From Eledone cirrhosa (taxonomy: Eukaryota): a stretch of DNA of 64,000 bases. The DNA lies in contig OZ024742.1 of the NCBI GenBank assembly GCA_964016885.1, positions 146,630,001-146,694,000 of the forward strand. Reading direction: 5' to 3'. Position 1 is the stretch's first letter. The number at the start of each line of letters is the position of its first letter. The notes below the pieces were generated by a model. That model was not told the DNA's origin. It worked only from the letters and a program-made list of their open reading frames with translations, and ran no database searches. Positions 1-64,000 of this stretch are shown piece after piece. Position numbers and translations under genes: made by a program.

Positions 1-891
1 GGCAGGCGGCCTTCATGTTACCACTGTTCAAGAAGTGGTCACCTGAGGGCTTACTGTCCCCTTTTAAATGACCCCCTCCCCAAAAAGACGCTTCTGCCCA
101 CCCTACACACAACAACACAACCACCACCACCACCACCACCACCACAACAACAACAACAACACGAAAAAATAACAACACAAGACACTGTCCCACTCAACCC
201 CTCCCCACCTAAAACAAATACAAAAGCAACCACAACAAAACCCCAAAATATACCCCTCCCCAACAACACGGACGAGGACCCCTTATCAACGTCACCCAGT
301 GACGACGAGGGAAACCCTTTCAACCTGTAAAAAGAAAGAAAAGAAGGCACCACATTAACAAAAATGCAACAAACACACAACCACCAGCACAAACAGAACA
401 AACATCACAAACAAAAAAACCCACCCCTCCCGAAAACATAACACATACTACAAAACGCAAACACACACAAGAACAATAAACAAAAACAAACACAACACAA
501 CAAAAACAGTATACATACATCAACACAAACAACAAAACATTTGTGCAAACAATAGACAAAGACCCTTCGGTGGAAACCGAAGGGAAAATGTTAACCAACG
601 CGGCGACTAAACCGCATTTAAAAATGATTAGGGTCCCAAGAGACATCTACGCAATGCTCAAATACAACTTTCCCGAGGACGTGGGGAACCCCTGTACTAG
701 ACCTAGCAACCGCTCCCTCTTGAAATGTTTCCCCACCATCACCCCAGACACCCCCCCCCCCACCACCAAACACCCCCACTCCACCACACACTGATGTCCC
801 CACCGCATCCCAAACCACCACCCCACCAAACAACCCCGCCGACAACACCATGGAAATTGTGCAGCCTGGTCCCCAGGAGAAGGACAGGTAG
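1..891 (+). pseudogene. ORF1 (gag-like, zinc knuckle) 3' portion, frameshifted
   Basis: GRRPSCYHCSRSGHLRAYCP, then Pro/Thr/Gln low complexity, then a C-terminal motif (YAMLKYNFPEDVG) shared with ORF1 at 58330-58390; probable stop TAG at 889-891. Confidence 0.7.
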
Positions 892-934
892 GTGTCTTTT
901 CCTTTTTCTCCACTCTAAACTCTTCACCACCAAC

Positions 935-3900
935 ATGGCTGTTATAAGAGTTGGATGTTTAAATGTGCGCGGCCTGGGGATGTCCTGGAAGCAGGGCAAA
1001 CTCTTAAATGACCTCAGGTCGCACAGAATGGATGTGATAGCTATTTCCGAGTCCAGGATCAGCAGCGAGCACCAACTGGCCCCCATCTTCGACGACTTTG
1101 AGATCTATGCATCTCTCTGTCAGCCGGGGGGGGGGGTCGTTCTGCTGCGAAAACACCTGGGCCTCGCAACACGGAAGGTACACCTGGACCGGGAGGGTCG
1201 ATTGGTGGTTCTAGACGTAGGCAGTAGTGAAGGTGGAGCCTTCAGGCTGGTTGCAGCGTATGCTCCTTCTGGGACACCGCGACCGGACTTCTTCCAACGC
1301 CTAGAGACTTTTCTGGGAACGTCTCGCTCCTTGCTTTTAGTGGGGGACTGGAATGGTATCCTGGATGCACGTAGGGACTATGTAGGAGCATGTCCCGATA
1401 GAGGGGGTGTAACAGCCTCAAACGGTTAATCGGCCGATTTGATCTGGCCGATAGATATCGACTAGATTTTCCGACTGTGCCACTGTGGACGTGGACTAAT
1501 CTTAGCGAAACATCTAGGTCGTACCTAGATAGGTTCCTAGTTAGAAATAAGGATAGGGACATATTAAGCTGTCCACGAATGTTCATGGTTGACTATTCGG
1601 ATCACAAGTTGGTCAACATTGATAGAACCCATAGACAAGGACCCGGTTACTGGAAGCTAAACTTGTCCTTACCGACAAACAAAGCTTACAGTAAGCGGAT
1701 TAGCACTCTAGTTAAGCAGCAGTTGACGGGGGCAATTGTCAACAGCAGGTGGTGGGGCTCTCTGAAGAGAGAAATTAGAATAGAATCGATAGGTTTTAGT
1801 CAGGAATTAGCATCAGATAGGAATAGAACTGAAAGGGAATTGATAGATAGAGTAGAAGAGGCGATTAGGAGGGGCAACGTGGTCGGTGTGCTGGCGTCAA
1901 GAACGGCCCTAGACCAGTTCTTTGACGCGAAGCACGAGGGATGTGTTGTCAGGAGTAAAATACGTGCTCTGAGTAACGAGGGAGCCAAAGCTGTTGGCTG
2001 GGCCCGAGTGACAGAGGCAAAAAGTGGAAACAAGTCCACGATTCGGTCTTTGAAGGACCAGGATGGACGTGTGATCCTTGAACCTGAGCGGATGTGCACG
2101 GCCTTTCAACGGCGCTTTGTACGACTGTTCGGGAGGGGCGGCGGGCCGGGTGAGGCCATAGATTTCGGTCCATACCTCGACGGTCTGCCGCGGCTGTCGG
2201 ACGGGGAGGCTACGTCCTGCGAAAGGCCGATTTCAGCCGCTGAAATAGAGGAAGCGCTGAGCCTATGCGGCAAACGCAAATCTCCCGGTCTCGATGGTCT
2301 ACCATACGAACTTTATGTAGCGATGCCGGACTTGTTCTCCGATCTCTTCGAGGCGGTCTACTGCAACTGGCAACAGAACGGGAGAATTCTCAGTTCTGTG
2401 ACCAAGGGCGTAGTCACGCTGGTGAGGAAGGACGAGAACAAGGGGGATGACATAGATAACTTCAGGCCCATAACTGTGCTAAACACAGAGTTAAAGATTT
2501 TGGCCAAGGTGTTAGCGAAGAGGTTGGCGCTTGTCGTCGGGAACCTGGTGGGAGAAGCGCAGACATGCGCAATCCCGTCCAAGTCCATACACGACAACCT
2601 CCACCTCATGCGATACATCGTAGAGAGAGTAGGGAACGAACCTGGCTTTGGTGGGGCCCTGATCAACTTGGATCAATCTAAGGCGTTCGATAGGGTCGAC
2701 CATGATGTCGTACCTGGATGCGCTGCTCGCGGCGGAAGGCTTCGGACCCGTTTTCAGGGGCTGGATTGCTGCAATACACAGCAGCAACACCTGCTAGAGG
2801 GTCAAGGTGAACGGCTACCTCTCGGAGCCGTTCCAAGTCGTGCGATCCATCCGACAGGGATGCCCTCTCTCCTCCCTTCTGTATGTACTGGCTCTCGAGC
2901 CACTACTGCGGAAGTTGGAGCTGTTGCAGGGAATCCCCTTGGAATCGGGATTGCAGAAAGCGGTGTCGGCCTACGCCGATGACGTGACAGTAATGGTGTC
3001 GTGCGTCTCGGAAATCGGGCAGATCGGCACCTTACTGGAGGAATACGAAAGATTTACAGGAGCCAAGCTGAACCGGGACAAGTCCGTCGGTTTGCAACTC
3101 GGAACGTGGAGAGGCAAACCGATGCCCTCCGGCGGCGTCATCGGACGCTGGACGGAGGGACCGGTGAAGCTGCTCGGGGTTTGGTTCGGAGAAGGTGGAG
3201 AAAAACTGGGATGAGATAACGGGCAGGGTGTTTGCACTCGCCCAGAAGTGGGCCGAGTGCAAACTATCCCTGAAAGGTCGAGCGGAGGTGGCGAACACTT
3301 ATATAGCGTCCGTCATCTACTACTGCTTGACCGTCGTGCCTTTCCCAGCGAAAACGCTCGCCAAAATGGAATGCACGCTCTTCCGATTCCTTTGGAAGAA
3401 GCGGGCCCCTTTGGTGAGAAGATCCATCTGCTGTCAACACCCTTCGAATGGAGGGCTGGGGATGCCGTGGCTGACGATGCGTAGACACGAATTAAGGCTA
3501 CGGTACCTCCAGGTATTCCTCACCGGTCAGCCGGTGTGGGCCCCTTTTGTGAGGCGAGCCTTTCCGAGACTCGTCTCACTCACCGAGCTGCAATCCTGGG
3601 TCAAGCAAAGACCGATAAAAGTGGGCGATTGGCACATTGAATGTGCCCAGGCGCTCACGGCCCTCTGGCAAGCGCATCCGGCAATCAGTGGAGACTCAAC
3701 CTCAACATTCTATAGAGGGTTGGTGCGCAGTAAGTGCGACGACGCGCTCGGAGAGGCTCTGGGCATGGAGGAAGACGAGCTAGCCAGTCTTTTCGGAAGG
3801 ACGTTTGGCCCGGGACCGATGGACAACTTCCAAAAGTCCCTGGCTTGGAAGTGCTACCGAGGAGCTCTACCCGTTCAGGACAAGCTCTACAGACACGGGC

Positions 3901-4304
3901 GCCCGGGTAGGGACCCCTCGAAGAAGATATGTCCGAGATGCGTGCGTGATGAGGAAAACGTCGTGCATGCATTCGTACACTGCCCGGGCGTTGCTGACCT
4001 GTGGGGCTATGTGGAATGACTACTGTCGCGGGTGGGACCAATCGGGTTGACCACCGAGTACATTGTCACGATCAAACCGCCTCCCCCCTTCAAAAACGAA
4101 GGAGATGCGGTTTTCCTCTGTGTGATAGCTATGGCGAAAGAGGTTGTATGGTGGACGAGGTTGAAAGGGCTGAGGTCAGACACTTTTCTCTCCAGCCAAC
4201 AACTGGTCCTTTTTTTCAAGTACCATTTTAGAAGAAGGATCAAAATGGAGAGAGAGGTGCACTACCCCAGCAAGTTTTATGAAAGGTGGGTGAAAGTGGC
4301 GTGA
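935..4304 (+). pseudogene. ORF2 AP-endonuclease plus reverse transcriptase, disrupted
   Basis: CLNVRGL, GDWN, YSDH, GYWKLN, KSPGLDG, NFRPITVLN, LDQSKAFDRV, RQGCPLS, YADD and C-terminal CPRC..H...C motifs, split over several frames. Confidence 0.93.
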
Positions 4305-4574
4305 ATGGGCCTTCTCTCTATATCAGCCTGTAGGTGAGAGAGGAGAAGAAGGAGGAGAGGAAGGGAGCACCCGTTCTTTGTGCTCCTGAGGAAGAGGGTT
4401 GCACATTTTTTTCAGGGGTGTGTGCGACCCATGTCAACGCCTCCTCCCTATTGAGGACTTCGATTGTTGAATTTGATTTGTTATATAATTTTACACGTCC
4501 CTTGAAGTGTATGTAAACTCCCCCTCTTGTATTTGTCCCAATCTTTGATGCCCTGGTGGCAAATAAATAGAAAG

Positions 4575-4925
<351 letters not shown>

Positions 4926-4990
4926 CATTTATCTCTCTTGATTTCCTTGTAGCTAACTTGTACATTGTTGCATCTCTTTTCATTTTGAAG

Positions 4991-5069
4991 CACCACAGGC
5001 TGTATGTACACCTTGCTGTATGTACACCTTGCTGTATGTACACCACAGGCTGTATGTACACCTTGCTGT
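4991..5069. repeat. Short 16-17 bp minisatellite (GCTGTATGTACACC core)
   Basis: About 4-5 visible units. Confidence 0.8.
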
Positions 5070-5121
5070 TTATTTGTTATTCAGTCAAAAAGACTCCCTC
5101 TGTCTTATGTTATTATATTTT

Positions 5122-5312
5122 GTTGGATTGGCAGTATCGGTGGAGAGTCGGACGCCATGCTTTCCAGCATAGTTACGTCCCTTTACGATCTGAGTTCAAA
5201 TCCCGCCGAGGTTGACTTTGCCTTTCATCCTTACGGGGTCGATAAAATAAAGTACCAGTAATGCACTGGATAATTGCTGGCCTTGTGCCTAAAGTAGAAA
5301 CAGTTATTATAT
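5122..5312 (+). mobile_element. tRNA-derived SINE, family 1
   Basis: A-box-like TGGCAGTATCGG, B-box-like GAGTTCAAATCC, core GCCTTTCATCCTTACGGGGTCGATAAAATAAAGTACCAG and ATT tail; several copies in the window. Confidence 0.85.
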
Positions 5313-5627
5313 TTTGTTACTTTGTTTGCATTGTTGCAATCCTGTGTGTACTGGTTTGACCGATCCCAACTTTCAAAATACTGAAATCATAATGATTGCG
5401 AGTAGCTGGCTGGCAACAGAGGCTTTTCAGTGTTTCTTTTTTTCTGTTTTATTATTGGTGTGTGTGCTCTTTTTAAGTTATATATGTGTGACACATACAT
5501 GTATATATATATATATACACACATGTATGTATATATATATATATATATATACATGTATATATATATATATATATGTATGTATATATATATATATGTATAA
5601 TATATATATAAACACACACACACACAT

Positions 5628-5667
<40 letters not shown>

Positions 5668-5787
5668 TAAAATAACAGATTAATGTTTATGCAAAGAATC
5701 GCTGCTTTCACCCTTAACGGGATCTTCTAAAACTAACAAAGTCAATCTGTGAATGCAGAAGTGAATATTTCAAAAAACGGTTCTTGA

Positions 5788-5900
5788 TTTGGCTTGATTT
5801 TGGCTTGATTTCTACAGCTGGATGCCCTTTCTAACACCAACCTCATTTACAGTGAGTGCTGGGTGCTTTTTGCCGTGGCACCTCCACGACCAGTTTGCAG
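5788..5900 (-). mobile_element. Fragment of RTE 3'-UTR-related repeat
   Basis: Matches the GGTGTTAGGAAGGGCATCCAGCTGTAGAAA motif of the RTE 3' UTR at about 49890-49922. Confidence 0.7.
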
Positions 5901-5934
5901 TGGAATGATATGGACCCCAGTCCCTATCATCTCA

Positions 5935-6073
5935 TTTCTACAGCTGAGTAAACTGAAGCAATGTGAAATAAAGTGTCTTGCTCAAGGAAACAACACATCA
6001 CCCGGTCTGAGAATTGAACTCACAACCTTTCGATTGCAAGGCCAATGCTCTAACCACTAAGCCATGTGCCTCC
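5935..6073 (-). mobile_element. tRNA-derived SINE, family 2
   Basis: Reverse complement reads GGAGGCACATGGCTTAGTGGTTAGAGC...GAGTTCAATTCTC...CCTTGAGCAAGACACTTTA; same head at 16267. Confidence 0.82.
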
Positions 6074-7676
6074 ATATATATTTATACACATGCTTGTACA
6101 TACATATAAGTCAGAATGATCTTTTTACTTGACACAATGTATATGCTAAATATAATGGATGTAGCAATTATCATAAGCTAGATCTAATTGAGAGTTTATA
6201 TAAAGTCCTTTTTAACAGATTAATGTTTAGATACTCTGAAAGGGAATATTCATTTTATTCATTCTACGAGCTTTCTCTATTTCCTTTCTCATTAAATTCC
6301 TCCCTCCCTCCCTCCTTCATTTCCTTTTTCCACCAGTTCAGCAACCATATCCAACAAGAACATTGGTTGCCTATATACATTCTTCCTATATATCTTTTGC
6401 GTGTGCAAGAGAAGGTACACATACATGTATGTATACATACACAATAGATATGTATGAGTGTGTGCATGCACATGCAAATGTGTGTATCTGTATGTGCAAA
6501 TACACATATTTGCATATATATATCATCATCATGTTCGTTTTAATGTCTGCTTTTCTTGCTAGCAAGGGTTGGATGGTTCCATATAGACCAAATCTGTACT
6601 GAAGCAGAGCTACTGATCTCTCAGGGCCTGTATACTTATGTACGGCTCCATCGAGTGCTCAGGAGAGGTTGTCATGCCTTTGACTGGCAAATCTGTGATA
6701 TATTCACAGAGAAAAATAAAGAAAAATGTTTTTTTTTTCCATTTTGTTTCATTGTCTTCTACTATAGCTTCAGGTTAACCAATGTCTTGTGTGTGAATAT
6801 GGTAGACTAAAATTGTATGAAAGCCCATTATATATATATATGTATATGGTGCCTGTTGACTTATTGCCAAGTATGTCTACCTTTTGCACTCCCTTCCCCC
6901 TCTTTACTATTGATATAATTGTTTCTACTTTTGGCACAAGGCCAGCAATTACCCAGTGCATTACTGGTACTTTATTTTATTGATATAACGCCTTCCTGTC
7001 ATGTGTCAAAGGCTCTAAGGTGGCCTTAAAGGCTAACTGCACACCATCAAAGTCAGTTACAGATCCCATATAGCTAAGTGGCTCCACAATATGAATTTTT
7101 TAATGATAATTTGTATGTAAAGTGATTATATAAATATACATTGACGTGAAGTAATATCTGCAGTGACAAGAGGAGGAAGGACAAGAAAAATTGAGGATTC
7201 AAGCAATTTTACATAGAAATGTTGTAATCAAGGAATTATATTAATTAGTTTTTATTATAAATCCCATCATTTTTGTCAAATAGTATATACATGTATGTTT
7301 GTATGTAATAAAAAATGACAAACACAGAGGTACAAAAACAATTAGTGTTATTAGGTTCACACTTTGGATGAAAGAGAGAAAAGAAATTCAACATATCGGA
7401 TGTTAGTCCTTTGTCAGGAGAGTGCAGTTGTAGATAGATTAGAAAATGAAACCTAGAAGGGAAACATGTGAATGTGTGTGATATTTTTAAGTTTTTGTGT
7501 GTATCAGCATATATATTGGTGGAATGGTCTATACGCTGTTCTTGATGATGTCTAAGTGTGTCTGGCTGTATCAACATTGTATATGTGGGTGGTTTGTCAA
7601 AATAAATTATTAGTAACAAATATGTATCTGTTCATGTGTCTGTTATAAGTAGAAAAGTGGCAGTGACTTTGAAGTC

Positions 7677-7912
7677 TCAGCTTGGTGACTTCAACCTGAC
7701 TGCTATATCACAGCCTCTTCCACACACACTTTTCAATGGTGCACCCTCAGATTTCGAAAACTTTACAGTGGTATGCTTATTCCATAACACTGCAAATTTG
7801 ATTGCCCATTCAGAATGTTCTGGCGTCTCACTGAACACTAAAGACTGGGGATAGGCTCTGATAATCTTTTCCAGATCTGATAATGGGATTTGATCTTTGC
7901 ATTGCAACATAA
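7677..7912 (-). CDS. Candidate terminal exon of an unidentified host gene
   Basis: 77-codon open frame in non-repetitive, GC-richer DNA; weak TTCAG acceptor; product not recognised; the plus strand is also open here. Confidence 0.25.
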
Positions 7913-8396
7913 CTGAACACTTGTTAAATTCATTGTATTTCCACTGATCACAATAACGATTTACAGCTAGTTCTAGTTTGAGAGTTAAGTGTATCGATTA
8001 TAGGCACAACTCATTGTCCTGTAAGGAATATGGACTTTGTATATCTAGGCTGGTGCCTTATTGATTCTTATCAAACACCACTGAACAGTAAATTATATTC
8101 TCTAGACAAATCATATAAAACACCTCCATCAATAATCGTTGCTCTTTCATTTTACAACAGTGGGAAGACAATGAAAAAAGGCATATTTATTATTGAATAA
8201 ATCAAGACTATCGACACATTGTTAATGGTACACAAGGTAAAAGTGTTGAATCTGTAAAACAATATGTAATTACGGGTCTGACATCAAAACAGCGACGATG
8301 TGTTATTTCATTCAGGCAAAAATTGCTTTTCCCTCTTAATTTTCAATGACAGTATTTAAGAACCTGGTCTTACACACATACATATATCTACACACG

Positions 8397-8445
<49 letters not shown>

Positions 8446-9970
8446 TTGTATATATGGAGAATAGCTATTCTTTTAGACATGTTAGATGTGATCGTTTGGG
8501 TTTTAACCTTCTTTTATTAGATTTTATCAAATTCCAATAAAAAAGAAAGAACTACATATAATTCCATACAGTGCAACTACCTATAATAACAGAAGCAGTA
8601 AAAATATGTCAACAATAATGCACACTCTGATGATGGGACTGTGAAAATCTAGACACATTGATTAAAACTTGAATATAGCAGTGTCTTTAACAATACATGC
8701 ATTTACACACATGCAGACACAAATATATATGAACATATATGTGTGTATGTGTGTGTGTGTGTGTGCTTAAGAGTCTTGTACATTTGAATATGTTGCTGAG
8801 TATTGAACTCCTAGATATCCTGTCTATTTCCAGTGAAGAGTGAATATATTATAAATATATCCTCCTCCTCTTCATCATCATCATCATCATCATCATTTAA
8901 CATCTATCTTCCATGCTAGCATGGGTTAAACAGGTTTGTATATATGTAGATGTGATTGTATGTGTATAATTACGTATGTTTATATCTATATTTGTATATA
9001 TGTGTGTGTGTGTGTGTTTATATATATGTATACATATATGTCTTTATTTTTTCCTTCTTATTTTTTATATTTTTTATCAAGTTTATACTTCTCTTTCTAT
9101 GTTTATCATCTATTAATTTTTTCAATAAGTTTTTATAGTAATGTGCTAGAGTGGTTTGACTTTATATTTCTGTAGTTGGACGACATAGATTTTCCATACA
9201 TTATGGCGTCATTTCGAATTTTTTTAAATATAAACATTTTCTTTGGCTGCTGGCTGTCGAATGTTTTGGTGCGGTTATAATAAGGTTTTTAATCTTAAAT
9301 AACTGATTTTGAAAAGTCCCAGTTTGGGTATGAAACGTTCGTAAATCAACATTTAATGTAAAAACGTATTTGGTGTCTGTTTTAATGAGTAATTTGCTTC
9401 TAGTGTAATTATTATTTTTAACACAATAGAATTTTGGATACATGCTTTTTTGGAAAATTCTTTCAAAGTATGAAACATAGTCTTTTGTACTGTTTATTAT
9501 ATTAAATTACTCTATTTTGAGCTGTTTTTAACTTCTCCACCTATGTTTCAAATTTTTTATATTTTTTTTGTAAAATTCGATATCTATTTCATATATACAT
9601 ATATATATATAGTTACAATTTGTTTACAAACCAAAGAATTTATGAGTTCAAGGCATTTAATTACTGACAATTGTTTTTTTCCCACGATGATATGCCATAT
9701 ACAGCAAATAATTTTATTTAACAATTTTCCATTAGTGAGTAAAGATTATGGGTGTAATCAGAGTTTAATTAAAATACCAATACAAGTCACTCAAGAAAAA
9801 ATAGAACATATAATATATATCACTCATCAAAGAATCAAGATAAAGGATTACAGTTACAAATATTGTTAAAAAACCTCGTAGTCATAAAAATATAGTGCCA
9901 GTTGTATTAAAAGTTCATAATCTTCATAAGCCACGATATCTATGTATATGTATATATATATATATAAATG

Positions 9971-10139
9971 ATATTAATAAATGGGAACTATATTTATAAA
10001 ACCATATTTATTCTATTATATATATTTCAAGAGTACCAAAACTTTGGTGCGCTCTCATCAGATAAAATACAAAGTTTGTTTTATAAATATTGACAGATCC
10101 AGGAATGAGACCTTAACGGTTCAAGTTTTACCTGGATAG
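9971..10139 (-). mobile_element. Non-autonomous HHR-bearing PLE-type terminal fragment in (TA)n
   Basis: Homologous to the arms of 14028-14400; flanked by (TA)n. Confidence 0.8.
10009..10069 (-). ncRNA. Minimal type I hammerhead ribozyme motif
   Basis: UAUUUUAU-CUGAUGA-stem II (gag..accaaa/uuuggu..cuc)-GAAA-UAUAUA-UA-AUAGAAUA. Confidence 0.75.
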
Positions 10140-10189
<50 letters not shown>

Positions 10190-10197
<8 letters not shown>

Positions 10198-10695
10198 AGC
10201 AGGTATTGCACCAAGAAAAATATAAACATTGGTGTGAAAGAAGATTAGGAATTTATATAAATAATAAATACCAGGTTCTTTATAAGACAGTATATAGAGG
10301 AAAATACACAAAGAGGTATGTTTCATTCTACACGTTATATGTGGCAAAACATGCTTACAGCATGTCCAGGAGATATAGTTATAAACAAATGATCTGTATA
10401 TGTTAATTTATCCTTTTAATTGATATGTAATTTCCATTCTGTTCATAGATATTATGATATTCACTCTGGTGGTATTTTATCCCTTATAATTGAACACATG
10501 CCTCTTTGTTTATTTTCCTCTATATACTGTCTTATAAAGAGCCCGGTATTTATTCCTTGAGCTCATTAAATTATAGGGGGTTAATGTGAGTCTTTAACTC
10601 CATTTTTTTAATTTGATATAAATAATAAATTCTTAATCGCCTTTCACGCCAATGTTTATATTTTTCTCAGTGCAATACTTGCTTATATTAATATA
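10190..10695. repeat. Older diverged inverted-repeat insertion
   Basis: 10190-10325 is the reverse complement of 10495-10695 with indels; only degenerate HHR-like remnants. Confidence 0.7.
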
Positions 10696-10851
10696 CTCCA
10701 TGATCTCTTCTTGACCTATGTACCATATTCCCCTACTTGGATATTTATGCTATACGATTCAAAGGATATCGTCAAGTTAAACTCTTTGATAAGCAATTTT
10801 CTTGTTTAAGCATTCAATACTGATATACATGAACAAAACCTTATCTACCCT

Positions 10852-10886
<35 letters not shown>

Positions 10887-11269
10887 TCATTTATTAAAGT
10901 GTTTATCACAGAATCATCAGATAATATATATGTATATATATGTTTGCCAGGTGGTGCTATTAAGTTAGACATGGCCTGGGCTAATACTGGCCAAAATCTA
11001 TCAAAGTTATATATGTGTGTGTGTTAGACATAACATTGTTGAGGCAAGAATAACTCAACTTAATGGTGCACTTATTGAAAAGTTCATTGTATTTGTATAT
11101 TCTTAGAAAATGTTACCTAATTACAGAAAATAAGTTCTAAGCTATGTTATCGGAGATGAGTTGATTGAACAAGGATTAGATCATGTTATTTTTCTCTTCC
11201 TAATTCTTTTCAGTGGTATGTGTAAGGCATCCTCCATATGCATATTTTATCATTGAAGACACTTCTTAC

Positions 11270-11770
11270 TACATATATCAATCTTTGATATGTGGTTTCA
11301 ATTGCAGATAGGATATGTAAATGTTTGGCGAGAGAGGCTAGATATAAATGTGCAGATGGGCTTCTTTTTTTGCTTTTCTTTGTAGTGTTGAGTGTGTCTC
11401 TTTGATATCTTTAATCCTCCTCCAGCAGTGAGGATGTTAAAATGTGGGGTTGATAGTGCTGCCATCTATAATTAAAGTAGTCTTTAGCTGATCTTTGAAT
11501 CACATCTTTCATTCCTTTGTTAAGCATCGATCATGGTGCAATTGGATATAGAGAATCTTATGAGTGGGCAAGACATAAATCAGACATGTTTGAACCATTA
11601 AGTTGATGCCTATATAGTGCAGACTCAATGTTGTTGCTGTTGCTTTTATGGAGGATTTCTGAGTGTATAGCCCTATCTTTTTTGAAGACTAAAATGATCT
11701 TCTGGAAACACTTGATGTTAAAGCCCACCAAGTTTTTAATGTCAGCTCTAAGTAATTCATGTCTCATACA
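11270..11770 (-). mobile_element. Highly decayed RTE-clade LINE, 3' coding region
   Basis: Translated fragments IESALYRHQL, ILYIQL and FKDQLK resemble the RTE C-terminus. Confidence 0.55.
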
Positions 11771-12639
11771 TAAAAGTAGATAAGACCTCTATTATCAAAG
11801 CTGGGGTTATTAATGAGAAAAAACCTCTTTCTGTAAGTACTAAGAAAGAAATCAAAATAAAATTCTTCTTGATGAAATACTCTGTGAAATGAGTTCAAAT
11901 CTTGCTGGCATTGACTTCAAATTTTTTCATTGGTATCAATAAAATAAGTATGAGTAATGTGCTGAGTTTATTCTCTTGGCAAGCAGCTTCCAAATAAATA
12001 TGTGGCCCTATACTAATATGACATTGTTGTTTAGCAGACAATCAATCCTGATAAAACAAATCTATGGTGAAAGACTGGACCCCCCCCCCACATCTTTTCT
12101 CTTCAAACCCATCTTTTCTTTTTTCAAGATGGTGGAGGTTCATTTGAGAAAGATTTGTCAACTATTTCTTGCAGCTTTGTGAAAATCAAAATATTCTGAT
12201 GTCGTAATATACACACACATATTCACACCTATACATACACACACACACACACACTTATATGCATATATATATATATGTGTGTGTTTGTGTGTGTGTGTGT
12301 ACACACACACACACACATATATATATATTTATATAAAGAGAGAGAGAGAGAGAGAGATGAATGTTTGTGTGTGTGAGTCTGTGTCTCAGTACGTAACGCT
12401 TTCAGAATATTAAAGTCACTTTAGTGCGTGTCTCAAAGAACAGAAAATAGAAAAGTGGAAAAAAAATACAAGATTGTCTGAAATCTTTAGCGGTCAACAA
12501 GATAACTGACCTCAATCTGAAGAACCCTGGTCACGAAAGTAGTTCCATCACGAAAAATAAGATCTCATTAGAATTTTAAAGACTTATCTGTCTGATTCTA
12601 TAAATCATTTCCTTGAAATCACTTATTAGCAGAACTTAC

Positions 12640-12727
12640 ACCTGCATACAGTATTGGAATTATTTTTAGTTATTGGTGGAATAAGTTCATTTCAATGGAA
12701 CGTTATTCTTGCCTCTTCATCAGAAAA
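12640..12727 (-). CDS. Candidate 88-nt exon with in-frame TGA
   Basis: TTTCAG acceptor and GTAAGT donor; reads FSDEEARITFH*NELIPPITKNNSNTVCR; phase compatible with 7677-7912. Confidence 0.2.
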
Positions 12728-13498
12728 CTGAAATCAATATTGTATTTATTAAAAGGAGAGAGAGAGAGAGATGATGAGTTGGATTCAGCAGCAGATTGCC
12801 AGAATAAAATACTGAATGATAGTAACCTGTTTGATACCAAACTGCTCAGAACTGCTTCTGCTTCCATAAAAACTAAGCTGTTCAAAATTTGATGATGTGA
12901 GACTCCAAAACAAAGAAAATAACTAATATTAGTCAATCTCTATAGATAATAGTTGAGAGAGAGAGAATCACAGCAGTAGTAAGCAGCAGTTGGTATTTTA
13001 AAATTAGACTGTGGCCATTACATTGGCAATATCAAGAAGAACTAATACATAGGACATATAAACAAAGCAGAAATCTTGGAGAAGATGGACACTTGCTTAG
13101 TTCCCACTCATCAACTGTCTTCTGAGATTCATCATAGTTTTGTAAGTTTTAAAGACAAGACTATTCTTCCCAGTGCATCAATAGTATCTAATATATATGT
13201 ATGTGTATATGTATATGTGTGTGTGTGTGTGAGTGTGCATAATTAAGGTATTTGGCTCAAATTGTGAGTTTGATTCCCAGAAACAGATTGTGACTGTGAG
13301 CAAGACATTTTATTTCATGCTGCTCCAGTTCACTGAGCTATCAAAAATGAGTTGTACCTGTTATTCAATGGTCCAGCTTTGTCACACTCTGTAACATGCT
13401 GAATCTTCTTGAGAGCTATGTTAAAAATACACAATTTCATGAGCAGGTTGAATCAACTGGAACACTCATCAATAAAACCAATGGAAGTCTAACACACA

Positions 13499-13595
<97 letters not shown>

Positions 13596-13613
13596 ATATA
13601 TATTATATATATA

Positions 13614-13644
<31 letters not shown>

Positions 13645-13661
13645 AATATATATATATATAA

Positions 13662-13709
<48 letters not shown>

Positions 13710-13721
13710 ATATATATATAT

Positions 13722-13915
13722 GTTTATCCTGGGTTCAATCGGGGGTAACCACAGTAAGTAAGGTACTCAATACATGGAAGAGTATAAATATTTAATATAG
13801 AAGTGTCTTCTACTCGACTAGAACTATTTCATTCGGGAGAAATCATCAGGAAAGCCCTGATGATTTCTCCTGAATGAAACAGTTCTAGTCCTGTAGAAGC
13901 CATTTCTATATTAAT
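13722..13915. mobile_element. Short palindromic HHR element in (TA)n
   Basis: Arms mirror around about 13853; CTGATGA...GAAAC AGTTCTA GTC on the plus strand with a mirrored copy on the minus strand; relatives at 24155 and 47558. Confidence 0.8.
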
Positions 13916-14065
13916 ATATATATATATATATATATGTAAAAGTTCTATTTAAATTGTTGGGATACAACAAGCAAATATTTGTATAACTGATATAAAGCAC
14001 TCAACAAATAATTGGAGTAAATATACGATATTAACAAATGGAAACTATATTTATAAAACCATATT

Positions 14066-14135
14066 TATTTCATTATACATATTTCAAGGACACCAAGTTA
14101 ACTTAAATTATGGTGTGCTTTCATCAGATAAAATA
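14066..14135 (-). ncRNA. Minimal type I hammerhead motif
   Basis: Mirror copy of 14293-14362. Confidence 0.78.
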
Positions 14136-14292
14136 TAATATAGATCAGTTTTATAAATAAATATTGACATACCCTTAAAGAATGCAACCATTACTGTTGG
14201 AAGCTCCCGGATAGTATCCGGGAGCTTCCAACAGTAATGGTTGCATTCTTTAAGGGTATGTCAATATTTATTTATAAAACTGATCTATATTA

Positions 14293-14362
14293 TATTTTAT
14301 CTGATGAAAGCACACCATAATTTAAGTTAACTTGGTGTCCTTGAAATATGTATAATGAAATA
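14293..14362 (+). ncRNA. Minimal type I hammerhead motif
   Basis: UAUUUUAU-CUGAUGA-aag.acacca/uggugu.cuu-GAAA-UAUGUA-UA-AUGAAAUA. Confidence 0.78.
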
Positions 14363-14401
14363 AATATGGTTTTATAAATATAGTTTCCATTTGTTAATAT
14401 A

Positions 14402-14464
<63 letters not shown>

Positions 14465-14519
14465 TCATCATCATCATCATCGTTTAACGTCTATCTTCCA
14501 TGCTACCATGGGTTTAGAC

Positions 14520-14569
<50 letters not shown>

Positions 14570-14647
14570 CATACATACAATATACATACATGTCATCATC
14601 CTCATCATGATCATCATCGTTTAACGTCCATCTTCCATGCTAGCATG

Positions 14648-14853
14648 GAAACGATCGTTAAATAATGAACTTTTTTTGTTTAATATAAGGAATTGTTTGT
14701 TCATTATTTGTTTAATATTTTATCTTGACTCTGTATACCGTTTTTCTTTCACCGAAAGTCGTTTTTCATTGCATCTCTTCTTTCCATGATATCCGGAATA
14801 CATTGAGTTCTTCATACGGATTGGACACTACCGTAAACTCTTGGTAGATTTAT

Positions 14854-14858
<5 letters not shown>
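14648..14858 (+). mobile_element. 3'-terminal fragment of the PLE family at 38411-43182
   Basis: Starts with the HHR half GAAACGATCGTT; matches the reverse complement of 38411-38625; ends in (TA)n. Confidence 0.78.
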
Positions 14859-14883
<25 letters not shown>

Positions 14884-14885
<2 letters not shown>

Positions 14886-14980
14886 CGTTTCTGAATTTGT
14901 TTAGCAAGATTCTTTATCTGAAATCGTGTGTTGAAACCGATATTGTTATACTTATTGGCAACATGACCTTCCCAAAGTAT

Positions 14981-14988
<8 letters not shown>
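14884..14988. mobile_element. Tiny inverted terminal fragment related to the PLE at 34359-38031
   Basis: Reverse complement of GAAATCGTGTGTTGAAACCGATATTGTTATACTT matches 37976-38010; AAGTATAACAATA present in both orientations. Confidence 0.65.
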
Positions 14989-15020
<32 letters not shown>

Positions 15021-15024
<4 letters not shown>

Positions 15025-16190
15025 GAAAACGTCAACAGTACAAAAAAGGGGATTTATTTACAGTCTAACAATTGTTTCACTGATAGAGTTGTCTAAAAAT
15101 TGCTGAACACTAAAAGCAGTGCCACTCAATTTTAAATACGATGTTAACTGTATTAGATCTTCAGAAACTGTTAAAAAAATATATATGTAACCGGAAAATT
15201 TACAAATTCAAATTACATCATCAATAATAATATTAATAATAAAGATATAGAGAGAAAAAGAGGAAGAAAGGGAGATAGGTACAGTAAAGAGAGAAAGGAA
15301 AGGAAGGAGAAAGAAGAAGGAAAAAGAAAAAGAGAAAGAAGAAGAAAAGGAGAAATTATTATAGATAGAAATATAAAGAGAGGAACATATATAGAAGATG
15401 ATGGTAGATAGAGGAGAGACAAACATAAGTAAAAATAACGTATGATAGAAAAAAGAATAGAGGGACAAATAAATTAATAAACGTTAATACATGAATAAAT
15501 GTAAATAAAAATAAAAATAGATATATAAAAAATATATGAAAAAATGGTGGAATTATGATAATGTTAAATATATTTATGTGTGTATTGGTTATTTTAATAA
15601 ATCATTTAAATGAGGCTCTAAGTTTGACAATTCTTAGCCATTTTGAATTCGTTTCTGGCGGGGATCATTTAAAAAAAATCTTTGTCATTTAAGAAAAAAT
15701 CTTTGTCATTTAAGAAAAATCTTTGAGTTTGTCACCTGATGATTTCGAAGTTCATTGATTTATCCAAGATCGGATATTTCCAAAAAGCGAATGAAACCTT
15801 CGGGTGTAGAGATATGTTTTGATGATTTTGGTATGTTTATGTACATTTTTTCTTCTAACTTTGATTTTGTACCTAATCATGTATGGTTAACTATATGTCT
15901 AGTCAATTTCTACAGCCTATCAGAAATACTAGGTAAATTTTCTGTGGCTGTGAATCACGGATAAAAAGCTATCATTTATTTATCTATTATTTCTTCATAG
16001 GTATATTTTAAACTTATAGCCTCGTTTAAATGATTTTTTTATATGGTTGATTATGCTGATTTGGAGAAGAAATACTTTATCTAATGATTCTATGGACTTA
16101 CTTTCTTATATATTGCTCTGATTGTTGATTATTTAATTAATTAATTCGTCATTGAACCACACCGTGAATGGTTGCCAAAAACATATATAT
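15021..16190 (-). mobile_element. Probable non-autonomous HHR element (about 1.2 kb); boundaries uncertain
   Basis: HHR near its left (3') end next to (TA)n; internal inverted repeat 15600-15625/16010-16035. Confidence 0.5.
15061..15170 (-). ncRNA. Type I hammerhead motif with expanded stem II
   Basis: CAGUUU-CUGAAGA-(about 80 nt)-GAAAC-AAUU-GUU-AGACUG. Confidence 0.68.
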
Positions 16191-16266
16191 ATCTATATCT
16201 ATGGCTCTGTCTAGTTTATGTGTATGTAAACTTTTAAATTTTATATACTCCCTATTATATATATAG

Positions 16267-16345
16267 TGGAGGCACATGGCTTAGTGGTTAGAGCATTGGC
16301 CTTGCAATCGAAAGGTTGTGAGTTCAATTCTCAGACTGGGTGATT
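16267..16345 (+). mobile_element. tRNA-like SINE head, family 2
   Basis: Near-identical to the reverse complement of 5995-6073; no complete acceptor stem. Confidence 0.8.
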
Positions 16346-16869
16346 GTGGCTACAGACACTCATAGGCATCTTAATCCACTTTTTTCTGATTATATATGTA
16401 CACACACACACACACACAACACACACAATCCTAGAACTAATATTACAGCTTTATTCTAAATTTTAATTTGTAATGCTTAACTCCAGAAATAGAGCATATT
16501 AGTATAAATATTTAAACATAAAGAGAAAGTTCTTTGAGTTTACAATTCTCAACTAGTTTTGATAGATTTTGACATATGGTTATATACATGCTGGCAGCAA
16601 CAGTATATATAACTATTAATCTTTCTATGCTTGCTGATGTAGGCATGGTGTGTAGACATAATTTAGCTACACAACTTCTCTAGAAACATGAATGTATGTC
16701 CAATGCAAGTATATATTTATTTTAATGCATATTCTTTCTTTTAATTTTTATGTTACTTCATCTAAGTGAATATATGTATATATCAAAGGTATATGTTAAG
16801 TTAGAAACTCAAAATAGTCTCTTACAATTAAATAGCTCAAGGAAAATAATTTTTCTGGGCCATGTAATA

Positions 16870-17929
16870 TAATAATAATAATAATGAAATTATTGTGTAC
16901 AATGCTCAGGTACACTACAACTCATCAAAGGTGCATGTATAGTACATAGAATAATGTACAAATGTCAGGGATATGAATAGTGTATGAGTCATGATATACA
17001 TGTGTGCATGTGTAGGGAAGGGGAGTATTAGGTGTAGTGTTGGCAAATCTCAGGAAGCATGGAGGTTTTAAAGGATGCAGTATCTCAACAGCTAATAACT
17101 GATGCCGGGAGTTTGTTCCATGTTTCAGCAACTCTGAGCATGAAAAATTGTTTCCGAAAGTCATGGGAACTGTGCTGTTTTCTGACTTTATTAGCATGCC
17201 CACGTGTGTTAGACACATGGAAATCAAAAAGGTGCTCAGGGTTGTTGTTGGCAAGATGGTTAATAATTTAGTGGGTGTTTACCAAGTCAGTTGCCAGACA
17301 TTGGAGCTTTAATGTATCCATGCCCGGGGAAGCAAGGTGTTCAGAGTATGGTAGATGCCTGATGGAGGGTATTTGCTTGGTTGCACGTCTCTGAACAGTT
17401 TCCAAGTAGTCAATGTTCTGAGCAAGATAGGGGTTCCAGACTGGTGATGCAAATTCTAAGTGTGGTTGCACCATAGCTATATACTGCTTTAAATAGATAG
17501 CTGGAGAGTGGCTGACAAAGGTCTTGCTGAGTGATGTTAAGACACCCTCGGCCTTCTTGACAATTTTAGAGACATGTTTCGTCCAACGCAAATCGCTGCT
17601 GACAGTAATGCCCAGGTCAAGTTCACAAGAAGACTTCTTGATATTAGTGTTGGGGAGGGAGTATGTGGTCACTGGGTTTTTACTCCCAAAATGCATGGTG
17701 GTACACCTGTCCACAGCCAGCTTGAGTTGCCAGTCTGTGATCCATTGTTGCATTGTATCCAGGTCAGATTGTAGGCAAGATCTATAGTGTTCAGGATCTG
17801 TCCTTTTTATCTCAAGGTACAGCTTGATATCATCTGCATATTTCAGTACTGTGGCATTCTTTAAGTTAGCATCTATGTCATTAATATATGCCACAAATAA
17901 AAGAGGGCCAAGAACAGATCCCTGTGGTA
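16870..17929 (-). mobile_element. 5'-truncated CR1/L2-type LINE, decayed
   Basis: PQGSVLGPLLF, YINDI, YADDIKL, LQSDLD, PHLEFASPVWNP, VQRRATK; (ATT)n tail. Confidence 0.9.
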
Positions 17930-18450
17930 ATTGAATATAAAAGAGAGATAGACACAGATATGTTCAAATCGTAAAGGACCAGATTCGCTAAGGTGAAACT
18001 ATGAACAATAGGGTTTGTCAGACTATGAACAATAGGGTTTGTCAATTTAAAAGAATAAATTAAGAAAAAAAATATAAACCGAAATTGTGATAACGGTCAG
18101 ACATCCAGACAGCTTTTGGTAATGTTGTTTCGCAATTTAGTGATAGGGAATTACCATTTCTATTGCTCTTTAGTGGGTGTGGAAATTAGTAAACCCTTCA
18201 CTTCTAAGTATCTCAGAAGACTGAATGGTGTGCATATATAAAATAACGCACATGGCATCCAGAGTCCAGCATGTCTTGTAAAACGTATGCTACTAAAAAT
18301 AGTAGCCAAGTTCACTCGACATTTAAATTAGCAGATTCAATCAGCCGAATATATCAAAGGTATATATTGAGTTAGAAACTCAAAATAGTCTCTCACAATT
18401 TGAACACATATATGTATATATCTGCGTTTATCTCTCTTTTATATTCAATT
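17929..18450. repeat. Element with about 40-bp inverted termini
   Basis: AATTGAATATAAAAGAGAGATA at the left end is mirrored at the right end; internal segment 18352-18400 recurs at 16780-16828. Confidence 0.55.
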
Positions 18451-18482
18451 ATATATATATATATATATATAGATATATAAAA

Positions 18483-19048
18483 AAGTACAGGGCGATCAAA
18501 ATAGACGGTAGCTACGGAGTAGGCAGACCGAGAAAAACCTGGGACGACTTGATAAATTCCGACCTCACACACTTACACCTCTCCAAGACAATGTCACTGG
18601 ACCAAGATCTTTGGCGCTACGTAGTAATACAGAAGACCCGCCTTGCCTAAGTACAAAGCGAAACCTACAGTCAGTAGGCACCTCTTAACCAAAATACACC
18701 CCCGTCCCAACCCTACCCCCACCGCCATCTACACCACCCCTTTCGATGTAAAGCTATGTTGGTACCACAACATCCAGTCCTAAATAAATGAGGTCGTGTA
18801 GGTGTCACAACAAAAAAACACACAGTCCATGCTGTAATGTGACCGTGTAGGTAACACGGTAAAAACCTCCCAGTCCACACTGTAAACGTGGTTGGTGTTA
18901 GGAAGGGCATCCAGCCGTAGAAAACCCGCCAGACAGTACTGAGCAAGACAACTAATCTTGCCTCATGTGGGACAATTCCCATCCAGACCCATGCTAGCGT
19001 GGAAAATGGACGTTAAACAATGTTGATGATAATGAAGATGATGATGAT
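18483..19048 (+). mobile_element. 5'-truncated RTE 3' end with (GAT)n tail
   Basis: Colinear with 49488-50040; encodes GRPRKTWDD. Confidence 0.88.
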
Positions 19049-19129
19049 ATATATATACCCATGCTAGCGTGGAAAATAGACACTAAAGGATGATGATGAT
19101 GATATATATATATATCTCGTATATATATA

Positions 19130-19193
<64 letters not shown>

Positions 19194-19260
19194 TATATAT
19201 ATATACGAGATATATATATATATCATCATCATCCGGTATGGTGAACTAACTGTTATATAT

Positions 19261-19463
19261 ATAGAAGTGGTTACACAACAGTTAGTTCACCATACCGAGA
19301 ACAATTGTTTCACCTTCGCGGATCTTCAGCTCGGGATGTATATGGTTATAGGAATAGCTGTTCTCGGTATGGTGAACTAACTGTTGTGTAACCACTTCTA
19401 TCTAACTCGTCCCTTGGACTGAGTGTTCTACCACTACGGATATTACCTTCCAGTGTTCCACTA

Positions 19464-19467
<4 letters not shown>
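19261..19467. mobile_element. Inverted HHR terminal fragment of the PLE family ending at 45343
   Basis: Arms 19261-19303/19359-19401; homologous to 45263-45343. Confidence 0.82.
19291..19338 (-). ncRNA. Minimal type I hammerhead motif
   Basis: CCGAG-CUGAAGA-uccgcgaaggu-GAAAC-AAUU-GUU-CUCGG. Confidence 0.82.
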
Positions 19468-19494
<27 letters not shown>

Positions 19495-19674
19495 CCATGC
19501 TAGCAGGGAAAAGCGGACGTAAAATGATGATGATGATGATGATGATGATATCCAATCGTTCCTCGAGCTGATCGGCAGTGAAACATATGTAATATGTAAT
19601 CTGTAATTAGATATGTATATGATGTAATACTGATTCTTTGTTCCTTATTTATTATTATTATATATATTACAATG

Positions 19675-19865
19675 GGCGGTGGATTGGCAGTATCGGTAGA
19701 GGGTCGGACGCTCTGCTTTGCAGCAAAGAGTTACGGCCATTTATGATCTGAGTTCAAATCCCGCCGAGGTTAACTTTGCCTTTCATCCTTACGGGGGTCG
19801 ATAAAATAAAGTACCAGTAATACACTGGGTAATTGCTGGCCTTGTGCCTAACGTAGAAACAATTA
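19675..19865 (+). mobile_element. tRNA-derived SINE, family 1
   Basis: Colinear with 5122-5312. Confidence 0.88.
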
Positions 19866-21521
19866 TCTATATATATAAAACTGTGGTTGTCTGTCTGTCT
19901 ATCGATTTTTGGCACACATCTCCTCTTAGAATCTCTCACGGAATTGCACCGAAATTGCTATACTTGTACATTGAGCCCTAGCGAAGACATCGGAAAAAAA
20001 ATATTTCAAATTGACCCGCCCTATCTGACGAAATCGAATATAATGTATCGATTTTTGAGCGTAAGTTATCAGTTATTTCCCTTTGTTCTGTTTACATTGA
20101 GCGTCTGCGTGCAAAAATTAAAAAAATTACGCTGGCTTTCTCAGCGTTTAAAATGACATTAACACAATAATTTTTACTTGAAAACAAGTCTATTTAAAGA
20201 CTACGTAAAACAAGCAAATATTTCGTAAAAAAAAGCAAAAATTATATAAGTTTATTTAAAATATATGTATCTGTAAATTTCGTTACGCATGCAGTCAGTT
20301 TTATATATATAGATGATAAACAATAATATCCTCTATGAGGTCACTAAACCTGCTAGAAACAGCAGCTAACTCTCCCTCATATCACACCACTCCCTACTGT
20401 CTTAAATTTAGAAAACACATATCCTCTATGAGGTTACTAAACCTGCTAGAAACAGCAGCTAACTCTCCCTCATATCACACCACTCCCTACTGTCTTAAAT
20501 TTAGAAAACACATATCCTCTATGAGGTCACTAAACCTGCTAGAAACAGCAGCTAACTCTCCCTCATATCACACCACTCCCTACTGTCTTAAATTTAGAAA
20601 ACATATCTTCTATGAGGTCACTAAACCTGCTAGAAACAGCAGCTAACTCTCCCTCATATCACACCACTCCCTACTGTCTTAAATTTAGAAAACACATATC
20701 CTCTATGAGGTCACTAAACCTGCTAGAAACAGCAGCTAACTCTCCCTCATATCACACCACTCCCTACTGTCTTAAATTTAGAAAACACATATCCTCTATG
20801 AGGTTACTAAACCTGCTAGAAACAGCAGCTAACTCTCCCTCATATCACACCACTCCCTACTGTCTTAAATTTAGAAAACACATATCCTCTATGAGGTTAC
20901 TAAACCTGCTAGAAACAGCAGCTAACTCTCCCTCATATCACACCACTCCCTACTGTCTTAAATTTAGAAAACATATCTTCTATGAGGTCACTAAACCTGC
21001 TAGAAACAGCAGCTAACTCTCCCTCATATCACACCACTCCCTACTGTCTTAAATTTAGAAAACACATATCCTCTATGAGGTCACTAAACCTGCTAGAAAC
21101 AGCAGCTAACTCTCCCTCATATCACACCACTCCCTACTGTCTTAAATTTAGAAAACACATATCCTCTATGAGGTCACTAAACCTGCTAGAAACAACAGCT
21201 AACTCTCCCTCATATCACAACCCTCCCTACTGTCTTAAATTTAGAAAACACACAGACAACCATGCAGAACAACTCCATCGCAGCTCTGTTGTTCGGCTGG
21301 CATCGTCTACTCGCGTGTTGCGCAAGTACTGTGAAACAATAAATTTCAACACTTTTTTGCACAGAGATAATATCCATAGGCGAAACTACAATTGTCACTG
21401 CTGGCGCAGCTCATGCTTCCAGGTCTGCAATTCATTCACCCAGTGCCTGGCAGACAAAAAAGTGCTGCAACCTAACTTTGGTAACTTAATGACCCCGAGC
21501 AACGCCGGGCTTTAATGCTAG
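19866..21521 (+). mobile_element. Non-autonomous Helitron, copy 1
   Basis: 5' TC end; 3' hairpin CCCGAGCAACGCCGGG about 11 nt before terminal CTAG; the pair sits in an A|T site without TSD. Confidence 0.8.
20326..21251. repeat. Tandem array of ten 91-93 bp units
   Basis: Unit starts at 20326, 20419, 20512, 20603, 20696, 20789, 20882, 20973, 21066 and 21159. Confidence 0.97.
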
Positions 21522-22575
21522 TCTATATATATAAAACTGTGGTTGTCTGTCTGTCTATCGATTTTTGGCACACATCTCCTCTTAGAATCTCTCACGGAAT
21601 TGCACCGAAATTGCTATACTTGTACATTGAGCCCTAGCGAAGACATCGGAAAAAAATATTTCAAATTGACCCGCCCTATCTGACGAAATCGAATATAATG
21701 TATCGATTTTTGAGCGTAAGTTATCAGTTATTTCCCTTTGTTCTGTTTACATTGAGCGTCTTACGTAAAAAATTACGCTGGCTTTCTCAGCGTTTAAAAT
21801 GACATTAACACAATACACGAACAGTTGTCGAGCCAGCAAAATATTGACCTGCAAAATTCATCAGTTCAAACACTAAGCTTCCGTTTTGCTTCATTTCCAT
21901 TTAAAAGCATTTTAAAACAATATTTTTACTTGAAAACAAGTCTATTTAAAGACTACGTAAAACAAGCAAATATTTCGTAAAAAAAAGCAAAAATTATATA
22001 AGTTTATTTAAAATATATGTATCTGTAAATTTCGTTAGGCGTGCAGACAGACAGTCGTGCAGACAGACAGTCGTGCAGACAGACAGTCGTGCAGAGAGGT
22101 GATATACGCGTGCAGACAGATAGTCGTGCAGAGAGGTGATATAGGCGTGCAGACAGACAGTCGTGCAGAGAGGTGATATAGGCGTGCAGACAGACAGTCG
22201 TGCAGAGAGGTGATATAGGCGTGCAGACAGATAGTCGTGCAGAGAGGTGATATAGGCGTGCAGATAGACATAACTGATAATTTGGTTACGCTAATGTTTT
22301 TCTCTGCGTTGCAGTGTTTACATTTTCGATCTTTGTTAATAAATAACCAGTGCAGTTTTTATCTCCAGCATCCTCTTTTGTTATAACATTGGGGTTATCG
22401 TTATGTTTTCTTAACTTCATAAGGCATATTGTTGGTTGAGGGAATATTAATCAAAAACACCACATGCAAGTCTGCACAGTAGACACTACAGTTTTTAAGC
22501 CAATAAAGAAACTTAACATTGTAACTTTAACACAGCTACTGAGCGACCCCGAGCAACGCCGGGCTTTACTGCTAG
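21522..22575 (+). mobile_element. Non-autonomous Helitron, copy 2 (head-to-tail with copy 1)
   Basis: Same 5' region and same 3' hairpin plus CTAG; junction CTAG|TC. Confidence 0.85.
22036..22268. repeat. 16/37-bp minisatellite (CGTGCAGACAGACAGT core)
   Basis: Directly visible inside Helitron copy 2. Confidence 0.93.
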
Positions 22576-22705
22576 TATATATATATACAATTATATATAT
22601 ATGTATGTGTGTATTTAGAGAGAGGGAGAAAGAGGAAGAGTGTGATTAAACAAAAGAAAAAACTCAGTATGCTTCATACATTTTATATTTATTTGTTTCT
22701 ATAAA

Positions 22706-22799
22706 CAGTTTGTTTCAGAATGGTATTACTTAAAATTTAACAGGGATCTATTTCCTTGTTCCTATGAAATTTTAAGTAGTGTTATTCTAAGTCAAACTG
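22706..22799 (+). other. About 94-nt hairpin, pre-miRNA-like or old MITE
   Basis: 22 contiguous pairs including 4 G-U, plus basal stem CAGUUUG/CAAACUG. Confidence 0.5.
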
Positions 22800-22930
22800 C
22801 TTATACACATACACAGAAGCACTACACACCACACCACACCATATGCCATGCACAGATATATATTTGTAAGTGTGTGTGTGTATATAGTCTTTAGGATTTA
22901 TAACACTGTTACTCAGAGTTTCACCAAATG

Positions 22931-22974
<44 letters not shown>

Positions 22975-22984
22975 ATAAATAAAA

Positions 22985-23318
22985 AAATTTGTTCTACATG
23001 GCTGAATACAATAAATGTCATCTAAGTTTTTTTAATATTAATGATAATATTCGATTCCTTTGCAATTATGCAAACAAGCCTCATTTTTAAAGCAATATCA
23101 TATATTTTCACTAGTTCTGATAGTTGGCAGGTGAACAGTGAGCTGTACTGATGAAGGGTAATACCCAGAAACATTAGTGTCTGCAGTTCTGCTTACATGC
23201 CAACACAAGAGCAAGAAAGCGGGGCTCATTCTACTGATATGGCTTTAAAAATGAGGCTTGTTTGCATGATTGCAAACGAATCAAATATTATTATTAATAT
23301 TCAAAAAACTCAGATTAC

Positions 23319-23323
<5 letters not shown>
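22985..23323. mobile_element. Inverted-repeat HHR element
   Basis: 23011-23100 mirrors 23234-23323; HHR lies between the arms. Confidence 0.8.
23140..23189 (+). ncRNA. Type I hammerhead motif
   Basis: GAGCUGUA-CUGAUGA-aGGGUaauACCCa-GAAAC-AUUAGU-GUC-UGCAGUUC; all stems can be formed. Confidence 0.88.
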
Positions 23324-23383
<60 letters not shown>

Positions 23384-23978
23384 TTGTAGTGCACCTGAGC
23401 AGTGTACACAATTTCCATTATTATTATAATATTTCTGAGGATCATTGGACAAACAAAAATACAAATAGTCTATTTTTAGAGTTCCTATTTCCTGTCTCGC
23501 ACAACATAGGGTCAAGGAATAATATACATCTAAGGGTGTGGATTGCTTACCTTGGGCCAGTTGTTTTCAGGGCTAATATATATTTTCAATAAAAAGCAGT
23601 GTTACTAACTTCAGAAAAAGTAAGTAGTAGGTAAAGAAGGAATCAGAAATGACTAGAAGAGGGTTGTGCTTTAAGTTAGCTGAAACCAAAGTGATATGTG
23701 AGGTTGCATATACACTTGTTTGGTTTGTAAATATAAAAGTCGATAAAAGGCATAGCTACATGAAAATGTGGGATAAAATTAAAATATCTGGCCAGCAAAT
23801 GGATTTAGTGGATCTGCTCACACATGTTTAATTCTGCAGCGAAGCAGAAATCCAGAATTTCAACAGGAATTTGATGGTGACATCTGCTGATAAATACTGA
23901 TCTGGTATTTAAATACCTTAGTGTGTTTTTAATACTGTACAGTATAATGCTCTTTTCTGTTATGCATATATATATATA

Positions 23979-24154
23979 TCATCATCATCATCATCATCAT
24001 TTCATTTTACGTCGGCTTTTTTCCCTGCTTGCAAGGGTGGGACAGGAACTGATTCTGGCTTGATTTCTACAGCTGGATGCCCTTCCTAACAACAATCTCA
24101 TTTACAGAGAGTGCTGGATGCTTTTTTGCCATGGCACCTCCACGACCACTTTAC
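23979..24154 (-). mobile_element. RTE 3'-end-related fragment with (GAT)n tail
   Basis: Shares the GGAAGGGCATCCAGCTGTAGAAA and terminal GACGTAAAA...GATGATGAT motifs. Confidence 0.75.
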
Positions 24155-24243
24155 AGTAGAAGCCATTTCTATATTAAACATTTAAATTCTGCTATGTATT
24201 GAGTACCTTACTTACTGTGATTACCCTCGATTGAACCCGGGAT
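24155..24243 (+). mobile_element. 3' tail fragment of the HHR family at 13722
   Basis: GTAGAAGCCATTTCTATATTAA...GTATTGAGTACCTTACTTACTGTG...GATTGAACCC. Confidence 0.75.
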
Positions 24244-24285
<42 letters not shown>

Positions 24286-25322
24286 TGTGTATGTATATAT
24301 GTATGAATGTATGTATGTGTGTATGTCGAGTTTGGACACCCTGCAGGACAAAAAGCAAAACCTGACAAAGGGCGAAAGAACTCTTAAGAGTCAATGGCCA
24401 TCCAAAAATGTGTAAATATGTATATACACATGTACATATGTATGTATATGTATATATGTATATGCATGTGTGCATGTGTATGTATATGTGCGGGGACATA
24501 GAAATAGTCAGGCTGGACACCCGATTGTGCAGTTAAACCACTGGGAGTGAAGGACCCGAACCCTTTGTCAGGGCATTCTTCTAGGAGAAGGCAACTCAGG
24601 AAACTGGGATAACTCTGATATAAAACCTGCGGCTCAGTAGTTACCGATGATGTTGATCTTTTCTTCTTTTCGGGTTATAGCTACTGTCGCTCAGAGAGTG
24701 GGATTGGCTCAGTGCACAGTCTTTCTTCACATTAAAAAAGATCTTCACACACAGGCATTGCACGATAGAATTAATTAATAATTATTAATGATGGTATATC
24801 GTGAAATGGCTATACTCGATGATTCGGGGGCAGCCATCATGTATGTATGCATGAACATATGTATGTATGCATGCATGTATGTATACATATAAATATTTAC
24901 ATATATGTGTGTGTGTGTGTGTGTGTGTGTCATTTTTGGGTTTGTTTCTTAAGATTTTTTCAAGTTTAAACATGTGATGAAACAAATATTTATGGCACAG
25001 ATGGTTCCAGTTTGTTGGCATCAGAATCAGAAAATACTATGACATCTTTCGCATTTCATCTTCATCCATTTATGTACACCAAAATCTATATCAATAGATA
25101 AATATGGGGATACTACATCCATTCTACCGTAATAAAATGCACCTAGTACATGGTGTAAAACAGTTCATGTTAGGAGGGGCATCAAGCCATAAAAACCACA
25201 CCAAAATGGGGAAGATATTGAGCAGGACATGGTCATCTGATTCATCTTAGAACTTAACAAATTTTCAAATCAATACCAGCATAGAAAACAGACATAAAAC
25301 AGTGATAATTGTTGATGAAGAT

Positions 25323-25357
<35 letters not shown>

Positions 25358-25359
<2 letters not shown>

Positions 25360-25683
25360 GTACAAGCCGAAGCTGAAGCATACAGACAATATGCCCCCAC
25401 CCCTCCCACTGCAAAGTGGTTGTGTAGGTGTCACGACGATAAAGCACCCAGTCCACACTGTAAAGTGGTCGTGTAAGCGCCACAGTAAAAAAGTACCCAG
25501 TACTCACTGTAAATGAGGTTGCTGTTAGGAAGGGCATCCAGCTGTAGAAATCAAGCCAAAATTAGTTTCCGTATGAGCAAGACGTGGTCACCCGACCTGG
25601 CATTGCCCACAACAGGACAACCCGTCTAACCCATGCTAGCATGGAAGAATGGACGTAAAACGGTGATGATGATGATGATGATG

Positions 25684-25685
<2 letters not shown>
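25358..25685 (+). mobile_element. RTE 3'-UTR-related short copy with (GAT)n tail
   Basis: Shares CCAGTCCACACTGTAA repeats and the terminus with 49700-50040. Confidence 0.8.
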
Positions 25686-25730
<45 letters not shown>

Positions 25731-25888
25731 GAATTGGTGCTCTGAAATAGCGATGTATACATGAATATATATATAGTATATTTGGCAATATACTGTATGC
25801 TTAATTAAAAACATTTTGAAGACCTTGCGCTATTATTTTAAAGTAGTGACTATGTCACTTACTTCTTTTTTCAACAAACAAAGGGAGA

Positions 25889-25934
25889 TAAGCCGACAGA
25901 TCTGTTTCACACTGTTGGTGATCATCAGAGCTTA
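25889..25934 (-). ncRNA. Minimal type I hammerhead motif
   Basis: UAAGCU-CUGAUGA-uCACcaacaGUGu-GAAAC-AGAUCU-GUC-GGCUUA. Confidence 0.85.
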
Positions 25935-26103
25935 GCATTTGCCGATGTTTGTTGAAAATTATATAGGCTGGATTCTTATAGAATTCCAGTAATAATCAAG
26001 AACTGATTATACAGAGCGATTGCTGGTCCAGCAAAAATTGAAAATTAGGATTGGTGCTCTGAAATAGCGATGTATACCTGAATATATGTACATCGGCAAG
26101 TGC

Positions 26104-26149
26104 TAAGCTCTGATGATCACCAACAATGTGAAACAGATCTGTCAGTATA
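26104..26149 (+). ncRNA. Hammerhead motif, stems partly mutated
   Basis: Mirror of 25889-25934 with substitutions in stems I and II. Confidence 0.65.
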
Positions 26150-26649
26150 TCTCCCTTTGTTTGTTGAAAAAAGAAATAAGTGACATAGTCACTACTTTAA
26201 AGTAATAGCGCAAGGTCTTCAAAATGTTTTTAATTAAGCATACAGTATCTTGCCAAATATACTATACATATATTCATAAATATATACATATATACACTCA
26301 CACAAATGTAACCCCTTAGCATTTACATTACTCTATATTTACTATGGTATTTTCATGGTAAAGGCTTTGTTGCAAATAATTATCTTACATAATATCGAAT
26401 CTATGAGATTTTGGTATTATTTATTTTGAGAACAATACCTTAACATCAGTATCAGTGACTAGTTATGGCCAGTTTCAACAGAAAGAGGTGAGAGAATTCT
26501 GGCTGGATACAGCCGGTTTAAACGCTAAAGAGTTAAGGTATAACATATCAATTATGTTCTTTCTCTCTCTCTATATATATATACATATATCTATAAATTT
26601 GAAATATATATATATTGGAAAATGTGTGAAATCCTTGATACAGTTAGGT

Positions 26650-26826
26650 ATATTTAAATAAAGGAAAAGAATGACTTCACTTGTAGTTCTAAACAATTTA
26701 ATTTAATTTTATATGATTTTACAATTTGGTTTTGTAGATCTACAAAACGAAATTGTTGTAAAATCATATTATAAAATTGAATTAAATTGTTTAGAACTAC
26801 AAGTGAAGTCATTCTTTTCCTTTACT

Positions 26827-26830
<4 letters not shown>
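26650..26830. repeat. Palindrome centred on GTAGATCTAC
   Basis: Arms of about 85 bp; only a GAAA half-motif retained. Confidence 0.8.
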
Positions 26831-27565
<735 letters not shown>

Positions 27566-27615
27566 AAGAAAGAAGAGTAACATGGTTGGCTGTACAATAA
27601 GAGCTTTATTCAAAG

Positions 27616-27724
27616 TGCTGACAATTGTTTCGTTGATCTGGTGCGTCTAGAGTTCGCTAATCGCTTGATGCTGCGTCAATCGATCTGCAATACGTTGTTT
27701 ACAACGAGTCAACACATCAGAGCA
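27616..27724 (-). ncRNA. Hammerhead motif variant (CUGAUGU, long stem II)
   Basis: Mirror of 28745-28853. Confidence 0.68.
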
Positions 27725-28744
27725 AGTGGATATGAAAATAATACGCAAGGCATGGCTTTTATAGAGGAGTGGCGTTAAACCAACACAATAACATCAGTAA
27801 CAAACTAGCTAAATAGCGAACAATTAAAACAATAACATCAATAATAAAACGCGCATGGTAAATAAACAGAGAAGATACAGATGTATGAAGTGACATGTAA
27901 AATCTAAGATAGGGTACATTAAAAGTAGTAGTAATATTAAGAGAATGAGTAAAAGTAAAAGATAAAGGAATAAAATAATAAAATGTACTTAGAGTCAGAT
28001 TTTAGAATCTCTACTGAAAGTGCAGTTATGAGAGATTTAGATACAAATGAGCTGTGGGTCTGATAAATGAACGACAATAAAACGGAGATTAATTTATGGT
28101 TTAACAGATAATTGCTTGTAGTAGGTATTTTGCCTGTTGTACTATCTTAGTGAGATTGATGGAGGGAGTGTATAAAGATTTATGGTTCTATGGTAGCTGA
28201 TATTAAGTGAAATTGTGGATTCAGTATGTTAAGGTTTACGTAGTTCAGTCCTAATTTTGGGATTGCTGGTTCGAATCCTGGAGGTTTAAATCTCTATACA
28301 CTCCCTCCATCAATCTCACTAAGATAGTACAACAGGCAAAATACCTACTACAAGCATTTATCTGTCAAACCATAAATTAATCTCCGTTTTATTGTCGTTC
28401 ATTTATCAGACCCACAGCTCATTTGTATCTAAATCTCTCATAACTGCACTTACAGTAGAGATTCTAAAATCTGACTCTAAGTACATTTTATTATTTTATT
28501 CCTTTATCTTTTACTTTTCCTCATTCTCTTAATATTACTACTACTTTTAATGTACCCCATCTTAGATTTTACATGTCACTTCATACATCTGTATCTTCTC
28601 TGTTTATTTACCATGCGCGTTTTATTATTGATGTTATTGTTTTAATTGTTCGCTATTTAGCTAGTTTGTTACTGATGTTATTGTTTTGGTTTAACGCCAC
28701 TCCTCTATAAAAGCCATGCCTTGCGTATTATTTTCATATCCACT

Positions 28745-28853
28745 TGCTCTGATGTGTTGACTCGTTGTAAACAACGTATTGCAGATCGATTGACGCAGCA
28801 TCAAGCGATTAGCGAACTCTAGACGCACCAGATCAACGAAACAATTGTCAGCA
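28745..28853 (+). ncRNA. Hammerhead motif variant (CUGAUGU, long stem II)
   Basis: UGCU-CUGAUGU-GUUGA...UCAAC-GAAAC-AAUU-GUC-AGCA. Confidence 0.68.
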
Positions 28854-29221
28854 CTTTGAATAAAGCCCTTATTGTACAGCCAACCATGTTATTCTTCTTT
28901 CTTTAACTATTATTACTCCAAGTATAACCTGCATAGAAATTACCGCGAACTCGCTGCATCACTATGGAAGCATCTTGTTGAGTCAAACTAAGCCGTACGT
29001 TAAAACCATCCACAACACGGAGTACTCTAGCTGGACTACCTCTAATTGGATCACCTATAACGATAACTTGTTATCCCATATGTATATATATATACAAATA
29101 AAGATTCAGCGAGAATCGCATTTTCGGCGGGCAGGAAAAGCGAAGCGAAACGCAAAAATCATATATACACATATATTAAAATATAAATATTAATAAAATA
29201 GATGTTCTTTTAATCAATTAC

Positions 29222-29274
29222 ATTTTATTATACATATTTCGGATGTATAACAGTACGTCCTCATCAGACAAAAT
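29222..29274 (-). ncRNA. Minimal type I hammerhead motif
   Basis: Mirror of 31355-31407. Confidence 0.8.
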
Positions 29275-30486
29275 ATAATGATACAAGACATACCCTGAGA
29301 TGTTAAATGGTTAAGATTTAATCAAGGTAGTGATTAACCTAAGAGAAGATTTAACATATATACCCTAATTATGAGAAAATGCGAAAACGTAATAAATTCA
29401 TTAGAGAATGTGAGTAAGAAAAACATTTCTTAATGTAAACTGTTATAGAGATTTTAAAATGTATGATATCTAGGAAAACATCTCATGAATCATAACAGCC
29501 AGTGATAGCCACTGGAAAAGGATTTATAAAGAGGGAAAGATTAGGGGGGGGGGGGGGGGTGATATATGCAGAATGAATTTTTTTCCGAAAGTTAAACGGT
29601 TAAATTTGAAAATATTTAATTTATAATATTAGGGTGAAGACTCAAGATTTCAGGATTATTTGCTGGTTATTTATATATTAGTTTTATAAATTCAATAAGT
29701 GTGTTATCATTTCTAAGCTTCTGAGTTTTATGAGGGTAACGTTTAAAGGATTTAGCTGGCACATCAAGAATGAAATATTATACTGTTGATTATTTTCCTA
29801 AATTTAAACTTTAACAAAGATACCAACATATTAGGTATGTAAAGCTTCTGAAGTATTTATTGTTAGAAATATTTAAATAACGATTATGTATATAGATTAC
29901 ATATATATAATTACATACATATTATAATACATTATATTATATTACATACATATTATAACACAGTACAACGATTATGCATATAGACTACATACATATAATT
30001 ACATACATATTATAATACATTATATTATAAATAAGAGATTAAAAACGCAGCAAAAATTCACATTTATATATAAGTTTGAATCTGTTTTAAATTTTAGATT
30101 TTAAAGTGCAGTAAATATATAAAAATATATATATACATATACTCTATTATATTATACTATAAATAAGAGATCAAAAACGCATTAAAAATTCACAGTTATA
30201 GATAAGTTCCGTAAAGATGTATCGATTGTGTATTAAACTAAAATTTAATAGAAATTTAACTTAAATTTTAGTTTAATACACAATCAATACATCTTTACGA
30301 AACTTATCTATAACTGTGAATTTTTAATGAGTTTTTGATCTCTTATTTTTGTATAATATAATATAGTATATGTATATATTTTTTTAAAATATATTTACTG
30401 CACTTTAAAATCTAAAATTTAAAACAGATTCAAACTTATATATAAATGTGAATTTTTGCTGCGTTTTTTATCTCTTATTTATAATA

Positions 30487-30667
30487 TAATTGTTTCTACT
30501 TTAGGCACAAGGCCAGCAATCACCCAGTGCATTACTGGTACTTTATTTTATCGACCCCGTAAGGATGAAAGGCAAAGTCAACCTCGGCGGGATTTGAACT
30601 CAGATCGTAAAGGGACGTAACTATGCTGGAAAGCATGGCGTCCGACCCTTTACTGATACTGCCAATT
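30487..30667 (-). mobile_element. tRNA-derived SINE, family 1, nested in a palindrome arm
   Basis: Reverse complement is near-identical to 5125-5312. Confidence 0.9.
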
Positions 30668-31354
30668 TTATTTTTATCTTCGTCGTTATTATTTACCTAA
30701 AATATACTGGCTCATTAATATATATCTATATACATAATCGTTATTTAAATATTTATAACAATAAGTACTTCAAAAGCTTTACATACCTAATATGTTGGTA
30801 TCTTTGTTAAAGTTTAAATTTAGGAAAATAATCAACAGTATAATATTTCATTCTTGATGTGCCAGCTAAATCCTTTAAATGTTACCCTCATAAAACTCAG
30901 AAGCTTAGAAATGATAACACACTTATTGAATTTATAAAACTAATATATAAATAACCAGCAAAAAATCCTGAAATCTTGAGTCTTCACCCTAATATTATAA
31001 ATTAAATATTTTCAAATTTAACCGTTTAACTTTCGGAAAAAATCTCATTCTGCATATATCACCCCCCCCCCCCTTATCTTTCCCTCTTTATAAATCCTTT
31101 TCCAGTGGCTATCACTGGCTGTTATGATTCATGAAATGTTTTCCTAGATATATTGTAGTATCATACATTTTAAAATCTCTATAACAGTTTACATTAAGCA
31201 ACGTTTTTCTTACTCACACATTCTCTAATGAATTTATTACGTTTTCGCATTTTCTCATAATTAGGGTATATATGTTAAATCTTCTCTTAGGTTAATCACT
31301 ACCTTGGTTAAATCTTAACCATTTAACATCTCAGGGTACGTCATGTATCATTAT

Positions 31355-31407
31355 ATTTTGTCTGATGAGGACGTACTGTTGTACATCCGAAATATGTATA
31401 ATAAAAT
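31355..31407 (+). ncRNA. Minimal type I hammerhead motif
   Basis: AUUUUGU-CUGAUGA-GGAcGUACuguuGUACaUCC-GAAA-UAUGUA-UA-AUAAAAU. Confidence 0.82.
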
Positions 31408-31536
31408 GTAATTGATTAAAAGAACATCTATTTTATTAATATTTATATTTTAATATTAATAACTCCGGAAAATTATTTTGTAAAACTCATACTGTAAAAC
31501 TCGTTCTTTGACATAATCATTGAATATTGTTTAACA

Positions 31537-31600
<64 letters not shown>

Positions 31601-31754
31601 AATATATATACATATATATATATATATATCAAAATAAATTAACGGAGTCACAGACTCGTGTTAGTCCCTGTAAATACCTCACCTTTCTTAGTTTATAGAT
31701 TCCATACACAGGTGGTTTTCCCTGTATATTGATAAACACATACTCATACTCTCA

Positions 31755-31832
<78 letters not shown>

Positions 31833-31889
31833 CTCTCTCTCTCTCTCGTGTGTTATCTTTTCTACATATTATATATATATATATATATA

Positions 31890-32264
31890 TGGCACCATGC
31901 AGTTGTACAGAAGACCCGACTGCCCTTGCATACAAACCTAGTGAGTAGGCACCTCTTAACCCAATGTACGCCCCACCCCACACACTCTACCCTATCCTCC
32001 CTTTTCCGTTCCATCCACTGTGAAAATGACACAACAGTCCACACTGTAAGGTGGTTGTGTAGGAGACACGGTAAAAAGGCTGCCAGTCCACACTGTAAAT
32101 GTGGTTGGTGTTAGGAAGGGCATCCAGCCGTAGAAAAAAAAAACTACCAGAAACACTTCCATATGAGCGAGACATCGTCTCCTGACCATTCCCACATCAA
32201 ATGGAACAAAACTATCTAGCCCACTCTAGCATGGAAGATGGACGTTAAATGATGATGATGATGA

Positions 32265-32268
<4 letters not shown>
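31890..32268 (+). mobile_element. 5'-truncated RTE 3' end with (GAT)n tail
   Basis: Colinear with 49610-50040. Confidence 0.82.
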
Positions 32269-32306
<38 letters not shown>

Positions 32307-32726
32307 TCATCATCATCATCAGTATCATCATATAACAAAATGTAGGTGAATTACAATGTCACATTTGGTGCCACATGGAATTTATCCTAATTCGTAATAA
32401 CAAAGTCACACTAACCTTGGCTCCTCTACAACTTCAACCCAACTATTTCAACATTTCATGAAAATGACGGCAGCTCTAGCTGACATTTTTCACAGCATTA
32501 AGTCTCTATGACTGATGACGCTATATATATGTTGCAACTGTTTATTGCCCTTCAACTTCCAAGTTTGTCTGTTTATTATATGTTTCTATATTTGTTTTTG
32601 AATATGATACATGTATATGTAATCAATTTTCAGTTAATATGTCCCCAAACAGATAGTGGAATAAGTGTTGTAATACCTACATATGCATACATATGCACAG
32701 ACATAGACATAAACACACACACACAG

Positions 32727-32779
<53 letters not shown>

Positions 32780-33500
32780 AAATGGAAAAAATGAAATTTC
32801 ATTTCTCACTCTTAGTACGGCTGATACCTAAATATAAGTATGTATACGTACATTCATATATGTATACAGACGTACAGTAGTATGTATATACATACATACA
32901 TGCACACATATATATATATGTACGTATGGGTTTACCGAACATTTATTATAATGTTTGGTTTGTTTGTAAACAAACAGTCCAAATTAAGCCGTACAGTGTT
33001 CGGCAACTATCGTTGCCCTTTTGTTCAACACTGACAAAGGAACAATGAACTAGATTCTAGTTTATTAGCTGTCATCAGCCCCGTATACCTTCCTGTCAGT
33101 CAATTGAACGTTTGAAAGTACATACTTTCCTTATGCATATTAACGGCTGAGCAGCCTAATTTGCATATCGAGTGAGTTAGTCGGCCGGGGTACCGGAAAA
33201 CGATAAATGGAAAAAAATGAAATTTTATTTCTCACTTTTAGTACAGCTGTTACATAAAAATAAGTATGTATACGTACATACATATATGTATGCAGACGTA
33301 CAGTAGTATGTATATACAAACATACATGCACACATATATATATGTACGTATGGGTTTACCGAACATTTATTATAATGTTCGGTTTGTTTGTAAACAAACA
33401 GCCCGAATTAAGCCGTACAGTGTTCGGCAACCATCGTTGCCCTTTTGTTCAACACTGACAAAGGAACGATGAACTAGTTTCTAGCTTATTAGCTGTCATC
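32780..33500. repeat. Tandem duplication, period about 425 bp (1.7 units)
   Basis: 32780-33077 is repeated at 33205-33500. Confidence 0.88.
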
Positions 33501-33586
33501 ATATATATGTATATATATATAGAGAGAGAGAGAGAAAGTGAGAGATATGTCTGTCATTGCAATTTTGAATCTGAACATTATATATA

Positions 33587-33783
33587 TAACGAAGGAAATG
33601 TGGTAAGGAACCAGGTGGACCATAACGCACCAAAGTACTCAATACTTAGAGTAGTAGAGTGGGTAATAGGAACAAGTAAGACCGCGACGGCTGAGCTCAA
33701 GCCGTTTCGACGGCTAATTCTGTACAGAATTAGCCGTCGAAACGGCTTGAGCTCAGCCGTCGGGGTCTTACTTGTTCCTATTA
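33587..33783. mobile_element. GC-rich palindromic element with half-hammerhead
   Basis: 33665-33783 is a near-perfect palindrome centred on CTGTACAG; GAAAC-GGCT..AGCC-GTC; longer tail on the left. Confidence 0.72.
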
Positions 33784-33970
33784 TATTTATATATATATAT
33801 ATATACCTCGATATGAATACCCCCTCCGCCTCCGTGGTATTTTCTTCGTGGTTATAAGAGGCTTAGCTCTGTTTCTCGACCGTTATATCGCGTGACTATC
33901 TCCCCCTCCGCCTTTTGGGATTCTTTCTCACGTCGTGTAGACGCGTTCTTGAGACTAGTAAAATGAGGTA

Positions 33971-34058
33971 TCCTCTTGATACGTCGGCAGACCTCGCAAG
34001 GACTCTATATCTTTGATATATTGTTTTTGTTTATGCCACGAAACTACGTAGTCGAGGA
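33971..34058 (+). ncRNA. Degenerate hammerhead motif
   Basis: UCCUC-UUGAUAC (mutated core)-GUcGGCA...UGCCAC-GAAAC-UACGUA-GUC-GAGGA. Confidence 0.5.
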
Positions 34059-34292
34059 ATTTAGGAACAGTTTAGGTATGATACATTTTATTACTAATTA
34101 TATCTAAATGTTTCTTCTCTCTTCATAATGTATTTTTAACTCTGATACTGGTTCAGTCTGGTTCAAACTGAATTGGTCTGTCCCAGTCATTCATTGAGCA
34201 ACATCGGTGAAGTTGGCACCCTTAACTCACAGTTGGGTGCGGATGCATTCATGTATATATGTGTGTGTCCGCATGTATATGTGTGTTTCTAA

Positions 34293-34361
<69 letters not shown>

Positions 34362-34645
34362 TTGGGGAGGGTCATATTTGTGTAATAATATTGCCAGAAT
34401 TAATAACAGAACACACTCACTGTTTGGTTGGTTTTCGCTTCTGTGTCCTTTATATCGGTTAATTTAATTTATTCTGTCCTCAATGTTACCAGTGACTGAC
34501 CAACGGTCAAAAATACAACAACAACAACAACAACTATACGGACAACAGCAACAATAATAACGATAGTAGTAATATAAACAATAACTCTGAGTATAGAAAT
34601 AACAGCTATAATAGTAATAGTCATAACAATAACAATAGCAGGAGA

Positions 34646-37488
34646 GTGAGAAATAGTAATAATGGTAATAATACTAACGATACACAGAACAACAACAGCA
34701 ACCACAATAATAATAATAATAGAAACATTAACTACAGACACAGCAGCAGCGATCACAGTGGTAATAACGGTAACAATACGAGTAACAACAACAACAACCA
34801 CAGTGGTAATAATAGAAATAATATATGTAGCAACATTAACGATAGACACAACAAAAACAAGAAACATAATAAAAGTAACAACCACAATGGTAGAAATAAT
34901 AGTAACAAAAACAATAACGGTGGAGAAAACAACAACAATACATCTAACAATCACAGCAACAATACCTCTAGCAATCATAACAATAATAATAATGGTAATG
35001 ATAGGAACAACAACAACCACCATAATAACAATAATAGCAACACACACAAATATGACGATAGATATAATGACAACCCCTTAGAGAAACTATTCTTCAACCC
35101 AGATGACAAAACATATAAGATGGGTAATATCTATCCTACGAGGTTACCCTTTAATAAAAGGGTTTGCATACTACAACAAATAGATGACGAGACAGGGGCA
35201 CAGTTCACCATAGCAAGAAATAAGATTAGACAAATAGTAGACCGGTATACTAAGAGACAAAGCAGACCAGAGGTCCAACAACTTGGGAGGAAACCCGTAG
35301 AAGGCTTGGTTAGCCTCAAGCAGCGTACAAGGGATGGTGAGGTAGTATGTCTACCCACGGATAAGTCTGGTAGGATGTCAATAGACAGCATGCCGAACTA
35401 CATCAAGGCTATGCAACCCCACATCACCCAACACGAGCGAAATTGCACAGAAAATACGTGTTGAGAGAGAGAAAATCCTCAACGCTCACATGATGATGTA
35501 GACCGACATCCTAAAGCCAAGCAGACGCACTGCCAACAACTGCCAGGCGTCTAACAATGGCATACCACCCTTGTATGGGCTCCGCAAAGACCACAAGACA
35601 GTCGACGACCCGACAACGGGACCACCAACAAGACATGTATGCGGAGCAAATATAGCTAGCAACTACAGGATCTTCTACTTCCTCTCAATGGTTATACGCC
35701 CCATAATCAAGATGTCCCCAGATGTATGTGACAGTACAGAGGACCTCCTCAGCAGAATCAGTGAGTGCAACAAAAACAGGAACCTATCCAACTGCATAAT
35801 AGGCAGTATGGATGTGGTATCACTGTACCCATCCATTAACATTGATTTTGCCGTGGAAAAATGTGTGGAGATGATCATTGAGAGTGAGATGGAGTTCTGC
35901 GACGTCGACACAGACGAACTGGGCCTCCTACTTAGACTTACCTACGACACTGACTACCTAGACAGCCATGACTTTAGACGTTTCTACCCCAGTAGACCCA
36001 TAAGAGGTATACCCCCCCCCCCCCATCATAACCTCAATGGCAAAAAAGACTCCCATGGGAAGGTGGATTGGATGGACCAAAGCTATACGGACCCCTCAAA
36101 ACAATGATCAGGTAAGAAAAATGGTCGCACATGCAATAGGGGCTAGTATCAAAACTACCCTAAAGGGCCACATATTCAAGTTCAACGAGAAGATCTACAC
36201 CCAAAATGAGGGAGCAGCCATTGGCGTCAGCATAGCTGGTGACGTTGCCAACCTTTTTATGGTATGGTGGGAAAGGAGACTCAAAGATCTCCTTGATGAG
36301 AGCTCCATAGACCTCATCATGTACTCTCGTTACAAAGACGACATCAATATAGTAATAAGGACATCCTCACAAGAGAGCACTAACAAGTTTGATTTAGAAC
36401 GTAGCACAATGGAAAGCATTCAGCAGATAGCTAATTCCATACACCAGAGTATAACTGTAACTATCGACTACCCTTCCAAACACCCTAACAATAGACTACC
36501 TGTATTAGACACGGAACTCTGGATTAACACTATAGACGAAAGAGCCAAAATTCTCCACTCACACTATGCTAAAAACATGGCCTCCAAATACCTGATACTC
36601 AAAAACTCAGCAATGTCCAGTAGTGCTAAGTTTAATATTCTGATCGCAGACTTGGTACGAGTGATGAAGAATGTGTTTCGCATGTACGACCCAACAGAAA
36701 TGGAAAGACACATCCAACACTTCATCAACCGCATGCAGTTCTCTGGCTACAACCAAAGAGACAGAATCAGAGTATACGAAGGAGCCATGGAGAAGTATAA
36801 GACCCTCATAGAACTGGAGATGAAAGGAATTTGCCCATTATACAGGAGCAAATCATGGAATAGCTTAGATAGGACTAGACATAAGATAGGGAAAGCCACC
36901 TCATGGTACGACAACCAGAGATACCAGAGTGTCATGTTTGTGGACGCTACCCCTGGAGGAAAATTAGCTAACCAGTGTAGAAAGGCCCTGAGAAAGATCC
37001 ACTTAAAGATTAAGGTGGTAGAAAAGCCAGGAACCACCATAAAATCCCTGATCAGCAAAACCTATCCTTTTAAGAAAACCCACTGTACTAATAAGAAATG
37101 TGTTATATGTAAAGTAAACCCCCAGATAAACTGTAAAACTAGAAACGTAGTCTATAACATAAGATGTACAGAGGGTACTTGCAGAAACATGACAACAACA
37201 TACATAGGCGAGACAGCTCGTAGCATAGGTGACAGGATAGACCAACACTGGGGGGAACTAAAAGGACGAAAAAACGGTTCAGTACTATATGAACATGCCA
37301 GACAACAACACGACGGTAACATAGACAACATAGAAATTAGAATAATATCTAAACATAGAAATGACCCAGCAGATAGACAAATCAGAGAGGCCAGCGAAAT
37401 AGAGCTTAGAAGGCCAAGGCTAAACAGAAAAAATGAATGGAATAACAACAACACCCAAACAAACAACACTGACCTAAGAGAAGTATAA
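34646..37488 (+). pseudogene. PLE reverse transcriptase plus C-terminal GIY-YIG endonuclease
   Basis: PTDKSG, YGLRKDHK, SMDVVSLYPSI, EGAAIG, RYKDD, LPVLD, Cys-rich linker, NVVY..YIGET, REASEI, LNRKNE; frameshifts near 35460 and 36020. Confidence 0.92.
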
Positions 37489-37731
37489 ATAAATAAATAC
37501 ATACACAAGCACAATAACAAAAAACACATATAAACACACACTAGCAAAATAAGATAGAATACAATAACCAATACACAGTCACCCGAACACGAACACACAT
37601 CAAACAAAACACTATACACACATGCAAACGCATGCGCAGAGAAGACAAAAAAAACAAAAAAAAAACAAATAAATAAATAAACAGACTAAATAAAGATAGC
37701 GTAGGCATACAATGTAACGGGAGGAAACATA

Positions 37732-37785
37732 ATAGCACCACTGACGATGTTGCAGATGTGCAACGAAAGAACTTTGTTAGACTAT
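37732..37785 (+). ncRNA. Hammerhead motif, weak stems I and III
   Basis: CUGACGA-uGUUGCAgaugUGCAAC-GAAA-GAAC-UU. Confidence 0.6.
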
Positions 37786-38606
37786 AAGACTATATATATG
37801 TGTTTGTGTCTATATTCTATCTGTATTTTTGACCGTTGGTCAGTCAATGGTAACATTGAGGACCGAATAAATTAAATTAACCGATATAAAGGACACAGAA
37901 GCGAAAACTAACCAAACAGTGAGTGTGTTCTGTTATTAATTCTGGCAATATTACTACACAAATATGACCCTCCCCAAGTATAACAATATTTGTTTCGACA
38001 CACGATTTCATATCAAAAACCTCGCAAAACTATATATATATATATATATATAAATATAAATTATCGAGAATCGCATTTCGGCCCACGAAATAACGAAAAA
38101 CAACCTCCAAAGATGTGTGGCAAGTGCTCAATGATTCAGATGAACCAGAGCTATAACAAACGTTAAAGGCCAAACACACTGAGACGATGGTTAAACAATC
38201 ATTCGCATAGCCAAAAAAACGATCAAGTATTTTGGGTCAAACAAATAACAAATATTTGTGATTGAAAATTTACCCGGACCCCTGGAAGGTTGGTAAAATC
38301 CAGCATTTGGTTTTCTGCGGCTCCTTAATCAATTACTGTCCGCTTACATAAATAATGTTAGGCTTCTGGTAAGATGATTGAACAAGGAAGCCACTTATTC
38401 AACAGGTTTTATATGTAGATAAATCTACCAAAATAAACGGTAGTGTCCAATCCGTATGAAGAACTCAATGTAATCCAAATATCATGAAAAGAGAAGATGT
38501 ATTCAAAAATTTTTTCGATGAAAATCACAGGAAAACAGAGTCAAGATAAATTAATAAAAACAATGAATAAAAACAAAGAAACAGTTCCTTATATTAAAAA
38601 ATTCCT

Positions 38607-38736
38607 CATTTTACGATCGTTTCTAGGATATATATGTGTGTGTTGGTATGTATATCATATAGATCTATGTAAACAATTTACAAACTATCAGAGGGAATAT
38701 ACATACCTACACATATATATGCTGTCTTCAGAAATA
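38607..38736 (-). ncRNA. Hammerhead motif with about 100-nt stem II insert
   Basis: Mirror of 42986-43123. Confidence 0.58.
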
Positions 38737-40107
38737 AAGATATTTGTTTATTGAAAAAAACCAACAAATATTTAATATAATAGGTCTGTTTGGGAACAGG
38801 TTTTGAATTGACCAATAGAACAGTAGTAAGTGGTCAAGTTGATAGAATAGTAGTAGTAGAAATTTAATTTAGGAGTAGAGGAATGCAGACTTCAGTTTTG
38901 AATGAAAAGACTACTTTGGGGTCAAGCCAGTGAAAGGTACACGAAAATTTGATGTTATTAAAGAATAATGCTAATGTTAAAATCGAAGGAGAATAACATT
39001 TTAGGATAAATGTGTTAGTGAGAAATACCAATCTTATTTAAAACATAAGGAATTTAGATCTATAAAAAGAAATTAAATTAATTTAATTGATAGGTATACT
39101 TATAGGGATACATTTATATTAATTCATATGGATGTGATAAATAAGAGTTAGATGTTATTAAAGAATGTTGTTAAAAACGAAGGAAAAAAAATGGGGGGGG
39201 ATGTATTAGTGAGAAATAACAAACTTATATAGACTACAAAGAATTTAGATTCATAACAGGAAATTAAAATAGTTTAAATGTATACTTATAGGTATTAATT
39301 TTAGGAAAAGATAACTGTAAAAGGGAAATAAAATTATAAAGTTCTCAGTAGTAAAATACTAATTATAGGTTAACTAAATTTAAAAAAAATAATTATAATA
39401 ATTTGTAAAATATAAGTGTATATTAATTAGGTTTATAATATTTGAAAGTTCTTCTAATTCTATGATTGCACGATATAATTCATTCTTGTCGCTTCTTTAA
39501 TAGATTTCATTATTTCAAAAAGTTCCTGGGAACATAATCTACACTCATATCTGTTATTTTGATAAGGGGTGGCCCTTTTGAGCACACTCTAGGTCAGGTT
39601 ATAATCGATATTCTTTTTTCTATAATTATTAATTATTTCAGCCAAGGATGTTGTATTAGCTAATGCGGCATTTTTAAAACTGTGTTTGTGGGTATTAAAT
39701 CTTACTTTAAATGGGTTAGAAGTAGCTCCTATATATGAATAAGTTGAGTCCTTAGTGCTAATTTTACATTTATATACTATGTTATTAATAGGCAATTTCC
39801 TTTTAATGGGCAATTTGCTTTGTTTCTACAGTTACAACCATTCGTGAATATTATATCAGGGGAGTCAAATTAGGTGTGGAATTTACTCGACTTGTTGTAT
39901 GTGAAGAAGATGGTGGTTTGCTGCGGTTTATTTTAGCATTATGGTTAGTTTGATGTGTTGGTGGTATATTCATGGTTTTTTTACATTTATATGCATGGTA
40001 GGCACCTATATTTTGTATATTTTTGGTAGTGGAGTAGGAGAATTTGACCGTTGATCTATTTAAAATTTGATGGTATTTCTGTTTTGGCGGGAAGTTTTTC
40101 TCTAGGA

Positions 40108-42250
40108 AATCTGTACCACATGGATATTGATAATTACAATGAGTTCATTTATAAAGAACTCGGGAAAAATTATAAAAAAACAAATAATGCGGCACTTACC
40201 AATATCAACAACAAAACACATAACATAGTAAATAAACTCAATATTGAAGATAGAACTGAACCTTTGGCACTGAAAAAAACACACTTTAACCTGAAAGATC
40301 ACAAATCTAATTTTAACTCTAATCCTTCTATAAGACTTATATGCCCTTCCAAATCTGACATTGGCATCATTAGTAAAAAATTTTTAGATAGAGTCATCCC
40401 ACAATTAAGAAAACATGTTAATTTACCACTCTGGGAAAACACATCCCAGGTAATTAACTGGTTTACTAATATTAGAAATAAATCATCTGCTTCATTTCTA
40501 CAATTCGATATAGATGCTTATTATCCCTCTATATCACCCATACTCCTGAACAAAGCCTTGATATTTGCCAAAAATAGATCAAACTTAACTATGGATGACA
40601 TTAATATTATCACGCACGCTAGACAAACACTACTGGAATTTCAGAAGGAATACTGGACCAGAAATACATATAGTAATCTATTCGACATTACTATGGGCTC
40701 TAGCGATTCTGCCCAAATTACCGATCTTGTGGGCCTCTTTCTTCTATTTAACATAAATGCTTCTTTTCCACACCTTAAAGGTGGTTTATATCGTGATGAG
40801 AGTCTTCTTCTTTTCACTAACCTTAGCCTATCAGAAATTGAAAAAAATAAAAAACTTATTAGAACTTTCCTCAAAGACTATTATAGTCTTACTATTACAT
40901 TTGAAAACACCAGTAAAGTAGTTAATTTCCTTGATATAACTTTAGACTTATCTACGGGTATCTACCAACCTTACCATAAACCTAACCAAAACTCACATTA
41001 CATACACTCACAATCCAATCACCTTAGATCTATCCTTAAAAACCTAGCATATAATATCTCACTCAGAATTTCTAACCTTTCATCTAACCAGGATGTATTC
41101 GATAAAAATGCGACCTTTTATAGCGAAGCTTTAGCTAGAAGTGGCCACAAAAACAAATTAGTCTATATACCTTGTAACAATAATACTACAAACATACAAC
41201 CCAATATTACCAACAAACACCAAATGAAAAATACACATCTAAATGCCACTCACACTATACCCCAAAATACCAACTTAAAACTTAATTTCTCTACCTCTTC
41301 TCACATACAATATAATAACTTTCAAAAAACCATTCATCCTAATACTCCAATATATGTTAATAACATTACTAACAAAATTCCTAATAATCAGACTAAAACG
41401 CCTAAATCAGTGAATCTAACTAAACATATGTATAATAAATTCACTAATACTAACTCTCTTAGTAAACATCAGGATACATCGTATAAAAATAAAAAACAAC
41501 ATCGGAACCGTAATAGACGAGTTACTTGGTATAATGCTCCATTTAATCTACAAATTAAAGATAATATCCCTAACAAATGTTTAACTATCCTAGAGAAAAA
41601 CTTCCCGCCAAACCATAAATACCATCAAATTTTAAATAGATCAACAGTCAAATTCTCCTACTCCACTACCAAAAATATACAACAAAATATAAGTGCCTAC
41701 AATGCATATAAATGTAAAACAAAAACATGAATATACCACCAACACATCAAACTAACCATAATACTAAAATAAACCGCAGCAACCACCTTCTCCTTCACAT
41801 ACAACAAGTCGAGTAAATTCCACACCTAATTTGACTAACTCCCCTGATATAATATTCACGAATGGTTGTAACTGTAGAAACAAAGCAAATTGCCCATTAA
41901 AAGGAAATTGCCTTATTAATAACATCGTATATAAATGTAAAATTAGCACTAAGGTCTCAACTTATTCATATATAGGAGCTACTTCTAACCAATTTAAAGT
42001 AAGATTTAATACCCACAAACACAGTTTTAAAAATGCCGCATTAGCTAATACAACATCCTTGGCTGAAATAATTAATAATTATAGAAAAAAGAATATCGAT
42101 TATAACCTGACCTGGAGTGTGCTCAAAATAACAGATATGAGTGTGGATTATGTTCCCAGGAACTTTTTGAAATAATGAAATCTAAGGATATCCTATTAAA
42201 TAAGCGACAAGAATTAATTATATCGTGCAATCATAGAATTAGAAGAACTT
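40108..42250 (+). pseudogene. PLE RT plus GIY-YIG, 5'-truncated and inactive
   Basis: LKDHK, FDIDAYYPSI, FDITMGS, YRDE (catalytic DD lost), VNFLD, CNCRNKANCPLKGNC, NIVY..YIGAT; frameshifts. Confidence 0.9.
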
Positions 42251-42985
42251 TCAAATATTATAAACCTAATTAATATACACTTATATTTTACAAATTATTA
42301 TAATTATTTTTTTTTAATTTAGTTAACCTATAATTAGTATTTTACTACTGAGAACTTTATAATTTTATTTCCCTTTTACAGCTATCTTTTCCTAAAATTA
42401 ATACCTATAAGTATACATTTAAACTATTTTAATTTCCTGTTTTGAATCTAAATTCCTTGTAGTCTATATAAGTTTGTTATTTCTCACTAATACATTTATC
42501 CCCCCCAAATTTTTTTCCCCTCGTTTTTAACAACATTCTTTAATAACATCTAACTCTTATTTATCACATCTATATGAATTAATATAAATGTATCCCTATA
42601 AGTATACCTATCAATTAAATTAATTTAATTTCTTTTTATAAATCTAAATTACTTATGTTTTAAATAAGATTGGTATTTCTCACTAACACATTTATCCTAA
42701 AATGTTATTCTCCTTCGATTTTAACATTAGCATTATTCTTTAATAACATCAAATTTTCGTGTACCTTTCACTGGCTTGACCCCAAAGTAATCTTTTCATT
42801 CAAAGTATTCTTTTCATTCAAAACTGAAGTCTGCATTCCTCTACCCCTAAATTACATTTCTACTACTACTATTCTATCAACTTGACCACTTACTACTTTT
42901 CTATTGGTCAATTCAAAACCTGTTCCCAAAAAAGACCTATTATATTAAATCTTTGTTGGTTTTTTTGTCAATAAACAAATATCAT

Positions 42986-43123
42986 TATTTCTGAAGACAC
43001 CATATATATATATATGTGTGTAGGTATGTATATTCCCTCTGATAGTTTGTAAAATTTTTACATAGCTCTATATGATATACATACCAACACACACATATAT
43101 ATCCTAGAAACGATCGTAAAATG
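42986..43123 (+). ncRNA. Hammerhead motif with about 110-nt stem II insert
   Basis: UAUUU-CUGAAGA-...-GAAAC-GAUC-GUA-AAAUG. Confidence 0.58.
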
Positions 43124-43178
43124 ATGAATTTTTTAATATAAGGAACTGTTTCTTTGTTTTTATTCATTGTTTTTATTA

Positions 43179-43229
<51 letters not shown>

Positions 43230-43230
<1 letters not shown>

Positions 43231-43428
43231 GGGATAATAGATTATCGTTTTAGGCATCCACTTAGATGTAGTCCAGTTAGAGTACTCCGTGTAGTGGATG
43301 GTATTAGTTTGACTCAACAAGACGTTTCCATGGTGATGCTGCGAGTTCGCGGTGATTTCTATGTAGTTTATACTTGGAGTAATAATAGTTCAAGAAATAA
43401 GAGTGACATGGTTTGCTATACAATAAGT
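43230..43428 (-). mobile_element. 3' tail of the HHR family at 27561-29080
   Basis: Reverse complement is colinear with 28868-29078. Confidence 0.85.
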
Positions 43429-45339
43429 CGACAACACCACTTTCCGCCACTTGGCCCATAACGCTATTACTTCCAAATATAAGAAAGCTAACCCTATGGC
43501 CTGCCACGACATTAATACAGAAGCCAAAGAACTTGCCGCCGCCCTTAAGGTAGATAAGAAGCTACAATCTCTAGCTAAGCAGGAGGCGTTCCTCACCTTG
43601 AAAGATCACAATGTAGACTAATAAACCCGGCACGCACAGATATGGGACTAGTCAGTAAGGCCATACTTAGCAACATAGTTAAGACCATTAGGATAAAGTC
43701 CAATCTGCCCCAGTGGGAGAACAGCGACTCCGTAATTAAGTGGTTTAACTCCTTAAAATCCAAAAAAGCGAAGTTCACACAGTTTGACATTGTCGATTTT
43801 TACCCGTCGATCTCAGAGACCCTGTTAAACAAAGCGTTGGACTTCGCTACGACTTGCACCACCGTCGATGGTTTAGACAGGGAAATCATCGCTCACTGCC
43901 AGAAAACCCTCCTCTTCAACGATGGAGTAGCCTGGGCAAAGAAGTCTACAACTTCAGACCTATTCGACGTCTCCATGGTATCGTTTGACAGTGCTGACGT
44001 ATGTGACTTGGTTGGCCTATTTATTTTAGACATATTACGTGTTAGATTCCCGGACTTCCACGCGAGAATATACCGCGACGATGGACTGACCTTATCGAGC
44101 CATAAAAGTGGTCACGACCTCGACCGGTTTAAAAAAGACTTAGCTTCAACCTTCAATGAGTTAGGACTTAGGATAACAGTAGCTACCAACCTCTCTAGTG
44201 TAGATTTCTTAGACATCAATTTAGACCTTCGCACACACACCTACAGACCCTTCCATGAGCTAAACGAAAAACTCAATTACATTCACAAGGACTCATGCCA
44301 CCCTCCCACTGATTTTAGAAACTTCGTAAATAATATCGGTACTAGAATCTCAAACCTCTCCTCTAATAAGGCTATCTTTGACAGGGCGGCACCCTACTAT
44401 AACACGGTGTTAGCTAACAGCGGCTTCTCACAACCTATCACTTACTCTCCCACTATCAACAACAGCAATAAGAAAGCGCAACAATAGACAAACTATCTGG
44501 TCTCGCCCCCCCTCCCCTCTCACTCAACGTTAACACCAATGTAGACAAAATATGTCTAGTCCTCTTAGATAGACACTTTCCCATAGGTCATAAATACCGC
44601 TCAATCTTTAACCGACACAAAGTAAAAGTAGGATACTCCTGCGCTAAGAACATGAAGGCCCACATCACCAGCAGCCCTAGGAACAATACCCCACCAGGGT
44701 GCTCTTGCCGTAAGCCCGAAGCTTTTCCCCTTTAACAGCAATGCAACACACCCACTGTAATTTATGAAGCTGTGGTCACTTCCAACCGACCAAATCAACC
44801 ACAGGAGGTCAAACCACCAGTCGATATTTAGGTACCCGGGCAGACGTTCATCCACGAAATTCGCGAGACACGTATGGTCCCTCAAGGACTCAAGTATAGA
44901 CTACTCCATTCAATGGGAAGCCATCACTAAGTCCAAGCCATACGCAGGGGGAAATCCGTCGTGTGGACTGTGTATTGACGAACGAATAAATATTCTAAAG
45001 AGATTATGCAATAGTGATTGCCTAAACACGAGAAATGAATTCTCCACACGTTGACCACGCATCTCGAACACCTCTTGCATAACTGCAAAGCTCCGGATTG
45101 AATTACAACATCATAATTTTCTTATCAACTAGAAACTTTTCGGACTTTCGCAGTTATCTCCCTTACACCTCTCACACGCATTTTAGTATTGCCTGTATGA
45201 GGTGACCGGTTTCTGCGCATGCGCGTTCGTACGGTTGTCCTTCCTGTTCCGTATAACCATGTCCATTACGAGCTGAGGATCCGCTAAGATGAAACAATTG
45301 TTTTCGGTATGGTGAACTAACTGACTGTTGTGTAACCAC

Positions 45340-45343
<4 letters not shown>
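43429..45343 (+). mobile_element. Penelope-like element, 5'-truncated, decayed
   Basis: LTLKDH, FDIVDFYPSI, YRDDGL, VDFLD and GIY-YIG remnants (TKFARHVW, CGLC, LNTRNE); HHR; ends in (TA)n. Confidence 0.9.
45263..45312 (+). ncRNA. Minimal type I hammerhead motif
   Basis: CGAG-CUGAGGA-uccgcuaagau-GAAAC-AAUU-GUU-UUCG. Confidence 0.72.
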
Positions 45344-45392
<49 letters not shown>

Positions 45393-45422
45393 CATACATA
45401 CACACACATACATGTGTGTATA

Positions 45423-45473
<51 letters not shown>

Positions 45474-46176
45474 TTGTAGTTTTAAATCAAAATGTTATCG
45501 ATATTATTCATAAGTAGGATATATTTTCTTTTAGAAGTTAATATCGATTTCCCTATGAAACTGGAGATTGTTCTATTATATTATTGTAATCTAGTGACAG
45601 TGCCACAGTAGTAATCGGGAGGGTGTGCCACAATTGTAATGGCAAGAGTGTGTCACAGTTGTAATGGAGAGACTGTGTTTCATGCTTGCCTTGAAGTACA
45701 CAAACTAATACAATGTGAAAATATCTTTAACAGAAACAAAAGTTTGATGAAACGTTTTAAGCAAACAGAATTCTTCATAAAAGTTATTTAAAGTAGATGA
45801 CTATGATTTAGAGATGGCTGAGTAATTCTTATCAAAGTATTGTTAGAAAGACTTCATGGTGAAAACCCACTGGGATATTGAAGAATCTCATTAATTTCAC
45901 AACAAATTGTTGCACAATGTCTGCATAATTTAGCTTATACAAAAACCATGGATAACAGAATCTTTAAGATATGAAGAAACAAGGGAGGAAAAAATGAATA
46001 GAGAAATATAATAAATTATTGAAACTAAACTACAATATTTTTCATAATATAGAGCAGTGTGAAGTCTGGCTTCGTGGAACATTTATTGTAATTTTATAAC
46101 AAAACACATTTTTATACAATTGTTTTCTTTTCATAACACACTCCTTATGTTTTGCTCAAGAATCCTATAAATATAT

Positions 46177-46488
<312 letters not shown>

Positions 46489-47557
46489 CATATATATATA
46501 CATATATACATATATACACATATATACATATACATATATATATATATAAATATATATATATGTAAATATAAATATATATGTATATATACCTTCCATGGTT
46601 CATTCTTTACTTTTTTCAATTTGTAAAAATGATCAGCGTGTTCCTCAAAAATAGGGAATACTAGCTTAGCTCCCTTTCACTGTCACATGACACTGATAGA
46701 GGTGCTAATTACTGTAATGGCCATTCCACACTGAAAACAGTGGGCTAGTGTTAGACCTGCTCCGAGGAGGCTAAGTCCTTGCTGATTAATTTACTCTTAG
46801 TCAATTAAGTAATGTTTAATAGCATTACATAATTTCTGTGCACGCCAGTTCAACATGGACTGTCGCCAGCAGATAGGGTAACAGGAACTAGTGCATTAGT
46901 CCGGGGGCAGAGAATTAAATTCTCTACTCACAGGAAATCGTTTCTCTCATAATTAACATATAACATATAAGTGTGCACTCTGCTTTCCTTTTTGGTTGAT
47001 ATCTTAATGATGCTGGATTAATTAAAGCATTGAGTGAATGACAGTCCAATTAACCCTCACAAATGAGATGACACAGGATCAAGATCTCTGGTGTCATGCA
47101 GTACTGCAGAAGAACCACCTTCCCATGTGCCCAAAATGAAATGAAACAAACATACATAGGACACACTAGTCTGCAGCAATCATCTCTCCACCCCCATTCA
47201 CTCTCCCCCATCGTAATACCCCACTCACACCTGCTAAATATCCCACATACCTAATTGATGTCAAACTTGATTACCTGACCTGATACACCTCACTTTCCCA
47301 GCCCATAAAAACTAGACATGCTCAAATATCTGATCTCCTGCAATGATATCTCCGAACCATGATAAAAAGCACAAAGTCCACCCTGTATGCTGATCCAGTG
47401 CGTCAACAACAAAAGTACCCAGTCCATCCTGTAAGATGGTCATGTTGGTGACATGACAAAAAGTGCCCAGTCCACACTATAAGGTGATCATGCTGGTGAC
47501 ACAACAAAAGGTGCCCAGTCCACACAGAATATATGTACATATATATATATATATATA

Positions 47558-47752
47558 ACAAATATAACAAATTTAATATAGAAATGGCTCCTACATGACT
47601 AGAACTGTTTTATTTGAAGGAAATCATCAGGAAATCATGAAACAGTCGTAGTCCTGTAAAAGCCATATCTATATTAAATTTGTTGTATACACTCTACAAA
47701 TGTATTGAATACCTTACTTACTGTGGTTACCCCTGATTGAACCCAGGGCTTA
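47558..47752. mobile_element. Short palindromic HHR element, family of 13722
   Basis: Mirror arms around about 47635; degenerate HHR halves; tail on the right. Confidence 0.75.
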
Positions 47753-47758
47753 CATATA

Positions 47759-47800
<42 letters not shown>

Positions 47801-47850
47801 AACCCATGCAAGCGTGGAACACGGACGTTAAACGTTGATGATGATGATGA

Positions 47851-47916
<66 letters not shown>

Positions 47917-47918
<2 letters not shown>

Positions 47919-49650
47919 CGAAAGGCTACTAAATGAGGAGAATAAATGGGAGAAGGACAGTCTCCCCCACATCGACCCAATAGAGGGACTAGCAGTGTTA
48001 GTTGAAGGTAGTATAATAGGTAAGGTAATCAAAGATATGAAGACGGGTAAGGCGGCTGGGCCTTCGGAAATAGTTGCTGAGATGCTGAAAGCCTCTGGAA
48101 CGGTGGGACACACCATGGTCACCCGGATAGTAAACCAAGTCATACAGAATGGGGTTGTTCTGAAGGACTGGCATAGCAGCATCATCATTAACTGTTACAA
48201 GGGTAAAGGAGATGCCCTAGATAGGAGTAACTATAGAGGCATTAAAGTAATCGACCAGGTCATGAAGGTCACGGAAAAAGTAATAGTGCAACTAATCAGA
48301 GAGCGAATTGATCTAGATGAAATGCAGTTCGGGTTTGTGTCAGACAAAAGTACCACAGACGCTCTTTTCATTGTACGACAACTACAGGAGAAGTACCTAG
48401 CTAAAAGTAAACCCCTATACTTAGCTTTTGTCGACTTGGAGAAAGCCTTCGACAGAGTCCCCCGTTCCATTATCTGGTGGGCTCTTAGAAAACTAGGTGT
48501 TGATGAATGGCTTGTGAGAGCTATAGAAGCCATGTATAAAGAAACAGTCAGTAAGGTTAGAATTAACAACGAATATAGAGAAGAGTTTAGCGTAAAAGTT
48601 GGTGTTCATCAGGGCTCTGTTCTTAGACCCCTACTATTTATTATTGCCCTTCAGGCTATAACAGTGGAGTTCAAGACCGGCTGCCCATGGGAACTCCTAT
48701 ACGCAGATGATCTAACGCTCATAGCTGAATCAATGGCCGAGCTAGAGAAGAAATTCCAAACATGGAAGCACAGCCTAGAATCAAAAGGCCTTAAAATTAA
48801 CCTGGCTAAGACTAAAGTTCTAGTTTGTAGGAAAGAAAATAAGGCGCCGGTCCCTTCCGTGAAATGGCCATGCTCAGTGTGTAGGAAAGGCATAGGTAGA
48901 AACTCCATTTTATGTTCCAAATGCAAAGTATGGGTGCATAAAAGATGTAGTGGGATCACAGGTAAGCTAACTAAGAACATAGATTTTACATGTGGCCGGT
49001 GCTCTGGTGCAATAAGTAGCAGCAAGTGCCCACAAATACTAGCTCTTTCAATTGCGCGGAGGGTTCTATAGAAATAGTGGACAGCTTCCGTTACCTGGGT
49101 AACAAAATCAGCAGTGGGGGAGGGTGCTCTGAAAGTACAGTAGCTAGAGTCAGAACTGGGTGGAAAAAGTTCAGAGAGCTTATACCACTATTAGCCGCTA
49201 AAGGGTTCTCTCTAAAAATGAAAGGCAGGCTGTATGATGCCTGCATACGAACAGCAATGTTGCATGGCTGTGAGACCTGGGCATTGTGTGCAGAGGATAT
49301 ATGCAGATTAGAGAGGAATGAAGCTTGCATGCTCTGCTGGATGTGTAATAGTAATATACGCGAACGGCAAAGCATAAACGAACTAAGGGAAACATTAGAA
49401 ATAAGAGGGATCAGATGTTGTTTACTCGAGAGACGGCTACGTTGGTATGGTCACGTGATGCGCATGAAAGACGACAGCTGTATAAAAAAGTGCAGAGTAA
49501 TAAAGATAGACGGTAGCCACGGAGTAGACCCAGAAAAACCTGGGACGACCTGATAAATTCCGACCTCACACACTTACACCTCTCCAAGACAATGTCACTG
49601 GACCGAGATCTTTGGCGGTACTCAGTAATAGAGAAGACCCGCCTTACCTG
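47917..49650 (+). pseudogene. RTE reverse transcriptase with internal PHD-like finger
   Basis: KAAGPS, NYRGIK, MQFGF, DLEKAFDRV, VHQGSVL, YADD and a C4HC3 motif; frameshifts near 49030 and 49530. Confidence 0.9.
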
Positions 49651-50040
49651 AATACAAACTAAAACCTACTACACTCAGTAGGCATCTCTAACAAAATACA
49701 CCCCCGTCCCACCACCCCCACCCCATCCACACCGCCCCTTTCAATGTAAAGTTATGTTGGTGCCACAACATCCAGGCCGAAACAAATGAGATCGTGTAGG
49801 TGTCACGACAAAAAAACACACAGTCCACGCTGTAATGTGGCCATGTAGGCAACACGGTAAAAACCTCCCAGTCCCACACTGTAAATGTGGTTGGTGTTAG
49901 GAAGGGCATCCAGCTGTAGAAAACCCGCCAGACAGTCCTATGCGAGCAAGACAACCACTCTTGCCTCAAGTGGGAAAACTCCCGTCCAAACCCATGCAAG
50001 CGTGGAAGATGTACGTTAAACGATGATGATGATGATGATA
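47917..50040 (+). mobile_element. 5'-truncated RTE-clade LINE
   Basis: RT ORF, RTE-type C-terminus (LRWYGHVMR), 3' UTR and (GAT)n tail. Confidence 0.93.
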
Positions 50041-50744
50041 TATATATACACACACTCATACACACAATTCAGAAGGAATAAGCAAGGTGTTTATTCTGTT
50101 AAAACCATTTATTTCTATGACCATTTTGATTAAGAGATATATTGTACCAATGGAATAAATTAATTAATCACTTAATTACTTATTTATATGGTATGAATAT
50201 TTCTCATTATCTCATCAGAAAAACATGGATTAATTAGAAGAGTCACTTGGTGCCATTATGTTATTACATTCAAGAGGAGAATGGAAGCATAAGAAAAGCA
50301 CAGAGTAAAGGAAGGATAACCTAGATGAGTCGTGTAGTGAAAACAGCTTATAAATTGTGTAGGAAGTAAAAATTTAATCTTGTGTAGGAAGTAAACATTT
50401 TTAGAGAGAATTACACTAAACAAAAATTCCCTACACAGCGTGAAAATGATATATAAATTATGTACATTGATAATCGTTATGGTGTTTTGTGTACTTAGTG
50501 GTATTGTCCATGATTACATTTACATATATATCATATAGTCATGAATTACACTAATTCACATGAAGAATGAACACAAATATAGGCATTTTCTGTTTAAATT
50601 CCAACCACCTGTTGATACATAAAAAAATATATCAACACATTTTTGAAATGATGATGATGAAATGATGATATACATACACAGGCACATACATACACAGGCA
50701 CATACATACACACATACACATACACACACATAGTAGTAATAAAA

Positions 50745-51930
50745 AATACAAAGACCAAAATCCAGAGAGGACTTCTGGAACTCTCACAATTTGGATTTAT
50801 CCCTAACTCCAGCTGCTGTGGCCAACTCATCGAGTTTCTTAAAGACATTACATGAATCATTGATGGTGACTCATAGGTGGATGTTATTTATCTTGACTTT
50901 GCTAAAGATTTTAATTCTGTGCCACACAAAAGACTTATGGCAAAATTCTCTGCGATGAGTGTGAGAGATGATCTTTATAACTGGTTGAAATCCTTCATTC
51001 TCAGTTGAAAAGGGGAAGTCACGGTTCTAGGACAGCATTCTTCACCCTATGAGATGATATCTGGTGTACTGCAGAGATCTGTTCTTGGTCCCCTTTTGTT
51101 TGTTGCATATATTAATGACATAGATGCCAACTTAAAGAATGCCACAGTACTGAAATATGCAGATGACATCAAGCTGTACTTTAAGATAAAAAGGACAGAT
51201 CGTGTATGCTATAGATCTTTCCTGCAATCAGACCTGGACACAATGCAGCAATGGATTATGGACTGGCAACTGAAGCTGGCTGTGGACAAGTGTACCACCA
51301 TGCATTTTGGTGTTCACATGCTCCCTCCACAACACCAATATCAAGAAGTCTTCTTGTGAACATGACCTGGGCATTATTGTCAACAGCAATTTGCATTGGA
51401 CAAAGCACATCTCTAAAATTGTCAAGAAGGCCGAGGGTGTCTTAGCATCACTCAGTAAAATCTTTGTCAGCTGCTCTGCAGCTATCTATTTAAAGCCCTA
51501 TGTAGCTATGGTACATCCACACTTTTCATCACCAATCTGAAACCCCTATCTTGCTCAGAATATTAATCTCCTGGAAACTGTTCAGAAATGTGCAACCAAA
51601 CGAATACCCTCCATCAAGCATCTTCCATACTCTGAACACTTGCTTCCATGGGCATAGATACATTAAAGCTCCAACATCTGGTAACTGATTTGGTAGACAC
51701 CCACAAGATTATAAATCATCTTTCCAATAACAACCCTGGGTACCATTTTGAATTCCATATGTCTAACACCCATGCATACAAAATCAGAAAACAGCACAGC
51801 TCCCATAACTTTCAGAAGTATGGAACAAACTACCTGCATCAGTTGTTAGCTGTCAGGACACTGCATCCTTCAAAACTTCCATGCTCCCCGAAATTCACTA
51901 ACACTACACCTGATATTCACCCTCCATACA
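50745..51930 (+). mobile_element. CR1/L2-type LINE relic, same family as 16870-17929
   Basis: VDVIYLDFAK, SVLGPLLF, YADDIKL; many stops. Confidence 0.88.
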
Positions 51931-52011
51931 CACAGATGCATGTGTATGTGTGTGTGTGTGGTGTGGTGTGAACATGTGTGTGTGTGTGTGTGTATCAAGT
52001 GTGTGTATCAA

Positions 52012-52160
52012 GTGACCCTCAGAGGTATCCCCACTTTTGGAAAATTTGATGTTTATTTCTTTAGTCTTTTTCATAAACCTTTTTACAGAAAACCCACACT
52101 GTACTGTCCTGTACCATCTTTATTGTCCTTGTAATGTAAGCTCTGTGTGGCTAATAAAGT
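52012..52160 (+). mobile_element. Tx1-family 3' UTR fragment
   Basis: Similar to 56095-56300 (AAACCCACA..TGTAC..GTCCTGTACC...AATAAAG). Confidence 0.6.
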
Positions 52161-52164
52161 AATT

Positions 52165-52332
52165 GGTAAAACGCTGGACACCATGCTTTTCAGCCTAGAG
52201 TTATGGCCCTTTATGGTCTGAGTTCAAATCCTGCTGAGGTTAGCTTTGTCTATCATCCTTAAATAAATCACCAGTAATGCACTGGGGTCAATTTAATCGA
52301 CTTTCCCTGCCCTCAAAATTGCTGGCCTTGAT
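52165..52332 (+). mobile_element. Degenerate SINE, family 1
   Basis: GAGTTCAAATCC box and diverged core. Confidence 0.7.
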
Positions 52333-52344
52333 TTTATTTAACTG

Positions 52345-52800
52345 GAAAATTCGCCTAAATGAACATCAAGCTGCTACCTGCAGCCTCAGATATTCAGGAT
52401 GTATCAGAGGGTCCTTGCTGTTCCCAGTAGGCATGCCTTTTGAAGTGTTCCAAAAAAGGGGGCTGGGCTAATATTCTTTAACCAACCTTGGAAGCTCTTC
52501 AAGATAGTGCCTAGTGCTCCTATGATGATCTCATGCCCTCCTGAATCCTTTTCAGTTCCCACTTTAAATCCTGATACCAGCTAATTTTCTCCTTCTCCTT
52601 TTCTTGCACTATTGTGTTAAAGGGGCAAGCTACATCTATAATCAAGCAATATCTTTTTTTTCTTGTCAAAATCCACCAGGTCAGGCTTATTGTGTTCTAA
52701 TTCTTTATCTGTTTGTATCCTGAAATCCCATAGCACCTTCACCTGATCACTTTCTATCACTGATGCTAGCTTATGCTCACACCACTTCTCAGAGTGGGGA
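52345..52800 (-). mobile_element. R4/Dong-type non-LTR relic (restriction-like endonuclease C-terminus)
   Basis: Translates to LWDFRIQTDKELEHNKPD...LIIDVACP...EKEKISWYQDL...IIGALG. Confidence 0.8.
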
Positions 52801-52814
52801 AATTATTTGTATTA

Positions 52815-53003
52815 ATTGTATCTACTTTTGTGGCACAAAGCCAGCAATTATCCCAGTGTATTACTGGTACTTTATTTTATCGACCCTGTAAGGATGAAAG
52901 GCAAAGTTTACCTCGGCGGGATTTGAACTCAGACCATAAAGGGCCGTAACTCTTTGCTGCAAAGCATGGCGTCCGACCCTCTACTGAATCTGCCAATCCA
53001 CCA
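52815..53003 (-). mobile_element. tRNA-derived SINE, family 1
   Basis: Reverse complement is colinear with 19675-19865. Confidence 0.88.
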
Positions 53004-53474
53004 AATCACTGTTCCTATGATATCATGCTTGGTACTGATGGTTTTGCTATATTCTCCTTAGAAAGGGAGAGAGAGCCAGTAGTGAAAGAAGCATACTTCT
53101 GGAAAACCAGATATGCTTTTTATAATTACAATATAATTAATTCATGCAAGACACAGTCCATACTTGGATTAGTCCATTACTGAAAAAGTCATGAATTTGT
53201 TGTTTTGATATGAGTCATGGCACTCTAACAGAAAACGGTTTTCAATGAAATAGAGTCGCAAAACACACACATACACACACATACACACACATATGTACAT
53301 AAACACATATACACATACATACACATACATACACATACATACACACATACATGTATATGTGTATATGTGTGCATGTATATATGTATATCTGTATATATAT
53401 ATATCCTAATGTTTGTTGAGTGAGACGGAAGCCGGTCGGAGTATTGCTTAAAGCTTACTCTGTTAATGTATTAA

Positions 53475-53510
<36 letters not shown>

Positions 53511-53943
53511 GTGTGTGTGTGAGTGTGTGTGCATGTATATATGCAAATATGTATATATATATGTGCGTGTGCATGAGTGCATGTATGTGTGTGTGTGTGT
53601 AGACTTTATGGATTGGTACAAGAGCAAAATAAGCACACCAATTAAACATCAAGCATTAACAATGGAAGTGATTGATTGAGTCTATCGATTGTTCAATCCA
53701 CATTCTCATATTCATGACAAAATTATTTCTGTTTAAAGAAATGGATATGTATTGAAAGTTATCTGGACATAATAGAGAGTTGGTCAGTAAATAGAAGCGT
53801 TCTGATATGGTTCAGTGATCATCTAATGTGTGAGCTGATGAAGAAGTTTCTTTTTGGTCGCCTCACTAGGTAAAAATAGCAGCCAAATCTCTTCGAAATA
53901 ACACCTGTCATTAGAAAATGTAAAAATACATACCAATAAAATA

Positions 53944-54152
53944 ATAATTTCTAATTTAGGCACAAGGCCAGCAATTTGTAGGGAGGGGAAAGTCAATTAT
54001 ATTGATCCCAGTACTTTACTGGTACTTTATTTTATTGACTCCAAAAGGATGAAAGTCAAAATTGACCTTAGAGGGATTTGAACTAAGAATCTAAAGGGCC
54101 ATAACTAAATGCTGTGAAGCATTTCATCCAATACTCTAATGATTTTGCCAAC
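53944..54152 (-). mobile_element. Diverged SINE, family 1
   Basis: Core and B-box on the minus strand. Confidence 0.78.
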
Positions 54153-54356
54153 CTGCTGCAAAATAAATAGATAGTTTTTGGTGGTAGGTCTGCTGACTCA
54201 GGGATAATCCACTTCTTTACTAATATCTTTCCCCAAAGAATGGGGTTACAATAATTTAAACAAAACAGCAATGGCATCAAACTCTCCAGTCACTGAGTGT
54301 GAGTACTGCTTATTCCTCCAGACTTTTTTCTTCTTATTATTATTATTATTATTATT

Positions 54357-55736
54357 AAAAACTGGGACGAGGTGACGAGCAGGGTGGCTTCTCTCACCCA
54401 GAAATGGGCCGAGAGGAAGCTGTCCCTGAAAGGTCGAGCAGAGGTGGCTAACGCGTACATCGCGTCCGTCATCTGCTACCGCCTGACCGTCGTACCTTGT
54501 CCTAAGCCCCGCCTGACTGCGCTGGAGCGTTTGCTCTTTCGCTTTGTGTGGAAGGGACGCACTCCGATGGTCAGGCGGTCCATCTGTTGTCAACACCCAC
54601 TACGTGGAGGGCTGGGCATGCCGTGGCTGATCATGCACAGACATGCGCTCAGGCTACGACATCTCCAACCTCTTCCTCGACGGTGATCAGGTGTGGTCGC
54701 CGTTTGCTAGACGCGTCTTTCCCCAGCTCGTTTCCTTGATGGAGCTGCAGTCCTGGGTCAAGCGAAGACCGAGAGGGAGCACTTGGAGACTGGAATGTCT
54801 TCAGGCGCTCACAGCCCTCGACCAATCGGGCAATGTGATCGGTGGAAACTCCACCTCGGCGTTCTATAGAGGATTAGTGGAGGGGAAGAGCGACGACGTA
54901 CTTGGAGAAACTCTAGGCGTCGACGAAAATCAACTAGCCAATCTCTTCGGAAGGACTTTCGGGCCGGGGCCCATGGACAACTTCCAGAAATCCCTGGCCT
55001 GGCAGTGCTACCGAGGAGCCTTGCCAGTTCGGGATAAACTCTACAGGCATGGAGGAGCCGTCAGCCGGGCATGTCCGAGATGCACGCAGGGTGACAAACC
55101 GTCCTGCATGCACTCGTCCAGTGTCCGAGAATTGCTGACTTGTGGGTTTATGTCGAACACCTGCTGTCGCGTGTAAGACGGATCCGGTTATCAGCTGAGT
55201 CCATCGTGAGGTTTGCCCCACCCTCTTCCTTTAGCCGGGAAGGGCAGGCAGTTTTTATCTGTCTGGTGGCCATGGCGAAAGAGATAGTATGGTGGACACG
55301 TTTGAAAGGGCTGAAGGCGAGCACTTACCTCTTCGGTGATGCCCTGATTAACTTTTTCAAATTTCATTTGAAAAGGAAAATCAGGGTAGAGAGGGAAGTG
55401 CTCTCTTCCCAGCATTTTGTTGAAAGATGGGTGAGAGAAGCAAGAATGGCCCGAGTGAATGGGCCTACTCTGAGTATGTGTCTGTAAATTAAAGGTGGAA
55501 AACTGGGAGAGGGTACTTGCCCTGGTGGTCAGGGTCACTGTGGCCTTTTAATAGGCTTTCTCCACAAATGTCCCTCCGAAGTCTCACCCCTATTGGGGAA
55601 TTATTTCATTCTTATTTTTATTACATCCTCTGTTTTTGTTTTTTACACGCAGAAATACCCATTTGTACCGTCCTGTATTGGCCTGTACTGTCCTTAATGT
55701 CTACTTTATGTAAACCCTTGTGGTTAATAAAGAAAG
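54357..55736 (+). mobile_element. 5'-truncated Tx1 copy in (ATT)n
   Basis: Near-identical to 60824-62207; ATT runs on both sides. Confidence 0.95.
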
Positions 55737-55755
55737 TATTATTATTATTATTATT

Positions 55756-56303
55756 CGAGGAGGAAGGACAGGCGGTTTTCATCTGCCTGGTGGCCATGGC
55801 GAAAGAGATTGTGTGGTGGACAAGGTTAAAAGGGTTAAAGACAGACACTTTCCTCTTCGGTGAATCCCTAATTAACTTTTTCAAGTTTCACTTGAAGAGG
55901 AAAATCAGGGTGGAGAGGCAAGTGCTGCTTTCTAGCAAGTTTGTTGAAAGGTGGGTGAATGTAACGAGAATGGTCTGAGTGAACGGGACCACTCTAAATA
56001 TACGCTTGTAGTTTGAGAGATGGAAAAATTGAGAGAGGGCGCTTGCCCTGCTGGTCAGGGTGGCCGTGGTCTTTTGTGTGGTTTTCGCCACGAGTAATCC
56101 TCGGAGGTTTCCTCCCTATTGGGGGAATTTTTCATTGTTTCAATTTTCATTTTTAATGTTTATATATATATGTTTCTATGTCTTTTTTTTTTCTTTTCTT
56201 ATATAAATAATAAAAATATTTACATGCACAAAACCCACATCGTACCGTCCTGTACCGTCTGTAATGTTTTTCTTGATGTCAGCCCTTGTGGCCAATAAAG
56301 AAA

Positions 56304-56305
<2 letters not shown>
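55756..56305 (+). mobile_element. Short 5'-truncated copy of a related Tx1 subfamily in (ATT)n
   Basis: Encodes EGQAVFICLVAMAKEIVWWTRLKG..; diverged 3' UTR; ATT runs on both sides. Confidence 0.92.
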
Positions 56306-56362
<57 letters not shown>

Positions 56363-56576
56363 GGCGACCTACGTAGTAAATCGTATCATCGTGAGCTCCG
56401 CAAAGGTTTGTTGTTTTCGTTTGTTAAAAATTGCCATTTATGGAAAATTTTTATTGTTAACTGTATATAAGCGCACATACATTGTTTTCCGAAAAGGACA
56501 CTCAAAAAGATTGGGGCCTTGAGCCCAAAATTTAAACTTTTATAATTATCAAACAAAAATTTTTCTTTGAAACATC

Positions 56577-58501
56577 ATGGCTGACTCAGATTCACTCCTT
56601 TCTCACAAACTAACACCTCACACCGACACCACCATTGTAAATATTACTACGTTTGCCAACACTAAAAATATAAGCAGTAGCAATATTTTAAATTTGTCTC
56701 AGGCAGACATTCATTTCCCGCCATTACCAATGACTGCAGGTGTTAAAGCCGCCCCCCGCGACAACTACCACCCACACCGCGACAACAGAAACAAAAGAAA
56801 AAAATTAATTAACTCGTGATGTCGAAATGAATTCAACCAAAATGAACGCTTTCACACAGAACACCACTGACGCCACCACCACCACAACTGAAACTAAAAT
56901 TAATAATAACAAAATTAACGATAACAACAACAGCAACAATGACATTAAGAAAACCACCCTGAGTTTTGCCAGAGTAGCAAAACAGTGCGAAGCATTTCAG
57001 GTAACTCATGAGGAATTAGAAGAAGCCCAAAAAATGGTAAAGAAAGATGGGTACAGGGCCAGCCTCACCACCACCCTCCCCCACCTAATAAAATGGAGCA
57101 TCAGCGCCTATGCACCGTGTCTTATCGAACAATTAATATAAAATCGCGCCGAGTGGAACGGGCATCCGAGTCCCAAATCCAAAAAGCTTTGGGACATGTG
57201 TGGGCAAAAAACCCCCACATCAGACGTAGGCAGAAGTATGGAACCGTGGACGTGTTCTTTGAAACACCACAGGAGGCTAGAGAACACTCCATGGCCCCAT
57301 TAAGAAGTGACGACTTCACACTCGTCCCAAGCTATTGTGGCCAGAGACTCGTAAAGATCAGGGTCACCCACGTTCCACCAGCCATCGAAATTACCTGGCT
57401 AATAGCTGCCGTCCTCGCCGGCATCGAAGCCAACACCAAGATAATAGAAATAGCGAAAGAAAAGCAGGAGAACTGGTCCGGATCTGGGATGGAGCTCCTG
57501 ATCCAAGCGAACCAAAAAAGCATTGAGGAGATCCCAGAGGTAATAGACCTCACTGACGGCAGCCACCTCACCGTAATTGTCGAGGGCAGAAGGCCTAGGT
57601 GTGTCGTTTGTGGTGAAGGAACCCACCTAAGGGCTTTCTGCCCTCAGGCTAAAAGGATGAGGCCACCTCTCCTACCCACCCCAGTGAGTCAACCATCAAC
57701 ACCACCAGCAGCAGAGATGGCAGCAACAACAGAAGCAACTGTAACAGCAACAACCCCAGCAAGAGTAGCAAAACCAACACCACCACCACCCAACGCGCCA
57801 GAACTAGCACCAGCGCCTACACCATCCACCACGCCACAATCAAAACTAACGCCTATGGAGGATTTTCCACTCCCCGGCCTATCACAACTGGAGACAGATT
57901 GTGACGACGGGGAGTGGGAAACGGTATCAGAAAAAAGGAAAAAAGAAACCAAAAAAGAAAAAATTCTCTTCCTTCCCCCTCCAAAAACAAAATACAGAGG
58001 GAAACAAATAAACTATCAAACAAAAAAGTTAGGACAGACATACCACCATCCACACCAGCATCACCAACCCCATCACCCCAAACACCAACACCATCACCAT
58101 CATTAACCCCAACACCACCATCATCTACACCACAAAAGTCACCAAAATACGAAACAGAAACAAACCCACAACAAACGCAAACAAAACAAAACAACCAAAA
58201 CGATACACACTACACAGCATTAAATTTGAACAACAACCAATTATTACACTACATCCAACACAACACCAGCATCACAGAAAAAGACTACACATCAATCCAA
58301 AAGTTCACACCACCTCCATACATACAAATCACTCGCATCACACAGAAAACGTACATGACACTAAAACAAAAATTCCCCAAAGATATCGGAGACTTCCGAC
58401 AAGCACTCTCCAGGAGGATTTATAAGGACATCCTTCCTGAGGAGGCCACAAGCAGTGAAAAGGATGGAGAAACCGTCCTTCCTCTACGAGAAGTAAGGTA
58501 A
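56577..58501 (+). pseudogene. Tx1 ORF1 (CCHC zinc knuckle), frameshifted
   Basis: SFARVA motif, GRRPRCVVCGEGTHLRAFCP knuckle and Pro/Thr-rich linker. Confidence 0.82.
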
Positions 58502-58535
58502 GTGGTCTTTCCCATCTTTTCCACTCCATTTCAAC

Positions 58536-61500
58536 ATGACCTCACTCAGAATAGGCAGCATAAATGCGCGTGGCTTGGGGTCGTCATGGAAGCAGGGCCA
58601 CCTGCTCAACGACATCAGGTCACTAAACATAGATGTAGTGGCCATCAGCGAGACCAGAATCTCCGAAGCACGGGCCTTCGCACCGATCTTCGGCGGCTAC
58701 GATGTGTACGCATCTCCCAGCCGTCCGGGATCGGGGGGAGGAGTTGCTGTGCTTTTTCGGGGAGGTTTGGATCTTGCCATACGGGCCATCTTCCTGGACC
58801 CAAAAGGTAAGTTGGTGGTGCTGGACGTGACCAGCGGAGACGGGCAAGCTTTCAGGTTAGTGGCCGTCTATGCCCCGACAGGAGCAGGGCGGCCTGATTT
58901 CTTCCGGCGTCTGGAGACCTTTCTTGGAACGTCCCGCTCTTTAGTGTTAGTGGGCGACTGGAACGGCATCTTAGATGCACGCTGGGACTGTGTGGGATTA
59001 GTGGATAGTGGAGGAGGGTGCAAGAGTCTCACCAACCTGCTCAGGCGTTTTGAACTGTCTGACAGGTACCGATTGGATTTCGCGAATGTGCCAATGTGGA
59101 CTTGGACAAATCGTATTGGGTCATCCAGATGATATCTAGATAGAGTATTTTGTAGGGAAATAGATAGGTCTAGCATAGGCTGTCCACAATTCAAGATAGT
59201 CAGCTACACGGACCACAATTTCGTGATCTGTGTGCTTGACTTAGATAGGCTTCATAGACGAGGAAACGGCTACTGGAAGCTAAACGCGTCCTTACCAGCG
59301 CGCAAGGCCTACAGAGACTGGATTAGCGAACTAGTTAAGCGAGCGTTGGCGGGGGCCATCGTCAACAACAAGTGGTGGTTTGCTCTGTAAAGAGCAATTA
59401 GAATAGAGTCCATTAGGTTTAGTAAGGCTTTAGCAATAGAGAAAAATAGAGCAGAGGGAGAATTAGTTAGAACATTAGACGAGGCGCTTAGCAAAGGCAT
59501 CGCGACCGACGTACTTGCGGCGAAATTGGCCCTTGACCAATTCTTCAATGCAAAGCACGAAGGCTGCGTTGTCAGAGCTAGGGTGCGTGCTCTCAGACAC
59601 GAGGGGACGAAAGCCGTTCAATGGCCCCAAGTGGTGGAGGCGCGTCGTGGCAACAAAGCCACGATCCGTTGTTTGGTGGACCACGACGGGCGCATGCTAC
59701 TCGATCCCGGGCAAATGTGTGAAGCTTTTCAGCGACACTTCGCTCAGCTGTTCGGGGGCAGCGGCGGGCCGGATCGAGGGATGGACTTTAGTGTCTACCT
59801 CGACGGACTGCCGTGGCTCTCGGCCAGTGAGGCGGAATGTTGCGAAAAGCCGATAACAGCCGCTGAAGTACGGGAGGCAATGACTGGCTGCACAATGGGT
59901 AAATCGCCTGGTTTGGATGGTCTGCCCTATGAACTTTACGTACAGATGCCAGACTTGTTCGGAGGCCTCTTGGCGGACGTCTACTGCAACGGGCAACAGA
60001 ACGGGAGAATTCCCAGTTCTGTGAGCCGAGGAGCTGTGGTGCTGCTGAGAAAGGATCCGAACAAGGAGGATAACATAGATAATTTCAGGCCCATAACTCT
60101 GTTAAACACAGAGTTCAAGATTTTGGCCAAGGTGCTAGCAAAGAGGTTGGCGCTTGTCGTTGGTGGTCTGGTGGGAGAGACGAGATATGCGCCATTCCCG
60201 ACAGATCCATCCACGACAACCTCCACCTCATGCGATACATCGTAGAGAGGGTAGCTAGGGAACCTGACACGGGTGGGTCGTTGATCAATTTAGATCAGTC
60301 GAATGCTTTCAATAGGGTCGACCATCGTTACATAGCGGCAGTCCTGAGGGCGGCTGGCTTTGGGTCCGTCTTCAGAGGCTGGATCGCTGCCATGCACAGC
60401 GACATCTGCTCTGTGGTGAGAGTGAACGGTCACCTTTCGGAACCGTTCAACATCATGCGCTCGGTCCGCCAAGGATGTCCCCTCTCGTCCCTCTTGTACG
60501 TATTGACTCTCAAGCCATTACTGCACAAACTGGAGACGTTGAGGGGGGTCCCGCGCGAACTAGGATGCGGAAGATCCGTGTCAGCATATGCAGACGATGT
60601 CACCGTAGAGGTGTCGAACGCCAAACACATCGAGGCGATCGGCACTACTCTAAGAGAATACGAAGCGGTGACAGGAGCAATGATCAACCAGGAAAAGTCA
60701 GTGGGCCTGCAGCTCGGCACCTGGAGAGGCAGGTCCATGCCGTCCAACAGCGTCGTCGGACGCTGGACGGACGGACCGGTTAAATTGCTAGGGGTCTGGT
60801 TCGGTCCAGACCTCCAGGCGGACAAAAACTGGGACGAGGTGACGAGCAGAGTGGCTTCTCTCACCCAGAAATGGGCCGAGAGGAAGCTATCCCTGAAAGG
60901 TCGAGCGGAGGTGGCTAACGCGTACATCGCGTCCCTCATCTGCTACCGCCTGACCGTCGTACCTTGTCCTAAGCCCCGCCTGACTGCGCTGGAGCGTTTG
61001 CTCTTTCGCTTTTTGTGGAAGGGACGCGCTCCGATGGTCAAGCGGTCCATCTGCTGTCAACACCCGCTACGTGGAGGGCTGGGCATGTCGTGGCTGATGA
61101 TGCGCAGACATGCGCTCAGGCTATGACATCTCCAACCTCTTCCTCGACGGTGATCAGGTGTGGTCGCCGTTTGCTAGACACGTCTTTCCCCAGCTCGTTT
61201 CCTTGACGGAGCTGCAGTCCTGGGTCAAGCGAAGACCGAGAGGGAGCGCTTGGAGACTGGAATGTCTTCAGGCGCTCATAGCCCTCGACCAATCGGGCAA
61301 TGTGATCGGTGGAAACTCCACCTTGGCGTTCTATAGGGGATTAGTGGAGGGGAAGAGCGACGACGTACTTGGAGAAACTCTAGGCGTCGACGAAAATCAA
61401 CTAGCCAATCTCTTCGAAAGGACTTTCGGGCCGGGGCCTATGGACAACTTCCAGAAATCCCTGGCCTGGCAGTGCTACCGGGGAGCTTTGCCAGTTCGGG

Positions 61501-61955
61501 ATAAACTCTACAGGCATGGAGGTGCCGTCAGCCGGGCATGTCCGAGATGCGCGCAGGGTGACGAAACCGTCCTGCACGCACTCGTCCAGTGTCCGAGCAT
61601 TGCTGACTTGTGGGTTTATGTCGAACACCTGCTGTCACCTGTAGGATGGATCCAGCTATCAGCTGAGTCCATCGTGAGGATTTCCCCGCCCTCTTCCTTT
61701 AGCCGGGAAGGGCAGGCAGTTTTTATCTGTCTGGTGGCCATGGCGAAAGAGATAGTATGGTGGACACGTTTGAAAGGGCTGAAGACGAGCACTTACCTCT
61801 TCGGTGATGCCCTGATTAACTTTTTCAAATTTCATTTGAAAAGGAAAATCAGGGTAGAGAGGGAAGTGCTCTCTTCTCAGCATTTTGTTGAAAGATGGGT
61901 GAGAGAGGCAAGAATGGCCCGAGTGAATGGGCTTACTCTGAGTATGTGTCTGTAA
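58536..61955 (+). pseudogene. Tx1 ORF2 APE plus RT
   Basis: SINARGL, GDWN, GYWKLN, KSPGLDG, RQGCPLS, YADD, CPRC..H..C; stops near 59130, 59388 and 61124, frameshift near 60185. Confidence 0.94.
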
Positions 61956-62205
61956 ATTAAAGGTGGAAAACTGGGAGAGGGTACTTGCCCTGGTGGTCAG
62001 GGTCACTGTGTCCTTTTAATGGGCTTTCTCCACAAATGTCCATCCGAGGTCTCACCCCTATTGGGGAATTTTTCATCGTTATTTTTTTGTTACATTCTCT
62101 CTTTTTGTTTTTTTACACGCAGAAATACCCATTTGTACCGTCCTGTATTGTCCTGTACTGTCCTTAATGTCTACTTTATGTAAACCCTTGTGGTTAATAA
62201 AGAAA

Positions 62206-62282
<77 letters not shown>

Positions 62283-62283
<1 letters not shown>

Positions 62284-62410
62284 CTGAGAGGGTCGTGGGG
62301 ACAGAGTCCTCAAACACTCCCTCCAGCAGGCCGTGTCAAAAGCAACTGTCTCCAACTGATTCAGCTGAATCCCTAAGCATGACCAGCCAAGCACATGGAT
62401 GGTATCCAGA
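62283..62410 (-). mobile_element. Extreme 3' end of a Rex3/Expander-like RTE whose tail is (TAA)n
   Basis: Reverse strand reads LDTIHVLGWSCLGIQLNQLETVAFDTACWRECLRTLSPRPSQE* directly into TAATAA. Confidence 0.65.
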
Positions 62411-62741
62411 CTTACCACATAAAAGAAATGTCTTAAAAAAATATATATGTACTGGCTAGCAGGATTAAAATATTATAGACTATTTTACGACAACCTCAAT
62501 GATAAGTTTATGATGAATGTGAAAGCGGAGAGTTTATAATGAAGCAAAGCTGGAGAAAAAGCTTTTCAACCGTACTAACTCGAAGATAAGAATATTTCTA
62601 AATATATTACTTCACATAGTGAAAGCGAGTTAAAAGATTAAGATACTACAAGTTATATATTTGGATAGCCTACATCATGAATGTGTCATAAAACTGAAGA
62701 TATTGGCATTAAAGAGCTGAGCAGAAGATAACAGACATATA

Positions 62742-63040
62742 TATATTAAAGTGTTAAACAATATTCAATGATTATGTCAAAGAATGAGTTTTACAGTAGA
62801 TTGGAAGCACTCAACGAGTAAAATAATTTTCTGAAGTTATTAATATTAAAATATAAGTATTAATAAAATAGATGTTCTTTTGATCAATTACATTTTATTA
62901 TACATATTTCGGATGTACAACAGTACGTCCTCATCAGACAAAATATAATGATACATGACATACCCTGAGATGTTAAATGGTTAAGATGTAATCAAGGTAG
63001 TGATTAACCCGAGAGAAAATTTTACTTATATCCTATTTAT
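62742..63040 (-). mobile_element. Terminal fragment of HHR family 29172-31541
   Basis: 62842-63020 is near-identical to 29172-29350; includes the longer tail. Confidence 0.88.
62892..62944 (-). ncRNA. Minimal type I hammerhead motif
   Basis: Same motif as 31355-31407. Confidence 0.82.
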
Positions 63041-63080
63041 ATTTTAATATATATATATGTACACGCACATATATATATAC

Positions 63081-63124
<44 letters not shown>

Positions 63125-63140
63125 ATTATACATATATATG

Positions 63141-63182
<42 letters not shown>

Positions 63183-63185
<3 letters not shown>

Positions 63186-64000
63186 TAATTTAATATATCA
63201 ACTAACATAGGCGCACAGATGCACGTCCATGCCAGCAAATACACAGGTTATGTCATAGTACCTAGGTGGTTCAATGCAGGAGGGTGCAGAACAATAATAT
63301 AAAAGACGTAAAATAAGAAAATATTTTTTAAAAAATTTTAAAAAAATTTTTTACTTACTTACTTAAATTTTCACTCCAACTAATTAGTTTCTGCAATGGG
63401 ATAAAGACAGTTACATAATCCAACTGTCGAGAATTCATTGCGTCATCAGGGAGTCTATTCTCAGCTGAGCCTCCAGGCAATGCGCGGACACTAGCGGCTC
63501 ATATAAAAATAATAATTCGGTAGAAAGAACAGCTAGGCGAGGACTGGATTCTATGTACTGAAATTCTCACTGCTTCCAGTCAAATGTCCGATTCTAAAGA
63601 ATCAATCACGTGACATAGAGGCTAGTTAGAAGGAATGGGATGGTAAGATGACTGACGCCTACTAACACCCCAAAAAAAATTTTGAAGTGGTTTTGGCAGG
63701 TTTGCTCGACAAATCAGTGATTTGGAGATAAATATAGATAATTTAATATATCAACTAACATAGGCGCACAGATGCACATCCATGCCAGCAAATACATCCC
63801 ATTCCTTCTAACTAGCCTCTATGTCACGTGATTGATTCTTTAGAATCGGACATTTGACTGGAAGCAGTGAGAATTTCAGTACATAGAATCCAGTCCTCGC
63901 CTAGCTGTTCTTTCTACCGAATTATTATTTTTATATGAGCCGCTAGTGTCCGCGCATTGCCTGGAGGCTCAGCTGAGAATAGACTCCCTGATGACGCAAT
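63183..64000. mobile_element. Retrozyme-like HHR element: 553-bp unit plus partial second unit (-), then an inverted arm running off the window
   Basis: 63183-63243 is repeated at 63736-63796; 63437-63642 mirrors 63795-64000. Confidence 0.87.
63373..63454 (-). ncRNA. Type I hammerhead motif with extended stem II
   Basis: ACUCC-CUGAUGA-cGCAAUG..GACAGUU/AACUGUC..CAUUGCa-GAAAC-UAAUUA-GUU-GGAGU. Confidence 0.85.

Follow-up and report, generated by a model that had tools for sequence, protein, structure and literature searches.

Paired outer ends and a cut-site footprint in a 553-nt hammerhead family of Eledone cirrhosa favour priming from both ends of a DNA break

The right end of the window (the whole stretch of DNA analysed, 64,000 nt, G000:C3:146,630,001-146,694,000 in a 3.0-Gb genome) carries part of an element with a full size of 2,616 bp, in which two arms of a 553-nt hammerhead unit lie head-to-head within (TA)n (Table 1). 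Unit positions were numbered U1 to U553 in the hammerhead sense, with U1 at window position 63796. The element is flanked by (TA)n on both sides and overruns the window by 1.8 kb, its far end lying at G000:C3:146,695,798. Its right arm spans U155 to U500 (2,004 nt, of which 1,798 nt lie outside the window) and consists of 3.6 tandem units up to end A, followed by (TA)n(GA)n; the CUGAUGA of its next hammerhead is found at 63988-63994. The inverted arms at 63437-63642 and 63795-64000 were 100% complementary over 206 nt. GC content was 0.33 over 62001-64000, and no open reading frame of at least 150 aa was found in 63183-64000.

An earlier note on this DNA had described the unit and a 61-nt direct repeat at 553-nt spacing. 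Both were confirmed (63183-63243 and 63736-63796, one mismatch in 61 nt), but the element proved larger than noted, with the right arm running past the window. The inverted arm does begin here where the repeat restarts. This is locus-specific: only 6 of 222 arm 5' ends lay near U1, and a junction at unit 1 was rejected as a fixed feature. Because the inner junction varies among copies, the wrap-around seen where the arm starts is a chance feature of this locus. Nor do the 61 nt constitute the tail, which comprises the ~115 nt between ends A and B.

Table 1. Features of the 553-nt hammerhead element within the window.
Feature	Window positions	Strand
(TA)17 target microsatellite plus GAG, separating target from end B	63146..63182	.
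Left arm, U1 to U61: a full 553-nt unit plus 61 nt (614 nt in all); its outer end (3' in the RNA), at 63183, is end B	63183..63796	-
Tail, ~115 nt, start site A (unit 500, window 63297) to start site B (unit 61-65)	63183..63296	-
Hairpin GUUC-UGCA/UGCA-GAAC, 4 nt 3' of site A	63269..63292	-
Type I hammerhead, predicted	63373..63454 (63454-63373)	-
Small hairpin CAAATCAGTGATTTG (CAAAU-CACUG-AUUUG), 8-12 nt 3' (RNA sense) of end B	63710..63724	-
Long tail hairpin with two compensatory pairs, unit 1-51; its end lies ~10 nt 5' of site B	63746..63796	-
Head-to-head arm junction, unit 1 vs unit 155, 2-nt overlap CA	63795..63796	.
Right arm start, unit 155 onward	63795..64000	+

The element is real, abundant and recently active. 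A DNA search returned 184 matches in the best 35 of 938 candidate places, and a 22-nt motif from the 3' part of the hammerhead occurred in 9,169 exact copies against 0 for the reversed control, so the repeat is not a chance occurrence. The family is present on many chromosomes, in subfamilies ~70-100% alike. Copies finish at either of two constant places in the unit, A (~500) and B (~61-65), in keeping with the earlier expectation of non-random end points. Exact patterns joining a unit end to a microsatellite occurred 1,012 times with end A (U500) and 1,184 times with end B (U61-65); controls gave 0. The same two ends were seen in older subfamilies, ~70-88% alike to this copy (20 loci). A TA run lay within 40 nt of 219 of 222 A or B ends, among them 55/55 in loci picked by similarity alone; target-site duplications, if present, would be masked by the (TA)n. 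UAU(AU) microhomology to the TA target was present at both ends. End B carried extra GA repeats in 15/78 two-armed copies and AGAT repeats in 5, which suggests stutter at initiation. An origin of the end-B (GA)n in a target duplication was rejected, since only 1 of the 15 copies had (GA)n on the A side.

Arms were mapped in 135 loci, comprising the best 35 matches and 100 loci along C1 taken from the end patterns; the C1 sample was picked for one end only, not for its partner. Two-armed copies with both outer ends intact paired an A end with a B end in 78/78 cases. Seven further two-armed calls had one atypical end, at least 2 of them being artefacts produced by the merging of arms or by the edge of the locus. 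Single arms numbered 59 (29 ending at A, 30 at B), with one unclassified. Outward-facing end pairs called from coordinates alone over C1 0-246.6 Mb, a set overlapping the 78, were A+B in 22/22 (p=2e-7). One locus (L100) holds two mirror copies that probably stem from one event. A and B arms were alike in length (medians 535 and 539). In two loci (L162 and L164; G000:C1:139,513,360 and C1:142,713,865), two A ends point toward each other from either side of a short TA run, with 39 bp between them. The earlier note had missed that two start sites exist and are used as a pair. Such pairing is likely the work of a borrowed Penelope-type enzyme that copies the RNA at each of the two ends of a DNA break. 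In our judgement the copies are probably made through twin target-primed reverse transcription, by a Penelope-like element (PLE) protein acting in trans on a tandem hammerhead repeat.

The tail contains two conserved hairpins with 3 compensatory pairs in all. The hairpin 3' of site A was 100% paired across the cells of 10 representatives, with one compensatory pair, and the long tail hairpin has a second copy at 63193-63243. Both start sites were predicted to lie in mostly unpaired stretches (0.74 and 0.63, against 0.37 overall). The small hairpin at the junction, previously proposed as a landmark for priming, was present where described, with a predicted pair probability of 0.9 in this subfamily, but the covariation check gave no compensatory change in 5 subfamily representatives. 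It shrinks to ~4 bp in old subfamilies. A hairpin of this kind lies no more than 13 nt away from 17% of unit positions.

Inner junctions varied: the arms overlapped by 1-4 nt in 30 copies and by at least 5 nt in 14, met bluntly in 8 and were separated by insertions in 26. One arm was contained in the other (within 20 nt) in 67/78 copies, and near-palindromic junctions were present in 14/78. Both observations would suit a single priming event in which the growing cDNA, or else an antisense RNA, forms a fold-back that is then copied, an endonuclease resolving the second end at the other fixed site. Such a route accounts directly for A+B pairing; self-priming has been proposed for PLEs in passages of PMC3846280, and a tail from EN-mediated resolution in passages of PMC8557442. 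We nevertheless consider it unlikely. Nesting fails in 11/78 copies, and the arms of two of the 78 (L072 and L114) share no base, although a later central deletion of the palindrome could also yield non-nested arms. Fold-back must run in both orders because the A arm is the longer in 41/78, and single-armed copies end at A or at B. Both sites correspond to RT start sites in vitro in the relevant passages of PMC11167929, and the (GA)n/AGAT stutter at B and the microhomology at both ends resemble priming.

Arms exceeded one unit in 116/222 cases and two units in 43/222, in agreement with the tandem or circular template suggested earlier; the longest arm measured 7,339 nt, and arrays reached 13 units. 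The cross-arm distance was 0.5%, against a typical between-element distance of ~4%. In one copy (L037) the arms differed at two sites, and variants with a period of 2-4 were found in L034, L037 and L039; a single monomer circle is therefore not the sole template. Short direct re-copies of 10-30 nt were observed at arm 5' ends in L107, L117, L044 and L122, with three copies of the end-B start in L107, and suggest repeated RT restart.

The differing variants of the L037 arms would also fit two separate RNPs, one per DNA end, with the start site set by end geometry (first versus second nick) rather than by one shared RNA. An arm's own partner was the closest of all elements in only 18/36 cases, and both arms were longer than one unit in 23/78 copies, which on one RNA needs strand displacement. 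Set against this, the two arms almost always match in subfamily, in a family whose subfamilies are 70-100% alike, and L032 and L041 carry private variants common to all units of both arms. In 14/78 copies (permutation mean 3.4) the two arms stopped no more than 8 nt apart on the unit, so that shared 5' ends are above chance. We regard independent RNPs as quite improbable.

The intact hammerhead with palindromic stem III reported earlier was found as described, on the minus strand. It comprises stem I (ACUCC/GGAGU), CUGAUGA, GAAA and the cleavage triplet GUU, with the palindrome AACUAAUUAGUU at 63378-63389 as stem III. Cleavage is predicted after GUU, between 63378 and 63377 (unit 419/420). GUU is a weak cleavage triplet. 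Stem II is flanked by one extra nucleotide on each side, a C after A9 and an A before G12. An Rfam scan at the gathering threshold did not detect the hammerhead. Its core (C after A9, A before GAAA, CUAAUUAG, UU) was intact in 273/308 copies. In 10 subfamily representatives the core and stem III were invariant, and stem II covaried (GCAAUG/CAUUGC, GAAAGG/CCUUUC, GUAAGG/CCUUAC) through compensatory changes that left 96-100% of cells paired. The covariation score was reached by 0/500 shuffles, a control that ignores relatedness. Folding of the 553-nt unit gave z = -4.3 against shuffles; in the monomer, the hammerhead fold was predicted to lie 2.5 kcal/mol above an alternative, inactive fold. Passages of PMC4209133 list an extra base between positions 9 and 10.1, a G10.1-C11.1 pair and a palindromic helix III as traits of PLE-type hammerheads. 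All three were present in 10/10 representatives, together with the extra A before G12. The 12-nt palindrome would permit the dimeric hammerhead form described in that source.

Arm 5' ends fell at U418-421, the predicted cut, in 9/222 cases (expected 1.6 under a uniform and 3.1 under a local model, p=0.0045) and in 7/116 long arms (0.8 expected). Both arms start there in one copy (L087). This pile-up suggests linear RNAs starting at a cut while retaining uncut hammerheads, and speaks indirectly for cleavage in vivo by these seemingly weak hammerheads. It also bears on a DNA-level origin, be it a MITE-like element with terminal inverted repeats, a Helitron-like rolling circle or a recombination-amplified satellite, in which the hammerhead would be incidental. 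Inverted ends and tandem arrays are what such elements would show, and periodic variants could stem from unequal crossover after insertion. The two ends, however, are offset by a constant 115 nt, truncation at the 5' end is variable, 5' ends pile up at the RNA cut site, single-armed copies are common, the hammerhead covaries, and autonomous PLEs have the same layout. An origin of this kind is hardly credible.

The near-obligate A+B pairing and the cut-site footprint together favour twin priming from both DNA ends. Arrays would be transcribed and partly self-cleaved by dimeric hammerheads, giving linear multimers, some perhaps circularised. A Penelope-like RT/GIY-YIG protein would cleave a (TA)n tract on both strands, and cDNA would be primed from both DNA ends, one at RNA site A and one at site B. 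One protein dimer may hold the ~115-nt tail, with one active site per start. The two cDNAs would run toward the RNA 5' end and terminate randomly, at the hammerhead cut or within the A/T tract lying behind that cut, after which repair would join them head-to-head; where one cDNA survived, a single-armed copy ending at A or B would result. We infer the protein partner, the dimer, the cleavage and the circles. Twin priming of L1 likewise yields head-to-head arms with both outer ends primed and a short-microhomology junction, although there the second site is variable and the arms barely overlap. In the 553-nt family, both sites are fixed and each arm can hold several units.

Two unrelated families in the window were compared. 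A 317-nt hammerhead family (window 25724-26285; 3,329 candidate places) has ends ~30 nt apart; its stem II is likewise flanked by one extra base on either side, and its stem III is a palindrome. As stated earlier, it shares no sequence with the 553-nt family, nothing being found beyond 13-15-nt A/T matches. A hand tally of 25 copies gave 17 long+short, 1 long+long (G000:C1:383,782,263-383,783,235) and 7 unresolved. The common mechanism previously proposed for the two families gains from this result: the 317-nt family obeys the same end rule (17/18 resolved), and a shared mechanism is likely. The head-to-head family at 27559-29080 (2,244 candidate places) has two ends 170 nt apart, giving a 170-nt tail, and showed one of each end in 11/11 two-armed copies with both ends intact, a tally in which two pairs were read across neighbouring loci. 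This element lies beside a long (TA)n and carries a hammerhead-like motif with core CUGAUGU at 28745-28853 (+) and its mirror.

Further repeats were noted. Another hammerhead-like motif family (CUGAUGAGGAC...GAAA) occurs at 62900-62940 (-), ~29230-29270 (-) and ~31360-31400 (+); 29173-29911 is inverted relative to 30714-31456, and one copy sits directly left of the 553-nt element. A compact type I hammerhead at 23140-23189 (+) and in L176/L258 represents a further family, and several other distinct hammerhead families lie near PLE loci (L247, L251, L255, L264, L265). GC-rich LINE fragments ending in (ATT)n cover 57000-62280 and 54300-56370, with RVT_1 and zf-RVT at 60083-61952. More RT fragments lie at 1402-2979 and, together with a PHD finger, at 47854-49068.

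The genome encodes PLE proteins with RT and GIY-YIG domains (844-1096 aa) and a CxxxxCxxC linker, a feature that passages of PMC8557442 tie to Neptune, Nematis and Naiad. L246, L247 and L248 contain long open PLE frames (938, 844 and 1,096 aa, respectively), and a scan of the L246 pLTR returned no canonical hammerhead. Ten autonomous PLE loci had inverted matches; in the 3 informative, Neptune-like ones (L251, L257, L265) the tail was one-sided in 3/3. No autonomous PLE carrying the 553-nt unit as pLTR was present among 50 GIY-YIG loci, drawn from the 150 scored of 10,596 candidates. A partner PLE was likewise absent from 155 family loci, from the 5' flanks of single-armed copies and from 20 'solo' hammerhead loci, all of which are older subfamily copies. 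Two candidates were rejected as separate insertions, L183 on the opposite strand and L254 beyond a long TA tract. The failure to find a partner PLE, the long+long copy of the 317-nt family, the differing L037 arms, the weak GUU triplet and the predicted preference of the monomer for an inactive fold count against twin priming, as do the lack of a strand difference in start-site use and of RNA reads stopping at the hammerhead cut in the in vitro work of PMC11167929.

We classify the 553-nt family as a non-LTR retrozyme, i.e. a non-autonomous PLE. It combines one type I hammerhead per unit and dispersed, non-coding, low-GC head-to-tail 553-nt repeats with an inverted 5'-truncated arm, a one-sided tail (78/78) and a microsatellite target (219/222). 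No RT plus GIY-YIG endonuclease frame was found inside any family copy examined, and the family is not classed as an autonomous EN+ PLE. The architecture is not novel, being known for PLEs and non-LTR retrozymes; the element class, the tail and two RT start sites are already published. Non-LTR retrozymes have been proposed to be non-autonomous PLE derivatives (passages of PMC7229834 and 10.64898/2026.07.22.740005). Those of animals (Cervera and de la Pena 2020, PMC7229834) are described there as dispersed, low-GC, non-coding head-to-tail repeats, a few hundred bp long, with a type I hammerhead per unit, and units of 51-972 bp are given in a passage of Li, Clavereau and Pollet 2026 (10.64898/2026.07.22.740005). 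The retrozyme passages compared mention no fixed paired ends, no inverted arms and no microsatellite targeting, all of them features of the family described here, and the words 'inverted' and 'microsatellite' occur 0 times in PMC7229834. Unlike in those retrozymes, the PLE link of the 553-nt family lies in insertion anatomy and not in pLTR homology.

EN+ Neptune-like PLEs, in passages of Craig et al. 2021 (PMC8557442) and Arkhipova et al. 2013 (PMC3846280), share 5' truncation, partial tandems, an inverted 5'-truncated copy, an often one-ended tail, a microsatellite bias and a hammerhead in the repeat. The 553-nt family differs in having no ORF and in its tail length (~115 nt versus 30-40 in PLEs). 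Pairing was counted here (78/78), whereas those passages use 'often' or 'optionally'. Closest in biochemistry is PAc (Poseidon of Anolis), studied in vitro by Frangieh et al. 2024 (PMC11167929). In passages of that work, two internal RT starts flank a tail near a stem-loop, targets are AT-rich, the protein cuts and extends both strands, and a dimer is predicted. Neither a strand-specific start site nor homology between template and cut DNA was seen there, and no RNA reads stopped at the hammerhead cut; in the 553-nt family, by contrast, the ends are strictly complementary (A+B), UAU(AU) microhomology to the TA target is present and 5' ends are enriched at the cut. Figures S1-S2 of PMC11167929 and the bioRxiv supplements may bear on end pairing. 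Within the open-access literature we found no count of obligate end pairing, no PLE twin-priming model, no such retrozyme anatomy and no published cut-site footprint.

The origin of PLE inverted repeats and one-sided tails is called open in PMC8557442, as is retrozyme mobility in 10.64898/2026.07.22.740005, in the passages concerned. The value of this family lies in its countable end rule and cut-site footprint. It offers thousands of natural products, a 553-nt template and two mapped starts, and the same genome holds intact candidate RT/EN proteins, so that twin priming and fold-back could be separated in one assay. A broader reading is that Penelope-type transposition is obligate twin priming, in which one dimer binds the structured tail of one RNA and cDNA starts at both tail borders, one per DNA end; that copy 5' ends record hammerhead cleavage in vivo; and that the family has long been an independent RNA parasite, with no pLTR-matched parent left. 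We hold this reading to be evenly poised between right and wrong. If true, the obligate twin-priming rule alone would account for three features at once: tail, inverted pLTR and tandem arrays.
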